A DNA stretch of 64,000 nt from positions 1,408,001 to 1,472,000 of the forward strand of contig OZ219816.1 of NCBI GenBank assembly GCA_964291235.2, written 5' to 3'. Of this stretch, positions 1-64,000 are shown one piece after another. Source of the DNA: Vicinamibacteria bacterium. GTDB lineage: Bacteria; Acidobacteriota; Vicinamibacteria; Marinacidobacterales; Marinacidobacteraceae. The first letter of the stretch is position 1. Each line of letters begins with the position of its first letter. The position numbers were made by a program, and so were the translations under genes. The notes below the pieces were generated by a model that did not search any database, was not told the DNA's origin, and was given only the letters and a program-made list of their open reading frames with translations.

Positions 1-486
1 GTCTTTCCCGCGGTCGTCGCTTCCGGCCGGCGGGTGGCCGCTCACCGGCATTCGGGATACTTCACGGATATCGGCGTCATTTCGCGGTATCGGCAGGCGC
101 ACCGCGACGCTCTGGACGGCAAGATTCGAGTTCCCGGAGTCGGGCGACCCAACCCGGGGGGAGTCATCGTGGACGAGACGGCCTCCGTTCATCCTGACGC
201 CCGCCTGATCGGTCCGGCACTGGTGGGCCCGGGAGCCCAGGTGCGGGCGGGCGCCGAGATCGGTCCCTATGCGGTGCTCGGGCGCCACGTCCGCGTCGAG
301 GCGAACGCGCGGGTGGAGGATTCGATCCTCTGGGCTCACTCCCGCATCAGCGAGGAGGCCAGCGTTTCGGGAGCGATTCTGGGCGTCAGCGGTTTCGTAG
401 GCCCCGCAGCACGCGTGTGCCGAGCCATTCTCGGCGACAAGAGCACGGTCGCCGCGCACAGTGCCTTGCCATGGCGCGAGAACTGA
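1..486 (+). CDS. NDP-sugar pyrophosphorylase (mannose-1-phosphate guanylyltransferase-like), 3' part; 5' end lies before the window
   Basis: Frame 1 is open from base 1 (VFPAVVASGRRVAAHRHSGYFTDIG, a Y/W-x-D-x-G motif), followed by hexapeptide left-handed beta-helix repeats (VHPDARLIGPALVGPGAQVRAGAEIGPYAVLG). It sits directly before a phosphomannomutase. Confidence 0.75.
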   Translation, partial: VFPAVVASGRRVAAHRHSGYFTDIGVISRYRQAHRDALDGKIRVPGVGRPNPGGVIVDETASVHPDARLIGPALVGPGAQVRAGAEIGPYAVLGRHVRVEANARVEDSILWAHSRISEEASVSGAILGVSGFVGPAARVCRAILGDKSTVAAHSALPWREN

Positions 487-1877
487 GTCCGGCGGAGGCC
501 GGCCTCTTCAAGGCCTACGATGTCCGGGGCCCGGCGCCGGATCCACTTTCGCCGGCTCTGGCGTGGCGCGTTGGCCGGGCTTTCGCCAGTTGGCTGAACG
601 GGGGAAGAATCGGCCTGGCCCGCGACGCGCGGCGTACGAGCCCGGCGCTCGCCGCCGCCTTCGCTGCCGGTCTCAAGGCGCCGGATGTCGAAATCTTCGA
701 CTACGGGATGTTGCCGACCGACGCCATGTGGTTTGCCGTCCGCCGTGATCGGCTCGACGGTGGCGCGGTGATCACCGCCTCCCACAATCCACCCGGCGAC
801 AACGGCATCAAGCTGGTGGAAAGCGATGCGGCCCCCGTCTTCGAAGAGAACGGGTTGCCCGAGGTGCGCCGGCTGGTCCAGGAAACGGCCGACCCGCCGG
901 TTGCGATAGCGCCTCCGCCCGATCGGACGTCTCCCCGAGACATCGCCGCCGACTACCGGGCGTTCTTGGAGGACATCGTCGATTTCGGGTCGTTGCCGGC
1001 CCTGCGCGTGGTGCTTGACGCCGGCAACGGAATGGGTGGCGTGATGGCGGCCGAGGTGTTTTCGAGGGTCCCGGGAGAGTTCCTCGCGGTGCAGTTCGGC
1101 CCGGACGGCGCCTTTCCGAACCGGGGCGCGAACCCCCTCGACCCCCGGAACCGACAGCCCCTCGTGCGCCGGGTTGTCGAAGAGGGCGCCGACTTCGGGG
1201 TCCTTTGGGACGGGGATGCGGACCGGTGTGTCTTCGTGGACGATCGGGGGTTGCACATTCCCGGCGATTTCGCCACCGCCCTGCTCGCGCCGGCCGAGAT
1301 CGCCAAGGAGCCGGGAACGAAAATCGTCTTCGACCTGCGTTCCTCGAGGGCGGTGCCGGACGAGGTACGTCGGGCCGGGGGAGTGCCCAGCGCCGGCCGG
1401 GTGGGACACGCCTATCTGAAACGACGCATGCGGCAGGAGGACGCCAGATTCGGAGGTGAGTTGAGCGGCCACTATTTCTTTCGGGCCGCGGGCTACGCTG
1501 ACAACGCCCTGTTGCCGATTCTCCTCATGATCGAGAGGATCCGGGACTCGGGCCGCTCCCTCTCGGAACTGGCGGGTGATCTGCGGCGCAGGTACTTCAC
1601 GGTGGACGAGGAGAGCCGGACGATCCCGGACCCAAGGGTGGCTTTCGACATGGTGCGCGAGGCCTTTCCGGGCGGGACCGTGAACACGCTGGACGGGCTT
1701 ACGATGGAGTTCCGGGACTGGCGGTTCACCCTCCGGCCGTCCAACACCGAGCCCGCGATGCGGCTGACCCTCGAGGCCTATCGCGCGGGACTCGCCGAGA
1801 AACGGCGCGACGAACTTCTCGCGCTGCTGGAAAGCGCCCGGGAACGCGTCGAAAGCAGCTCCGGCCGGCCGGAGTGA
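471..1877 (+). CDS. Phosphomannomutase/phosphoglucomutase
   Basis: FKAYDVRG N-terminus, ITASHNP phosphoserine loop, DGDADR metal loop and GELSGH sugar-binding loop. ATG at 471 chosen as start. Confidence 0.93.
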   Translation: MARELSPAEAGLFKAYDVRGPAPDPLSPALAWRVGRAFASWLNGGRIGLARDARRTSPALAAAFAAGLKAPDVEIFDYGMLPTDAMWFAVRRDRLDGGAVITASHNPPGDNGIKLVESDAAPVFEENGLPEVRRLVQETADPPVAIAPPPDRTSPRDIAADYRAFLEDIVDFGSLPALRVVLDAGNGMGGVMAAEVFSRVPGEFLAVQFGPDGAFPNRGANPLDPRNRQPLVRRVVEEGADFGVLWDGDADRCVFVDDRGLHIPGDFATALLAPAEIAKEPGTKIVFDLRSSRAVPDEVRRAGGVPSAGRVGHAYLKRRMRQEDARFGGELSGHYFFRAAGYADNALLPILLMIERIRDSGRSLSELAGDLRRRYFTVDEESRTIPDPRVAFDMVREAFPGGTVNTLDGLTMEFRDWRFTLRPSNTEPAMRLTLEAYRAGLAEKRRDELLALLESARERVESSSGRPE

Positions 1878-2118
1878 CGGCCTGCGCCGGAAACCGCGTG
1901 AGCGCGCGGGGCCGGCGCGGGGCCCGGCGGACGATCCACCGGAGGGAGGAGCCCTCACCGGGAGGAGGAGGAGCGGGGCCGGGCGCCTCCCGGGCCGAAA
2001 AACGGAGCGCTGATCGCGCGGGAGGCGCGCGATTCCACCAGCCTTGATCGCGGTCCGGACGCCATTCGAGCTTCGCTGCGGGGGAACGCTGGCGCCGAGT
2101 AGAATCTGCGCCCCCTGG

Positions 2119-2191
2119 GCGGGCGTATCTCAGTTGGCAGAGTACGAGCTTCCCAAGCTCGGTGTCGCGGGTTCGAGCCCCGTCGCCCGCT
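2119..2191 (+). tRNA. tRNA-Gly (anticodon CCC)
   Basis: Acceptor stem GCGGGCG/CGCCCGC, anticodon arm CGAGC-TTCCCAA-GCTCG, T-arm GCGGG-TTCGAG-CCCCGT. CCA is not fully encoded. A TAGAAT -10-like box lies at 2100-2105. Confidence 0.93.
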
Positions 2192-2222
2192 CCGCTCCCC
2201 TTTCCCCCAAAAAACCCTGCCC

Positions 2223-2645
2223 ATGGCCATCTTTCGTCGCACCAATGAAGAAAACGAGGCATTCATGACCGAAGCGCCTCCTAGCCCCGACCGGGGTGCC
2301 CGCTCGACCTGGATCGGGCAGGACACGCTCGTGGAGGGCAAGATCACCACCCGAGAAGACATCTGTATCCAGGGACACCTCAAGGGCGCAGTGGAGAGCA
2401 CGGCCTCGGTCCTGATACCCGAAGGCGGCGAGGTGGAGGCGGACATTGTGGCTCGCAACGTGACCATCCACGGGCAGGTGGTGGGAGATGTGGAAGCGGT
2501 CGAAAAGGCGGAGATCGGCCCCTCGGGAGTTCTCACCGGCGGCATCCTCGCCGGAACAGTGGTCGTGCACGCCGGGGCCACCTTTGAGGGAACCGTGCGG
2601 AGCCGCGCCAAATCGGATCCCGAACCGGCGCCCGATGCTTCATGA
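2223..2645 (+). CDS. Bactofilin / polymer-forming cytoskeletal protein (CcmA family)
   Basis: [24 protein letters not shown]...[28 protein letters not shown]...GVLTGGI..GATFEG beta-helix pattern. The start could instead be ATG 2266. Confidence 0.88.
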
Positions 2646-3757
2646 GAATCGGCACGGTCCGGGAAATCAAGGACAGCGAGAACCGCGTCGGATTGGTTCC
2701 GGGCGGCGTCGACACTCTGGTGGCCGCCGGTCACGAGGTGCTCGTCGAGTCCGGCGCCGGCGGCGGGAGCCTGATCTCCGACGAGGAGTTCACGGCGGCG
2801 GGAGCCCGGATCGTGGATACCCGCGAGGAGGTCTTCGGCACCTGTGATCTCCTGATCAAGGTCAAGGAGGTCCAGCCCGAAGAGGTGGAGCTGTTGCGCG
2901 ACGGGCAGATTCTGTACACCTATCTCCATCTGGCGCCCCTCCCGGAGCTGACCGAAGGGCTCCTGTCGCGCGGGGTTACCGCCATCGCCTACGAGACCAT
3001 CACCGCTCCCGATGGCACGTTGCCGCTCCTGACTCCGATGAGCGAGGTAGCCGGCCGGATGGCGATTCAGGAAGGCGCCCACCACCTGCACCGTTCCTGC
3101 GGCGGCTCGGGCATCCTCCTCGGCGGTGTTCCCGGGGTGCCCCGGGGCCGGGCGGTCATCGTGGGCGGAGGGGTCGTGGGACTGAACGCCGCGAAACTCG
3201 CAGTGGGAATTGGCGCCGAGGTCACCATCCTCGAAAAGAGCGCCGCGCGCATGCGATACCTGGACGATGTGTTCGGAAGCCGGGTCACGACGCTGAAGTC
3301 GAGCGCCGTCACCCTGGCCGCTTCGATCGCCGAGGCGGACCTGGTGGTCGGGGCGGTCCTCGTTCCCGGTGCCGCCGCCCCCCGCATCGTCTCCCGCGAG
3401 ATGATCGCCGGAATGCGCGAGGGCGGGGTGATCGTGGACGTCGCCGTCGATCAGGGAGGGTGCTGCGAAACAACCCGGCCCACAACCCACTCGAAACCCA
3501 CCTACGTCGTGGACGGGGTGGTCCACTACTGTGTGGCGAACATGCCCGGCGCCATGCCGCGAACCTCCACCTACGCGCTCACCAACGTCACCCTCGAGTA
3601 CGCGCTCACGATCGCCAACCACGGATTTGAGGAAGCGGTGCGGCGGGACAGTTGTCTGCGGCCCGGCGTGAACACCTATGCCGGCCGTCTCACCTGTCGC
3701 CCCGTCGCCGAATCGCAGAACCGGGACTACCAGCCACTGGAAGAACTGATCGCCTGA
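2642..3757 (+). CDS. ald: Alanine dehydrogenase
   Basis: [51 protein letters not shown] and [10 protein letters not shown] motifs. Confidence 0.96.
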
Positions 3758-3809
3758 CGGCCGGCGCTGGATCCAACCGAGCAGGCGCCGCGCATGCCGG
3801 TATTCACGA

Positions 3810-4589
3810 ATGACGGACACCCGGGAGCAGGAGGACGGCGGATTGCGCCGGTTTGCGGACTGGGAGGCTCCCGCCGACGGGGAGATCAACATGCGCCGCG
3901 ACCGGGTCTTACTGGACGAGGCCGCCCGGGGCGCTCCCCCGACGCTGCGGCTGTATCGCTGGTCCCGGCCGACCCTGACGCTCGGACACGGACAGACCCC
4001 GGAGAGCGCAACGGACGCGGACGCACTCGCCGCTCTCGGAATTCCCTGGGTTCGCCGGCCAACCGGGGGTCGGGCCCTCCTGCATCTGCCGGATGAGCTC
4101 ACCTACGCCTTCGCAGCGCCGCGGGGCTTTGCTTCCGGCGTCCGGCGCGCCTACTTTGAGGTGATGGCGTCCATCCACGCCGCGCTCGCCGCCTTTGTGC
4201 GGCTCGACCCCTTGCCGGCTGGCCCCCTCCCCCGGGACACGGCCGCTCCGCGGCTTCCCTGCCACGCGGTGGCAACCGGACACGAGATCACCGCCGGAGG
4301 CCGAAAACTCGTGGCGGGGGCGCAGCGCTGGCGCCGGGGCGCTTTCCTCCAGCACGGCTCTATTCCCTGGACGGTGAACCGTGTCCTCACGAACTCGCTG
4401 GCGGGGCTACCCGCCGACTTCCCGGTCGGGGCGGTCGGACTTTCGGAACTCACCGCGACCCGCCAGCAGAGCACGCCTCCGCGTGTCGAAGACGTCGCCA
4501 CCGCCCTGGAAGCGTCGTTTTGCCGGGACTTCGGGAAACCTCGTGCTAGTCTGATTTCCCCGTTTCCAACGCACCGCAGGAGCGCCTGA
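3810..4589 (+). CDS. Lipoate-protein ligase A / LipM-like octanoyltransferase family
   Basis: NM..D..LL, PTLRLYRWSRPTLTLG, VRRPTGGRALLH, KLVAGAQ and LQHGSI motifs. Confidence 0.88.
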   Translation: MTDTREQEDGGLRRFADWEAPADGEINMRRDRVLLDEAARGAPPTLRLYRWSRPTLTLGHGQTPESATDADALAALGIPWVRRPTGGRALLHLPDELTYAFAAPRGFASGVRRAYFEVMASIHAALAAFVRLDPLPAGPLPRDTAAPRLPCHAVATGHEITAGGRKLVAGAQRWRRGAFLQHGSIPWTVNRVLTNSLAGLPADFPVGAVGLSELTATRQQSTPPRVEDVATALEASFCRDFGKPRASLISPFPTHRRSA

Positions 4590-5335
4590 TGAACGATCCG
4601 TCACAAGGAGAACCACCCGAGCCACTCCAGGAAAACCCGGGCGCGAACGGCGCCGTTGCCGGGGAGTCGACAGATTCGGCCGGGGCTCTCGAGCCGGAGG
4701 GGCAGGCCGAAGTCGAAGCGTTGCGCGGAAAGGTCGCCGCCCTGAGCCAGGAAGTAGCGGACGCGAAGGATCTCGCCCGGCGGGCGCAGGCCGACATCGC
4801 CAATGTGCGGCGGCGTTCGCGGAACGAACGCGCCGAGTTCCGCTCCCGCGCCACCGAAGAAGTGTGCTCCGCCCTGTTGCCCGTACTCGACGACCTGCAT
4901 CGCGCCGTCGTCGAGACGGGCAGGGCGACGGACCGCTGGTCAGGCGACGAAAGCGGCGAATCGGCCGAGAGTGTGGTCCAGGGCCTCCTCGAAGGGGTTC
5001 GGCTGGTGCTTCGCCGTTTCCAGGACACGCTGAAACGCCAGGGACTTGTCGAGATCGAGGCGGACGGTGCTCCGTTCGATCCGCGGCTCCACGCGGCAGT
5101 GCAGGAGGCGCCAGCGGGGCCGGGACAACGGGAGGGCGATGTGATTCAGGTGCTCCAGCGGGGATACCTTCTGGATGGCCGGGTCACGCGCCCCGCCGCC
5201 GTGGTGGTCGCCTCGGCCGCCGTGGAGTCACCCGACGCGTCCGGGGAGGCTGACGGGGACAACGGCGAAGGCAGTGGCGGATCGACAGCGGAGCCGGGCG
5301 GGCCGGGATCCGGCGCGGAACCGCCAACCGCCTGA
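4589..5335 (+). CDS. grpE: Nucleotide exchange factor GrpE
   Basis: [32 protein letters not shown] and [18 protein letters not shown] motifs; directly upstream of dnaJ. Confidence 0.93.
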
Positions 5336-5343
5336 AGAGCTTC

Positions 5344-6534
5344 ATGCCAGCCACCGAGCAGCGGGACTACTACGAAGTCCTCGGAGTGGGCCGCGACGCG
5401 AGTCCGGAAGAGATCAAGAAGGCGTACCGGAAGCTCGCCATCCGCTATCACCCCGACCGCAACCCCGACAACAAGTCCGCCGAGGAACAGTTCAAGAAGG
5501 CATCGGAAGCCTACGGTGTGCTCGCCGATCCGGAGAAGCGATCCCGCTACGACCGTTTCGGGCATGCCGGGGTCGGCGGGGTCGGCCAGCCCATGAACAG
5601 CGAGGTCTTCGCAGACTTTCAGGATCTGTTTCGCGGCAGCGTGTTCGACCTGTTCGGGGAGATGTTTGGCGGCGGGCCTTCGGGCGGTCCCGCCCGCGGG
5701 CGGGACATCCAGTACGAGGTGAGCATCGATTTCGGCGACCCCAAGGAAGAGAGCCGCAAGCGAATCCTCGTTTCCCGGTCGGAGCCGTGCGATGCCTGCC
5801 GGGGCAGCGGTATCGAGGCGGGCAAACAGCCGATTCTCTGCGGGAGATGCGCCGGCCGCGGACAGGAGACCTTCTCGCGCGGATTCATGGTCATGAGCCG
5901 CACGTGTTCGGGCTGCGGCGGCAGCGGGAAGATCGTTCGTGATCCTTGTCACGAATGCGGCGGCAACGGACGAACGCCGCGGGAGCGCGAGATCACCGTT
6001 CGGCTGCCGGCGGGGATTGCCGACGGGAATCAGCTCCGCATCCCGGGCGAGGGTGAACCGGGCACCCGGGGCGGCCCTCCTGGAGATCTCTACGTGCGGG
6101 TCCACGTCCGGGCGGCCCGCGGTCTCCGCCGGGAAGATGACGATGTCTTCAGCGAAGCGGCGATCAGCTTCCCCCAGGCGGTGCTGGGCACGGAGATCCC
6201 GATTGCCACCATCTGGGGCGAAGAAACGTTGCGCATCCCGCCCGGCACCCAGCCGCACAGCGTCCTCCGCCTGCGGAACCGGGGGTTTCCGGCGCTCCGC
6301 GGCCGGGGCCGCGGAAGCCACCTGGTGCGCGTGTTGGTCGAGGTGCCCAAGAAACTGAACAGCCGGGCGCGGGCCGCAGTGGACGCCTTGGCGGACGAAA
6401 TCGGGGCCGCGGCGGCCTCCTCCGGCGCGGGCCAGGGCCAGCGGTCGGAATCCGGCTCTGCAGGTCAGCCGGAAGCGGCGGGAGACGACGCGGAGGGGTC
6501 GCGCTCGTCCTTCTTTGATCGCATATTCTCCTGA
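5344..6534 (+). CDS. dnaJ: Chaperone DnaJ
   Basis: J-domain (RDYYEVLGV...YHPDRN), four CxxCxGxG zinc repeats and the C-terminal GDLYV domain. Confidence 0.97.
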
Positions 6535-6617
6535 CGGCAACGGTCATTCCCCGGCTTCCATCCCCCGTCCCGCAGCGAAACGCGGCTGGTTCACCCGGCA
6601 CGCCGCCGCAGGGCGCG

Positions 6618-7571
6618 GTGGCGGAAACGACCTACCCGCTCGACCTGGAGGGGGCAGCGCTCCTCGACGGCTGGGAAGGCGCCGTAACCGGCGAAAACGA
6701 TTTCCTGGGTGCGGCGGAAACTCCGGACGGGAACGACGGGATTCGGCTCTGGTTCCGCTCGGATGCCGCCCGGCGGCGAGTGTTCGCCGAGTTCGCCCGC
6801 CTCGCCCGTTCCGCGGCGGCCGGAGCCGAAAGCGCCACGCGGGATCGAGGCAGCCTGCCGGGCGGAATCAGGTTCCGGAACGGGTCTCCCGAACCGCCGT
6901 GCGATTGGACGGCGCCCTACCGGGCGTTTTTTCGTGGGGTTCAGGCCGGAGGCTTTTTTGTCCACCCGCCGCACGTCCGGGCGCCGCCCGGGCTTCGCTC
7001 CCTCCTGACCACCCCGGGGCCCGCCTTCGGCACCGGCACCCATCCCACCACCCGGATGCTCCTTGAGTCCCTCGCCGACCTTCTCGGGTCTCGACGGTCC
7101 CGGACCCGGGTTCTCGACGTCGGGACCGGGTCGGGAATCCTCGCCGTCGCGGCAGCGCTTCTCGGTGCGCGACCCGTCGTCGGGCTCGACGTCGATCCCG
7201 TCGCGATTCGCTGCGCATTGGAAACGGCGGGCGCCAACCAGGCCGCCGACCGGATTGCCTTTCGCGAGGGGGACTACCGGGATCCGGAATTCGCGGGCGC
7301 ACTCGATACGGCGTGCCCCGCCGGGTTCGACGTGATTCTCGCCAATCTGTCCGCGGAGCTGCTCGCGGATTTTCCGGCGTTCGCCGGAGCCCGGCTACGG
7401 CCGGGCGGTCGAGTGCTCGTGTCGGGTTTTCTGCGTGAGGAGGCGGCGCGGATCCTGGGCGCCTTCCCCCGAGCGTGGGCGCGGACGGCGGAGATCCGGC
7501 TGGAACTCCCGGCCCGCGCGGAGTCCGAGGTCTGGGCCGCCGCCGCTCTCGAGCGCCGGCCTCCACGCTGA
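6618..7571 (+). CDS. prmA: Ribosomal protein L11 methyltransferase
   Basis: PGPAFGTGTHPTT, VLDVGTGSGILA and DVILANL motifs; in the conserved dnaJ-prmA-rsmE order. Confidence 0.9.
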   Translation: MAETTYPLDLEGAALLDGWEGAVTGENDFLGAAETPDGNDGIRLWFRSDAARRRVFAEFARLARSAAAGAESATRDRGSLPGGIRFRNGSPEPPCDWTAPYRAFFRGVQAGGFFVHPPHVRAPPGLRSLLTTPGPAFGTGTHPTTRMLLESLADLLGSRRSRTRVLDVGTGSGILAVAAALLGARPVVGLDVDPVAIRCALETAGANQAADRIAFREGDYRDPEFAGALDTACPAGFDVILANLSAELLADFPAFAGARLRPGGRVLVSGFLREEAARILGAFPRAWARTAEIRLELPARAESEVWAAAALERRPPR

Positions 7572-7573
7572 CC

Positions 7574-8294
7574 ATGGGGACTCCTCGCCGTTTTTTTCGC
7601 TCCCGAGGCGGGCAGCCGCTTCGACCTGCGGCTCGACGCTGCCGAATCGCACCGCCTGGTCCGTGTTCTTCGCCTGTCGGCCGGCGCCGCCATCGAGGTA
7701 TTCGACGGAAGCGGCAGCGCATTCGCAGCGCGTTTTCTGGGTGTGGACGACGACGGGCGCTGCCTCGTGGAGCGGGGAACGCCGCTCGCCGCCCGGGAGT
7801 CCGGAACCCGGCTCACCGTGGGCGTCGCCGTCCCCAAGGGGGATGGTCTGACGGCCATCGTCCGGCAACTTGCCGAGATCGGAGTGATCTCGATCGTGCC
7901 GTTGACCACCGAGCATTCGGAGGGGCGCTCCACGCCGGCCCGCCTCCTCCGCTGGCGGGCCGCCGCCCTGTCGGGAACCCGGCAATCCGGGCGGGCCGCG
8001 GTGCCGGAGGTCACGCCGCCGGCAGACTTCGGGGCCTGGGTGCGGGGCGGCCTGCCCGCGGATCGCTGGATCGCCTCGCCGGCGCGCTCGGCGGAGCCTG
8101 CTCGTTCCGCCCTCGGTTCGCCTCCGGGGGGCGAGCGGGTGCTTGCGATCGGACCCGAGGGCGGTTTTTCCGGCGCCGAACTCGACGATGCGTATCGCTG
8201 CGGCTTCCGGCGCCTCGACCTCGGGGAACGAATCCTGCGGACCGGAACCGCCGCGCTGGTTGCGGCCGCAACGCTGCTTCGCTCTCCCGACTGA
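7574..8294 (+). CDS. rsmE: 16S rRNA m3U1498 methyltransferase RsmE, with a frameshift in the T7 run at 7591-7597
   Basis: ATG 7574 gives MGTPRRFF. Removing one T joins it to APEAGS...ESHRLVRVLRL...EVFDGSG...IGPEGGFS...LGERILRTGTAA, the RsmE SPOUT motifs. Confidence 0.88.
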
Positions 8295-8342
8295 CAACTT
8301 GACAGCCGGTGGTGAAACCCGCGCGAGCGCAGTGACCGGTGA

Positions 8343-8468
8343 GGCCCAGTTCTCCCGGTGGGGCCAGTTCTCCCGGTGGGGGGGGCGAAGCGAAGTGCCC
8401 CGTCCTCCCGGTGGGGGCCAGCCGGGATGGATCGCCGGTCGAGCCCCCACCGGGAGACCCGGGCCGCG
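8343..8468. repeat. Intergenic repeat element: 18-bp tandem repeat plus 14-bp inverted repeat; related module at 51424-51457
   Basis: CCAGTTCTCCCGGTGGGG occurs at 8346-8363 and 8364-8381. CTCCCGGTGGGGGC (8405-8418) is a perfect inverted repeat of GCCCCCACCGGGAG (8443-8456). Confidence 0.75.
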
Positions 8469-8624
8469 GGGGTTTTGCCACTGGCTGTTGAGCCGGATTC
8501 CGTTCGACGGGCGCGGCGCCGGCCAGCCTGGATCTCTCCTGCTCACGCCCCAGGCTGCCGCGCAGATCACGCCAACCTGTTGCTCGCGGTGAGCACGAGA
8601 GATCCGGGTTAGCATCGAGGTTCC

Positions 8625-9554
8625 ATGTTCCTGCTCGGGCAGCGGATCGGAAACTACGAGATCCAAAAGAGTGTCGGCCGCGGCACGTTCGGGGCCGTGT
8701 ATCTCGTCCGGGATGTTTTTCTGGACCAACTCCGGGCCGTCAAGGTTCCACACGATCAGAGCGCGACAGGCCGCCAGGCGATACTCAAGGAATCGCGCCT
8801 GCTCGCCGCCCTCGAGCATCCGAACATCGTGCGGCTGCTCGCCTGCGGCGAGCACGAGGACACTCTCTTCGTCGTCATGGAGTGGGTGGAGGGGGCGTCG
8901 CTCGCGCGCCGCCTGGACGAGGAGGGGACGCTTTCGCCGACGGTCTCGATGCGGATCGCCCGCCACGTGCTGGCCGGACTCGCCCATGCTCACGACCGCA
9001 AGGTGCTTCACGGCGACATCAGCGCCGACAACATCCTGCTCGCCGGCCAAATGGCCAAGATCACGGACTTCGGGATGGCTCGCACCGTCCATGTCGCGGA
9101 GCACGGCGCCCGCCAGATCGGCAATCCCTACTACCTCGCCCCCGAGCAGTTCCGGGCCGAAGCGGTCTTCGCCTCCGACGTCTATGGAGTCGGCGTGGTG
9201 CTGTTTCAGATGCTCACGGGAGTTCTTCCGTACCAGGATCCCGATCCGAACAGGCAGCGGGCTCTGGTCGAGGCCGGCGGCAACGAACATCCCAGAAAAC
9301 ACAACCCGGCCGTCTCGCCGGACCTTGACGCGGTGGTGGCGAAAGCGCTCGCGCCGCGCGTTTCGGAGCGCTACGCCAGCGCGGAAAGCGTCCTCAGCGA
9401 CGTCCGGGAACTCGCGTCGTTCGGCCCCCTTCCCGAAGAGCGAAATGCGATTCTTGACCGGATCCGCAAGGCTGGACACCGGCCAGGAAACTGCTGGAAC
9501 TGCGGCCGCGCCCGACATCCGGACGCCGCTCACTGCGCCCATTGCGGAGCCTGA
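8625..9554 (+). CDS. Hanks-type Ser/Thr protein kinase with C-terminal zinc ribbon
   Basis: GRGTFGAVY, AVK, HPNIV, HGDISADN, DFG, YLAPE and SDVYGVG motifs; C-terminal CWNC...CAHC. Confidence 0.92.
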   Translation: MFLLGQRIGNYEIQKSVGRGTFGAVYLVRDVFLDQLRAVKVPHDQSATGRQAILKESRLLAALEHPNIVRLLACGEHEDTLFVVMEWVEGASLARRLDEEGTLSPTVSMRIARHVLAGLAHAHDRKVLHGDISADNILLAGQMAKITDFGMARTVHVAEHGARQIGNPYYLAPEQFRAEAVFASDVYGVGVVLFQMLTGVLPYQDPDPNRQRALVEAGGNEHPRKHNPAVSPDLDAVVAKALAPRVSERYASAESVLSDVRELASFGPLPEERNAILDRIRKAGHRPGNCWNCGRARHPDAAHCAHCGA

Positions 9555-9621
9555 ATTCGGGTCGGTGCGAGGCCCGCCCGAGGGGCCGAAAACGACCCGC
9601 CTTCGCGTTACTCTCCCCTCC

Positions 9622-10175
9622 ATGCCCCGAGCCGCCAGCCAGTCCGCGCGTGGCCCCACCACGCCGTGGGGCGTTGCGATCTCCCTGCTCGCGCGGCGGG
9701 ATCTGAGCGAGGGGGAAGTGCGGACCCGGTTGCTCGCGCGGGACTTCGCCGAAACGGACGTGGAAGAGACGATCTCCCGGCTCCGGAAACGCCGCTATCT
9801 GGACGACCGTGGCTTGGCCGCAGCGGTCGCGCGCACCCAGGCGCGGACGAAACACCAGGGCCCGCTCAAGGTCCGGGCCCACCTGCGGCGCCGCCAGATC
9901 CCGGAGGATCTCGCCGTCGAGGCCACCCGAGCAGAATTCCCGGAGGGTGTTGAAGGCGAGCGCGCCGTCATCGCGCTCCGGCGGTTGGAACCCTCCGCCG
10001 CCGGGCTCCCGGGGCGTCGGGAGCGCGATGCAGCACGGGATCCCGCCAACCGGAAAGCGGCCGGCCGCCTTTTCCGGCGTCTGGTGGCCCGGGGATACTC
10101 GTGGGAAGCGGCCCGCCACGCGGTGCTGTCCGGCGGCGGAGCTCTCGAAGAAGAGAACGACCGGGGTCCGGAGTC

Positions 10176-10179
<4 letters not shown>
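9622..10179 (+). CDS. recX: Regulatory protein RecX
   Basis: LLARRDLSEGEVRTRL, YLDDRGLA, GPLKVRAHLRRRQI and RLVARGYS motifs; precedes alaS. Confidence 0.88.
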
Positions 10180-12854
<2,675 letters not shown>

Positions 12855-12889
12855 CGGAAGTCACGGAGCCGCCTCCCGGCGATTCGGCG

Positions 12890-13633
12890 TCAGAAGATCC
12901 GGCGGCGCGGGGCCTTCGTTGTCTCTGCGGGCGTTGTCTCTTCGGGGGTTTCCTCGATCCCCAACCGGTTTCGCATGAACCAGACCACTCCATAGACGAG
13001 TGGCGTGTCCACGAGGGCGACGAACCACTTGAACACCACTCCGTTGGCAATCAGGATCGGGAGACGCTCGACGGTGATCTCCTCGGCCCCCAGCGCCGCG
13101 AGAACGCAGTTCACCAGGACGGTGTCCACGAGCTGGGAAGTGAACGTCGAGGCGTTGTTGCGGAGCCAGAGGTGGCGTCCGCCGGTTCGGCGTTTCCAGT
13201 AGTGGAACAGGCGAACATCCAGGTACTGGGCTCCCAGATAGGCGCACATCGAGGCCGTGACCGCGACCGACTGAATGCCGAACACCAGGTCGAACGTCGT
13301 GTCATCCACCGCGCTCCAGTCCGCGGCCGGCACCGCACCCGAAACGGCCACCAGCACCACCACGAAGATGCTCGCGAAAAACCCCGCGGTCACCAATTGG
13401 CTCACCCGGCGGCGGCCGTAGAACTCGGACAGGACATCGGTGCAGATGAAGGTGACCGGATAGGCCAGGATCCCGACCGAAAGCTCCATCTGCGGTTTCA
13501 GCCCGAGCAGTCCAAGAGCCGGAATTTCCCAGACGAAGAACTTGCGGAAAATCAGATTGCAGGCGATCAGCGCCGCGATGAACACCGCGGCGAGGGTCAA
13601 AAACGCCTGCTCCCGGACGCGCGGGTTCTCCAC
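12890..13633 (-). CDS. Queuosine precursor (preQ0/preQ1) transporter, VUT/YhhQ family
   Basis: GILAYPVTFICTDVLSEFYG, AQYLDV and LWLRNNASTFTSQLVDT motifs; about 6 hydrophobic segments. Confidence 0.88.
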   Translation of the reverse strand: MENPRVREQAFLTLAAVFIAALIACNLIFRKFFVWEIPALGLLGLKPQMELSVGILAYPVTFICTDVLSEFYGRRRVSQLVTAGFFASIFVVVLVAVSGAVPAADWSAVDDTTFDLVFGIQSVAVTASMCAYLGAQYLDVRLFHYWKRRTGGRHLWLRNNASTFTSQLVDTVLVNCVLAALGAEEITVERLPILIANGVVFKWFVALVDTPLVYGVVWFMRNRLGIEETPEETTPAETTKAPRRRIF

Positions 13634-13639
13634 CAGTCG

Positions 13640-14527
13640 TTAACCGTCTGATCCGGACGCCGGCGCCACCCGCAGCAGCCCGCCATAGGTGTCAACCCGC
13701 CGGTCCCGAAAGAACTGGAGCAATTCCCGCAGTTCCCGGTTCTTCCGGAAGTCGAGGTCCGCAAAGACGACCTCCGATTCCCTGCCCGCCCGCGCCAGCA
13801 CCTCACCGAATGGGTCGCACACGAAGCTCCCCCCGTAGTAGGTCATGGGACCCTCGACCCCGACACGGTTGGGTGCCCCGATGAACACTCCGTTCGCGAT
13901 GGCGTGGCCGCGCATGACGGTCCGCCAGGCCTCTTCCGACGAGTACTCCGGACGATCCGGCTCGCTGCCTATGGCGGTCGGGAAGAGCAACAGATCGGCG
14001 CCCCCGAGAGCGAGCAGCCGGGCGGTCTCCGGAAACCACGAATCCCAGCAGACTCCCACCCCGATCCGGCCGTACGCAGTCTCCCAGACGGGATAACCGC
14101 CGTCTCCCGGAGTGAAGTAGTACTTCTCGTGGTACCCCGGTCCGTCTGGAATGTGGTTCTTGCGGTAGGCCCCGAGTTGCTTTCCGTCGGCGTCGTACAG
14201 CACCGCGGTGTTGAAGAGCACGCCGGGCGCGGCCTCTTCGAAGACTGGCGCCACCAGCACGACACCAGCCTCCGCCGCCAGCCGGCCCAGTTCCTGAACC
14301 CTCGGCGAGGGTTGCCGCTCGGCGTGCCGCCACGCCTCCACCGCTACCTGGCGCGGAAAGTACGGCAGGTCGTACAGCTCCGGCAGGCAAACGACCTGCG
14401 CTCCGCCGGCCGCCGCCGCGCGTACGGCGGCCATCGCTCCCTGGTGCGCGGCATCGCGGTCGGGTTCGATCGCCCGCTGGATCAGGGCCAGACGGAGCTG
14501 GCCGGCCGGTTTGCGATGGGGAGGCAT
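13640..14527 (-). CDS. aguB: N-carbamoylputrescine amidase (nitrilase superfamily)
   Basis: Catalytic E/K/C in CLPELY, YRKNHIPDGPGYHEKYYFTPGD and VCWDSWFPETAR; also PTAIGSEP. Clustered with agmatine deiminase. Confidence 0.9.
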   Translation of the reverse strand: MPPHRKPAGQLRLALIQRAIEPDRDAAHQGAMAAVRAAAAGGAQVVCLPELYDLPYFPRQVAVEAWRHAERQPSPRVQELGRLAAEAGVVLVAPVFEEAAPGVLFNTAVLYDADGKQLGAYRKNHIPDGPGYHEKYYFTPGDGGYPVWETAYGRIGVGVCWDSWFPETARLLALGGADLLLFPTAIGSEPDRPEYSSEEAWRTVMRGHAIANGVFIGAPNRVGVEGPMTYYGGSFVCDPFGEVLARAGRESEVVFADLDFRKNRELRELLQFFRDRRVDTYGGLLRVAPASGSDG

Positions 14528-14596
14528 CCGCTAATTCTGCCGCGACCGGCGCCCGTGCGGCGACCGCAGCCCACGATCTGACACGACAGGCTCCGT

Positions 14597-15976
14597 TCAG
14601 CCAGCCAGCAGACCGAGAAACACGAAACCCAGGAAGGCCGCGGCGGCGCCGAGGAGCGCGTACGGCAGCTGGGTGCTGACGTGTTCCATGATGGAGCAGC
14701 CGGCGCTTCTGGCCGCGAGCACCGTGGCGTCACCGTAAAAGCAGGCGTGGGAGCCGAACGCGCCCGCGGACACCAGAGCCCCCAGGGTAAGCGGCAGCGG
14801 CGCTCCCAGTTCGGCAGCAAGCCCTACGACGACCGGCATGCTGACGGTGTACGCCCCCCAGAACGATCCGGTGGCGAACGCGACTCCGGACAGGGTCACG
14901 AAAACCAGCGCCGGGAGCATCCAGGCGCTGGCCACCGGCTGCACGCTGCCGATCACGAACTCGGTCAGCCCCAGGGCGGCGTTGACGTCACGCAGTACGA
15001 AGGAAACGAGGACGATCCCGAGCGGATAGACCATCTTTTCCATCCCGAGAAAGGCGCCGTCGGCGACGGGCCCCAGACCACTCGACGGCCGCACCGCCGC
15101 GGCCAGCAGCAGCGCCACGCCGAGGGCGGCCACTACCCCGAGGAGCGCGTCGCCGCCAAGAGCCAGAGTCGCCGCCGGCAGGGTCAGGATCGGCAGGAGG
15201 AACGCGGGCGCCCGGAGCCCCGGCCGCGCCGGCGGATCCGCGGTCGCCGGTTCCAGACTCTCGTCGAGTGCGGCCGCCGCCGGAGCCGTTCCGGCACGGA
15301 GCGCCCGCTCGGCCCGCGCCATCGGTCCCAGATCGCGGACCGCCCCCAGGATGACCGCCAGCACCAACAGGATGGCGAACCACGGATACAGGAGATAGGG
15401 GAGCAGCTCGATATAGAGGCCGATGCCGCCGCCCGCGTCCGCGAGCCCGTTCTGCTCGAACAGGCCGGAGATGAAGACCGTCCAGGTCGAGGCGGGAACC
15501 AGCACGCAGATCGGCGCCGCCGTGCTGTCCACCACGTAGGCGAGGCGGGCCCGCGAGATGCCGATCCGGTCCGCGGCTCCCCGAAACGCCGCACCTACGG
15601 CCAGGGCGTTCAGGTAGTCGTCCACGAACGTGACGATTCCCAGTCCGAAAGCGCCCAGCAGGACCCCCCGGCGGGTGCGCAGCCGGCGGGAGAGCGCCTC
15701 TCCGAAGGCTCTCGAGCCTCCGACCCGGGCGAGGATCCCGATGAGCGCTCCGAAGAGCATGACGACCAGGACTACCCAGACGCTTGTTGGTTCGGCCATC
15801 ACCGACTGGGCGTTTCGGAGAAAAGCCGCCAGAAAACCTCCCCCGGACAACATCAGGTGACCCAGCAGGGAGCCGAAGATCAGCGCCTCAAGAGGCCGGC
15901 GACTCCAGACGGCGAGTCCCAGGACGGCGAGGCTGGGGATCAGGCTGAGGACGCCCCAACCGCCGACGTCGCTCAC
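14597..15976 (-). CDS. NhaC-family (Na+/H+ antiporter-like) solute transporter
   Basis: WGVLSLIP, FVDDYLNAL, LAYVVDSTAAPIC, FATGSFWG, GAFGSH and HVSTQLPYAL motifs; highly hydrophobic. Confidence 0.85.
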   Translation of the reverse strand: MSDVGGWGVLSLIPSLAVLGLAVWSRRPLEALIFGSLLGHLMLSGGGFLAAFLRNAQSVMAEPTSVWVVLVVMLFGALIGILARVGGSRAFGEALSRRLRTRRGVLLGAFGLGIVTFVDDYLNALAVGAAFRGAADRIGISRARLAYVVDSTAAPICVLVPASTWTVFISGLFEQNGLADAGGGIGLYIELLPYLLYPWFAILLVLAVILGAVRDLGPMARAERALRAGTAPAAAALDESLEPATADPPARPGLRAPAFLLPILTLPAATLALGGDALLGVVAALGVALLLAAAVRPSSGLGPVADGAFLGMEKMVYPLGIVLVSFVLRDVNAALGLTEFVIGSVQPVASAWMLPALVFVTLSGVAFATGSFWGAYTVSMPVVVGLAAELGAPLPLTLGALVSAGAFGSHACFYGDATVLAARSAGCSIMEHVSTQLPYALLGAAAAFLGFVFLGLLAG

Positions 15977-16058
15977 CGGCGTGGAGTTCCAGGGCGGATG
16001 GGCGAGGAACTCACGGCCGCCGGCCGGACGCCTGCGCCGTGCACACCGCTCTCCTCAC

Positions 16059-17372
16059 TCAGTCAGGTGCAGCGCCCGGTTCGCGAACCGTCCGGCGTGG
16101 TTCCTGCTGGAGGATGCAGTGGATCCCGCCGCCCCCGAGATTCACCGCCATCGCGTCCAGCGGAAGCACTTCGCGGCCGGGAAACACCTCGCGCAGGATC
16201 GCGAGCGCCCGCTCGTCCTTGGCGCGGAGGCTCTCGGGAAGGCCCGGCTTCCAGTACTTCTGGGCCAGAACGAGACCGTTGGTCACCTGGAAATTGAGAT
16301 AGCTCGCGGCCGCGATGACGCGGATCTCGTCGTCGGGCCCGATCCGGGATCCATCTTCGTATTCGAGGGGCTGGATGTAGTCGAAGACCCCGTCTCCCTT
16401 GCTCATGGTTTCGAACAGGGAATCAGGCACGGGCACCCGCACGATGCGGAACGGATTCCCCTCCTGATCGGTAGCGGCCTGCAATCGCCGCAAGCTCTCC
16501 TCCAGACGCTCGTGGCTGATCGCGGCGATCGGGTCCGTTCGGCGTTCTTCCTCGGTGATCTCGGCGAGGAGAATGGTCTGGGGATCCGCGAAGCGGGCGA
16601 ACTCGTCCACGTGTCCCCCGGTGGTAATCACCGTGTACACGTCTCCCGGCAGCCTCCCGCGGAACGTCAGTTCGTCCTCCGCCATCCCTTCGGCCAGCCA
16701 GAGAATCTTGGAAACCCCCAGGATCCGCCGAAACTCCTCGTCCATGGCTTCCAGCGTCCATCCGGGGTTTCGCTGAAGCTCCACCGCCTCCACCGCGATC
16801 ATCACTCCCTTGCCGTTGAACTCGCGGGAGCCGCCCTCGCTGATGAGAGTGGACTTTTCCACCTCCAGGTCGAGAATTCCCGCGATGTGCCGGTCAACCG
16901 CTTCCTCCAGTCGGGAGTTCGCGCTGTCGGGCGGTTCGTAACCCCACATGTTGAAGCCGAAGTCGGCAATCCGGAGTCCGCCCCGATCGCCGCGCAGAAA
17001 AATGGGACCCATGTCCCGCATCCAGACATCACCGTGCGGCACTTCGTGAATCGTCACGTGACCGTCCGGAATCCCCTCCCGAGCGAAGCGTTCGCGAATG
17101 GCCCTCGCTTCCGCGCCGTCCTGAGCCAGCAGTTCGATCGCGACCCTTCCCTCGGCGGCCCGAACGATCTCGATCAACAACGGCTCCGTCGGTAGTCCAC
17201 GCTTGTTCTCGTACGTCGGCCACGCCATCCACAGCGCCCGGTGCGGTTCGAACTCCGCGGGAAAGACAAACGACTCCGTGGAGGAGGCCGCTTCCGGGCT
17301 CCGGGTCTGTTCCACCGCGCAGGAAGCGAGCGCGACGAGGAAGAGAACCGCCAGCCGGCTCCCCCTTCTCAT
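16059..17372 (-). CDS. aguA: Agmatine deiminase family protein with lipoprotein signal peptide
   Basis: PAEFEPHRALWMAWP, WMRDMGP, EGG, GHVDEFARF and GGGGIHCILQQEP motifs. N-terminus MRRGSRLAVLFLVALASC contains a lipobox. Confidence 0.9.
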   Translation of the reverse strand: MRRGSRLAVLFLVALASCAVEQTRSPEAASSTESFVFPAEFEPHRALWMAWPTYENKRGLPTEPLLIEIVRAAEGRVAIELLAQDGAEARAIRERFAREGIPDGHVTIHEVPHGDVWMRDMGPIFLRGDRGGLRIADFGFNMWGYEPPDSANSRLEEAVDRHIAGILDLEVEKSTLISEGGSREFNGKGVMIAVEAVELQRNPGWTLEAMDEEFRRILGVSKILWLAEGMAEDELTFRGRLPGDVYTVITTGGHVDEFARFADPQTILLAEITEEERRTDPIAAISHERLEESLRRLQAATDQEGNPFRIVRVPVPDSLFETMSKGDGVFDYIQPLEYEDGSRIGPDDEIRVIAAASYLNFQVTNGLVLAQKYWKPGLPESLRAKDERALAILREVFPGREVLPLDAMAVNLGGGGIHCILQQEPRRTVREPGAAPD

Positions 17373-17495
17373 GCCGCCCGAACACCGCACGGCCCCGACT
17401 ATACTCGGCGCTTCCCGGGATTCGCTGCCGGCGGCAACGACCCGTGGGTGACCATGTGCGGCAGGCCAAATGAGCGGCCCGACTGAGCAGCCCCG

Positions 17496-17804
17496 ATGAG
17501 CACCGACGAATTCGCGCAACTTGCCGCGCTGGCCCGGCTCGCGCCTCCAGACGGCGAGGCCCGGACGAGAACCTTCGCGGCGGCCCGGAAGGTGCTCGGG
17601 ACGTACACGCTACAGGTTGTCGAGACCGCAAGAACCGGCGAGGGACGTTCGCCGCAGGATTCTTCGAGTGAGGAGTCGCCGTGCCCGCTCCGCGCGGACG
17701 AACCGCGAAACGGCTTCCCGGAAGAGACCGCCCTCGAACTCGCCCCGGAGCGCGGCGAACGTCTTGTCCAGGTTCCCCAAGTGCTCGGGGGCGGGGCCGC
17801 GTGA
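17496..17804 (+). CDS. gatC: Asp/Glu-tRNA amidotransferase subunit C (divergent)
   Basis: LAALARL N-terminus and PLRADEP...ALELAPE...VQVPQVL C-terminus; overlaps the gatA start. Confidence 0.75.
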   Translation: MSTDEFAQLAALARLAPPDGEARTRTFAAARKVLGTYTLQVVETARTGEGRSPQDSSSEESPCPLRADEPRNGFPEETALELAPERGERLVQVPQVLGGGAA

Positions 17805-19267
17805 TAGAGGCCCGCGGAGGTCCGCCCGGGGCGGCGCTTCCATCCGGAGAGTCCGTCGTCGCCGCCACCCGGGCCGCTCTTCACCGCGCCGAGGAAATCA
17901 ACCGCCGGATCCACGCGTTCCTGCACCTTGACCACGACGGCGCGCTGGCCACGGCCGGCGAACTCGACCGCGAACCGGCAACCGCTCGGGGACCTCTGTT
18001 CGGGCTGCGAGTCGCCGTGAAGGACAACATCGCCGTCCGGGGCCTGCCTTCGACTTCTGGATCTGGCGTGCTCAGCGGCTATCGGGCGCCGTACGACGCC
18101 ACGGTCGTGGCACGCCTGCGGCGCGCCGGCGCCGTGATTCTGGGCACCGCGAATCTCGACGAGTTCGCCATGGGGTCGTCCACTACCAGCGGATTCCGCG
18201 GGCCGACGCGCAATCCCGTGGACCCCGAGCGAATCGTCGGCGGTTCCTCGGGAGGACCCGCCGCAGCAGCAGCCTCCGGCGCGGTGCCGGTAGCGCTCGG
18301 CACCGATACCGGTGGATCGGTACGCCAGCCCGCGGGTCACTGCGGCATCTACGGCATCCGTCCCACCTACGGCCGGGTGTCCCGTTTCGGCGTGACCGCC
18401 TACGCGTCTTCATTCGATCAGGTCGGCTGCCTGGCGCCCCGCCTGACCGATCTGGGACGAGTTCTTTCGGTCGTCTCGGGCCCCGATCCCGGCGACGCAA
18501 CCAGCGCCGCGCGCGAGGTGCCCGACTTCGCCGCCGCCGTCACCCGCCCCGCCCTCCCCACCACCGTTGTCGCGTGCAGCGACGAGGACATCGCCATCCT
18601 CGATCCCCCTTCCCGGGATGCGTTTCGCCACGCGGTCCGACGGTTCGAGGACGCCGGCTGCACCGTCCGCCGCATGCGGTTGCCCGAAGCCGTGACCACC
18701 ATTTCCGCCTACTACGTGCTGGCTTGCGCCGAGGCCAGCTCGAATCTCGCGCGGTTCGACGGAATGCGCTACGGCCGGCGTATCGAGGGGGACGGCACGC
18801 TGGCGGCGGCCTATCGCGAAAGCCGCACCGCCGGATTCGGAGATGAAGTGCGGCTACGGATCCTGCTCGGAACCACCGTGCTGTCACAGGGTTACCGGGA
18901 GGCGATCTACGCGGCGGCAACCACGGCTCGCCGGCAGATCCGCACCCGGCTCCTCGACGCGTTTGGCCAGGGAGATCTGCTCCTGCTCCCGATCAGCACC
19001 GCAGCTCCCCGGCGACTGGCTGACCCGGTCGCGGTCGGCGCCGACTATGACGGCGATCGGTTCACGGTTCTGGCGTCGCTGGCCGGATTGCCCGCCCTTG
19101 CGGTGCCGGCCGGAGTGCGAAGCGGATTGCCCTTTGGAATCGAACTGATGGCTCCGCCGTGGTGCGAAGAATCCCTGTTCGCGGCGGCGGCCGCGTTCGC
19201 CGCTATCCCGAGTTCGGGGGCCGGCCCGCCCAGGAGTCCCAACCCCGAGGCGGCAGGACTTCGCTGA
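17801..19267 (+). CDS. gatA: Asp/Glu-tRNA amidotransferase subunit A
   Basis: AVKDNI, NLDEFAMGSS, GGSSGG, GTDTGGSVRQPA, EASSNLARFDGMRYG and FGDEVRLRILLGT motifs. Confidence 0.92.
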   Translation: MIEARGGPPGAALPSGESVVAATRAALHRAEEINRRIHAFLHLDHDGALATAGELDREPATARGPLFGLRVAVKDNIAVRGLPSTSGSGVLSGYRAPYDATVVARLRRAGAVILGTANLDEFAMGSSTTSGFRGPTRNPVDPERIVGGSSGGPAAAAASGAVPVALGTDTGGSVRQPAGHCGIYGIRPTYGRVSRFGVTAYASSFDQVGCLAPRLTDLGRVLSVVSGPDPGDATSAAREVPDFAAAVTRPALPTTVVACSDEDIAILDPPSRDAFRHAVRRFEDAGCTVRRMRLPEAVTTISAYYVLACAEASSNLARFDGMRYGRRIEGDGTLAAAYRESRTAGFGDEVRLRILLGTTVLSQGYREAIYAAATTARRQIRTRLLDAFGQGDLLLLPISTAAPRRLADPVAVGADYDGDRFTVLASLAGLPALAVPAGVRSGLPFGIELMAPPWCEESLFAAAAAFAAIPSSGAGPPRSPNPEAAGLR

Positions 19268-20291
19268 GTCCCTCGCGGCGAGCCAATCGGACGCCGTCGC
19301 CGGCCTCGGTGACGCGCCCCACCAGAGTCACCGGAATGCCGGCCGCGCGGGCGGCGGTCAGCACCCGCCCCTCCGGACCCGCAACGAGCAGCTCATAGTC
19401 CTCGCCTCCGAAGAGCGCCGCCTCGAGACCCGCTGGCCCCGTTCCGGCGCGGGGCAGCCGCGACGCGTAAACGAGCGCCCCCACGCCGCTGGCGGCGGTG
19501 AGGCGATGTAGATCGAGCGCCAACCCGTCCGAGATGTCCATCGCCGCTCTCGCCGCACCGGCGAGGGCGAGGCCCGCAGCCACCCGCGGAGCGGGATCGA
19601 GGTGCCGGGCCACCAGTTTTTCTTCTTCGGGACCGAACGGCGCCGATCCGCCCTCCGCCCGACGCCGGAGGAGGGCCAGGCCGAGCGACGCACCGCCGAG
19701 CTCTCCGGTCACGAACAGACCGTCGCCCGGCACCGCTCCGGACCTCTCAAGGAGAGGAGCCCCCGCGTCGCGCGCACCCGCGACCGTGACGTGAAGCCCG
19801 AGCCTTTCTCCGGCCGTGATGTTCCCCCCCACCAGCGGTGCCCCCAACTCCGCCGCCCGCTCGGCAGCCGCTTCGGAAATCGCCGCCGCCGCCGTTTCCT
19901 GACGGGGCGGAGCCACCAGGGAGATCAGCGTCCCCACCGGGCGGCCGCCCATCGCGGCGATGTCACTCACCGCCGCCGCGATCGCGCGGCGTCCGACCGC
20001 CCGCAGCGGATGAAGTCGGCGGTCGAAGTGCACGCCCTCTTCCGAGGCATCCGTCGTCAGGAGAAGCGTCCCACCCGCAGGCCAGCCAAAGGCCGCCGCA
20101 TCGTCCCCCGGCCCCAGGGTCAGACGCGGCGCGTTCCCCCCGGCGGACGGATTCGCCGGAAGGCTCTCCAGAATCCGTCTGAGAAGTCGATCCTCGCCGG
20201 AAAGCGCCTCCGGCAAGCCGCGGTGCTCCGTGGGCGGGTCCGGGGCCCCTCCTCCCCCCGGAGAAAACGCGGGACGCGCGACTTTATCCAC
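19203..20291 (-). CDS. thiL: Thiamine-monophosphate kinase
   Basis: GPGDDAA, EGVHF, SDIAAMGG, LVGGN, MDISDGL and GGEDYEL motifs. Start position uncertain. Confidence 0.93.
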   Translation of the reverse strand: MDKVARPAFSPGGGGAPDPPTEHRGLPEALSGEDRLLRRILESLPANPSAGGNAPRLTLGPGDDAAAFGWPAGGTLLLTTDASEEGVHFDRRLHPLRAVGRRAIAAAVSDIAAMGGRPVGTLISLVAPPRQETAAAAISEAAAERAAELGAPLVGGNITAGERLGLHVTVAGARDAGAPLLERSGAVPGDGLFVTGELGGASLGLALLRRRAEGGSAPFGPEEEKLVARHLDPAPRVAAGLALAGAARAAMDISDGLALDLHRLTAASGVGALVYASRLPRAGTGPAGLEAALFGGEDYELLVAGPEGRVLTAARAAGIPVTLVGRVTEAGDGVRLARREGLSEVLPPRGWDSWAGRPPNSG

Positions 20292-20393
20292 CGGCTGCTC
20301 GCAACGAGAGGGACGATCACCCGCCCCGTGTTCCCGGTGGCAGTCCGCCGGGCGATTGTTCCCACCGGCCGTCCGGTCCCCGGGCTGTCGAAG

Positions 20394-20705
20394 TCAGTCC
20401 GGCGACGGGGCCGCCTGCTCCATTCGTCCCACGAGATCGGCGAGTCGGCTCCTCACGGCCGCCACCGCGGTTTCGACCGCGTCCGACTGAGACTCGCTCG
20501 CAGCTCGCTGGCGCAGCAGTTCATCACCCACATTGAGCGCCGCAAGGATCGCGACCTCTTCTTTCTCCAGGTGCGGCCCCGCTTTCTGGATGTCCCCGAT
20601 GCGCTCGTTCACGAGCCGGGCGACCGCCTCGAGGTCCGCTCCATCTTCGTCGGAGCGCAACCGGTAGTTGCGGCCAGCCACCGTGACCTCGACGACCGCA
20701 CTCAT
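20394..20705 (-). CDS. zapA: Cell division protein ZapA
   Basis: VEVTVAGRNYRL...VARLVNERI...AILAALNVGDEL pattern. Confidence 0.9.
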   Translation of the reverse strand: MSAVVEVTVAGRNYRLRSDEDGADLEAVARLVNERIGDIQKAGPHLEKEEVAILAALNVGDELLRQRAASESQSDAVETAVAAVRSRLADLVGRMEQAAPSPD

Positions 20706-20956
20706 CGGGCCCCATCCTCCGCGGCCGAATCTCCGGACCCGGCCACCGTACGGAGGGCGTCCCGGATCACCTCGCGTTCCTCACGAAGAACCGCGGTGGC
20801 CCGCTCCGCCCGTTCCCTGGCTTCCCGCTCCCGCTGGGCCTCGCGAACACGGGCCTCGGTCTGCTCCGCCAGCCGTGCCGAAACCGTGTCGAACGCCGAC
20901 TCCGCTCGCTCGATATCCGCCATCAGCCCCCGAACGGCGGCTTCAGCATCGGACAT
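20702..20956 (-). CDS. Small coiled-coil protein (ZapB-like position)
   Basis: 84-aa E/R/A-rich coiled coil ending EEREVIRDAL; ATGA overlap with zapA. Confidence 0.6.
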   Translation of the reverse strand: MSDAEAAVRGLMADIERAESAFDTVSARLAEQTEARVREAQREREARERAERATAVLREEREVIRDALRTVAGSGDSAAEDGAR

Positions 20957-20984
20957 GGACGGCCTCGGGCTCGGTACGAGGCCT

Positions 20985-21359
20985 CTATTCGGCGTTCGCT
21001 CCGGCCTGGAGAGCTTCCCGAGCCCGGTCCACCAGACAGTCGAAGGCGCCTGGATCGTGCACCGCCAACTCAGCCATCTGTTTCCGGTTCACACCCACCT
21101 GGGCCAGCGAAAGTCCGTGCGCAAACTGCGCGTACGGAAGCCCCCGCTCGCGCGACGCCGCACTGATCCGGGTAATCCAGAGGCGCCGGAAGTCACGCTT
21201 CCGGGTGCGCCGGTCGCGGTAGGCGTACGAAAGCGCGCGATCCAGCGCCTGCATGGCGTGCCGGTACAGCTTGCCGCGCATCCCGCGGTAGCCGCGGGTC
21301 AGTTTCAGGACCCGCCGGCGGCGGTCCCGCCGATGAGTTCCACGTTTTACTCGGGACAT
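20985..21359 (-). CDS. rplT: 50S ribosomal protein L20
   Basis: MSRVKRG, YAYRDRR.RKRDFRRLWITRI and NRKQMAELA motifs. Confidence 0.97.
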   Translation of the reverse strand: MSRVKRGTHRRDRRRRVLKLTRGYRGMRGKLYRHAMQALDRALSYAYRDRRTRKRDFRRLWITRISAASRERGLPYAQFAHGLSLAQVGVNRKQMAELAVHDPGAFDCLVDRAREALQAGANAE

Positions 21360-21407
21360 CCTGTCTTCTCCAGTTCTTGACTCGCAGTAGTGAGATGAGT
21401 CCCGCTA

Positions 21408-21602
21408 TCAACCGATGATCCGGGCAATCATCTTCGCTTCGCCCTCGAACACCCAGGCGCCACTGCGCAGGCGGCGACGGCGCTTCGCGGACTTCTTGGT
21501 GAGGATGTGGCTGTGGTAGGCGCACCGGCGGCGTACACGGCCGCTGGCGCTCTTGCGAAACCGCTTGGCGGCCCCGCGATGGGTCTTCATCTTGAATTTC
21601 AT
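21408..21602 (-). CDS. rpmI: 50S ribosomal protein L35
   Basis: [12 protein letters not shown]...HILTKKS motif; lies between infC and rplT. Confidence 0.97.
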
Positions 21603-21631
21603 GGGTGGGCTCTCAATAACCTTCTGGTAGC

Positions 21632-22246
21632 TCAGGTCGCCGCCTGGCGTTGGGCGCGGCGGACGCGGGGGGCGGGCGTTTCGTCGTCCGCTCCAATTTT
21701 GCCGGCCCGTTCGATCCGCAACGCTTCGAGGAGGCGGCGGGTCGGCGCGAGGATCATGCTCATCTGGTTTCCGACGATGCTCGATCGGGATTCGACGGTC
21801 GCGATCTCGGAAAGCTGCTGGGTGACCTCGTCGAGGATGCGATCGCCCAGTTCGCGTCGGCTCCGCTCCCGCGCCCGCTTGAACCAGATCGTCGCCTTGA
21901 CCTTGTGACCTTCATGGAGAAAACGCTCAATCTGCTTCATCTTCGTCGCGCGGTCGTGCTCTCCGATAATGATGCGGAACTTGACCTCCTTGACCTGGTT
22001 CTGTTTCTGGTGTTTCTTGGAGTCTTGGGATTTCTTGCTCTGCTGATACACGAACCGGCCGTAGTTCATGATCTTGCAGACCGGAGGGACCCGGTTCGGC
22101 ACGATCTCGACGAGATCGAGTCCCCGGTCGGCAGCCAGACGCCGGGCGTCCATCAGGGCGAGGTCGCCAAGTTTCTCACCGTCTTCACCGATGACCAAGA
22201 CGATGGGAGCTCGAATTCGGTCGTTTACCCTGAGAGAACTATCGAT
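21632..22246 (-). CDS. infC: Translation initiation factor IF-3 with non-canonical ATC start
   Basis: LDLVEI.P...[15 protein letters not shown] and GHKVK motifs. A GGAGGTG SD (22251-22257) precedes an in-frame ATC at 22246, giving [14 protein letters not shown]. Confidence 0.95.
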
Positions 22247-22332
22247 GGATCACCTCCGCACCGCAGGCGGGTCGGCGGATTATCGCCACTTCGGGCCCGG
22301 TTCGCCAGCGACACCCCGGAAAATCGCGCCGC

Positions 22333-24238
22333 TCACGGACTGAGCGACCGATTCCGGGTGAGTTCTCCGAGGCGGTCGGCGAGTGCCGCACCGGTAAGGA
22401 TCTCCTGGCCGCGCTTGCCCCGCGTGCGGACCGCGAGGGTGCCGTCCTCCACCTCGCGATCGCCCAGCACCACCATGAACGGAACCCGGGCCACTTCCGC
22501 TTCCCGGATCTTGTAGCCCATCTTCTCGCGACGGTCGTCCACCGAGATGCGGAATCCCCGCCCCCGGAGTTCGGCGGCAACCTCCGCTGCTGCGGCCTGG
22601 TGCCGGTCGGCAATGGGAATCACGACCGCCTGGACCGGCGCGATCCAGACCGGGAGTGCTCCCGCGGTGTGCTCCAGCAGTAGCGCGAAAAACCGCTCTA
22701 CGGAACCAAGGATCGCCCGATGAATCACGACCGGGCGTTCCCGCCCCCCGTCTTCCGTCGCGTAGTGGAGATCGAAGGCCGGAGCCTGGGAGAAATCCAC
22801 CTGGATCGTCGCGCACTGGTGGCTGCGGCGGAGCGCGTCGCGGACGTGAAAATCGATCTTGGGGCCATAAAAGGCGCCGTCTCCCGGGTTGAGGGACCAT
22901 GCCTCGCCGGATTCGGAGAGCGCTTCCATAAGGGCGGCTTCCGCCTTCTCCCAGCTCTCATCGGTTCCCACCGATTTCTCGGGACGGGTCGACAGTTCGA
23001 TCTGGATGTCATCGAAGCCGAATTCGCCGTACACCTCCCGCACCAGGTCCACGAGTTCCAGGACCTCGGCCTTCACCTGATCCAGCCGGCAGTAGAGGTG
23101 CGCATCGTCCTGCGTGAAAGCCCGCACCCGGGTCAGGCCGGACAGAACCCCCGAGGGCTCAAACCGGTGGCAGTGACCGAACTCCGAGAGTCGTAGCGGC
23201 AAATCGCGATAGGAACGGATATCCGAGCGGTACACGAGCGCCGCGCCCGGACAGTTCATGGGTTTGACACCGAACCGGTTCTCGTCCGATTCGATGAAGA
23301 ACATGTTCTCCCGGTAGTGGTCGAGGTGGCCGCTCCGGGCCCAGACCGCTTCGTTCAGGATGAGCGGAGTCCGGATCTCCTGGTAGGCGCGACGCTCCAG
23401 CTTTTCCCGCATGGAGTCGAGCAACCGGTTCACAACCCCCATTCCGGCGGGTAGCCAGAATACCTGCCCGGGAGCTTCGGGGAGGATCAGGAAAAGGCGC
23501 TGATCGCGGCCGATGCGGCGATGGTCCCGGCGTTTCGCCTCCTCGAGCCGGGCGAGATGTGCCGCCATTTCCTTTCGATCGGTGAAGCTGGTGGCATAAA
23601 TCCGCTGCATTGGAGTCCCGTTCGCGTCTCCCTTCCAGTAGGCATTGGAACTCGACAACACCTTCACCGCGCGGATCACGCCCGTGTGGGGCACATGGGG
23701 CCCTTCACAGAAGTCGAAGAAATCTCCGACGCGGTAGCAGGACACTCGTGCGCCACCTTTTTCCCGCACCAACTCCACCTTGCAGACTTCACCCTGCTCT
23801 TCGAAGATGCGGATCGCCTCTTCCTTGTCGAGCATCTTCCGCTCGAATGGAAGCCGCTCCTTCACCAGTTCCCGCATTCGCGTTTCGATGCGGTCGAGGT
23901 CTTCCCGGGAAAAGGGCTCTTCGACGACAAAGTCATAGAAGAAGCCGTCCTCGATCGGCGGGCCGATTCCGTAGCGCGCTTCGGGAAACAGATCCTTCAC
24001 GGCCGCGGCCAGCAAATGCGCCGAACTGTGGCGAAACACATGGAGCCCGTCGGCATCCCCGGGCGTGAGAAACCGGACCTCGCCATCGGCCTCGGGACGA
24101 TGGGAGAGATCCACCTCCCGGCCATCCAGGAGGGCAGCGATCGCGCCGGCCGGGGCCACTCCGAAAAGCGGAGTCACCGGCCGGAAGTTGCACTTCGCCA
24201 CCTTCGGCGAGGCGGATTCGGATGGAAGAAGAAGGCAC
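22333..24238 (-). CDS. thrS: Threonine--tRNA ligase, with a probable frameshift near 24164-24167
   Basis: RHSSAHLLA, GPPIEDGFFYDF, CEGPH, KPMNCP, RVRAFTQDDAH, GAFYGPKID and IHRAILGSVERF motifs. The TGS N-terminus (PSSSIRIRLAEGGEVQLPAG, from GTG 24238) lies in the adjacent frame. Confidence 0.95.
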
Positions 24239-24387
24239 GCTGTCTTTTTATCCCGGTGCGGCCCGCCGCACAAGACCCGGCCAGCCGCCGCCCGGTAGCG
24301 ATTCCCCGAACTTCGGAGCACGCCCGCGACGAAGCCAAACCGCAATGCGCTCGGCAGGAGTCCCGGCGAAGGCCGGACAAGGAGGAA

Positions 24388-24462
24388 TGGTAGGCGCGGG
24401 CGGATTTGAACCGCCGACTTCTACCGTGTCAAGGTAGCGCTCTCCCCCTGAGCTACGCGCCT
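24388..24462 (-). tRNA. tRNA-Val (anticodon GAC)
   Basis: Reverse complement AGGCGCGTAGCTCAGGGGGAGAGCGCTACCTTGACACGGTAGAAGTCGGCGGTTCAAATCCGCCCGCGCCTACCA folds into a cloverleaf with encoded CCA. Confidence 0.96.
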
Positions 24463-24621
24463 GCCCGGGAGGGCGGCATTGTATCGCGGCTCCGGCGCCC
24501 TCCCGAGGGACGCGGCCCGCGCCAAAACACCCCGCTTCGCATCGACTTTTCCACATCGGGCCGCCGGATGGGACGGATACCGGGAAGTTTGCGTCTAGGA
24601 ACGGGAGAGGTCCTCCCGAGC

Positions 24622-26988
24622 TTGATCGAGCACGCACCCCGGACGACGAATCCCGGAGAGACCGGACCGGACCGCCGGGTCCAAGAAGGACTCCGCGATG
24701 GCGAGGGCGCAAAGCCCTCAAACACAACGACGTCGCTTCGCCGAGAGCCCCGAGCCGTCCGCAATCCGATTCCCGGCCTGCTGGCGCTGCTCCGTCGTCA
24801 GGGTCGCATCCCGGCATCGGCAGCGAGACTCGCCGCCGTCGTTGCGCGGCTCCCTCCGGCCCGGCACGAGGAGGCTCTGGTCGCGGAAGGTCTCTGCTCG
24901 GAAGAAGAAATCGCGCAGGCTGCCGCGCAGGATTCCGGTCTCTCCTTCCGCGTCATCAATCCGCTGGAGCTCAGCCCCGAGGTGGTGACCGGTGCGCTCC
25001 CGGCGCCGTTCGCGCGCCGGCACACGATCTGCGCCCTCGCCAGGGAAGAAAACACCTTGACGGTGGCCGTCGCCAACCCGTTCGACCGCGGCGCCATCAC
25101 GGACCTCGAACGGTACCTCGGAGTCCGCGTGAAGGTGGTCGTGGCCACCCGATCCGACATCGAAGGAATCAACGGGAGCCTTTACAACCTGCGCGCGTCG
25201 CTGCGCGCCGCGGAAACCGAGCTGACCGACGACAACGGTGGAGATCCCAACCTACTGTCGGCAAACCAGGAGTTCGTCTCCGGGTCCGAGGCCGCGGGGG
25301 ATCTGGAGCCAACCACCCGGCCGGTGGTGGCAGCGCTGGACAGCATTCTCCACCAGGCTTTCGAACAGCGCGTTTCCGATATCCACCTCGAACCCAAACG
25401 GGATTGCGCCGTCGTGCGTTTCCGGGTGGATGGTGTCCTCCGGACGATGCACACCTTTCCCCGCATCGTGTTCCAGGCCGTCGTCAGCCGTCTCAAGATG
25501 CTGAGTGGGCTCGACATCGCGGAAAAACGGCGGCCCCAGGACGGCCGCATCAAACGCGTCGAATCCGACAAGGAGATCGAGCTGCGTGTTTCGACCCTGC
25601 CGACCGTCTTCGGGGAAAAGGCGGTGCTCCGCGTGTTCGACCCGGCGACCCTGGTTTCGACTCTCGAACAACTGCGATTGGCCGAAGACGAGGAAAGACG
25701 GCTTCGGGAAATGCTCAACCGCCGGGAAGGCCTCGTCCTCGTTACCGGCCCCACCGGAAGCGGCAAGACGACCACTCTGTATTCGGTGCTTCGTCACGTC
25801 GCGACCCCCGAAGTGAACGTGGTCACGATCGAAGATCCGGTAGAGCTGGTATTTCCGCCACTCAGTCAGGTGCAGGTGAACCCCCGCATCCGTTTTTCGT
25901 TCGCCGCGGCCATCCGCAGCGTGCTCCGGCAGGATCCGGACATCCTCATGGTGGGGGAAATCCGGGATGCAGAGACTGCCGAGATGGCGGCCCAGGCTGC
26001 GCTCACGGGACATCTGGTGTTGTCCACCCTGCACACCAACGATGCCCCCGGCGCGGTCACCCGGCTCGCCGACCTCGGCGTGCCGCCTTTCCTGATCGGC
26101 GCCACCCTGGTCGGCGTGGTGGCGCAGCGGCTGGTCCGCACCATCTGTGGCGCCTGCGCCCGCTGGAACGTGGTCTCCGCGCGGGAGGCCAGAACCCTGG
26201 CCGCGCCCTCGATCCAGGGACGTCGGATCCGCCAGCGCGCGGGCTGTGCGCGGTGTCGCGACACCGGATACCTGGGCCGTCGCGCGGTGTTCGAAATCCT
26301 GCCCATCGACGCCGAGGCCACCGGAGAAATTCTGGGTGGCGGCAACGCGAACGACCTGGCCCGCTCCGCCCGCCGGCGGGGCGTGCGCAGTCTTCGCCAG
26401 GCCGCGCTCCGGCTCCTGCTCGACGGGGAGACGACGATCGCCGAGGTGATCCGGGTGACCGGCGCCGGCCACGATCCGGGAAGCGGCCCCGAAACCACCC
26501 CTGAGCCGCCGGCTCCGGCGCCGGAAATCGGCCTCGCGGACCCTCCGTCAGAGGCCGAGCGCCCGGCTGATCAGCAAAAACAGCGCCGGGACCGCGTAGA
26601 ACACCACGATCACGTAGCCGATGGCCGCCGCTCGATTCCGCACGGCGATTTCCGCCAATCGGCGCGCGAGTGCGAGCGGGATCTGGCGGATCCGGGGAAC
26701 CGGATAGATCAGCATGATGCCCACGAGGTTGAACAGAAGGTGCACCACCGCCAGTTGGAAACCCCAATGGGCGTTGGCTCCGGACACCGCGAGCGCGGCG
26801 AGGAAGGCCGTGACGGTCGTTCCACGTTCGCGCCCAAGGTGACGGGAAACGCGTCGTCGAGCAGCAGGAGCCCTGCCCCGGCGAGGGGAACCAGCATCGA
26901 GGTGGTTACCGAACTGGACTGGACCAGAATCGTGACGATCGCTCCCACACCCATCGCCGCGAGGACATGGCTGCCGAGGACCCGATGA
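24622..26988 (+). CDS. GspE/PilB-family secretion/pilus ATPase; conserved part ends near 26460 and both termini are uncertain
   Basis: SDIHLEP, RFRVDG, DIAEKRRPQDGR, GPTGSGKTTTLY, TIEDPVE, LRQDPDILMVGEIRD, TGHLVLSTLHTN and CxxC..CxxC. The ORF tail runs antisense into the Na/Pi gene and is probably artefactual. Confidence 0.9.
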   Translation: MIEHAPRTTNPGETGPDRRVQEGLRDGEGAKPSNTTTSLRREPRAVRNPIPGLLALLRRQGRIPASAARLAAVVARLPPARHEEALVAEGLCSEEEIAQAAAQDSGLSFRVINPLELSPEVVTGALPAPFARRHTICALAREENTLTVAVANPFDRGAITDLERYLGVRVKVVVATRSDIEGINGSLYNLRASLRAAETELTDDNGGDPNLLSANQEFVSGSEAAGDLEPTTRPVVAALDSILHQAFEQRVSDIHLEPKRDCAVVRFRVDGVLRTMHTFPRIVFQAVVSRLKMLSGLDIAEKRRPQDGRIKRVESDKEIELRVSTLPTVFGEKAVLRVFDPATLVSTLEQLRLAEDEERRLREMLNRREGLVLVTGPTGSGKTTTLYSVLRHVATPEVNVVTIEDPVELVFPPLSQVQVNPRIRFSFAAAIRSVLRQDPDILMVGEIRDAETAEMAAQAALTGHLVLSTLHTNDAPGAVTRLADLGVPPFLIGATLVGVVAQRLVRTICGACARWNVVSAREARTLAAPSIQGRRIRQRAGCARCRDTGYLGRRAVFEILPIDAEATGEILGGGNANDLARSARRRGVRSLRQAALRLLLDGETTIAEVIRVTGAGHDPGSGPETTPEPPAPAPEIGLADPPSEAERPADQQKQRRDRVEHHDHVADGRRSIPHGDFRQSARECERDLADPGNRIDQHDAHEVEQKVHHRQLETPMGVGSGHRERGEEGRDGRSTFAPKVTGNASSSSRSPAPARGTSIEVVTELDWTRIVTIAPTPIAARTWLPRTR

Positions 26989-27710
26989 ATGGCGGCCTCG
27001 CCGCGGCCCGCCGAAAGGCTCTTCAGGGTGCGGACCAGGAGCCCGAGGGCCACCACCAGCAGTACTACCGAGAGGATGGCGAGGACCGCTGCCGCCGCCT
27101 GGTCGGAAGGAGTCACGAGACCCGCGAACCACGTGATCGGAATCGGAACCAGCTCAATCACGTCCTTGAGCGGACTCTCGTAGTCGATGCCGGACCCGAG
27201 CACCCCCCGGAAGAGGCCGGACACCAGGCCGGAGAGGCGGGCCAGAAAGCCGGTCGCCATTTCGAGCGGCAGGAGGATGCCCACCGCGATCAGGTTGAAC
27301 AAATCGTGACAGGTGGCCACCTCGAAGGCGCGCCGCAGTTCCTGACCGTGCCTCAGGTGCCCGAGAGCGGCGATCGAGTTGGTGACCGTCGTACCGACGT
27401 TGGCGCCCATGACCATCGGGATGGCGCTCTCGAACGGCAGGGGAGAATCGGGCGCTGCCACCAGACCGACGATGAGCGCACTCGTGACGGAGGAACTCTG
27501 CACCAGCGTGGTGCCGAGGATTCCGATGAGCAGGCCTACGAAGGGATTCGCCGAAGCCCGGAAAAAGCTGTCGAGAAGCCCGGAACCGAGACCCTTGAAC
27601 CCCTCGCCGAGGCCGTCAATCGCCCCCAGGAAGAGGAGGAAGAGAAGAATCAGCCCGACGATCCGGGAGACCTGACCGGATAGCCTGGCGCCGGTTTCGG
27701 TGTCCGACAT
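26548..27710 (-). CDS. Na/Pi cotransporter (NptA/PiT-II, SLC34-like), with a frameshift near 26822
   Basis: Two QSSS repeats (LVQSSSVTS, LVQSSSVTTS) and MGANVGTTVT. The second LGANV-GTTVTA motif is split across frames by a missing G. Confidence 0.9.
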
Positions 27711-27867
27711 CCCTGCCCCGGCCCGGTCCTAGCGCGGGTCCGAGCCCGGAGTTCCCCCCCGGCGGGGAGCATCGGCTTTGCGCATCAAACTCAAGGACTG
27801 AACGGATATTCCGGAGCCGCGGCAACCAGCTGCAGCGGACCGTGGCGGCGGAAGCCTAACGGAACTT

Positions 27868-27907
27868 GTTGAATATGCGGTGAACGATCGACTACCCGAT
27901 GGTTACT
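27868..27907 (-). promoter_or_regulatory. Putative PHO box (11-bp-spaced direct repeats) upstream of the Na/Pi cotransporter
   Basis: On the minus strand AGTAACC, GGTAGTC, GTTCACC and ATTCAAC recur with an exact 11-nt period. Confidence 0.4.
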
Positions 27908-27964
27908 CACGCACGGCAAGCCCGCGGCCGTCCGAAGGGCAGCGCGCCGCCTCTCGTGGTCCGC

Positions 27965-29524
27965 TTATTCGGGCGCCTCGACGACAACGAACGTCCGCTG
28001 CCATTCCCCGGGACTCACCGCCCGCGCGATCCAGATGGGGAAGGTATCTCCGGCCTGGATCCCGGAGAGGGCATCGCGCAGATCGCCGACATTCCGGATC
28101 GGCTGGCCGGCCACATCGGTAATGACGTGCCCGGCTTCGATTCCGGCCTCGGCCGCGATTCCGCCCGGGGTCACGCGCCGCACCACGACGCCCCCAAAGT
28201 CAGCGCGCAACCGATCGGCCAGCTCGCCTTCGAGCGTTTCCCCCACGATCCCCAGGCGCCCCGCATTCTCCGGCGGTGGCGGAGGGGGCAGTGGGCCGGC
28301 GGCGGCGAGCGGCGCGGCTTCCTCGAAGTCGCGCTGACCCAGAATCACCTGCACCGATTGCCGGACGCCCTTTCTCAGGATCTCGACCGTCGAGCGTTCG
28401 TCTGGCCGGGCGTCGGCCACCGCAAACTGCAGATCCGTGCTGTTCTCGATAGGCCGGCCATTGAACCGCACGATGACATCGCCGTACTTGAGGCCCGCAA
28501 TCGCCGCCGGGGAATCCTCGCCGGAATAATCGACGATGATCGCGCCCCGAACGCTCTCGTCCAGATCGAACGCCTTCGCGGTCGCGGCATCCAGGGGCCT
28601 CACCGCCACCCCAAGCCACCCGCGGGTCACCTCACCCTCAGAGGCCAGTTCGTCATACACCCGCTCCACCAGGTTCGACGGAATGGCGAAACCGAGGCCG
28701 ATATTTCCCGGGGTCCCGGCTATCTGAATCATGGTGTTCACCCCCACCAGGCTGCCGTCGAGGCTCACCAGGGGCCCGCCGGAGTTCCCCGGATTGATGG
28801 CGGCGTCGGTCTGGATGAAGTTCTGGTAGTCGCCGCCCAGCACGCGGCCCTTGGCGCTCACGATTCCCGCCGTCACCGAGTGGCTGTTTCCCAGCGGGTT
28901 CCCGATGGCGACCACCCACTCCCCGACCCGCACTTCCTCGGAGTCTCCGAGGGCGAGATAGGGAAACACCTCGCCTTCGGCCTGGAGCGCGAGCACCGCG
29001 AGGTCCGTCGGCGAGTCCTGACCCACGATGACGGCCTCGAGGACTCGGTCGTCGGCGAGCGTGGCCCGGATCCGGGAGGCGCCGTCCACGACGTGATTGT
29101 TGGTAATCAACAGACCACTCGGATCCACGATGGCTCCCGAACCCCTCCCCTGGCGCGGCCCGCGCGGTTGCGGTACGGGCGGAGTTGGGAAGAACTGCTC
29201 GAGTCTCTCCGCATCCGGCGGCGATTCGTGTTCCACGAGCAGACTCACCACTGCCGGCGTCGCGACTCTGGCCACTTCGGCGAAGGCATCGGAGAGCGTC
29301 CCCGCCGCCGCCGTTCGGGAGGCGTCCGGCACCACGTCGGGCGCCGGAATGTCGGCGAGCCGCTGGTGCCCCGGCCGCTGCCGCGCCCCCTCCTGATCCG
29401 CAGCCTCATCGTGTCCGGAGGTAGCAGCCGCCGCCAGGGTGGCGAACTCGGCGCCCTCCGGCAGGCACCCGGGAGCGGCAACCAGCACTCCTAGGGCGAG
29501 TGCGACCGGCGCGAATCGAAACAT
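27965..29524 (-). CDS. HtrA/DegP(Q)-family serine endoprotease with two PDZ domains
   Basis: GSGAIV, TNNHVV, DLAV and QTDAAINPGNSGGPL motifs; N-terminal signal with a possible lipobox (VAAPGC). Confidence 0.95.
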   Translation of the reverse strand: MFRFAPVALALGVLVAAPGCLPEGAEFATLAAAATSGHDEAADQEGARQRPGHQRLADIPAPDVVPDASRTAAAGTLSDAFAEVARVATPAVVSLLVEHESPPDAERLEQFFPTPPVPQPRGPRQGRGSGAIVDPSGLLITNNHVVDGASRIRATLADDRVLEAVIVGQDSPTDLAVLALQAEGEVFPYLALGDSEEVRVGEWVVAIGNPLGNSHSVTAGIVSAKGRVLGGDYQNFIQTDAAINPGNSGGPLVSLDGSLVGVNTMIQIAGTPGNIGLGFAIPSNLVERVYDELASEGEVTRGWLGVAVRPLDAATAKAFDLDESVRGAIIVDYSGEDSPAAIAGLKYGDVIVRFNGRPIENSTDLQFAVADARPDERSTVEILRKGVRQSVQVILGQRDFEEAAPLAAAGPLPPPPPPENAGRLGIVGETLEGELADRLRADFGGVVVRRVTPGGIAAEAGIEAGHVITDVAGQPIRNVGDLRDALSGIQAGDTFPIWIARAVSPGEWQRTFVVVEAPE

Positions 29525-29640
29525 GGACTGGAGCCTCCGTCTTTGGAAACGTTGGGAAACGAATATAACGCGGCCGGGCGGATCGAGTTCCTCACCGCCC
29601 CGGAACCACAAACCAGTGGCGCCACCCGCCGCTCCCCGGT

Positions 29641-29655
29641 TGGCACACTCATTGC
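29641..29655 (+). promoter_or_regulatory. Sigma-54 (-24/-12) promoter of OMP paralogue 1
   Basis: TGGCAC-ACTCA-TTGC matches the TGGCAC-N5-TTGC consensus, 44 nt before ATG 29700. Confidence 0.75.
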
Positions 29656-29699
29656 GAAATCCGATTCGACGCCACCGGCGCCCACGAAAGGAGTTCGCA

Positions 29700-30461
29700 A
29701 TGACCCGCACCCGACACTTGCTGACAACCCTCCTCGCAACGGCGTGCTTCGCGACCGCCGCAGCGGCAGAAGACGACCGGCAGCCTCCGCGCGGGAGCCC
29801 CTATCCTGACGCCCGTTCGAAAAGCGCCCAGGAAACGCGTTACGCGTTTTCCGCCTACGGCGGTTTCCGCATCTTTGACATCACGAGCGAACTCTTCGCC
29901 GCCAACGAGTTCGACTTCGGAATCACCGAAGACGATTTTCGGACCGGCGGCTACGGTTTCGAGTTCGATGTCGCCGTCCTGCCGCAGGTGGACATTTCCC
30001 TCGGGTTCAACGCCGCCAGCTCCAGGACCTACGGGTCCTACCTCGACCTCGTTTACGAGGATGGCGGCGAGATCGAACACCGGGCGGATTTGACCATGAC
30101 CGAGTTGAGTCTCGGCGTACGACTGCGGCTGATCGGTGGCGCGGCGCGGGTGCGGCCCTACCTGTTGGCCGGCGTCAGCGGCGCCTACTACCGGTACCGC
30201 GAAATCGGCGACTTCGTGGACTTCGAAACCGCGGACATCTACTACGACGAGTTCGCGGAGACATCCTTCCTTCCTGGTTTTTTCGCCGGCGCCGGCATCG
30301 ACTACGCGCTCGTGCAACTTCCCGACCGCGGCCGTGTCGAGTTGTTCGGCGAGTTTCGCTACGCCCGCTCCCAAGGAGAACACACCGAAGGGTTCGCGGG
30401 TTTCGGCGACCTCCAGCTGGACGGTTCGGGCGGCCTGTTCGGGTTCCGGGTCCGCTGGTGA
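29700..30461 (+). CDS. Outer-membrane beta-barrel protein (OmpA/OmpW-like 8-strand type), paralogue 1
   Basis: Signal peptide ending AAAA-E, alternating aromatic/Gly strands, RPYLLAG, and C-terminal beta-signal FGFRVRW. SD GAAAGGAG. Confidence 0.8.
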   Translation: MTRTRHLLTTLLATACFATAAAAEDDRQPPRGSPYPDARSKSAQETRYAFSAYGGFRIFDITSELFAANEFDFGITEDDFRTGGYGFEFDVAVLPQVDISLGFNAASSRTYGSYLDLVYEDGGEIEHRADLTMTELSLGVRLRLIGGAARVRPYLLAGVSGAYYRYREIGDFVDFETADIYYDEFAETSFLPGFFAGAGIDYALVQLPDRGRVELFGEFRYARSQGEHTEGFAGFGDLQLDGSGGLFGFRVRW

Positions 30462-30497
30462 ATGGCCTCCCCCTGAGATCCGTCCCTCCGCTGCCAC

Positions 30498-30512
30498 TGG
30501 CACAGGCATTGC
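30498..30512 (+). promoter_or_regulatory. Sigma-54 (-24/-12) promoter of OMP paralogue 2
   Basis: TGGCAC-AGGCA-TTGC, 58 nt before ATG 30571. Confidence 0.75.
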
Positions 30513-30570
30513 GCAACTCGTCGCGAACCCTGTCGCCGGCCCCTCCGGCATTTCCCGAAAGGACCCCACG

Positions 30571-31329
30571 ATGATCCGGACCGGCCCAATCCTCGTCACC
30601 CTGCTCCTCGCGGCAGGTTTCGCTCCGACAACGGTGGCCGAAGAGCGGGCGCAGCCCCCCCGGGGCGCCCGGGACCGGGATCGTCCCCAATCGAGTCGCG
30701 CCCGGCCGCGCTACGGCTTCTCGGCCTATGGCGGATTCCGCACCCTGCAGATCGAGAGTCAGCTCTTCGACAGCAACGAGGTGGACTTCGGCATCACCGA
30801 CAAGGACTTCGCATCCGGCCGTTTCGGGTTCGAACTGGACTACGCGCTGCTGCCCATGGTCGAGATTCTCGTCGGCTTCGACACCGGTAGTGGGGAAACC
30901 GACGGAAACTATCTGGACCTGGTGTACGAGGATGGCTCCGAGATCGAGCACTCGGCGTCGCTGGACATGACCGAGTACCTGCTCGGCGTTCGCATCCGGC
31001 CACGACCGGAACAGCGCCTGAGTCCCTACGTGGTGGCCGGTCTTTCCCTCGCTGGCTACCGCTATTCGGAGACCGGGGAATTTGTGGACTTCGAGACCTC
31101 GGACATCTTCTATGACGAGTTCGAGGAACGCCTCTCCCTGCCCGGGTTTTTTGTCGGCGCCGGTCTCGATTTCGCGATCGCCCAACTGCCCTTCGGACGC
31201 CGGATCGACCTCTTTGGCGAATTTCGGTATGCGCGGGGTGGAGGAGAGCACGAGGACGGCTTCGCCGGTTTCGGCGATCTCACCGCAGGACGCACCGGCG
31301 GGCTCTTTGGAGTCCGGATGCGCTTCTGA
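30571..31329 (+). CDS. Outer-membrane beta-barrel protein, paralogue 2
   Basis: Signal peptide; blocks shared with paralogue 1 (FSAYGGFR, NE.DFGIT..DF, YLDLVYEDG.EIEH, FVDFET.DI.YDEF, LFGEFRYAR, GFAGFGDL); ends FGVRMRF. Confidence 0.8.
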   Translation: MIRTGPILVTLLLAAGFAPTTVAEERAQPPRGARDRDRPQSSRARPRYGFSAYGGFRTLQIESQLFDSNEVDFGITDKDFASGRFGFELDYALLPMVEILVGFDTGSGETDGNYLDLVYEDGSEIEHSASLDMTEYLLGVRIRPRPEQRLSPYVVAGLSLAGYRYSETGEFVDFETSDIFYDEFEERLSLPGFFVGAGLDFAIAQLPFGRRIDLFGEFRYARGGGEHEDGFAGFGDLTAGRTGGLFGVRMRF

Positions 31330-31467
31330 CAGCCCGTAGTGGAAGCACCCCGCGCGAGCCCCAGGAGATCGCCTGCAGCGGCTCCGTGGTCTGCGTGCGT
31401 GCGGGGCGCCTTGCCCCCGGGTTGATGCTGCGATCGATAGCGCGGCGCCCTGGCCGGCCCGCGCCGG

Positions 31468-32295
31468 TCAGCCGGATGGCGGCGAGGCTTGCCGCGCCTC
31501 CGCGAGGATTTGCAGCAGAGCCGGGTGCAGCCGACCGTTCGAAACGGCGATGGTCGGGTCCCCGTTCGAGAACGGCCCGCCGTCGAAATCGGTGACCTGA
31601 CCTCCCGCCTCGCGGACGATGACTTCACCGGCCGCGGTGTCCCAGGCCCGGAGTGTTTCCTCCCAGAACGCGTCGATCCGCCCCGCGGCAACCGAACACA
31701 GATCCAGCGCCGCCGAGCCGGCGCGTCGGACCGCTCGGGCCCGCCGCATGATCCGGACGAACAGCTCCAGCGCCCGGTCCATGGCTTCTTGGGAATACGG
31801 GAACCCCGTCGCGAGCAGGGCGCTTTCGATGGCGGCCGTCCGCGAAACCCGAATCGGAGCACCGTTCAGGTGCGCGCCGGCGTTCTTTTCCGCGGTGAAG
31901 AATTCCTCCCGCACGGGGTCGAGGACCGCGCCGGCGACGACGTCTCCGCCTTCCTCGTAGGCGATCGAGACCGCAAAGACCGGAAACCCGTGGGCAAAGT
32001 TCGTGGTTCCGTCGAGTGGATCCACGATGAAGCGGCACCCCGTCTTCGATCCTCCGACCATGCCGCGCTCTTCCGCAAGAATCGGCACCGACGGCTGCAA
32101 GCGCTGCAGGCACTCGACGATCGCGGTTTCCGCGGCATGATCGACGGCGGTCACCAGGTCGATCGGTCCCTTCAGGTCCACCCCGAAACCGCGCTCCGCC
32201 CGGGCCCGATGCGCTTCGCGGATCACCGCGGCGCCCGCGTGGGCCGCCTCGACGCAGGCCCGGCCGGGCGCCGTCTTCAGCGAAGCCGTCGTCAC
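31468..32295 (-). CDS. suhB: Inositol monophosphatase family
   Basis: DLVT, ILAEE, IVDPLDGTTNFAHG, RRAGSAALDL and WDTAAG motifs. Confidence 0.93.
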   Translation of the reverse strand: MTTASLKTAPGRACVEAAHAGAAVIREAHRARAERGFGVDLKGPIDLVTAVDHAAETAIVECLQRLQPSVPILAEERGMVGGSKTGCRFIVDPLDGTTNFAHGFPVFAVSIAYEEGGDVVAGAVLDPVREEFFTAEKNAGAHLNGAPIRVSRTAAIESALLATGFPYSQEAMDRALELFVRIMRRARAVRRAGSAALDLCSVAAGRIDAFWEETLRAWDTAAGEVIVREAGGQVTDFDGGPFSNGDPTIAVSNGRLHPALLQILAEARQASPPSG

Positions 32296-32747
32296 CGCGA
32301 CCTGGGCACCTGACGCTGGACGAGCACCACGCGCGTACCGCCGCGTTCGGTGCGGGTCCAGGTCACGCCGTCCATGAACTGTCGCATGAAGAAGATGCCG
32401 CGCCCGCTGTCCTTGAGCAGGTTGTCTTCGAGGAGTGGATCCGGAACCTGGGCGGTGTCGAACCCCTCTCCCTCGTCCTCTATCGCAACCTCGACCGCGG
32501 GCCCTCCATCGCTACCGTCGCGGGATTCGATCTCGATCCGCAGCCGCTTCCGGGGATCCATCCGGTTCCCGTGCCGCATACCGTTCGTAACCGCCTCCCG
32601 GACCGCCGCCCCCATCCAATGCGTGGCGTCCGCCTCGTAACCACACTGGGCGCAGTGGCGTTCGAAGACACCCAGTACTACCTCGACCCATTCGATTCGC
32701 GTCTCGACATCCAGCCGAACCGTTACGGGGTGGTCTTCGGGAGTCAC
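32292..32747 (-). CDS. RsbW-like anti-sigma factor / Ser kinase (HATPase_c); appears fused in frame to rng in this assembly
   Basis: AVREAVTNGMRHGN, IEDEGEGFD, VPDPL and SGRGIFFMRQFMD motifs. GTG 32747 overlaps a TGA in another frame. Confidence 0.85.
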   Translation of the reverse strand: MTPEDHPVTVRLDVETRIEWVEVVLGVFERHCAQCGYEADATHWMGAAVREAVTNGMRHGNRMDPRKRLRIEIESRDGSDGGPAVEVAIEDEGEGFDTAQVPDPLLEDNLLKDSGRGIFFMRQFMDGVTWTRTERGGTRVVLVQRQVPRSR

Positions 32748-34349
32748 GCGGACTCCATGGTTGGCTCGGGAGCCGGGTCGGCCAGGAGTTCGGGCGCGGC
32801 CCCGGTCCCGGAGTTGGCACCCGCGTCCGCCGTAGCCTGGCGCCGGAGCGAGTTCGAACTGTGGCTCCGGGAGGGCCGGTGCGTCCTCGATCTCCACCGG
32901 GCCGGCGACCACGGTCCGGATCTGAGGCAGGACAGCCGACCGGCGAAGCGCCGACGCCACCGACGGCGCGGCGCGGATCAGCAACCCGGACGCGAACTGG
33001 GCCGATTTTTTCTGGGCCCGGACCAGCACCTCCTGGCAAACCGCACCAAGCGACCGCACCCGGCCGGATCCCCGGCAGGCAGGGCAGGATGCCAGGAGGG
33101 CGGACTCCAGCGAGGCACGCTCCCGCTTCCGGGTGACGATCACCAGTCCGGCCCGCGATTCCGGCGGAGCTACCCGCGTGAAGGCGGGGTCCCGGCGTAA
33201 CTCGGCCTGCAGCGAGCGGAACACCCGATCCCGATTTCGTCCCTCCTTCATGTCGATGAAGTCGATCACGATGATCCCGCCGAGCCCGCGCAACCGCAGT
33301 TGCCGTGCGGTCTCCACCGCTGCCTCGAGGTTGGTGATGGTGTTCGTCTCGTCCCGCTCGCCGGTATCGCCGCTGAAACTACCGGTGTTCACGTCCACGG
33401 CGACCAGCGCTTCCGTCTGGTCGATGATGATGGAGCCGCCGGAGGGGAGACGCACCCGCCGCCGGGTTGCCTGCTCGAAGGCAACCTCGACGCCGTACTC
33501 CTCGAAGATCGGGTAGTTGCGGGAGTAGAGCCGGACCTTGTGTTCCATTCCCGGGAGGAACTGGCGAATGAAGTTCACCATCCGGCCGTACAGGGTTTCG
33601 CTGTCCACCCGAATCACGCTGAATCCGGACGACAACACGTCCCGGATGTAGCGGAACACCATGGACACATCGGCGCGCAGGCAGACTGGAGGCCCGGAAA
33701 GGCTCTCCTTGCGAATCTGCGCCCAATCGGCCTCCAGACGGGTTATGTCGGCCGCGAGGTTGTCTTCGTCGCGCTGCTCCGCCGTTGAGCGCGCCACCCA
33801 TTCCCCTTTCAGAGTGCTCCGGCGCTCGACCAGGGCCCCAATGCGGAGTTGTTCGCGGGGTCCCGCGGTGGCGCGCGAAGTGATCACCCCGGTGGGTGCA
33901 AAGGGTCGGAAATCGAAGAAACGCCCCTGCAGGTTGAGGTCGCAACTGACCTTGTAACCCTTGGGCCCCAGAGGCTCCCGGACCACCTGCACCAATACGG
34001 ACTGCCCGGCGCGCAGCACGTTCTCGAGTCGCGGTACCGAATCCCCGGATCCGCTTCCGGACGCCGCGGTGTCCTTGCCGGTATCCGCCACCCGGCCTTC
34101 GCCGCGCCAGGCCTCGAGCACCCCTTTGGGAATCTGGTCGATCTGCAGGAAGGCGTTCCGGTGGAGCCCGATGTCCAGGAAGGCCGCCTGGGTACTCGGC
34201 ACCACCCGCTGCACCCGCCCCCGGTAGATTCCGTGCAACACGCTCTGGTCGGAGCGGTGTTCGACGCCGAGTTCCACCACCACCCCCTCCTCGAGGAGGG
34301 CCATCCGGGTCTCTCCCGGAAGGCTGGTGACGATCAGTTCTCGATACAC
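32744..34349 (-). CDS. rng: Ribonuclease E/G family (RNase G), with a probable frameshift near 32835
   Basis: S1 domain IYRGRVQRV...AAFLDIG, TEALVAVDVNTG, QLRLRGLGGIIVIDFIDM and CPACRGSG. The natural-looking tail ATADAG...PTMESA* lies in the adjacent frame. Confidence 0.92.
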
Positions 34350-34425
34350 AAATACAGGATGGGACGGCGTGAGGTTCGCCGAAACCGTAGCACGGCAACG
34401 CCCGGACCGGCCGGTCGCCGGGCCG

Positions 34426-35529
34426 TCAGGTGAGGAAGTTTCGGCGGCGCACCGAAGCGGCCAATCCGATGGCCGCCGCCGCTATCAGCAGCGAATTGCC
34501 CCCGTAGCTCATAAAGGGCAACGGGAACCCCTTGATGGGCACAATCCCCGCCACCATGGCGATGTTGTAAAGCGCCTGGAGGTGGAGCATGAGGAAAAAC
34601 CCGCCCACCAGCAGGGCTCCCGCCGGATCCTTGTTCTCGACCGCTTCCACGGCAATCTGAAGAAGCCGAATGCCGAGGATCAGATAGAGGCCGAGGACGA
34701 CGACGACCCCCAGAAACCCGAATTCCTCAGCAAGCACGGCGAACACGAAGTCGGTGTGCGGAGCGGGAAGGAACTGGAGACCCGTTTGCGAGCCCTGGAG
34801 CCAACCGGCGCCGAAGAGGCCTCCGGACCCGACCGCGATGGAGGCTTGCAGCGTCTGATACCCGGCGCCCAACGGATCGCTCTCCGGATTCAGGAAAGAC
34901 AGGACCCGGAGCCGCTGGTAGTCGCGCAGGCCGAACACCCAGATCAGCGGCAGCGCCATCGCGGCGAATCCGCTCCCGGCCAGGAGCCAGCGTCGGGACA
35001 TGGACACGCCGCTGAAGAAACCCATCCCCACGCCGATTCCGACCAGAATCGCCGCGCTTCCCAGATCCGGTTGAGCCGCCACCGCCAGGACGAGAGCAGC
35101 GGCTGCCGCGACCCAGCCGACCGTCGCACGGCGGCTGAGCGGCTCATGTCCGGAGCGCGCCACCAGATGCGCCAGCAAGAGCACGAGGGAGATCTTCGCG
35201 AGTTCGCCGGGCTGGACGGTCAGCGCCCCCACCTCCAGCCAGCGACGGGTTCCCGCGCGGAGCGCCCCCGAAGTGGTGGCGATCGCACTCAGCGCGAGCG
35301 CCAGGAGAAAAAGCGCCGGGGAGAGCCGGGCGATCCGGCGATGATCCATGTGGTAAGCGGCGACTCCGACGATCAGGGCCAGGCCCAGTCGGATGAGATG
35401 CGCACTGAGGGTCGCCCCCGAACCGACGCCTCGGAGGGCGCTTTCCAGCACCAGGACCGCTATCAGCGCGAGAAGCCCGACACAGACGAGGAGCACGCGA
35501 TCCGCGCCTCCGCGCGCCCTCAGCTCCAT
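34426..35529 (-). CDS. rodA: Rod shape-determining protein RodA (SEDS)
   Basis: RRWL, QPGELAK, QPDLG, DPLGAGYQ, IAVGSGG, HTDFVFAVLAEEFG and PFMSYGG motifs; follows mrdA. Confidence 0.93.
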   Translation of the reverse strand: MELRARGGADRVLLVCVGLLALIAVLVLESALRGVGSGATLSAHLIRLGLALIVGVAAYHMDHRRIARLSPALFLLALALSAIATTSGALRAGTRRWLEVGALTVQPGELAKISLVLLLAHLVARSGHEPLSRRATVGWVAAAAALVLAVAAQPDLGSAAILVGIGVGMGFFSGVSMSRRWLLAGSGFAAMALPLIWVFGLRDYQRLRVLSFLNPESDPLGAGYQTLQASIAVGSGGLFGAGWLQGSQTGLQFLPAPHTDFVFAVLAEEFGFLGVVVVLGLYLILGIRLLQIAVEAVENKDPAGALLVGGFFLMLHLQALYNIAMVAGIVPIKGFPLPFMSYGGNSLLIAAAAIGLAASVRRRNFLT

Positions 35530-35608
35530 GACGCCCTTCCCTTGCCCGCCGGGCCCCGACCCCCGCGCCGGCGCCGCGGAACCACATGCCGAAGTTCGCG
35601 TCGAAGAC

Positions 35609-37384
35609 TCACCGGTCCCCTCCGGCGCCGCCGGCCACCCGCGTATCCGGGGTGTCCTCGAAGAAAGTCCGCAGAATCTCTCCCCCGATCGGAGCCGCCG
35701 CAGCCCCTCCAGCGCCGCCGTGCTCGACGATCACCGCCACCGCGATCTCCGGCTCGTCGAACGGTGCGAAGCCCACGAACCAGGCGTGGGTCCGCAACTC
35801 GTAGGGACGATCCTCGTTGTTGGCGGCCACCAAATCGGCGCTCGCCACCTGCGCGGTCCCGGTCTTGCCGGCAACCGCAGCGGTGGGAATCCTGGCTCGC
35901 CAGGCGGTTCCCGACAGCACCGCGTCCCGCATGCCGTCGCGGATTACCTCGAAGTGCTCGGGCCGGACACCCCCCACCTCTCCGGGGGAAGCGTCCCCGA
36001 CGAATCGCGGGGTCGGAATCCTCCCGGACGAAGCGACCGCCGCGACCAGCCGCGCCATCTGCATCGGCGTCACCGAAACCGCTCCCTGGCCGACCGAAAC
36101 GGATGCCGTCTCGCTGGCGTACCAGCGCTCCCCGGTGACCCGCCGTTTCCATTCACGGGTCGGAACGAGGCCGCTGGCCTCATTCCTGAGGTCCACTCCA
36201 GTGGCCTCCCCGAGCCCGAAGGCCCGGGCATAGGACGCGATCACGTCCACATCGAGCGCTTCTGACAGCCGATAGAAGAACACGTTGCACGATTTGGAAA
36301 TCGCCTCGCGAAGCGTCAACGCGCCGTGACCTTGCGCTCGGTGGCACCGGAAGGTTCGGCCGGCCACCCGGGCTCTGCCGTTGCAGGTGAGTCGGGTCTC
36401 CGGCCCCACCACCCCTTCGCCAAGTCCCGCCGCGGCGGTGACCAATTTGAAGGACGACCCAGGGGGATATCGGCCCTGCACCGCCCGGTTCAGGAGCGGT
36501 GTCGCGGGGCTGGCGAGCATTTCGCGGAATTTCACCGCGTCGCCACGAAACTCCTCGGGATTCTCCGCCGGATAGCTACCCAAACCCAGCACCGCGCCGG
36601 TCCGCACGTCGAGCGCCACAAACGCGCCGCGCTGATCCGCGAAAGCCCGGTGGGCCGTTTCCTGCAGGGCCCCAATGACATTGAGTTGCAGCGTTTCGCC
36701 GCGTACCGGCTCCGTCCTGCGAAGCCCGCCGGAAACCAGAACGCGCTGGCGACTGTCAACCACCCGGTCCAGATATCCGTCAGAACCCAGCAGGATGTGG
36801 TTGTAGAAGCGTTCGATGCCGTCCTGGCCCACCAGATCACCCGAAGCCGACGTCACGAACTCCTCCAGCAGGAGCTGGGCCGCGGTGACCTCTCCCACGT
36901 ACCCGAGCAGGTGGGCGGTTGCCTGACCGAGGGGGTAATCGCGCGCCGGTACGAACTCCACCCGAACGCCCGGCAATTCGCGCCGCCGGGCTTCGAAGAA
37001 CGCCGCTTCCGAGAACGGGATGCCGGAGCGCACGACCGCCGGACCACGGGCGGCTCGCGCCTCGAGATCGGCACGGTTTTCGTCGTCGATCGCCAGGAGG
37101 CCGATGTCTTCGAGCTGACGGAGTCCCGATTCGTCGGCCAGCAGGGTGAACGAAGGCTCGCTTCTGGCGAGCACTTCTCCTCGTTGATCCACGACCAACC
37201 CGCGAGGAGCACGGCGACGCTCGGTCTGGAGGTAGTTGTCCCGCGCCAGGCCGCTGAACTCATCACCGCGAACGATCTGAAGTTGCCAGAAGCGGACCGT
37301 CAACAAGATGACAATTGCCCACAGCGGATAACGAGCGATGGACAGCCGCCGGCGGATGCGGGAGAGATGCTCGGTGTAAATCAC
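35609..37384 (-). CDS. mrdA: Penicillin-binding protein 2
   Basis: LQIVRG, APRG, HLLGYVG, YPPGSSFK (SxxK), SCN and KTGTAQ motifs. Confidence 0.95.
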   Translation of the reverse strand: MIYTEHLSRIRRRLSIARYPLWAIVILLTVRFWQLQIVRGDEFSGLARDNYLQTERRRAPRGLVVDQRGEVLARSEPSFTLLADESGLRQLEDIGLLAIDDENRADLEARAARGPAVVRSGIPFSEAAFFEARRRELPGVRVEFVPARDYPLGQATAHLLGYVGEVTAAQLLLEEFVTSASGDLVGQDGIERFYNHILLGSDGYLDRVVDSRQRVLVSGGLRRTEPVRGETLQLNVIGALQETAHRAFADQRGAFVALDVRTGAVLGLGSYPAENPEEFRGDAVKFREMLASPATPLLNRAVQGRYPPGSSFKLVTAAAGLGEGVVGPETRLTCNGRARVAGRTFRCHRAQGHGALTLREAISKSCNVFFYRLSEALDVDVIASYARAFGLGEATGVDLRNEASGLVPTREWKRRVTGERWYASETASVSVGQGAVSVTPMQMARLVAAVASSGRIPTPRFVGDASPGEVGGVRPEHFEVIRDGMRDAVLSGTAWRARIPTAAVAGKTGTAQVASADLVAANNEDRPYELRTHAWFVGFAPFDEPEIAVAVIVEHGGAGGAAAAPIGGEILRTFFEDTPDTRVAGGAGGDR

Positions 37385-37418
37385 GGGGAAACTCGCCCGC
37401 GCTCCGGTGGGAACTTCG

Positions 37419-37904
37419 TCATGGCGCCTCGTAACCCGTGGCCTTCGGGCGCAGGAAACGGACCACGAGAAGGCCGTAGGTCACGGTGATGGGAATTCCG
37501 AACGCTGGCGCCCCCAGTTCCCGGAAAGGAATCGTGGTGAATCCCGCGACTTCGCCCAACGCCCAGAGAATCAGCAAATCGGCGACGGCGGCAAACAGCA
37601 GCAGGACCGGCACACCCAGGGTCGTGTCCAGCGGAGGACGCTGGTGGGCGCGGGCTGCTGCAAAGACAACGAGCGTCTTGGAAAAACCGTTCATTCCCAG
37701 GAGGCCGCCCGAAAAGGAGTCCTGCAGGAGCCCCGTAACCAACCCTACTCCGATCGCCGGCCCGGGGCCGGCGAGGAGCGCCACCGCGGCGGCGGTCGCG
37801 AGCAGCAGGTCCGGCGTCACCCCGTCGAACCCGAGTTGCGGCAGGACCGCCGTCTGAAGCAGAAAAGCCGCGATCAGGGCGCCCGAGGCTCGCAGATAGC
37901 TCAT
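37419..37904 (-). CDS. mreD: Rod shape-determining protein MreD
   Basis: Hydrophobic, with PDLLL...GLLQD..SG..LG; lies between mreC and mrdA. Confidence 0.88.
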   Translation of the reverse strand: MSYLRASGALIAAFLLQTAVLPQLGFDGVTPDLLLATAAAVALLAGPGPAIGVGLVTGLLQDSFSGGLLGMNGFSKTLVVFAAARAHQRPPLDTTLGVPVLLLFAAVADLLILWALGEVAGFTTIPFRELGAPAFGIPITVTYGLLVVRFLRPKATGYEAP

Positions 37905-37913
37905 CGCCCGTGA

Positions 37914-38750
37914 TCAGCGTTCCATCACCCAGCTGATTTCGCTTCGCGGCTCGAGGATGAACAACCGCTCAAGAGCGTCGAAATTCACGGCCGGTTCGAC
38001 GGCGATCTCGAGGAGCAATCCGGCTCCCTGGTCAACCCGGGACACCCGTCCCACCAGCAGGCCTTTCGGAAACATGCCGTCGAGTCCGCTGGAAATCACG
38101 TCTTCTCCGACCCCGACCGGCTGGCCTACCGGGACAAAATGCAGGCGGTACCCGTCTGTTGCATCGTCGCCGTCGGCGGCACGAACCACCCCACGGGTGC
38201 GGCTCGATGAGGTGATCGCCGCGACGGCCGCCGTGGAGGCCGAAAGCAACTCCACCTGACTGATCGCGGGCCCGACAGTCACCACGCGCCCGATCAGTCC
38301 GGTTGCCGCCATCACCGGGGAATCCCTCTCAACGCCGTGCCGGCTTCCCCGGTTCACCGTAACCGTCCGATCCAGCGGTGAGGCGCTCACCCCAACCACC
38401 TCCGCCGAAACCGGTTCCCCGAGTCCCATCGCCTCGGCATCCAGACTCGTGAATCCGCGGGCGCGTTCCAGCATCCCGCGCTGCACCGTCAGTTCCCATT
38501 CCAGCCGCGCCACCCGATCCTGGAGCAAATCGCGGGCGAGCCGCATCTCCTGCGCCTCGCGGACCGTGGCAGCCCACGACGAAACCGCCCTCGCCGAATC
38601 GACGACGAGGCTCTGGCCACCCCCGAAAACCGCAGCCAGCCCCTCGCGAATCGGCACGCCGATGCCGCTGCGCACCTGGAAGGTAAGCCCCAGGAAGTTC
38701 GCGGCCAACACGATCCCCAGAATGACTCCGTGGCCGCGTTTTCCGGGCAT
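37914..38750 (-). CDS. mreC: Rod shape-determining protein MreC
   Basis: TM segment plus coiled coil, VNRGSRHGV, GLIGRV, SSGLDGMFPKGLLVG and PAVNF motifs. Confidence 0.92.
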   Translation of the reverse strand: MPGKRGHGVILGIVLAANFLGLTFQVRSGIGVPIREGLAAVFGGGQSLVVDSARAVSSWAATVREAQEMRLARDLLQDRVARLEWELTVQRGMLERARGFTSLDAEAMGLGEPVSAEVVGVSASPLDRTVTVNRGSRHGVERDSPVMAATGLIGRVVTVGPAISQVELLSASTAAVAAITSSSRTRGVVRAADGDDATDGYRLHFVPVGQPVGVGEDVISSGLDGMFPKGLLVGRVSRVDQGAGLLLEIAVEPAVNFDALERLFILEPRSEISWVMER

Positions 38751-38800
38751 CGCCTAGGTCTCCTCCTGCTAGGGCTGCTTTCCTGCCTGCATAGGGCCCC

Positions 38801-39829
38801 TTACCCCCCGTGCCTTGAAACCTGCTGGAGCAGATCCATGCGCTCCAGCATCACGCCGGCGCCGTTCACCACGCAGTCGAGAGGGTGCTCGGCAACCTTG
38901 ACCGCCAGGTTCGTTTCGTCGGCCAGGAGTTCCGGGAGTCCTTCAAGCAGCGCTCCCCCGCCGGTCAGGAGGATGCCATTCTCCACCAGGTCCGCCGAGA
39001 GCTCCGGTTCGACTTTTTCGAGCACATTCGCTACCGCAGCGAGCAACTGGTGGAGCGGTCCGCTCAAACCCTCGCGGATGTCCTGGTCGGTCACGGTCAG
39101 CGTGGCCGGCGAGAGCCGCGACAGGTCCCGTCCGCGGATTTCCATGCTCCGCGCCTGCATCCCCGGCCGGGCGCTGCCGAGCGCCATCTTGATCCGTTCC
39201 CCCGTGCGCTCACCAACCAGGAGCCCGTGGGCCCGGCGCAGGTGCTCGATGATCCCCTGGGTGAACATGTCGCCGGCCGCGCGGACCGAGGTGCCGGCCG
39301 CGATGCCGGACAGCGAAATGACCGCGATATCCGTCGTCCCTCCGCCGATGTCCACCACGCAGCATCCGATGGGAGTCGTCACGTCGAGTCCGGCGCCGAT
39401 AGCGGCCGCGATCGGCTGCTGCACCAGGAAGACCTCGCTGGCCCTTGCACGGAGCACGCTGTCGCGCACCGCGCGGCGCTCCACCGGGGTGATCCGCAGG
39501 GGAACGCCCACGACCATGCGAGGCGCCGCCCAACGCCGCCGGCCCAGTGCCTTCTGGACGAAGTGGCTGATCATCCGCTCGGCGGCTTCGAAATCGGCGA
39601 TCACTCCGTCCTGCATGGGCCGGATGGCCTTGATGTGGTCCGGAGTCTTCCCGACCATGTCGTACGCCTCGGCCCCGACCGCCTCTACCCGCTTGGTGAC
39701 CGTGTTCATGGCCACCACCGAGGGCTCGCGCAGAATGATCCCGGAATCCTGGGTGTAGATAAGGGTGTTGGCGGTCCCGAGGTCCACCGCGAGATCAACG
39801 GAAAAGAGACTGAGTAAGTATTTGAGCAT
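38801..39829 (-). CDS. mreB: Actin-like MreB
   Basis: DLGTANT, EPSVVA, PMQDGVIADF, DIGGGTT and LTGGGALL motifs. Confidence 0.95.
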   Translation of the reverse strand: MLKYLLSLFSVDLAVDLGTANTLIYTQDSGIILREPSVVAMNTVTKRVEAVGAEAYDMVGKTPDHIKAIRPMQDGVIADFEAAERMISHFVQKALGRRRWAAPRMVVGVPLRITPVERRAVRDSVLRARASEVFLVQQPIAAAIGAGLDVTTPIGCCVVDIGGGTTDIAVISLSGIAAGTSVRAAGDMFTQGIIEHLRRAHGLLVGERTGERIKMALGSARPGMQARSMEIRGRDLSRLSPATLTVTDQDIREGLSGPLHQLLAAVANVLEKVEPELSADLVENGILLTGGGALLEGLPELLADETNLAVKVAEHPLDCVVNGAGVMLERMDLLQQVSRHGG

Positions 39830-40011
39830 CAGGCGGAGCTGGAAAACGGGGCGGGTTACTGGAAACCGGGCGTCCCAAGAAGGGGATGCGGCGCACGCGC
39901 CGCCATCCTAGAGATTACCAGCCAAGCGGTCACCGCGACAGTCTCAATTCAGGCATCGCCACCCGAGAGTTTGCCGACGGCCATCCGACAGCGGTACCAT
40001 GGCCGGTTGCC

Positions 40012-41913
40012 ATGATCCTCGAGTACTTTCGCAATCGCCGGTCGGTCGGTTGGTTCGTCGGCGCCGGCCTGCTCGCGCTGGTCATTCTGGCGTTCGTCGC
40101 CCTCTATTTCCCCGATTTCATGGGGGATCCCGCGACCGCGGCGATGCGCCGGGGCGTGGCCTGGGTGGACGGCGATGCCATCCCCGCGTCCAACTTCCTG
40201 GACCGCTACCGGAACGTCGCCCGTGTGTACCAGGAGCAGAGCGGCGGGGACTTTTCTCCCGCACTGGCGCGGCAGCTTGGCATTCCGGAGCAGGTGGTGG
40301 GCGAACTGGTGCGCAGCCGGGTTCTCGTCCTGGAAGCCGAACGTCTCGGGCTGCAGGTCACGAACGCCGAGGTCGGAACAAGCATCGCCACATCTCCCAC
40401 ATTCCAGGAGAACGGGGTGTTCATTGGCCGCGACGCCTACCTCGGCATGTTACGCGCCGCCCGGCTGAACCCGAGAGATTTCGAGGATTCCATCCGCTCC
40501 GATCTGTTGACGCAGAAACTGCAACTCCTGATCACGGAATCGCCGCACGTGTCCGATCTCGAACTTCGTGAGGAATATCGGCGCCGCAACGAAAACGCCT
40601 CGCTCGACATCTGGTTCGTGACCACCGACAGCCGGCGCGGGGAAGTACAGGTCTCCGAAGCGGAGGCGAGGGAGCGCTATGACGCCGCTCCGGAGGCGTT
40701 CGAAGTTCCCGAACAGCGGCGTATCCGTTACTTGACGCTTTCCGAACAGACCCTCGCCGAGGAAATCACGGTTCGGCAGCGCGAGATCCAGCGCTACTAC
40801 AACCGCAACCTCTTCCAGTATCAGTCCGGCGAGCAGGCGGAGGCCAGCCACATCCTGCTGCAGGCCGAATCCGAGAACGACGAAGAGGCCACCCGCACGC
40901 TGGCCGCGCGTCTCGCCGAGCGCGCCCGGGAGGGCGAGGACTTCGCGGAACTCGCGCGTACCTACTCCGCCGACGAGGCGACCCGGGAGGCGGGCGGGGC
41001 TCTTGGTGTCTTCGGGCCGGAAGAGATGGTGCCGGAGTTTTCCGAGGCGGTCTTCAGCATGATGCCCGGTGAGATCAGCGATCCGGTCCGCACCGACTAC
41101 GGGTATCACGTCGTCCGGCTCGATAGCCGCCAGGTGGCCGAGACCCGGGAGTTGAGCGAGGTGGAAGGAGAAATCGAAAGCCGGCTCCGGCAGGAGAAAG
41201 CCGCTTCCCTCCTGACCGAGCGGGTCCTCGAACTCGAGGAGCGCGCCGACGGCGCCGATTCACTCGATCAACTCGCGAGCGACTATCCGCTGCTGATTCC
41301 TCAGGAGTCGGATTTTCTTTCCCCGGGTGCCTCCGTGGCCGGTTCCGGCTCGGAGGGACTGTCAACGCTCGCTTTCGACCTCGACATCGGCGGCGTGGGC
41401 GGCCCGGTCCGGCTGCCGACGGGGTACGCCTTCATCGAGGTGATCGAGGAGCGGCCGCCGCACGTCCCCGAATTCGACGAGATCCGGGAGCAGGTGATTG
41501 CCGAACTCGAGGAAGAACAGGCCCAATCACTTGCCGAGGCAGCCGGCCGGGAACTTCGGGACCGCATCGCGGACGGCCAGACCGCAGACACCGATCCCAC
41601 CCCGCTCGAGCGCTGGTTCCGCGGCAGTCCGCTGGGCGTTGCCGGGATGATCCCGGGGGCGGAGGAAACGGTCTTCGGAGCCGAGGTCGGAGCCGTCGTC
41701 GGTCCTCTGGAGACGAGCCGGGGGTATGCCGTGGTCCGCATCAACGCCCGGGAAGGGTTCTCGGAGGCCGCCTTCGAAGAGCAGCAGGAACCCTTCCGGG
41801 CGCAAATGGCCGAAGAGAAGAAGCAACGCATCTGGGCCGCTTTCGTGAGCGCGGCCGGCGAGCGCTACGAAATCCGTATCGACCGCCAGGCTCTCAACGA
41901 CCTGATCGGGTGA
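40012..41913 (+). CDS. PpiD/SurA-family membrane-anchored peptidyl-prolyl isomerase/chaperone
   Basis: N-terminal TM segment, SurA_N domain and parvulin ASHILL...FAELARTYSAD...GGALG...MVPEF...GYHVV. Confidence 0.9.
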   Translation: MILEYFRNRRSVGWFVGAGLLALVILAFVALYFPDFMGDPATAAMRRGVAWVDGDAIPASNFLDRYRNVARVYQEQSGGDFSPALARQLGIPEQVVGELVRSRVLVLEAERLGLQVTNAEVGTSIATSPTFQENGVFIGRDAYLGMLRAARLNPRDFEDSIRSDLLTQKLQLLITESPHVSDLELREEYRRRNENASLDIWFVTTDSRRGEVQVSEAEARERYDAAPEAFEVPEQRRIRYLTLSEQTLAEEITVRQREIQRYYNRNLFQYQSGEQAEASHILLQAESENDEEATRTLAARLAERAREGEDFAELARTYSADEATREAGGALGVFGPEEMVPEFSEAVFSMMPGEISDPVRTDYGYHVVRLDSRQVAETRELSEVEGEIESRLRQEKAASLLTERVLELEERADGADSLDQLASDYPLLIPQESDFLSPGASVAGSGSEGLSTLAFDLDIGGVGGPVRLPTGYAFIEVIEERPPHVPEFDEIREQVIAELEEEQAQSLAEAAGRELRDRIADGQTADTDPTPLERWFRGSPLGVAGMIPGAEETVFGAEVGAVVGPLETSRGYAVVRINAREGFSEAAFEEQQEPFRAQMAEEKKQRIWAAFVSAAGERYEIRIDRQALNDLIG

Positions 41914-42006
41914 GCGTCGCAACACCCCAGGCGCCGACAGGTCCCTCCGCAAGACGTCACCAGCCGGTGGTGAAAACCGCTACCTCTTCTCCCCTTCGAG
42001 GCGCTT

Positions 42007-42354
42007 ATGCAACTTGATCTCAAGGAACGATCCGGCGTATCACTGCTCCAGTTGAACGGCCGGCTGGTCGATGGCCACGGCGACCGCGAACTGCGAGAAG
42101 CGGTGGATGTCCTCGTCGATTCCGGACGCACCCGCATCGTGGTGGATCTCAGCGGGGTCAGCGCCATCGACAGCGCCGGCCTCGGAGAACTCGTGGCCTC
42201 CGCCCGGCGGGTGGCTCGCGCGGGCGGCGCCCTGAAGGCGCTCCATCCGCGCGAGCGGGTCGCCCACGTGATGAACGTCGCGCGGGTCCTGCCTCTGTTC
42301 GAAGTGTTCGAGACCGAAGACCAGGCCGTGTCCAGCTTCGGGACGGACGGCTGA
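42007..42354 (+). CDS. STAS-domain anti-sigma factor antagonist (RsbV/SpoIIAA-like)
   Basis: L.GRL, VVDLSGVSAIDSAGLGELV (with the phospho-acceptor Ser) and FEVFETEDQAV motifs. Confidence 0.9.
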   Translation: MQLDLKERSGVSLLQLNGRLVDGHGDRELREAVDVLVDSGRTRIVVDLSGVSAIDSAGLGELVASARRVARAGGALKALHPRERVAHVMNVARVLPLFEVFETEDQAVSSFGTDG

Positions 42355-42451
42355 GGGCTTCCCCGATCACCCTGAGGACGGGTGCTGACGGGATGACGAG
42401 GTCCGCCGCGGCAATACACCGGCGCGGGCACGTCCGGCAGGGCCCGCACCG

Positions 42452-43750
42452 GTGCCGGGCGGCCGGGACTTCGGGAACCCGCCGTTGATCTCCGTCGAGG
42501 AAACGCTCCGCCGAATCCTCGCGCGGACTCCGCGCCTGCCGGCGGAAACCGTCGGTCTCGACGCCGCTCGGGGACGAGTGCTGCTGGAGGACGTGTTTGC
42601 GGATCGCGATCTACCCCCCTTCGACCGCTCGGCCGTTGACGGCTATGCCGTTCGGGCCGCCTGTCTGGTGGGCGGCGGCCGGTTGCGAGTCGTCGATCAG
42701 GTTCCCGCCGGGAAGATGCCGCGGGTTCGGGTGGGGCCCGGGGAAGCGGCAGCGGTCATGACGGGCGCGCCGCTCCCGGAGGGAGCCGATGCCGCGATCA
42801 TGGTGGAGGACACGGTTCGGGACGGCGAGTTCGTCCGTTGGCCGGCGCCGGGCCGGGCGCCCCGCGAGGTGCAGGCCGGGGGCTACGTGACCACCCGGGG
42901 CGCCGAGGTGCGCGCCGGCGCCCGGCTGCTTCCCGCGGGAGGCACAATGTCACCGGCAGCCGTGGGCCTTCTCGCCACCGTCGGCAAAGTCCGGGTGGCG
43001 GTCGGCCGGCGCCCCCGGGTGGCGGTAGTTTCGACCGGGGACGAACTGCGGCACCCGCGGACCCGGAGACCGCGGCCGGCGCAGATCCGCGACGCCAACA
43101 GCCACATGATCGCGGCGCGTTGCCGCGCCATGGGGTTGCCGGTGCGGCGGCTGGGTTTCGCGGCCGATGACCCGCAGCGCCTCGCCACCACGATCACTTC
43201 GGGACTCGCCTCCGACGTGCTCCTGATCTCCGGTGGAGTGTCCATGGGCCGCTACGACTACGTCGAGCCGGTCCTCGAGGCGGCGGGAGTGCGGCTGCTG
43301 GTCACCGCCGTCGCGATCCGTCCCGGCAAGCCTTTCGTGTTCGGGATCGCCGAGGGCTCCCCGCCCGTCCTGGTGTTCGGGCTGCCCGGGAATCCCGTTT
43401 CGGCCTTGACCACCTTCGAGGTGTTTGCCCGCCCGGCGCTCGAAGCGATGCAGGGGGCTTCCGACCCACGGCCGCCACAGCCCCGCGTGCGCCTGCTGGC
43501 GCCGGTTACCCAGCACGGTCCGCGGCGCGCCTTCCTGCCCGCACGCGCCGCCGTCTCCGCTGAGGGCGCCCTGACGGCGGAGCCGATCCGCTCTCAGGGG
43601 TCGGCCGACATCGCGGCGGTGGCGCTCGCGAACGCGCTGGTGGTCGTTCCCGAGAACAGCGGAACCATCCCCGCCGGCGAGGAGGTCCGGGTGCTGCCGC
43701 TCCCGGGATTTCCGGACCCCGCACCCGGATGGCATGATCCCCGCCGATGA
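42452..43750 (+). CDS. moeA: Molybdopterin molybdenumtransferase MoeA
   Basis: PPFDRSAVDGYA, MTGAPLPEGADA, STGDEL, SGGVSMG, PGKP and GLPGNP motifs. Confidence 0.95.
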   Translation: MPGGRDFGNPPLISVEETLRRILARTPRLPAETVGLDAARGRVLLEDVFADRDLPPFDRSAVDGYAVRAACLVGGGRLRVVDQVPAGKMPRVRVGPGEAAAVMTGAPLPEGADAAIMVEDTVRDGEFVRWPAPGRAPREVQAGGYVTTRGAEVRAGARLLPAGGTMSPAAVGLLATVGKVRVAVGRRPRVAVVSTGDELRHPRTRRPRPAQIRDANSHMIAARCRAMGLPVRRLGFAADDPQRLATTITSGLASDVLLISGGVSMGRYDYVEPVLEAAGVRLLVTAVAIRPGKPFVFGIAEGSPPVLVFGLPGNPVSALTTFEVFARPALEAMQGASDPRPPQPRVRLLAPVTQHGPRRAFLPARAAVSAEGALTAEPIRSQGSADIAAVALANALVVVPENSGTIPAGEEVRVLPLPGFPDPAPGWHDPRR

Positions 43751-44259
43751 GTTCCGGCAGCTCTGAGCTTCCGGCGCCACCCGGGCGCCCCCTCAGTCAC
43801 GTGGATTCCGCCGGGAGTGCGCGGATGGTGGACGTGGGAACCAAACCCGTGACGCCGCGCGAGGCCGCCGCCGAAGCCTTCGTGACCGTCTCGCCCGAGG
43901 CGCTTGACCTCGCTCGACGAGGGAACGCTCCCAAAGGCAGCGTCCTGGACACCGCCCGCCTCGCTGGCATTCAGGCGGCCAAGGCGTGCGCCAGTCTTAT
44001 CCCGCTCTGTCATCCCCTGCCCCTCGACCATGCCGATGTCTCGGCAACGTTCGAGGAGACCGGGATTCGAATCGTCTCCCGAGTGCGCTGCCGCGCCTCT
44101 ACGGGAGCGGAAATGGAAGCGCTGACCGCGGCCTCGGTGGCGGCACTGACCGTTTACGACATGCTGAAGGCCGCGGACCGGGCGATGGTGATCGGTTCCG
44201 TCCGTCTTCTCGAAAAGCGCGGCGGGGCGAGCGGCGTCTGGAGGGCGGACGGTGCCTGA
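43747..44259 (+). CDS. moaC: Cyclic pyranopterin monophosphate synthase MoaC
   Basis: ARMVDV, LIPLCHP, TGAEMEAL and YDMLKA motifs. Confidence 0.96.
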   Translation: MSSGSSELPAPPGRPLSHVDSAGSARMVDVGTKPVTPREAAAEAFVTVSPEALDLARRGNAPKGSVLDTARLAGIQAAKACASLIPLCHPLPLDHADVSATFEETGIRIVSRVRCRASTGAEMEALTAASVAALTVYDMLKAADRAMVIGSVRLLEKRGGASGVWRADGA

Positions 44260-45145
44260 GCCGCGTGGCCGGCCAGCGCACCCGGACGCCGGCGCCCGTG
44301 GCCTGGAGGCGGACCGAACTGCCCTGCGGACCACGCTCGCCGAGTGCGGATCGGCCGTCGTCGCCCTGAGCGGCGGCGTGGACAGTGCGACGTTGGCGGT
44401 CCTCTCCCACCTCGCTCTCGGGGAACGCAGTCTCGCGGTGACCGGAGTCAGCGCAAGCCTCTCCAGGCACCAGAAATCGCTGGTGGAGAGTGTTCTCGAA
44501 GCGCACCCCATGCCGCATGAGTGGTTCGTGACCGACGAATTGGCTTCTGCGGAATATCGGCGGAACACGACGGACCGGTGCTTTCACTGCAAGAACGAGC
44601 TCTACTCCGTCCTCAGGAAGTTCGCCGACCGGCGCGGCTTCACAGCGGTTCTGGACGGCACGAATGCCGACGATGCCGGCGATCACCGGCCCGGCCGCCG
44701 GGCGGCCACCCTCCATGGCGTTCGCTCGCCCTGGCTCGAAGCCGGAATCGGCAAGCAGGGGATCCGCGCCCTGGCTCGCGACCTGCGGCTGCCGGTCGCG
44801 GACGAACCCGCCTCCGCCTGCCTCGCCTCGCGAGTCCCCCGGGCGATTCAGATCGACGCCGGGGTCCTGGGAAGGGTCGAGGCTGGCGAAGAGGCGCTCC
44901 GCGAACTCGGTTTCTCGGCATTCCGGGTTCGCCATCACGGCGACCTGGCGCGGATCGAGTTGCCCGCGGCCCAGATCCCGCGCGCCCTGAGCCCGGAACT
45001 GGGCAACCGCCTCGCGGACCGCCTGCAGCGCATCGGATATAGCCAGGTAGCGGTGGATCTCCGCGGCTACCAACCCGCCGGGCTCGCCGCACCGTTCGAA
45101 CCCGACCGCGACCTCGCCTTCCTGCCTGCCGGAGCACGGGGCTGA
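44252..45145 (+). CDS. larE: LarE-family ATP-dependent sulfur transferase (PP-loop)
   Basis: ALSGGVDS, RCFHCK, DGTNADD..DHRPG, PASACLASR and RVRHHGDLARIE motifs. Confidence 0.88.
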   Translation: MPEPRGRPAHPDAGARGLEADRTALRTTLAECGSAVVALSGGVDSATLAVLSHLALGERSLAVTGVSASLSRHQKSLVESVLEAHPMPHEWFVTDELASAEYRRNTTDRCFHCKNELYSVLRKFADRRGFTAVLDGTNADDAGDHRPGRRAATLHGVRSPWLEAGIGKQGIRALARDLRLPVADEPASACLASRVPRAIQIDAGVLGRVEAGEEALRELGFSAFRVRHHGDLARIELPAAQIPRALSPELGNRLADRLQRIGYSQVAVDLRGYQPAGLAAPFEPDRDLAFLPAGARG

Positions 45146-45157
45146 CGAACGGATCCG

Positions 45158-46237
45158 TTGTTCGAAATCCGCGTTCTGGCCGATCCCGACGAAGACGACG
45201 GCTCGGGTCGGACGGTCGAGGTCCGCCTGATCGCCCGTCCGCGCCCGGACGAGGATCCCCTGGAGGACTCCCGGCTCTTCGCGGCCGGTGACCGGGAACG
45301 CATCGTGGCCTTCGTCGCGGAGTTGCTGGAACGCCACGCGGGCATGCTCCCGGCTCCCCCCCTCGAGTGCTGTCGCCGCTGTGAACGGCCGCTCGACCCC
45401 GTGGCGGAAGCGGAGAGCCGCCGCCCGTTCATTTGCAGGCGCTGCCAGCAGGCAGCCTCCCGCCCGGCGGAACTCTCGGGTGGCGGCGCGGCGGACCAGG
45501 GGCTCGAAGTGCGGTTTCTCGGGACCGGCGACGCCTTCGGCTCCGGGGGAAGGCGGCAGGCGGCCATCTTCGTCCGGGCGGTCGGCAGCCGGTGCGGGCT
45601 CCTCTTCGATGCGGGGCCCGGCTGTCAGGCGGCCCTGCGGGCCGAGGGGCTCTCAACCGATGATCTCGGGGCCGTCATCCTCAGCCACTTCCACGGCGAT
45701 CACTACGGTGGGATGCCTTTCCTGGAACTCGACGCCCGGCGCCGTGAACGCACCGAGCCGCTCCGGGTGCTGGCCCCCCCCGGGGCTCGGGAACACCTCG
45801 CGGCACTCCGCGACTGTCTCTACCGCAGTCTCCCCGTCCGGTTTGCGGAAGAGATTGAAGAGATGCTCCCCGGCGAGGTCGTCGGCCTGCCGGCAGCCGT
45901 GGGCGGCGGCTCCGCCACCGCCTTCGCCGCCCGGCACCAGCCGGAAGCCTGGGCTTTTTCCTGGAAGCTCGACCTCGGCGGCCGGACCGTGGTCTATTCC
46001 GGGGACACCGCCTTCAACGAATCGTTGATTGCCGAGTCGGCGGAAGCCGATTTGCTGATCCATGAGTGCACATCGCTGGAGCCGCTTGCCGGCCACACCT
46101 CACATCGCGAACTCGCAGCGGCGGCAAGCAGGATCACCGCTCGCCGGGTCTTGCTCGTGCACTCCGGCGATGACGTTCTAGACGCCTCAGAGGTCGCCTT
46201 CGAACGCGCCCACGACGGACTGCGCGTCATGGTCTGA
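45158..46237 (+). CDS. MBL-fold hydrolase (RNase Z-like) with an N-terminal Cys-rich extension
   Basis: FLGTGDAFGSGGR, SHFHGDH, YSGDT, DLLIHEC and LLVH motifs; about 110-aa N-terminal region containing CRRC...CRRC. Confidence 0.8.
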   Translation: MFEIRVLADPDEDDGSGRTVEVRLIARPRPDEDPLEDSRLFAAGDRERIVAFVAELLERHAGMLPAPPLECCRRCERPLDPVAEAESRRPFICRRCQQAASRPAELSGGGAADQGLEVRFLGTGDAFGSGGRRQAAIFVRAVGSRCGLLFDAGPGCQAALRAEGLSTDDLGAVILSHFHGDHYGGMPFLELDARRRERTEPLRVLAPPGAREHLAALRDCLYRSLPVRFAEEIEEMLPGEVVGLPAAVGGGSATAFAARHQPEAWAFSWKLDLGGRTVVYSGDTAFNESLIAESAEADLLIHECTSLEPLAGHTSHRELAAAASRITARRVLLVHSGDDVLDASEVAFERAHDGLRVMV

Positions 46238-46342
46238 CACAGATTCCGCAACCTCGCGACCACCGCGGGCACCGAGAACCAACCGCCGTCCCAAGATGGC
46301 GCTGCAAGCGCGCCATACCCCAAGCGCTCTATGGCGCCCGGC

Positions 46343-46576
46343 TCAATCGTCCTGCTTCCCGGAGTCGGCGTCCTCCGAACCGCTGTCCGGGTTCGTCGCG
46401 CTCGTCACACTCTTCATGGAGTTCCGGAAGTTCCTGATCCCCGCCCCGAGGCCCTTCCCGAGCTGCGGCAGCCGCGAACCGCCGAAGATGAGGATGACGA
46501 TCCCCAAGATGATGAGGAGTTCGGTCGCGCCGAAGGGGCCGACCAGAAGAATCGGAACCCACAGAAAGGAAGTCAT
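46343..46576 (-). CDS. tatA: Twin-arginine translocase subunit TatA/E
   Basis: GATELLIILGIVILIFGGSRLPQLGKGLGAGIRNFR motif. Confidence 0.93.
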   Translation of the reverse strand: MTSFLWVPILLVGPFGATELLIILGIVILIFGGSRLPQLGKGLGAGIRNFRNSMKSVTSATNPDSGSEDADSGKQDD

Positions 46577-46585
46577 GGGGCGATT

Positions 46586-47530
46586 CTATCCGGTCGGAAA
46601 CGGGAGCGCCTCCGCCTTGCCGCGCTCGAAGACGAGTGCGGCCACCGCAATGTCCTCGGCGGCGATGCCCTGGGACTCGAAGAGCGCGGAACCGGCTCGG
46701 GAACTCCCCTTCCCGGCCGCCACCACCGCGCCGATCGTCTCCAGGTCATCCCAGCACAGTTCCCCCGCGGCGACGAGCGGCGCGAGATCGCCACACTCGA
46801 TGCGCGCCTGCTCGAGGTCGTCCACCACGATGCGGCGGGCCCACCGGACCGCGGCGCGGTCGATCTCGCGGCGTTTCAGCGAATTGCCTCCGGCGGCGGC
46901 GACAAAGGTTTCCGGCCCCAGCCACTCGCCCCGGACGACCGGCTCCGCGGCGCTCGTGATCGCCACCACGATCGGCTTGCCGCGCACCGCTTCTTCCGCG
47001 CTCCCGGCGGGGATCACCTCCAACCCCAAACGGGCCGACATCCTTGCCGCGAAGCGCGTCCGCCGCTCGGGATCCCGGCAGTACGCCTCCACGCGCGTGA
47101 GCGGGCGCACCAGCGAAAGCGCCTCAACCTGCGTTTCGGCCTGGTAACCACATCCGAGAATCCCCGCGGCGGCGGCGTCCGGAGGGGCGAGGTAATCGGC
47201 CGCCACTCCGGTAGCGGCGCCGGTCCGGATCTGTCCGAGCGCGTCGGCTTCCATCACCGCGGCCAGGGATCCCGTCGCCCCCTCAAAGAGCAGGAGCACG
47301 AACCGCATCCCGTCGCGGCCCGTCAGATAGGTCTTGAGTCCGAGGAAACCGAGCGCCGCGCTGGACGCGCTCATGGTGTGCAGCATCCGCCCGGGAACCC
47401 GGACCCGCTGCCGGGGCCGATTTTCGGCACTCCCTTTCCCGAGTTCCCGGAACACCTGCTCAACCGCCACGACCGCGTCCCGCATGGGGAGCAGCTCCCG
47501 CACGAGTGATTCGGGGAAGTAGTGGATCAC
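46586..47530 (-). CDS. Ornithine cyclodeaminase / mu-crystallin family protein
   Basis: RTGAATGVAA, GILGCGYQA, ITSA..PV and FESQGIAAEDIA motifs; GTG start inferred at 47530. Confidence 0.88.
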   Translation of the reverse strand: MIHYFPESLVRELLPMRDAVVAVEQVFRELGKGSAENRPRQRVRVPGRMLHTMSASSAALGFLGLKTYLTGRDGMRFVLLLFEGATGSLAAVMEADALGQIRTGAATGVAADYLAPPDAAAAGILGCGYQAETQVEALSLVRPLTRVEAYCRDPERRTRFAARMSARLGLEVIPAGSAEEAVRGKPIVVAITSAAEPVVRGEWLGPETFVAAAGGNSLKRREIDRAAVRWARRIVVDDLEQARIECGDLAPLVAAGELCWDDLETIGAVVAAGKGSSRAGSALFESQGIAAEDIAVAALVFERGKAEALPFPTG

Positions 47531-47596
47531 CGCGACAAAGGGTACGCCGAGTCGAACGGGCTGATCACGCCGCCTTCCTTTCCTACAATGAACGGC

Positions 47597-49171
47597 ATGG
47601 ACGTGCTCACCGCGCACCAGATGCGTGAGGCGGACCGCCACACCATCGAAGAAGCGGGCATCCCCGCGCGCGTCCTGATGGAAAACGCCGGTCGCGCGGT
47701 CGCCGAGGTCGTCGCCGCCAAGGCCGCTGCCAGCGGGAGGCGCATCCTCATCCTGTGCGGACCCGGCGGCAACGGGGGTGACGGCCTCGTAGCGCTGCGA
47801 GCGCTCGCGGCGCGCGGCCTCCGAGCCACCGCCGTGTTGCTGGCCGATCCCGAGCGGCTTCGCGGAGAGACCAAAGCGAACTACGACACCGCGACGCAGC
47901 TCGCACTCCATGTCGTCCCGTGTCCCGATGAGGCCACCTGGGAATGGGCTCTTCGCCAGGCCGGCCCGGAAGGGCTCGCCGGCCCCCGCCCCGGAGTCAT
48001 CGTGGACGCCATTCTGGGGACGGGCAGTACCGGTCCGCTCCGCGGGCTCGCAGCCCGGGTGGTCGCCGACCTGGACCATGTCGGGCGGTTCCGGGACGCG
48101 CTCCGGGTCGCCGTCGATGTGCCGAGCGGCCTCTCGGCAGACACGGGAGCGGCCCCCGATCTCTGCTTCCGTGCCGACCTCACGGTGGCCTTGGCGTCGC
48201 CCAAGATCTGCCACTTCGTTTTCCCGGCAAGCGCCGCTTGCGGGGAGATCCGGGTCGTGGAGATAGGCATCCCGCGCGTCTGGCTCAACGCCGGCACCAA
48301 CGGCGTCCGGACCAACGACGAGCGCCGCGTCGTTCCTTTTTTCCCCGCCCGGGCGCTCGGTGTTCACAAGGGACAGCTGGGCCGGCTGCTGTTGATCGCG
48401 GGTTCCCGCCGGATGCCGGGAGCCGCCGCGCTGGCGGCGCAGGGCGCCCTCTCGGCGGGAGTCGGTCTGCTGACCGTCGCCGGACCTGACGACGGGTTGA
48501 CCGAGTTGCCGCCCGAGGCGATGCGGTTGCCGCTTCCGGCGACCGGCGAGGGAGAGATCTCACTCGACGGGGTGCCGGAAATCTCGGCCTTCGCGGCGGA
48601 TGCGATCGCGCTCGGGCCGGGACTCGGCAGCCGCGAAGAAACGAAGGAAGCGTTGCGCCGCATCGTCTTCACCACTTCGTGCCCCCTGGTACTCGATGCC
48701 GACGGACTGAATGTGTGGGCCGGCCGAGCCTCGCACCTGGCCCGGCGGCCGAAGCTCGCACTGACGCCGCATCCCGGCGAAGCCGCACGGCTCCTCAACC
48801 TGACCAGCGCGGACGTCCAGAACGAACGGCTGCAGACAGCGCGGCGGCTGGCGCGGGAAACCGGGGCCGCGGTGGCCCTGAAGGGGCCTGGAACGCTGAT
48901 CGCGGACCCGCGGGGCGCCGTCTTCGTGAATCGCTCCGGCGGACCCGAACTCGCCGGCGGCGGGTCCGGCGATGTCCTCACCGGAGTGGTCGGAGCGCTG
49001 CTCGCCCGCCGGTTGGGTCCGCTGGAGGCGCTCTCCGCCGGCGTCTTCCTGCACGGCATGGCGGGCAGCGACGCGCGGAAACAGAGCGGGGAGGACGCCG
49101 TCACCGCCTCCGGAGTAGCCGCCCGGCTTGGGAACGCGATCCATCGCCTGCGCACGGGGATGTCGGCGTGA
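47597..49171 (+). CDS. nnr: Bifunctional NAD(P)H-hydrate epimerase/dehydratase
   Basis: LMENAG, GPGGNGGDG, DAILGTG, DVPSG, HKG, GPGLG, DADGL, TPHPGEA and GSGDVL motifs. Confidence 0.95.
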   Translation: MDVLTAHQMREADRHTIEEAGIPARVLMENAGRAVAEVVAAKAAASGRRILILCGPGGNGGDGLVALRALAARGLRATAVLLADPERLRGETKANYDTATQLALHVVPCPDEATWEWALRQAGPEGLAGPRPGVIVDAILGTGSTGPLRGLAARVVADLDHVGRFRDALRVAVDVPSGLSADTGAAPDLCFRADLTVALASPKICHFVFPASAACGEIRVVEIGIPRVWLNAGTNGVRTNDERRVVPFFPARALGVHKGQLGRLLLIAGSRRMPGAAALAAQGALSAGVGLLTVAGPDDGLTELPPEAMRLPLPATGEGEISLDGVPEISAFAADAIALGPGLGSREETKEALRRIVFTTSCPLVLDADGLNVWAGRASHLARRPKLALTPHPGEAARLLNLTSADVQNERLQTARRLARETGAAVALKGPGTLIADPRGAVFVNRSGGPELAGGGSGDVLTGVVGALLARRLGPLEALSAGVFLHGMAGSDARKQSGEDAVTASGVAARLGNAIHRLRTGMSA

Positions 49172-49632
49172 GCGCCGTTCTGGAGACGCCGGCGAACGGC
49201 CGCGCCGTCGCCAGCCGGACCCCGGAGGACACCCTGGAGGCGGGGGCTCGCCTCGCGGCGCGTGAGCCCGGCTGCCGCGCCTTCTACCTGGAGGGAGATC
49301 TGGGCGCGGGGAAGACGGTCTTCGCCAAAGGACTCGCGCAGCACTACGGCGTCGATCCCAATCAGGTCACGAGTCCGACCTTTGCTCTCGTGGCGCGCTA
49401 CGGCCAGGGAAGACGGCCGGTATACCACCTGGATCTCTACCGGATCGAACACCCGGAGGAACTCGCGGAGCTGGGGATCGAGGAGATGGAGGAGGAAGAC
49501 GCGGTGGTGATCGTGGAGTGGCCGGAACGGCTCGCCCACTATCGCCGGCCGGACGCCATTCGCGTACGCCTTCGGCTCGAGCGGAACGGGGCCCGGCGCA
49601 TCGAGATCACGACGGAGGACGAGCCCTCATGA
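49168..49632 (+). CDS. tsaE: tRNA t6A biosynthesis ATPase TsaE
   Basis: LEGDLGAGKT, VTSPTF, HLDLYR and VEW motifs. Confidence 0.95.
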   Translation: MSAVLETPANGRAVASRTPEDTLEAGARLAAREPGCRAFYLEGDLGAGKTVFAKGLAQHYGVDPNQVTSPTFALVARYGQGRRPVYHLDLYRIEHPEELAELGIEEMEEEDAVVIVEWPERLAHYRRPDAIRVRLRLERNGARRIEITTEDEPS

Positions 49633-51074
49633 ACGCCCGGCGGCGACTCCTCGGCTGGGACACACCGCGCTCCGGGAAGCGCCGCCGCGTGACTCCCGTC
49701 CGGGCGGCGGCCCTGTTCGCGGCCCTGCTGGCGGCCCTGGCGGCGGCCGCGTGCCCGGACCCGGGCCCGCCCCCCGCTACCGAGCGGTCGAGCCTCGTTT
49801 TGGTCACTATCTCCTCGCTCCGCGCCGACCACCTCGGAATCTACGGCTATCCACGCAACATCAGTCCGAACCTCGATCTGTTCGGGGCGGCGGGGGCCGT
49901 GTTCCTCGAGGCCCTCACTCCCTGGCCCGAGACCGGCCGGGGAGCGGCCGCCCTGCTCACGGGGGTAGATCCGAGCCGGAGCAGCCGCGGGGACCCGGCG
50001 CGGCTTTTCAGCGAGGCCACGCTCGCGGCCACGCTGCGCGCTGACGGCTACCGGACGGTGGGCGCCGTCAGTCATCCGGCCCTCGCTGCCGAACTCGGTT
50101 TCGGACACGGCTTCGACGACTTCCGGGAGTACTGGGGAGACGGCGCGGCGCCGGCCACTGATGCAGTCCGCGAATTCGGGATCGGGGTGCTCGCCGATGA
50201 GACCGGAGAGCGCCCGGTATTTCTCTGGCTCCATTTTTCGGCGCCTTCGACGCCGCACGATCCGCCGGCTCAGGACCTCGAAGCCGTGCGGACGGATGCC
50301 ATGACCCCGGCCGGCCCCGGCTTTCGCAGCGGGCCCGAGCCGACCGCCGCGGTCACCGGCGGAGCGGGCTACGGCGCAATGGCCAACGCCTATGACGCGT
50401 CCATCCGGTCGGTGGACCGCGCCGTCGGCGCACTGCTTGCGAACATCGTCTCCGGCCCACTCGCCGGAAAGGCCCTGATCGTGGTGGCCGGCCTCCACGG
50501 CGAGTCCCTGGGCGAACATGGTCCGCCATTTCAAACCCCTCGCCCCCTGTTCCAGGAGACGCTCCAGGTGCCGCTGCTCCTTGGTTGGCCCGGAGACGAC
50601 GGAGCGCGCTTTCCGGCCGAAACCCGCTTCGGTTCGCCAGTGGGGATCGGCGACATCGGCCCGACGGCGCTCGAGTTGATCGGGGTTCCGCCGCCCGCCG
50701 CCGCCCCGACCGGCGCCGTGGGGAAATCGCTCGTCCCGGCGCTGCTGGGAGACGAGCCCCGGCCCCATCGCCGTCTCTACGCCCAGTCGGCAGGTGGGCT
50801 CTTCGGCGTCTTCAATGGGCGGCTACGGATGTTGCGGATACCGGTGCCCGGGCAGGAGGCGCCCCTGTTCGCGCTCTTCAACCTGGCCCGGGACCCCAAC
50901 GAAGCCGAAAACGTCTATGCGCAGGCGCGCTTCTCGATGGAACCACTGAAGGCCCAACTGGAAACCCGGCGGATCCAGACCGTCGCCTGGCAGCAGGAGA
51001 ACGAACGGGGTGAGCCCGCTCCCGAGCTTTCGCCGGACCTTGCCGCCGCGCTCGAAGCGCGCGGCTACCGCTGA
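49629..51074 (+). CDS. Sulfatase-fold (alkaline phosphatase superfamily) lipoprotein with degenerate active site
   Basis: LRADHLGIYGY...SPNLD, FLWLH, HGESLGEHG, VPLL, LFNLARDPNE and LEARGY motifs; lipobox AAAC. Confidence 0.8.
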   Translation: MNARRRLLGWDTPRSGKRRRVTPVRAAALFAALLAALAAAACPDPGPPPATERSSLVLVTISSLRADHLGIYGYPRNISPNLDLFGAAGAVFLEALTPWPETGRGAAALLTGVDPSRSSRGDPARLFSEATLAATLRADGYRTVGAVSHPALAAELGFGHGFDDFREYWGDGAAPATDAVREFGIGVLADETGERPVFLWLHFSAPSTPHDPPAQDLEAVRTDAMTPAGPGFRSGPEPTAAVTGGAGYGAMANAYDASIRSVDRAVGALLANIVSGPLAGKALIVVAGLHGESLGEHGPPFQTPRPLFQETLQVPLLLGWPGDDGARFPAETRFGSPVGIGDIGPTALELIGVPPPAAAPTGAVGKSLVPALLGDEPRPHRRLYAQSAGGLFGVFNGRLRMLRIPVPGQEAPLFALFNLARDPNEAENVYAQARFSMEPLKAQLETRRIQTVAWQQENERGEPAPELSPDLAAALEARGYR

Positions 51075-51082
51075 CCCGCAGA

Positions 51083-51457
51083 GCGGTCCGGAAGGGGGGC
51101 GCGCGGCTCTTCCGACCCTTCGTCGTTGGTTCGTGCAGAGGTGAGCCCCCCTTCCGAACCGCCCGGCGCTCCGCGCCGCAAATCGAAACTCCCTCGCGCG
51201 CTGACGCGCCCTTCGGCGAGTTCCGATTTGTCGTTAGCTTCTTGTGAAAGGGGGGAACCCCCTTTCACACTTTCCCCCGAAATCGCGGGCAGCGAACGGA
51301 GTTCGCTGCCACTTTTCTTTGGGCCCGTTACGGCGGCACCATCTTTCGCAGGCAGGGCGCGTGGCTCTTCCGACCTTCGTCGCCTGTTCGTTCCGAGGGG
51401 AGCCCCCCTTCCGGACCGCCCGGCGCTCCGCCCCCCCACCGGGAGAACTGGGCCGCG
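51083..51457. repeat. MITE/REP-like composite element with 17-bp terminal inverted repeats and a ~77-bp internal direct repeat
   Basis: GCGGTCCGGAAGGGGGG (51083-51099) is the perfect reverse complement of 51403-51419. An imperfect direct repeat links 51097-51174 and 51355-51431, and internal hairpins are present. Confidence 0.75.
51288..51320 (+). terminator. Possible intrinsic terminator (or REP-type palindrome) after the nnr-tsaE-sulfatase genes
   Basis: Perfect 10-bp stem GGCAGCGAAC-GGA-GTTCGCTGCC followed by ACTTTTCTTT. Confidence 0.5.
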
Positions 51458-51500
51458 TCGGTTGCACCACAGGCTGTTACGGGCGGTACGCCGACATGGA

Positions 51501-51691
51501 GTCGGAGCGCCGGTCTCTGACCGGCATCGCTCCCCCCAGGGGAGCGAAACCGCACATCGCTGCTCAGCCGCACGGCGCAAAGGCAAACGGGCGTTACGTC
51601 GTCCCCGCCGGGCCGTGCACTGTGCGGCTGATGAAATGTGGGAGTTTCGCGGCCTCCGGCCGCGATGCCGGCCAGAGGCCGGCGCTCCGAC
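51501..51691. repeat. REPIN-like inverted doublet enclosing nested hairpins
   Basis: 30-bp arms at 51501-51530 and 51662-51691 (28/30 complementary); inner stem 51564-51579 pairs with 51616-51631. Confidence 0.72.
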
Positions 51692-51782
51692 CTTATGTCG
51701 TCGTCAACGCCCAGGGATGACGGAACACCCGCGTGCCTTCCTCCCTGCAGCACCACGGCCCATGAAGACCGGTGCTTCCCTG

Positions 51783-54251
51783 CTAGACCCCCGCCGCTTC
51801 CAGTTCCGCCAGCACGCGCTCCGGCCGGAGCGGCAGCCTTCGCATCCGCACCCCGGTCGCGTCGTGGACCGCGTTCGCGATGGCCGCCGGAACCGGCTTG
51901 TGCGACGGTTCGCCCGCTCCGTAGGGGCGGAGGTCCGGGCGGTCGGGGTTCGGGTCGCCGTTCACCACCACGATATCGATGCGCTCGGGCGCGTCCCGGT
52001 GCGTGAGCGTGGGGTGCGTGCGCCAGTCCACGCTGGTGACCTTCTCGCCGTCGAAGCGGACCTCCTCATAGAGCGTCCGGCTGATCCCGTGCAGGAGGTT
52101 CCCCTGGATGGTGTTCTCCAGGCCGTCGGGGTTGATCACCAGGCCGCAGTCGTGCGCGCAAACCATCCGCGGGACCCGCACCCGCCCGGTCTCGCGGTCA
52201 ATCTCGACCTCGGCGATCACCGCGATCGTGGTGCGGGCCCGATAGGTGTACGCGATGCCCCGCCCGGTGAGAAGGCGTCCGGCGCCGACGGTCCCGGGTG
52301 ACGGCCGGGCGTCCCATCCGTAGGCCTTGGCCGCCGCTTCGACCACCGCGATCGAGCGGGCCCGGCGGAAAACCTCGTCGTCCTCGGTGGCGCCCCGCAG
52401 GAGGCGCAGCCGGAAATCGACCGGGTCCGTGTCCGCGGCCGCAGCCAGCTCGTCGATGAACGACTCCCCGGCGAACGTCGTCTGCGGGCCGTTGGGGTCG
52501 CGCAGGTTGCCCGTGCGGAGCGGGGTCTCGAAGGCCAGCGGAAGGCGGACCGCCCGCGTCTCCTCACGCCGGTTCGGGACGTGGTACATGTCGTCCGGCC
52601 CGCGGGCGCCCCCGGGGGACGGCCGCTCGGGCCGGAGCCCCATCAGTTGCGCGATGAGCACGGTCCGGGCCTGGTTGTATCCGACGTGCGCGTAGTTGGC
52701 GATCCGGCCCTGATAGTCCAGCGCGATCAGGTTGCCGTCGGCGTCGAGCCCTCCCCGGAGGTCCATTGCGAAAGCGGGACCCTTGGTGTCCCACGCGGTC
52801 TCCTCGTGCCGCATCCACTGCACCCGAACGGGGCGGCCCAGTTCCTTCGCCAGGTAGGCGGCCTCGAAGCCCGCGTCGTCCGCTGCCGTGCGCCCGTAGA
52901 GCTGCGGCCCCTCCATCCAGATCACCCGCACCTGCTCCGGCGGCATGCCCAGGAACTCCGCGATCCCGGTCCGGTGGCTGTACGGCTTCATGTCGTTGGT
53001 GTAGATCGTCATCTGGCCGTCCGCAGGGTCGGCCAGGGCGTGGGCGGGCCCGATCGCCGTGTGTCCCTGGAAGGGGACGTCGTAGGCGGCCTCGACAACG
53101 GTCGCGGCGCTCGCCAGGGCCCCGTCGGGATCTCCCTCAACCTCCGCCGCCCCGCGTCCGCCCGCGTCCGGCTCCGGCTCCGTGCTCCGCAGGTAGTCGA
53201 AGAGGTCGTCGGACGCCGGGAAGGGCGCCGCGGCGGGCTTTTCCCAGGTGACGGAAAGACGCCTTGCCGCGTCGATCGCCTGCTCTTCGCGCTCGCACAC
53301 GACCGCGACGTAGTTGCCCTTGCTCACCACCCGGATGAGGCCGGGCACCTCGCTTACCGATGACTCGTCGATCCCCGTCAGCGTCGCGCCGGCAAAGGGC
53401 GGGCGCACGTTGCGGGCGTGGACCATCCCCGGGAGGCTGACGTCAACGGCCCACTCGAACGATCCATCGACCTTGGCGGGGATGTCGTAGCGCGGAATCG
53501 ACTGGCCGACGAGTTTCAGGTCCTGCACCGGCTTGATGCTCGCGACGCCGGTGGTCTCGTTGATGCCCGCGCCCGTCAGCGCGACATCGAAGCGGCGCCC
53601 GCCGACCAGCTCGCCGTAGGTCACCCTCCGCGAGGGATCCCCGTGCAGCGAGACCACGCCTTCGCTCACCCGGAGTTCCTCCACCGGCACGCCGAACCGC
53701 TCCGACGCCATTTCCAGCAGCACCCGCCGGGCCTCCGCCGCGATCCGGCGCCCGACCATCGCGTCGCGTTCGATCGCGTCCGAGCCGCCCGAGCCGCCCT
53801 GGTCCACGGTCAGGTCGGTGCGTCCCATGACCACCGTGGCCTGGTCGAAGGCGAGGTCGAGCTCGTCGCACATCATCTGCCGGGTGGCGGTCCCGGTCCC
53901 CTGCCCGCCATCGGTCTTGCCGACGTAGAAGGTCGCGCTGCCGTCCTCGTGGACGACCAGCCAGGAGTCGAGCTGGAGGAAGTCGGGATCGGGATAGGCA
54001 CCGGACTCCGCCAGCTGGGAGCCGAAAGCCTGGCGGGCCGCCCCGGCGGCGCCCACCGCGCTCAGGCCGAACACGAAGAGTCCCGAGGTCTTGAGGAAAT
54101 CGCGCCGGGAAGCGGTCCCGCCCCAGCGCCGGAGCGCGCGGTCGATCGAGTTCGCGGCCTGCCGGTCGGGGGCCGCGGGCCCGCTGGCCACGGGGCCACC
54201 GGGTTCGCCGGCCGGATCCGGCCCTCTTCGGGGGTCGCGCCCGGCCTTCAT
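51783..54251 (-). CDS. Xanthine dehydrogenase-family molybdopterin-binding subunit (IorB/aldehyde oxidoreductase-like), Tat-exported
   Basis: SRRDFLK Tat motif, GKTDGGQG, GGSGGS, AHDCGLVINPDG..QG and GAGEP...PAAIANAV.DATGVR.R.LP motifs. Confidence 0.9.
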   Translation of the reverse strand: MKAGRDPRRGPDPAGEPGGPVASGPAAPDRQAANSIDRALRRWGGTASRRDFLKTSGLFVFGLSAVGAAGAARQAFGSQLAESGAYPDPDFLQLDSWLVVHEDGSATFYVGKTDGGQGTGTATRQMMCDELDLAFDQATVVMGRTDLTVDQGGSGGSDAIERDAMVGRRIAAEARRVLLEMASERFGVPVEELRVSEGVVSLHGDPSRRVTYGELVGGRRFDVALTGAGINETTGVASIKPVQDLKLVGQSIPRYDIPAKVDGSFEWAVDVSLPGMVHARNVRPPFAGATLTGIDESSVSEVPGLIRVVSKGNYVAVVCEREEQAIDAARRLSVTWEKPAAAPFPASDDLFDYLRSTEPEPDAGGRGAAEVEGDPDGALASAATVVEAAYDVPFQGHTAIGPAHALADPADGQMTIYTNDMKPYSHRTGIAEFLGMPPEQVRVIWMEGPQLYGRTAADDAGFEAAYLAKELGRPVRVQWMRHEETAWDTKGPAFAMDLRGGLDADGNLIALDYQGRIANYAHVGYNQARTVLIAQLMGLRPERPSPGGARGPDDMYHVPNRREETRAVRLPLAFETPLRTGNLRDPNGPQTTFAGESFIDELAAAADTDPVDFRLRLLRGATEDDEVFRRARSIAVVEAAAKAYGWDARPSPGTVGAGRLLTGRGIAYTYRARTTIAVIAEVEIDRETGRVRVPRMVCAHDCGLVINPDGLENTIQGNLLHGISRTLYEEVRFDGEKVTSVDWRTHPTLTHRDAPERIDIVVVNGDPNPDRPDLRPYGAGEPSHKPVPAAIANAVHDATGVRMRRLPLRPERVLAELEAAGV

Positions 54252-54727
54252 CGGTCCGCCTCCGTCTGGGTCATTGCCGCCGCGGCGCGCTTCACCGCGG
54301 ACTGGATCCGGAAGTAGGTCATGCAACGGCACAGAATCGCGTTCATGCCCTCCCGGATCTCGGCGTCGGTCGGATTCGGGGTGGCCTCGAGCAGCGCCGC
54401 GGCAGCGAGGATCTGACCGTTCTGGCAGAACCCGCACTGCGGCACCTGCTCGTCGATCCAGGCTTGCTGGACGGGGTGCAGTTCCCCATTCTCGGGAAGC
54501 CCCTCCAGGGTCGTGATCTCGCCGCTCGTTCGCGAAACCGGCAGGATGCACGAGCGGATCGGGCGGCCGTCCATCAGCACCGTGCACGTCCCGCACTGGG
54601 CAAGGCCGCACCCGAAGCGCGGGCCCCGCAGACCGAGATCGTTCCGCAGCACGTACAGCAGCGGCGCCTGTGGATCGACGTCGAGCGTATGGGTCTCGCC
54701 GTTGACCCTGAGCGTGGTCTCTGTCAT
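54248..54727 (-). CDS. (2Fe-2S)-binding small subunit (IorA/CoxS-like)
   Basis: FGCGLAQCGTCTV...SC, QCGFCQNG and CRC motifs. Confidence 0.95.
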   Translation of the reverse strand: MTETTLRVNGETHTLDVDPQAPLLYVLRNDLGLRGPRFGCGLAQCGTCTVLMDGRPIRSCILPVSRTSGEITTLEGLPENGELHPVQQAWIDEQVPQCGFCQNGQILAAAALLEATPNPTDAEIREGMNAILCRCMTYFRIQSAVKRAAAAMTQTEADR

Positions 54728-54847
54728 CGCCGTGTTCTCCCTCCGCGCGAAAGATCCTCGGTGCGGCAGCCGGCCGGCACCCGGTTCGATTCTACGGCCT
54801 ACCCTGTCGATCCCGTGGGCCGCGCGAAGGTCGGTGCCCCCGGTCGC

Positions 54848-55408
54848 CTAGCGAAGACTCCCGACTCGTTCGAACGTCATCGCGTTCCCGCTCGGGAAGA
54901 ACAGGGTCAGGCGGTTCCCCTCGACCGCCACCTCGCAGGGTTCCCGGTGATTCCGGTCGGCTTCCTCCGCCGAACGGAACGCCATCGCCAGCGGTGCGGC
55001 GGGGAGCGGCCCGGCCGCTTCACCCGCCGAGAGATGAAACTGGTGGGTGAGAACCAGCGACTTGCCGTCGCGGGACCACGCGCCACCCTCGGCGGACCCA
55101 CGGAGGGCCTCCCCGTCCTCGCCGGTCACGAAGAAGTTGACGAACCACTCGCCGCTGCGGCCGTCGGCTTCGCTGGCGAGGAAAACGATTCTCCCGTCCA
55201 CCGGAAGCTCCTCGCCTGCCGCCAGTTGGTAGCCGCGCGGGCGCCAGGGTCCGACAATCGGATCCACCGCCGCCACGGCCGACTGCCCGGCAGAATCGGG
55301 GGCGGACGGCGCCTCCACCGTCCCGTCCGCGCCGAGCCCGGCCAGGCTGGAGGCGAGCAACAGGGAACCGGCAAGGACCGCAAGAGAAGAAGGACGATTC
55401 GACCGCAT
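54848..55408 (-). CDS. Secreted lipocalin-like beta-barrel protein (hypothetical)
   Basis: Signal peptide, IVGPW (G-x-W lipocalin-like start), beta-rich body and LTL...MTFER tail; co-oriented upstream of the Fe-S gene. Confidence 0.55.
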   Translation of the reverse strand: MRSNRPSSLAVLAGSLLLASSLAGLGADGTVEAPSAPDSAGQSAVAAVDPIVGPWRPRGYQLAAGEELPVDGRIVFLASEADGRSGEWFVNFFVTGEDGEALRGSAEGGAWSRDGKSLVLTHQFHLSAGEAAGPLPAAPLAMAFRSAEEADRNHREPCEVAVEGNRLTLFFPSGNAMTFERVGSLR

Positions 55409-55533
55409 AGGCGAGGAAGGCTATCCGCTTCCCGGGCTCGAGTCCCGGGGAGCGCGCCGGCGCGGCGGGCAGCGCCGCCCGCCCCGCGGCGCCGGCTGAG
55501 TCCGCCCCTCCCAACGGGTAATCTTCCGGTGCC

Positions 55534-56475
55534 ATGAGCGCCATGGGGATAGGGATTCCACGCTGCCTCCTCGCCGCCGGCCTGTTTGTCACTTTGGCCT
55601 CGCTGCCGGCCTGCAGTCTCGTCTCCAACGTGGCGGTGAACTCCATTGCGGCACTGCTGGCCGAGGGCGAGGCGGTCTTCCGTTCGGATGACGACCTCGA
55701 TCTGGTCAAGGCGCCGCTCGCGAACAACATCTGGCTCATGGAGACGATGCTGGTGACGAACCCGGAGCATCGCGACGTGCTCCTGAGCGCCACCAAGGGA
55801 TTCCTGCTGTTCACGTACGGATTCGTCGAACCCGACCTCTTCGAGCTCGATTTCACCCAGTTCGAGGAGAAACAGGCGGTCCGGCGGCGGGCGGCCCGGC
55901 TCTACCGGCGCGCCGTCGCCTACGGCATGCGGGGAATGGCAGTGAACCATCCAGGAATCGAGGAGCGCCTCCGGCGCAATCCGGAAGCGGCGGCCGCCGA
56001 ACTCGAACTGGAAGACGCCGCGCTGGCGCTTTGGACCGGCACCGCCCTCGGCGCGTGGATCGCGATGGACACGGACAACCCGGAGGCCACCGCGGACCTC
56101 GGCCTGATGGGCGCCCTGCTCCACCGTTCGCGCGAGCTCGACGACACCGTTGACGACGGGGTGGTGTACGACTACCTCAGCCTCTACGAGGTGTCCCGGA
56201 TCGGGGGCTCCATCGAAAAGGCGCGGGAGTACTACGAGCACGCCCTCGATATCGGACCGGAGCGCTGGCCGGTACTCTGGACCAGCTGGGCCGAATCCGG
56301 GTCCGTCGCGAGTGGAGATCGGGAGGAATTCGAAACCCTGCTGCGGCAGGCGCTCGACTTCGACCTCGACGACGAGCCCGGTTCGCGCCTCGTCAACCAG
56401 GTGGCCCAGGTGCGGGCGGCCTGGTTCCTGGAAAACGTCGCGGAGTACTTCCTCGACGACATGCAGAATCCGTAG
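55534..56475 (+). CDS. TRAP transporter TatT component family lipoprotein (TPAT T component)
   Basis: Lipobox LPAC, DDLDLV..., YGFVE, RAARLYRRA..YG and GGSIEKAREYYEHAL (TPR-like); directly upstream of dctP. Confidence 0.82.
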   Translation: MSAMGIGIPRCLLAAGLFVTLASLPACSLVSNVAVNSIAALLAEGEAVFRSDDDLDLVKAPLANNIWLMETMLVTNPEHRDVLLSATKGFLLFTYGFVEPDLFELDFTQFEEKQAVRRRAARLYRRAVAYGMRGMAVNHPGIEERLRRNPEAAAAELELEDAALALWTGTALGAWIAMDTDNPEATADLGLMGALLHRSRELDDTVDDGVVYDYLSLYEVSRIGGSIEKAREYYEHALDIGPERWPVLWTSWAESGSVASGDREEFETLLRQALDFDLDDEPGSRLVNQVAQVRAAWFLENVAEYFLDDMQNP

Positions 56476-56487
56476 GGGAATTCCGAT

Positions 56488-57519
56488 ATGCGCAACCTCA
56501 GGAAATGGCTCACCACGGGGCGCCGCGCGGCTTTCGCCGGCTCCTGCCTCGCCCTCCTGCTGCCGGCGGCCGCCGCCGAAGCTCGGGTCAACCTCCGCCT
56601 CGCGACCGTCGCGCCGCGGGGATCGGCGTATCACCTGATCCTCGACAAGATGGCCGCCGAAATCGGCCGCGAGACCGGTGGCGAGGTCCGGATCCGGATC
56701 ATCGCCGGAGGCGCCGCCGGCGACGAGACCGCGATGATCAGCAAGATGCGGATCGGTCAGGTCCAGATGGCCGCGGTCTCCAACGTCGGGCTCGCGGAAC
56801 TGGATCCGAGCGCCTGGACGCTCTCGATTCCCATGGTATTCCGCGACTACCGGGAATGGGACCACGTCCGGGAGGCCATGAACCCGACCATCGCGGAAAC
56901 GCTTCGCGGGCACGGGTTCCAGGTGATCGCCTGGGCCGACATCGGCTGGCTCCACTTCTTCGCCAGCGACCCCGTCCATACCCTGGAAGACCTGCAGCAA
57001 CTGAAGTTGGCGGGCGCTTCCAACGACCAGACCGTCCTCGATCTCCTGCGCTGGTCAGGCTTCGATCCCGTCCAGATCAACTCGGTCGAACTCGTGAGCG
57101 GCTTCCAGACCGGACTCATCGAGGCGGTTCCGCTGCCCATCGTCCTTGCGGAGGGATCCCAGATCTACCGCTCGGCCAAATTCATGAACGACCTGCCCTG
57201 GGCGCCGATGCAGGGCGCCATCATCGTGCACGAGCAGGGCTGGGAAAGGCTCGACGCGTCCCAGCAGGAAGTGGTGCTCCGCAAGAGCAACGAGGCGGCG
57301 GTCTCGTTCCGCGCAACCAACCGCGAGCAGGAGCAGAAGTCGCTCGAGGCGATGAAGTCGCGGGGCCTCGAGGTGATCGAGGCGTCCTCCGAGTTCGAGA
57401 CTGCCTGGATGGAGACCGCGGAAAAGCTCTTTCCCCTGGTCCGGGAGCAGCTTGTTTCGCCTCCGGTGTTCGACCGCATGATCCAGTTGCGCGATGAGTA
57501 CCGGGCCACCAATGAGTAG
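56488..57519 (+). CDS. dctP: TRAP substrate-binding protein DctP (TatP type)
   Basis: Signal peptide, LRLATVAPRGS, GG.AGDE..MISKMRIGQ and LEDLQQLKL motifs. Confidence 0.9.
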   Translation: MRNLRKWLTTGRRAAFAGSCLALLLPAAAAEARVNLRLATVAPRGSAYHLILDKMAAEIGRETGGEVRIRIIAGGAAGDETAMISKMRIGQVQMAAVSNVGLAELDPSAWTLSIPMVFRDYREWDHVREAMNPTIAETLRGHGFQVIAWADIGWLHFFASDPVHTLEDLQQLKLAGASNDQTVLDLLRWSGFDPVQINSVELVSGFQTGLIEAVPLPIVLAEGSQIYRSAKFMNDLPWAPMQGAIIVHEQGWERLDASQQEVVLRKSNEAAVSFRATNREQEQKSLEAMKSRGLEVIEASSEFETAWMETAEKLFPLVREQLVSPPVFDRMIQLRDEYRATNE

Positions 57520-57560
57520 ATCCCGCCCGGGGTCGGCCCGCTGAACCCAGCCGGAGAAAC

Positions 57561-59435
57561 ATGAGTCCCGACGGGGCGGCCACCGTTCCCGACAGCGGCG
57601 CGAACGCGCCGGAAGCCGCGCCCGCGCCCCCGCGGAGTCGCCTCGCCGTTTTCGAGGACGCGATATCCGTCGGCGCCCTCGTCCTCATGGCGGCGATCCC
57701 GATCGTCGAGGCGCTCATCCGGCCGGTCTATCCGACGGGCATCCCGGGCTCCTCGATGTGGGTGCAGCACCTCACTCTCTGGGTCGCCTTCCTGGGGGCG
57801 GCGGTGGCGTCCCGGCGGGGCGAGCTGCTCTCGCTGAGCGCCGGCCCGAGCATGGTGTCGGATGTCTGGAAACCGCGCCTTCTGTCGCTTTCCGGGGCGG
57901 TCGGGGTCGTGGTGTCGGTGGCACTCGCGTATGCCAGCGTGGTGCTGGTCCGGGCCGAGTGGGAAGGCGGCCGGGAGCTGGCGCTCGGCGTTCCGGTGTG
58001 GATCGCCGCGGCGGTCATGCCGGTCGGCTTCGTGCTCATCGGCTGGCGGCTCTGGCGCCGGATCCCGACCCGCTGGGGCCGGTGGGCGGCGGTCCTCGGG
58101 CTCGCCATTCCCCTGCTGCTCCACGAGGGGTTCACCGGGTGGGATCTCACCGAGAGCGGCATCGAATGGCCCCTGCTGGCCCTCGTCCTGATTGCCACCG
58201 CGTTCGGGGCGCCGATCTTCGTGGCGCTCGGCGGCGCCGCCGCGGTGCTGCTGTGGGGCAACTGGGATCCAGTCTCGGCGATTCCTGCCGAGGCCTACAG
58301 CATGGTCACGAAACCCATGCTCCCGACCATCCCGCTCTTTACCCTCGCGGGCTACATCCTCGCGGAGGGCGGCGCCCCGAAACGCCTCGTGGTGCTCTTC
58401 CGCGGAGTCTTCGGCTGGATGCCGGGCGGGGTCGCGGTGGTCGCGATCGTGATGTCGGCGTTCTTCACCTGTTTCACCGGGGGCAGCGGCGTCACCATCC
58501 TGGCAATGGGCGGGCTCATGTTCCCCCTGCTGCTCGCGGACGGCCACCGCCCCAAGTTCGCGACCGGACTGCTCACCGCGGCGGGCTCTCTCGGCCTCCT
58601 CATTCCGCCCTCGGTAGCGGTCATCCTCTACGCAATCGTCGCCGAAGTGGACATTCCGCGGCTTTTCGTGGCCGGACTGATCCCTTCGGCCCTCCAGATC
58701 GTGCTGGTTGCCGGGTTCACCATCCTGGTGACCCGGCGCTTCGCGGGAAACACGTCGCCCTTCCGGATCCGCGAGGCGGCGCAGGCGCTGTGGACCGCGA
58801 AATGGGAGGCGTCCATCCCGGTCGTGGTCATCGGCGTGATGCTCGGGGGATTCGCGACGCTCGTGGAGGCGGCCGCCATCACCGTCCTCTACGCCCTGTT
58901 CATCGAGTTCGTGGTCCACCGCGAGGGGAAGTCGTTCTCCGATCTCGTTCGCACCGGGGCCAATGCGGTGACCCTGATCGGCGGCGTACTGCTCATCCTG
59001 GGCGCCGCCCTCGGGCTCACGAACTACCTGATCTTCGCCGACATCCCGGGGACGGCGATCGATTGGGTGCAGTCGTTCGTGGACTCCCCCCTCTTCTTCC
59101 TGCTGCTGCTGAACATCTTCTTGCTGATCGTCGGCTGTCTCATGGACATCTATTCGGCCATCGTGGTCGTCGTACCGCTGGTCGCGCCCCTCGGACTCGC
59201 GTTTGGCATCGACCCGCTCCATCTCGGGGTCATTTTCCTGACGAACCTCGAACTCGGGTACCTCACGCCGCCGGTGGGCATGAACCTCTTCCTCGCCTCG
59301 TACCGCTTCAAGCGCCCCCTTGGTGAGGTGTACCGCGCCTCCGTCCCGTTCCTGCTGATCCGGGCGGGAGCGGTGCTGCTCGTAACCTACGTGCCCTATC
59401 TGACGCTCGCCCTCCCCGGGCTAGTCTTCGACTAG
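57561..59435 (+). CDS. Fused TRAP small/large permease (DctQM)
   Basis: N-terminal DctQ (LTLWVAFLGAAVAS) plus DctM (IPLFTLAG, GSLGLLIPPS, GCLMD, LGYLTPPVGMNLF). Confidence 0.92.
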   Translation: MSPDGAATVPDSGANAPEAAPAPPRSRLAVFEDAISVGALVLMAAIPIVEALIRPVYPTGIPGSSMWVQHLTLWVAFLGAAVASRRGELLSLSAGPSMVSDVWKPRLLSLSGAVGVVVSVALAYASVVLVRAEWEGGRELALGVPVWIAAAVMPVGFVLIGWRLWRRIPTRWGRWAAVLGLAIPLLLHEGFTGWDLTESGIEWPLLALVLIATAFGAPIFVALGGAAAVLLWGNWDPVSAIPAEAYSMVTKPMLPTIPLFTLAGYILAEGGAPKRLVVLFRGVFGWMPGGVAVVAIVMSAFFTCFTGGSGVTILAMGGLMFPLLLADGHRPKFATGLLTAAGSLGLLIPPSVAVILYAIVAEVDIPRLFVAGLIPSALQIVLVAGFTILVTRRFAGNTSPFRIREAAQALWTAKWEASIPVVVIGVMLGGFATLVEAAAITVLYALFIEFVVHREGKSFSDLVRTGANAVTLIGGVLLILGAALGLTNYLIFADIPGTAIDWVQSFVDSPLFFLLLLNIFLLIVGCLMDIYSAIVVVVPLVAPLGLAFGIDPLHLGVIFLTNLELGYLTPPVGMNLFLASYRFKRPLGEVYRASVPFLLIRAGAVLLVTYVPYLTLALPGLVFD

Positions 59436-59464
59436 CACCCCGGCGAACCGCCGGAAAGCGGGCC

Positions 59465-60724
59465 ATGGACTTCGAAGTCGCCGACCGGAACCGGAAACGC
59501 CGGACCCGCCGCCTGTTGCTCGTCGGCGGTGGAATCGCGGCACTCGCCGTGGGGTTGCTCCTGGTCGGGAACCTCGCGCCCGGCGTGCCCGAAGTGAGCC
59601 GCTCGGTCGTCTGGACCGGCATCGTCGAGCGGGGGGAAATGGTGCGCCAGGTACGGGGCCCCGGCAGCCTGCAGGTGCCGCCGGAGCAGATCCGCTGGCT
59701 CGCCGCCGAGACCCGCGGGCGAGTGGAAGAACGGCGGGTTCTTCCGGGAACCCCGGTCGAAGCCGACACCGTGCTGCTCGTGCTCTCCAATCCCGAACTC
59801 GAACAGCAGACCCGCGAAGCCGCGCTCCAGCTCCGTGCGCAGGAAGCCGAACTCCGGCGGCTGCTGGATCAGACGCACTCCGACCTGCTGGAGCAGCAGA
59901 ACGCGGCCGGACAGCTCGCCTCGTCCTCGGCGCAGGCCCGGCGCCGCGCCGACGCCGACCGGAAGCTCTTCGAAGCGGGGCTGGTCGGAGAACTGATCCG
60001 GCGGCGGAGCGAGGTGAGCGCCGAAGAGCTCGAAACGCGCCACACGCTCGAGGAGGAGCGCCTCTCCATCCTCTCGGACTCCAGCAAGGCGCAACGCACC
60101 TCAAAGGAGGCGACCGTGGCGCGCTACCGGGCCGTATTGGCGCTTCGCCAGCGCCAGCTGACCGCCCTCACGGTACGGGCGGGGCGGACGGGAATCCTCC
60201 TGGCACTTCCGGTCGAAGTCGGCGAGGAAGTGACGCCCGGCCAAAATCTCGCGCGGGTGGCCGATCCCCAGGAACTGAAGGCGGTGCTGCGGATCGCCGA
60301 GACGCAGGCCCGCGACGTGGAGCCCGGTCAGGCGGCGCTCGTGGACACGCGGAACGGAGTCATCGCGGGCGTCGTTTCCCGGGTGGACCCCGGGGTGCGG
60401 GACGGGACGGTGGCGGTCGACATCCGCCTCTCCGGCACACCGCCCCGCGGGGCGCGTCCGGACCTTTCGGTGGACGGCACCATCGAACTCGATCGCATTC
60501 CGGACACCCTGCACGTCGGACGGCCCGCCTACGGCCAGCCGGGGAGCAACGTCGGGCTGTTCCGGCTCGCCTCCGACGGCCAGACCGCGGTTCGGGTTCC
60601 GGTCGAACTCGGGCGGGGTTCGGTCAACCGCATCGAAGTGCTCGGCGGTCTTGTCGAGGGCGACGAGATCATCCTGTCAGACACCTCGGCCTGGGACACC
60701 TGGGACGCCGTCCGCCTGCGGTGA
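59465..60724 (+). CDS. HlyD-family efflux periplasmic adaptor subunit
   Basis: N-terminal TM segment, VERGEMVRQVRGPG, coiled hairpin, RPDLSVDGTIEL and GLVEGDEIILSD motifs. Confidence 0.9.
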   Translation: MDFEVADRNRKRRTRRLLLVGGGIAALAVGLLLVGNLAPGVPEVSRSVVWTGIVERGEMVRQVRGPGSLQVPPEQIRWLAAETRGRVEERRVLPGTPVEADTVLLVLSNPELEQQTREAALQLRAQEAELRRLLDQTHSDLLEQQNAAGQLASSSAQARRRADADRKLFEAGLVGELIRRRSEVSAEELETRHTLEEERLSILSDSSKAQRTSKEATVARYRAVLALRQRQLTALTVRAGRTGILLALPVEVGEEVTPGQNLARVADPQELKAVLRIAETQARDVEPGQAALVDTRNGVIAGVVSRVDPGVRDGTVAVDIRLSGTPPRGARPDLSVDGTIELDRIPDTLHVGRPAYGQPGSNVGLFRLASDGQTAVRVPVELGRGSVNRIEVLGGLVEGDEIILSDTSAWDTWDAVRLR

Positions 60725-60748
60725 GGCGCCTCATCGCTCCCGCGGCGG

Positions 60749-61342
60749 TCAGGGCCGGCTGAGCGAGAGCACGATCCGCTCGGCAACCCAATCCGCAAGC
60801 GCCGCCGCTTCCCGTCCCTCGGGAACCGGGCGGCCGAGCGGAAACCGCTCGGCGAAGACATGCGGCGGATCGGAATCGCGCACCAGCAGAACGTCCAGAC
60901 GGATTCCGCCACCGCTCTCCCCCTCCTCCTCCGCGGGAGCGTTCCAGGAGGAACCGGGCCCCAGCGCCCCGCCCGGACCCGATTCCAGGCTGCCCACGAG
61001 CACGTAGTCCGCACCGAGCCGGGCGGCGATGCCGACCAGGCCTTCCTCGCGCTCCGCTGGGCCGAATGCGGGACGCAGCCGGCGCGCCGAGAGCTCGAAG
61101 ATGCGGTCGGGCTCGGCCTCCAGGCGGGTGCGCACCGATTCCGTCAACTGCCGCGCGAGGGCAGTGAACTCGCCCTCGCCGGTGCCGTTGTCGAAGTCCG
61201 GTACCAGCAGGACCGGACGGGCTACCGGGTCCGGCCGGCGGATCGCGGCCGGCTTGCCGCGGACGGCCAGCAGGCCGAGCCCCGTCCCGAGAACCACGAT
61301 CCCCGCGACCACGAAGAATCCCCTGGGGACCTGTCTGCTCAC
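60749..61342 (-). CDS. Membrane-anchored TolB_N/FlgO-like domain protein
   Basis: TM segment followed by VLLVPDFDNGTG...LARQLTE..., IAARLGADYVLVGSL and IRLDVLLVR..HVFAERF. Start uncertain (GTG 61342). Confidence 0.6.
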   Translation of the reverse strand: MSRQVPRGFFVVAGIVVLGTGLGLLAVRGKPAAIRRPDPVARPVLLVPDFDNGTGEGEFTALARQLTESVRTRLEAEPDRIFELSARRLRPAFGPAEREEGLVGIAARLGADYVLVGSLESGPGGALGPGSSWNAPAEEEGESGGGIRLDVLLVRDSDPPHVFAERFPLGRPVPEGREAAALADWVAERIVLSLSRP

Positions 61343-61388
61343 CTTGCCCGCGGACGCTAGCGCAGCGATCATTAGCACCGACTCCGCC

Positions 61389-62186
61389 ATGAACGCTGCC
61401 TCGCCAAGGAACGCCGTCGCCCTCGTGAAGCAGGTTCCCGACCGGAACTCCGCCTTTCGCCCCGCCGGCGACTGGATCGACGAATCCAGTCTCGGGTACG
61501 GCATCAACGACTACGACCGCTACGCGGTGGAAGCTGTCCTCGAACTGAAGGAAGCGGGACACGCCTCGGAAACGATCGCGGTGACCGCGGGGCCGGCGGA
61601 CGCGGGTCAGGTGCTCAGGAGTTGCCTGGCGATGGGGGTGGACCGCGGAGTCCACCTGATTACCGGACGCGACCGCCTCGCCGACCCCTTCTTCGTGGCG
61701 AGAGCGCTCTCCGAGGCGGTCGGCAAGCTGGACGCCGGAGTCGTCATCGCCGGACTGCTCGCCGAGGACAGCGGACACGGCCAGGTCGGGGGACTCGTCG
61801 CCGGATTGACGGGATATTCCTTCGCTTCGGCCGCCACCGGGCTGCAATTCGGAGACGGCGTCCTCGAAGTGCACCGGGAACTGGAAGGCGGCCGCGTGGC
61901 GGTCGTCGAGCTCACGCTCCCGGCGGTGGTCGCCGTGCAGACCGGAATCAACACTCCCCGCTACGCCAGCCTGCGCGGCATCATGGCCTCCCGCCGGAAA
62001 CCCGTCGAGCGCGTGGAACTGTCCGACGCCACCGGTTCCCCGGCGCTGCGGCGCCTCGCTCTGCGAAAACCGGAACGGGGCGTCAGCGCCGAGATTCTCC
62101 GGGGCTCGTCCACGGAGGTAGCCGAGGCGCTCGTGGGGCGGATGCGTTCCGGCGCCGGGATCGCCATTCCGGGAGACGCCCGGTGA
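61389..62186 (+). CDS. etfB: Electron transfer flavoprotein beta subunit
   Basis: VKQVPD, INDYDRYAVEA, LAMGVDRG, DSGHGQVG and INTPRYASLRGIM motifs. Confidence 0.94.
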   Translation: MNAASPRNAVALVKQVPDRNSAFRPAGDWIDESSLGYGINDYDRYAVEAVLELKEAGHASETIAVTAGPADAGQVLRSCLAMGVDRGVHLITGRDRLADPFFVARALSEAVGKLDAGVVIAGLLAEDSGHGQVGGLVAGLTGYSFASAATGLQFGDGVLEVHRELEGGRVAVVELTLPAVVAVQTGINTPRYASLRGIMASRRKPVERVELSDATGSPALRRLALRKPERGVSAEILRGSSTEVAEALVGRMRSGAGIAIPGDAR

Positions 62187-63148
62187 GTCGCCGTACCCTC
62201 GTCTTTTGTGATCCGGCGGCGCCCGCCGGGATCACCCTCGAGCTCCTGCACGCCGCCACCGACCTTTCCGGGTCGGCGGAACGGGTGAGTGTCGTGGTTC
62301 CGGTGGGCGACGCCAGCCAGGGGCAGGAGTTGGCCGCCGCCATTCCGGCCGGTGAACTCCTGCTCGTCGAAGGGCCGGCCCTCCAGTCTCCGACCGCGGA
62401 CGGTTATGCGGCCGCCGTCCTGCACGCCCGGGAGGCGAGCGGCGCGGAGGCCGTCCTGCTGCCTCACAACCCGGCCGGCTGGGACGTGGCGCCGTTGGTG
62501 GCCGCCCGGCTCGGGACCGCGGCCGCCACCGCCGCGTCGGCGCTTTCCTGGAGCGACGGCGGCCTGGTGGCCCAACGGTCGGCGTTCCTGGGCAAATTCG
62601 TGCAGGACGTGGTGGCGCCCAGCCTTCCGGCGGTGGCAACCGTCGAGCCCGGCGCCTTCGCTGCACTGGAGGCCGGACCCGCGGCCTCCGTCCGCATCCT
62701 GCCCTCGCCGGTACACCCGGAGAACCTCCGTTCGCGTCTCGTTGAGATCCGGGACTCGGGCGGCGGCGGCGTGGACCTGACCGCCGCGGACGTGGTGGTG
62801 GCGGCCGGGCGGGGCCTCGGGGGCCCCGAGAACCTCGGAATCGTGCGGGAGCTGGCGGCCGCTCTCGGGGGCGTGGTCGGGGCCTCGCGGGCAGTCACGG
62901 ACGCCGGCTGGCTCCCCCACGAGTTGCAGATCGGCTCGAGCGGGGCCACCGTCTCGCCGAAGCTCTACGTCGCCTGCGCGATCTCCGGGGCCATCCAGCA
63001 CCTGGTGGGCATGCGCGGCTCCCGCTTCGTGGTGGCCATCAACAAGGATCCCGACGCCCCGATTTTCGGGGCCGCCGACGTGGGAATCGTCGGCGATGCG
63101 CTGGAGATCATTCCGGCCGTCACCGAGGCGGTCCGGGGCAGCGGCTAG
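62183..63148 (+). CDS. etfA: Electron transfer flavoprotein alpha subunit
   Basis: [43 protein letters not shown] and [11 protein letters not shown] motifs. Confidence 0.95.
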
Positions 63149-63422
63149 CGACGCCGCCTCCCGTCTCCACCGATAGATTCGCTTCCTCTCGCGCCACGGC
63201 GCCGGCGGGGTGACGACACTCACGTCGTTGATCCGGGAAGGGTTGGTGTCGTCAGGCGCCCGTGTCCGGCGCTGCCGGACGGGTGCGCGCCCCCGGTGAA
63301 CTTCTCGCCCGCCGGTTTCGTATCAGGACACCGACGAAGGGCGCGCGCGCCGCTCGCGGTCAGCAGCCGCGCCTTTCGCCGCCGGGCTGCGCCGGACATT
63401 GCCGGCCGCGCCCCCTCCGAAG

Positions 63423-64000
63423 ATGCGCAGCGCTTTCCGCTCCCTCCTGGCGAGCCGCGGCTACGCGCTCCTCGCGGTCTCGGTGGTCGCGCTCGGAGTC
63501 GGAGCCAACACCGCGGTCTTCACCGTGGTCCACGGCGCCCTGTTCGCGCCGCTCCCCTACCGCGCCCCGAGCGAGCTGGTGCGGGTGGCGACCCAGTTCC
63601 CCACCATGGGGTTCGACCGGTTCTGGATCTCCGCCCCGGAATACCTCGAATACCGGGAGTGGAGCGCGGCGTTCGCCGAGTCCGGAGTCTTCAACACCGG
63701 CACGTCCTCGGTGCAAGCCGGCGGAGCGCCGTTCCGCGCCGAGCTCGCTTCGGTCTCCGCGAGCCTCTTCCGCACCCTGGGGATCTCCGCCGCCCGCGGG
63801 AGGGTCTTTGGCGACGCCGAGGACCGCCCCGGCGCCGAACCCGTCGTCCTCCTCTCGGACGGGGTCTGGCGGCGATCCTTCGGCGCCGATCCGGACATCC
63901 TCGGCGCCCGGATCACGGTCGATGGGTTCCGGCGAACGGTCACGGGGGTCTTGCCGCCGGGAGTGGATCTGCTCGATCGCCGGATCGAGTTCTGGGTCCC
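63423..64000 (+). CDS. ABC transporter permease, MacB/ADOP type (5' part; runs off the window)
   Basis: MRSAFRSLLASRGYALLAVSVVALGVGANTAVFTVVHGALFAPLPYRAPSELV...VVLLSDGVWRRSFGADPDILG..VTGVLP, the typical ADOP N-terminus. Confidence 0.88.
   Translation, partial: MRSAFRSLLASRGYALLAVSVVALGVGANTAVFTVVHGALFAPLPYRAPSELVRVATQFPTMGFDRFWISAPEYLEYREWSAAFAESGVFNTGTSSVQAGGAPFRAELASVSASLFRTLGISAARGRVFGDAEDRPGAEPVVLLSDGVWRRSFGADPDILGARITVDGFRRTVTGVLPPGVDLLDRRIEFWV

Follow-up and report, generated by a model that had tools for sequence, protein, structure and literature searches.

Gene organization of the locus

The window, i.e., the whole 64,000-nucleotide stretch of DNA that was analysed, carries four consecutive genes on its minus strand. 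They encode a deiminase, an NhaC-family carrier, an AguB-like amidase, and a YhhQ-type transporter, with intergenic gaps of 82, 69, and 6 nt in gene order from the deiminase. The span 13640..17372 reaches exactly from the aguB stop codon to the aguA ATG. The following features were assigned.

16059..17372, minus strand: aguA-like long-type gene of the agmatine deiminase family, 437 aa from ATG; PF04371 (PAD_porph), 244.6 bits
17319..17390, minus strand: predicted signal peptide with lipobox L-A-S-C, matching a general lipobox rule; Cys18 codon at 17319-17321; spans both candidate starts
17398..17403, minus strand: -10-like TATAGT, 7 nt upstream of a conserved GTG
14597..15976, minus strand: NhaC-family carrier of a divergent subfamily, 459 aa; PF03553 (Na_H_antiporter), 91.6 bits, cut-off 23
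13640..14527, minus strand: AguB-like N-carbamoylputrescine amidase without signal peptide, 295 aa; PF00795 (CN_hydrolase), 200.3 bits
12890..13633, minus strand: YhhQ/Vut_1 queuosine-precursor-type transporter; TIGR00697, 136.5 bits, cut-off 50.95

The original prediction, made from the sequence alone, placed an NhaC-family transporter and then a signal-less amidase after AguA, and this gene order was borne out in the window. No terminator-like site was found between the four genes; the two sites detected both lay within coding sequence, and 3.2 were expected by chance. A consensus promoter scan at the locus gave no full sigma-70 match.

Loci related to the window deiminase were surveyed, giving 78 AguA loci from at least eight phyla. 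Neighbour counts, here and in the reverse test below, are raw locus counts, i.e., not de-replicated and without a formal background control. The order deiminase-carrier-amidase was kept in 18 relatives of the lineage and in locus L015. Within the lineage, the YhhQ/Vut_1 gene, which begins 6 nt past aguB, is conserved together with it; 19 of the 78 loci have a transporter of this type after AguB.

Probably exported deiminase

The PAD_porph domain of the deiminase is full-length (profile positions 2-321 of 321). The predicted catalytic set was found complete, i.e., WMRD (W117..D120), GHVD (G253-D256), and IHC (I417-C419), and these motifs were invariant or nearly so in a family alignment of 24 sequences. 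C419, H254, D256, and D120, invariant in the 24 clade members, aligned to the catalytic Cys-His-Asp and the guanidine-binding Asp of MtAIH, i.e., Cys366, His224, Asp226, and Asp94 (PMC6447857). D115 likewise aligned to the catalytic or guanidine-binding residue set of MtAIH. The AF2 model had a pLDDT of 91, falling to about 47-50 over residues 1-30. Its top Foldseek matches were 1xkn, 6nic, 1vkp, 3h7c, and 2jer, the last being the AgDI structure of E. faecalis. These nearest solved folds are agmatine deiminases or iminohydrolases of 25-28% identity, and the top matches (AIH, AgDI) had E-values of 1e-33 to 1e-31.

The enzyme belongs to a separate long-type clade of about 430 aa. It scored under the cut-offs of both the equivalog TIGR03380 (170.3 bits, cut-off 381.8) and NF010070 (168 bits, cut-off 483). 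A clade-specific insertion of 15 residues, L235-I249, aligned at the site of MtAIH Asp220, which binds the amine end of agmatine (PMC6447857). The acidic stretch E232-D233-E234 is kept beside the insertion, and D233 is invariant in the 24-sequence alignment. Given the insertion at this position, agmatine is named here as no more than the putative substrate.

The N-terminus reads MRRGSRLAVLFLVALASC, with three K/R within residues 1-7 and Cys at position 18. It was parsed as MRRGSR-LAVLFLVA-LASC, i.e., a positive n-region, a hydrophobic h-region, and a lipobox with Cys at +1. Signals were called by our own heuristic together with a general lipobox rule; in this N-terminus the match to the rule, AVLFLVALASC, was obtained from both candidate starts, GTG 17388-17390 and ATG 17370-17372. 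The GTG at 17390 may be the true start, in which case the protein has 443 aa. The GAGTATAGTCGGGGCCGTG block of the window recurred in eight of the nine relatives aligned with it, L002 deviating, and TATAGT-N7-GTG was conserved upstream of the lipobox. The position of TATAGT 7 nt before GTG suggests a leaderless or short-leader transcript.

By the same heuristic, the 78 loci were classified as 46 lipoproteins, 18 signal peptides, 11 without signal, and three unreadable, so that 64 of them, from at least eight phyla, encode a signal of some kind. Among the 120 deiminase homologues listed, most N-termini showed a hydrophobic signal with Cys. The twin arginine was not conserved in relatives. In the tree, signal-less deiminases held separate derived positions; those of L018-L020 fell inside the clade to which the window belongs, with a long stem (0.44). 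Because a signal recurs in 64 of 78 loci, and because the -10-like box and GTG precede the lipobox, the signal peptide is not considered a start-codon artefact. LspA was found in the window's genome (137.5 bits). The predicted LASC lipobox was recovered by the lipobox rule, with conservation across the clade, and a true start further downstream, named in advance as a refutation, has evidence against it. The enzyme is thus very probably an exported lipoprotein.

Amidase

The best NCBIfam model for the amidase was TIGR03381 aguB (305.8 bits, positions 2-277 of 279, equivalog cut-off 410.25), and the next model scored 115.8. Since the CN_hydrolase domain begins at residue 12, no space is left for a signal peptide. 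By the heuristic used for AguA, none of 28 AguB homologues had a signal peptide. AguB is predicted from these data to be cytoplasmic, as originally proposed.

AguB adjoined AguA in 28 of the 78 loci (raw count). Six Flavobacterium-type loci have a lipoprotein AguA and then a signal-less AguB within 27-110 bp, and in the Flavobacterium-type genomes G051 and G052 the AguB copy directly beside the lipoprotein deiminase is a second one. Of 34 other genomes in which a long-type enzyme is exported, 13 gave no AguB match at E<=1e-30, so the enzyme must act there independently of AguB.

NhaC-family carrier

The carrier scored 26.5 bits with TIGR00931 NhaC, far under the cut-off of 370. Its core motif is GSHACFYGDAT, where paralogues of the same genome read GDHCSPISDT. 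Three additional genes of the NhaC family occur in the window's genome.

In 22 of the 78 loci (raw), AguA adjoined an NhaC relative with 40% identity or more; these loci belong to Acidobacteriota, Planctomycetota, Ignavibacteriota, and Bacteroidota. The original prediction had named co-occurrence of lipoprotein AguA with NhaC and AguB as a check, and an NhaC-type gene was linked to aguA/aguB in several phyla. In the carrier tree, AguA linkage appeared in at least five separate clades. In a reverse test, 80 metagenome loci were picked by the carrier and their neighbours were counted; AguA or AguB lay near it in 16 of them. The immediate neighbours included seven deacetylases, eight class-III aminotransferases, six glutamine-synthetase-like genes, and five amidases. 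For the carrier-linked gene of L137, the best NCBIfam name was gamma-glutamylputrescine synthetase, below cut-off. Since relatives of the carrier adjoin genes of agmatine and polyamine breakdown in many lineages, a function as an amine carrier is very probable, rather than one as a plain Na+/H+ antiporter.

Carriers of this kind were also found beside signal-less AguA. A carrier of 72% identity adjoins one in L019, where the deiminase is the only PAD_porph gene of its genome. Carriers of about 45% identity adjoin others in L091, L092, L094, and L098, the AguA of L098 being canonical (TIGR03380, 559 bits), and L108 pairs the same carrier type with a signal-less AguA. In those first five loci agmatine would be the cargo. 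Linkage alone therefore gives no specificity for N-carbamoylputrescine, which is proposed for the window carrier from its gene context.

Proposed agmatine pathway

The window's genome is 90% complete. Neither an arginine nor an ornithine decarboxylase could be recognised in it, i.e., no speA, PvlArgDC, or OKR_DC_1, and the sole fold-III decarboxylase was lysA (393.4 bits). The exported deiminase is also the only PAD_porph gene. From these two facts together, agmatine must be external. With the only PAD_porph enzyme exported and AguB inside, N-carbamoylputrescine must cross the inner membrane.

It is reasonable to consider the operon, at slightly better than an even chance, as a system for salvage or catabolism of external agmatine that is split over two compartments. 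The deiminase would leave the cytoplasm by Sec, receive a lipid at Cys18, and be anchored outside, facing the periplasm or the cell surface. There it would convert agmatine to N-carbamoylputrescine and ammonium. The NhaC-family protein would move N-carbamoylputrescine, a monocationic 4-aminobutyl compound and probably one among several related amines taken by the subfamily, over the inner membrane. Cytoplasmic AguB would then release putrescine, CO2, and ammonium. The transported species, as well as the direction and coupling of transport, are proposed by us from this arrangement. The split pathway had been put forward in the original prediction; lipoprotein export, cytoplasmic AguB, the exported sole PAD_porph enzyme, and the NhaC linkage speak for it, while the N-carbamoylputrescine specificity is weakened by the signal-less AguA partners.

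Two alternatives concern the start of the deiminase and the function of the carrier. If the true start were the GTG at codon 20, past the lipobox Cys, the enzyme would be cytoplasmic and the pathway an ordinary one. A GTG does exist at residue 20, and the close relatives L002, L007, and L027 lack any ATG, GTG, or TTG ahead of the hydrophobic stretch. In these three relatives, however, the signal is still encoded in frame, and the more likely cause is an indel or an unusual start. The hydrophobic stretch and Cys are retained at the protein level across sequence-unrelated lineages, and relatives that truly lack a signal lack the stretch altogether. With a conserved -10-like box and GTG upstream as well, the codon-20 start is highly improbable. 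It would likewise be a very improbable coincidence if the NhaC-family gene were a mere Na+/H+ antiporter placed in the operon by chance. The Pfam family name and the three additional NhaC-family genes agree with a plain antiporter, but the low TIGR00931 score, the altered core motif, and the recurrence beside amine-catabolic genes in many separate clades do not.

The other alternatives concern the compounds themselves. The carrier may be a general carrier or exchanger of polyamines, agmatine, or putrescine, for which N-carbamoylputrescine is not physiological; the product would then enter otherwise, or mainly ammonium would be harvested outside. This is unlikely but deserves weight, given the pairing with signal-less AguA in six loci, the deacetylase, aminotransferase, and glutamine-synthetase-like neighbours elsewhere, and the 13 exported-enzyme genomes without AguB. 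Against it, AguB has no other substrate source here, the lone PAD_porph gene being exported; the three-gene order is kept in the lineage relatives and L015; and the YhhQ type is the only other transporter in the operon. A different guanidino compound, e.g., peptidyl or free arginine or another guanidine, is improbable as the substrate of the exported enzyme, with aguB adjacent to it without a shared pathway. The TIGR03380 score under its cut-off, the insertion at the distal binding site, Peptidase_C69 genes adjoining the enzyme in L030, L042, and L048, and the many genomes that have the enzyme without AguB would fit such a substrate. Nevertheless, the closest folds are agmatine deiminases, PPAD is distant, and AguB is adjacent in many loci (raw count above), in G051 and G052 even as an additional copy.

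Beyond the split pathway at this locus, a wider reading is held tentatively, a little short of an even chance. Here the whole subfamily whose members bear the label "NhaC Na+/H+ antiporter" or "tetracycline efflux" would comprise carriers of 4-aminobutyl-type amines (N-carbamoylputrescine, agmatine, perhaps N-acetylputrescine), and the window would hold the first N-carbamoylputrescine importer among them. As arginine and ornithine decarboxylases were not found, the obligatorily split salvage would be the only recognisable putrescine source of the cell. The exported deiminase clade, in at least eight phyla, would be a widespread pre-uptake device for external agmatine.

Comparison with known systems

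The system is an extension of a well-known pathway and no new kind of system. The two reactions and enzyme families are identical to those of the cytoplasmic AguA-AguB pathway (P. aeruginosa aguBA; plant AIH and CPA). Unlike in that pathway, AguA of the window is a predicted lipoprotein of the separate long-type clade, below the equivalog cut-off, and it is the intermediate that has to cross the membrane instead of the substrate. PMC12283126 describes catabolic clusters of AguA with AguB or AguY that include a PotD-type binding protein and are likewise read as use of externally acquired agmatine; the carrier of the window is of the NhaC type instead of an ABC system.

The topology had been called new, and this was overstated. 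Williams and co-workers (2010) reportedly described Agu2A' of Pseudomonas aeruginosa PA14 as a Tat-secreted periplasmic agmatine deiminase, which sets a precedent for such a topology. The agu2ABCA' operon also encodes a cytoplasmic Agu2A. In PA14, too, an agmatine deiminase outside the cytoplasm is encoded beside an N-carbamoylputrescine amidase gene. By description, the window differs in its Sec/SPII-type lipobox from the Tat signal reported for Agu2A', and in that its exported enzyme is the sole one in the genome. PMC4211729 and bioRxiv 10.1101/299099 describe the agu2ABCA' operon, its two extra deiminases, and a response to environmental agmatine.

Another exported PF04371 member is PPAD of Porphyromonas gingivalis, with which the deiminase had been compared. 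PPAD carries additional domains and its substrate is peptidyl-arginine, whereas the window enzyme is single-domain with an aguB partner. The comparison proved weak. No close relation to PPAD was seen: PPAD gave no sequence match at E<=0.001 and appeared in the fold search at rank 24 and below, with 14-15% identity, under every agmatine deiminase.

The AgDI system aguBDAC of Enterococcus, Streptococcus, and Listeria has AguD, an agmatine/putrescine antiporter. It shares with the window a dedicated carrier and an agmatine deiminase in one operon, but its carrier belongs to another superfamily, its second step uses putrescine carbamoyltransferase and carbamate kinase, and all its enzymes are cytoplasmic. 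ArcD of Halobacterium salinarum, an arginine/ornithine exchanger, is likewise of the NhaC family (Wimmer et al. 2008, cited by PMC5300872). It, too, works in a deiminase pathway and transports cationic amino compounds. ArcD gives a precedent for an NhaC-family exchanger of amino compounds; its relation to the window carrier is distant (ArcD model NF052307, 32.5 bits, cut-off 650), and the two differ in substrates and pathway.

Overall, this marine acidobacterium appears to deiminate external agmatine with a lipid-anchored enzyme, to import the product by a carrier mislabelled as a sodium/proton antiporter, and to complete putrescine inside the cell. Dissolved organic nitrogen includes a sizeable pool of polyamines and agmatine, compounds that also serve as host-microbe signals. 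If the reading is true, agmatine use can start outside the cytoplasm in many bacteria, beyond one Pseudomonas operon. The subfamily labelled as sodium/proton antiporter or tetracycline pump would gain a testable substrate class, and annotation would change across thousands of marine genomes. Sister lineages have the same carrier with an exported deiminase, as in the window, or with a cytoplasmic one, as in L019, which makes its specificity directly testable.

Gene organization

The gene set of the original prediction, namely a lipoprotein agmatine deiminase (AguA), an NhaC-family gene and a signal-less N-carbamoylputrescine amidase (AguB), was confirmed together with its motifs and lipobox. 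The genes belong to a row of four consecutive genes on the minus strand, from 12890 to 17372.

16059-17372, minus strand: PAD_porph/agmatine-deiminase-family gene, 437 aa (PF04371, 244.6 bits, whole profile)
14597-15976, minus strand: NhaC-family gene, 459 aa (PF03553, 91.6 bits)
13640-14527, minus strand: carbon-nitrogen hydrolase, 295 aa (best NCBIfam model TIGR03381, 305.8 bits)
12890-13633, minus strand: YhhQ/Vut_1 transporter (queuosine-precursor-type), starting 6 nt after aguB

The match to TIGR03381, the N-carbamoylputrescine amidase model, spans positions 2-277 of 279, and the runner-up model scored 115.8 bits. The intergenic gaps are 82, 69, and 6 nt. No terminator-like sites were found between the operon genes; two such sites, versus 3.2 by chance, were both placed within coding sequence. 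Upstream of the operon, gatC and gatA are in divergent orientation. The assembly comprises 3.45 Mb in two contigs with a completeness of 90%, and the nearest loci, at 78-86% identity, were from MAGs of Candidatus Marinacidobacterium, Vicinamibacteria or Acidobacteriota.

Among the 78 related loci chosen by AguA, 19 keep the YhhQ/Vut_1 gene together with aguB (L002-L020, L027, L029). It was retained even in L018 and L020, both of which lack the NhaC-type gene. The association may reflect mere synteny or a role in amine uptake.

Signal peptide and start codon of the deiminase

The N-terminus of the deiminase, MRRGSRLAVLFLVALASC, matches a lipobox rule, as had been predicted. A cytoplasmic enzyme was considered, because codon 20 is an in-frame GTG directly behind the lipobox cysteine and could serve as the start. 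Against this start, most of the best 120 homologues begin with charged residues followed by a hydrophobic segment and a cysteine, e.g., ..LTGILAC, ..TAICAC, ..LLAAC, and ..LIISC, and such cysteine-bearing signals recur in lineages with otherwise unrelated signal sequences. When the reading frame preceding the conserved PAEFE motif was assessed with a heuristic, the 78 genome loci were classed as lipoprotein (46), other signal peptide (18), none (11), and unreadable (3). The identical heuristic found no signal in 28 AguB N-termini. A signal peptidase II gene is present in the genome, and the AF2 model of the deiminase has just one long segment of low confidence, at residues 1-30.

The nucleotide sequence before the gene also argues against the internal start. 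The block GAGTATAGTCGGGGCCGTG, common to the window and 8 of 9 aligned close relatives, consists of a -10-like TATAGT (17398-17403, minus strand), 7 nt, and a conserved GTG (17388-17390, minus strand). This GTG is the sole possible start in relatives without the ATG of the window. Therefore, the likely N-terminus is MRCSGGMRRGSRL..LASC, or the ATG form that is 6 residues shorter, and the lipobox is preserved from either. This arrangement points to an mRNA with a very short leader or none. A true start downstream of the lipobox is thus contradicted by both the conserved signals and the upstream TATAGT/GTG, and we regard export of the deiminase as very likely.

Three of the 11 loci classed as none (L002, L007, and L027, at approximately 6900-7000) have an in-frame hydrophobic stretch and cysteine with no upstream ATG, GTG, or TTG, and L002 is also without the conserved upstream block. 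These points indicate assembly indels or unusual starts. Truly signal-less deiminases were found in L018, L019, L020, L024, L047, L053, L057, and L058, and L042, which was unreadable to the script, appears signal-less too. In a FastTree phylogeny with local support only, hand-transcribed signal labels and L053 left out, the signal-less forms were scattered over several separate places, and L018-L020 were nested on a long stem within the window's own clade. From this distribution, export is the ancestral state of the long-type clade (proteins of approximately 430 aa), and signal loss is secondary.

Active site and predicted substrate

Every catalytic motif claimed for AguA was present. The AF2 model (pLDDT 91, pTM 0.87) was closest to the solved folds of the Chlorobium homologue 1xkn, plant agmatine iminohydrolases, and Enterococcus agmatine deiminase, at 25-28% identity and E values of 1e-33 to 1e-31. 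PPAD appeared as a fold match only from rank 24 down, at 14-15% identity, and was not among the sequence matches at E<=0.001. PMC6447857 gives for the Medicago agmatine iminohydrolase the triad Cys366/His224/Asp226, the guanidine-binding Asp94, and the amine-end residues Asp220, Ala360, and Asp89. C419, H254, D256, D120, and D115 of the window deiminase align with residues of the Medicago enzyme and vary little or not at all among 24 clade members. A clade-specific insertion of 15 residues (L235-I249) lies exactly at the alignment site of Asp220, and the acidic E232-D233-E234 is retained next to it. The AguA equivalog score was 170.3 bits, far under the cut-off of 381.8.

AguB adjoins the deiminase in 28 of the 78 loci, and this adjacency is the strongest indirect argument that agmatine is the substrate. 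Six Flavobacterium-type loci encode, in order, a distant NhaC-family gene, a class-III aminotransferase, a lipoprotein AguA, and AguB. In both genomes searched there (G051 and G052), a further AguB copy adjoins a canonical short AguA. Thus, in addition to the usual cytoplasmic AguA-AguB pair, a second amidase is dedicated to the exported enzyme. We consider agmatine the probable substrate of the deiminase.

Peptidase_C69 dipeptidase genes adjoin long-type deiminases in three unrelated genomes (L030, 5325-6758; L042, 5566-7008; L048, 8587-10344). In L042, from Vibrio ostreicida, a divergent second PAD_porph gene is in tandem behind the long-type deiminase. These neighborhoods hint that some clade members may use other guanidino substrates, including peptide-linked ones.

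Of 34 other genomes that encode an exported long-type deiminase, 13 gave no AguB match at E<=1e-30, i.e., G024, G031, G032, G035-G039, G041, G044, and G046-G048 (loci L023, L056, L060, L064-L068, L071, L075, and L077-L079). The deiminase of these genomes must therefore work independently of AguB, e.g., to release ammonium, or act on other substrates.

Agmatine supply

The exported deiminase is the only PAD_porph gene in the genome. This 90% complete genome yielded no speA and no decarboxylase of the pyruvoyl arginine or OKR_DC_1 type, and its sole alanine-racemase-fold decarboxylase is lysA (393.4 bits versus a cut-off of 297.9). speA was above its cut-off in none of the 16 related lineage genomes. 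Agmatine is therefore very probably acquired from outside and not made inside. Since the single deiminase is exported, import of N-carbamoylputrescine formed outside is the only way to feed the cytoplasmic AguB. The genome also encodes an arginase and an agmatinase-like protein.

Signal loss does not track with arginine decarboxylase, because no lineage genome had speA above cut-off, whether it has the signal or not; among the genomes searched, only G014 and G015 did. Spermine_synth matched the genome only once (G000:C1:822029-825502, L168), as a weak 64-bit domain within a large open frame that also has TPR-like repeats, with 'fused MFS/spermidine synthase' as the best subfamily.

NhaC-type carrier

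By its sequence, the carrier is not a standard NhaC. It scored 26.5 bits against TIGR00931 (cut-off 370), and the best model names, Tet(35) and ArcD, were both weak. It reads GSHACFYGDAT where paralogues of the same genome have the usual GDHCSPISDT.

The co-occurrence expected across genomes was found for the carrier as for AguB: in 22 of the 78 loci, AguA adjoins a carrier relative sharing 40% identity or more. The adjacency was seen in 19 loci from the window's lineage, and in L015 (another acidobacterium), L049 (Planctomycetota), L025 (Melioribacteraceae), and L070 (Algivirga). In the reverse test, 80 metagenome loci were picked by carrier relatives at 33-89% identity, and 16 had AguA or AguB in the flank. 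The link to AguA/AguB occurs in at least five separate carrier clades of a FastTree phylogeny with local support only, from which the window's carrier is absent.

The 126 immediate carrier neighbors included, by Pfam, 7 histone-deacetylase-type genes, 8 class-III aminotransferases, 6 glutamine-synthetase-like genes, 5 amidases, and GNAT and DAO genes, counts that include several near-identical loci and have no formal background control. The histone-deacetylase type is the family that includes acetylpolyamine amidohydrolases. For one glutamine-synthetase-like neighbor, the best NCBIfam name was gamma-glutamylputrescine synthetase, below cut-off. In a crude comparison, none of 73 neighbors of carrier-less AguA loci was a deacetylase, glutamine-synthetase-like gene or amidase; these were 73 of 108 picked ORFs, with those of L018 and L020 and mostly short ones left out. 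Neighbor ORFs were picked greedily by length, at times on the wrong strand in high-GC loci, and the AguA genes of L091 and L094, missed in this way, were found by tblastn.

PMC5300872 describes an NhaC-family exchanger for arginine and ornithine in Halobacterium, so that amines are not unprecedented as substrates within this family. The carrier subfamily very probably consists of carriers of polyamine-type cations.

The carrier also adjoins signal-less deiminases. In L019, the order is AguA without signal, carrier (72% identity), AguB, and YhhQ, and this AguA is the only PAD_porph gene of its genome. In the metagenome loci L091, L092, L094, L098, and L108, a canonical-type signal-less AguA adjoins a carrier of 42-50% identity; the L098 deiminase scored 559 bits on TIGR03380. 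The carrier in these genomes must bring in agmatine. Either the subfamily takes both agmatine and N-carbamoylputrescine, or few changes shift its specificity. The original interpretation is thus partly supported: export is upheld by the conserved signal, and specificity of the carrier for N-carbamoylputrescine does not follow from gene linkage. The whole scheme, in which N-carbamoylputrescine enters the window's host through the NhaC-type carrier, is plausible on balance.

In two of three signal-less lineage relatives (L018 and L020), the carrier is gone from the operon. The 2.7 kb gap between aguA and aguB in L020 holds no other carrier but an IS1634-family transposase (8633-10525, 255 bits), in the place of the NhaC-type gene of relatives.

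Comparison with known systems

The window system shares its chemistry with the classical AguA-AguB route. The original prediction called the topology new, but Agu2A' of P. aeruginosa PA14, reportedly shown by Williams et al. in 2010 to be Tat-secreted to the periplasm, is a precedent for a deiminase outside the cytoplasm. According to PMC4211729 and bioRxiv 10.1101/299099, the PA14 agu2ABCA' operon encodes two extra deiminases and responds to agmatine in the environment. Gene clusters that include an ABC binding protein and are interpreted as degrading agmatine from outside have also been published (PMC12283126).

In the full-text literature as far as it was accessible, no description was found of a lipoprotein agmatine deiminase or of an NhaC-type carrier of agmatine or N-carbamoylputrescine, which is weak evidence because most subscription journals are outside the coverage. 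The available portions of PMC4287709, PMC10839685, PMC10948618, PMC4784309, and the TldR preprint held nothing bearing on localisation. As far as the searches reach, the size and spread of the lipoprotein deiminase clade, an exported enzyme as the sole deiminase of a genome without arginine decarboxylase, and the NhaC-type partner of the deiminase are new within the literature searched.

The NhaC-type gene of one marine lineage has as its neighbors MatE, a deacetylase-type gene, and a gene for an amidase-signature enzyme that scored 699 bits on NF005686 (L100, approximately 6372-7922; L120, L128, L133, L140; L101, L102, L105, L111, L116). AguY, an amidase-signature N-carbamoylputrescine amidase, was described in 2025 (PMC12283126).
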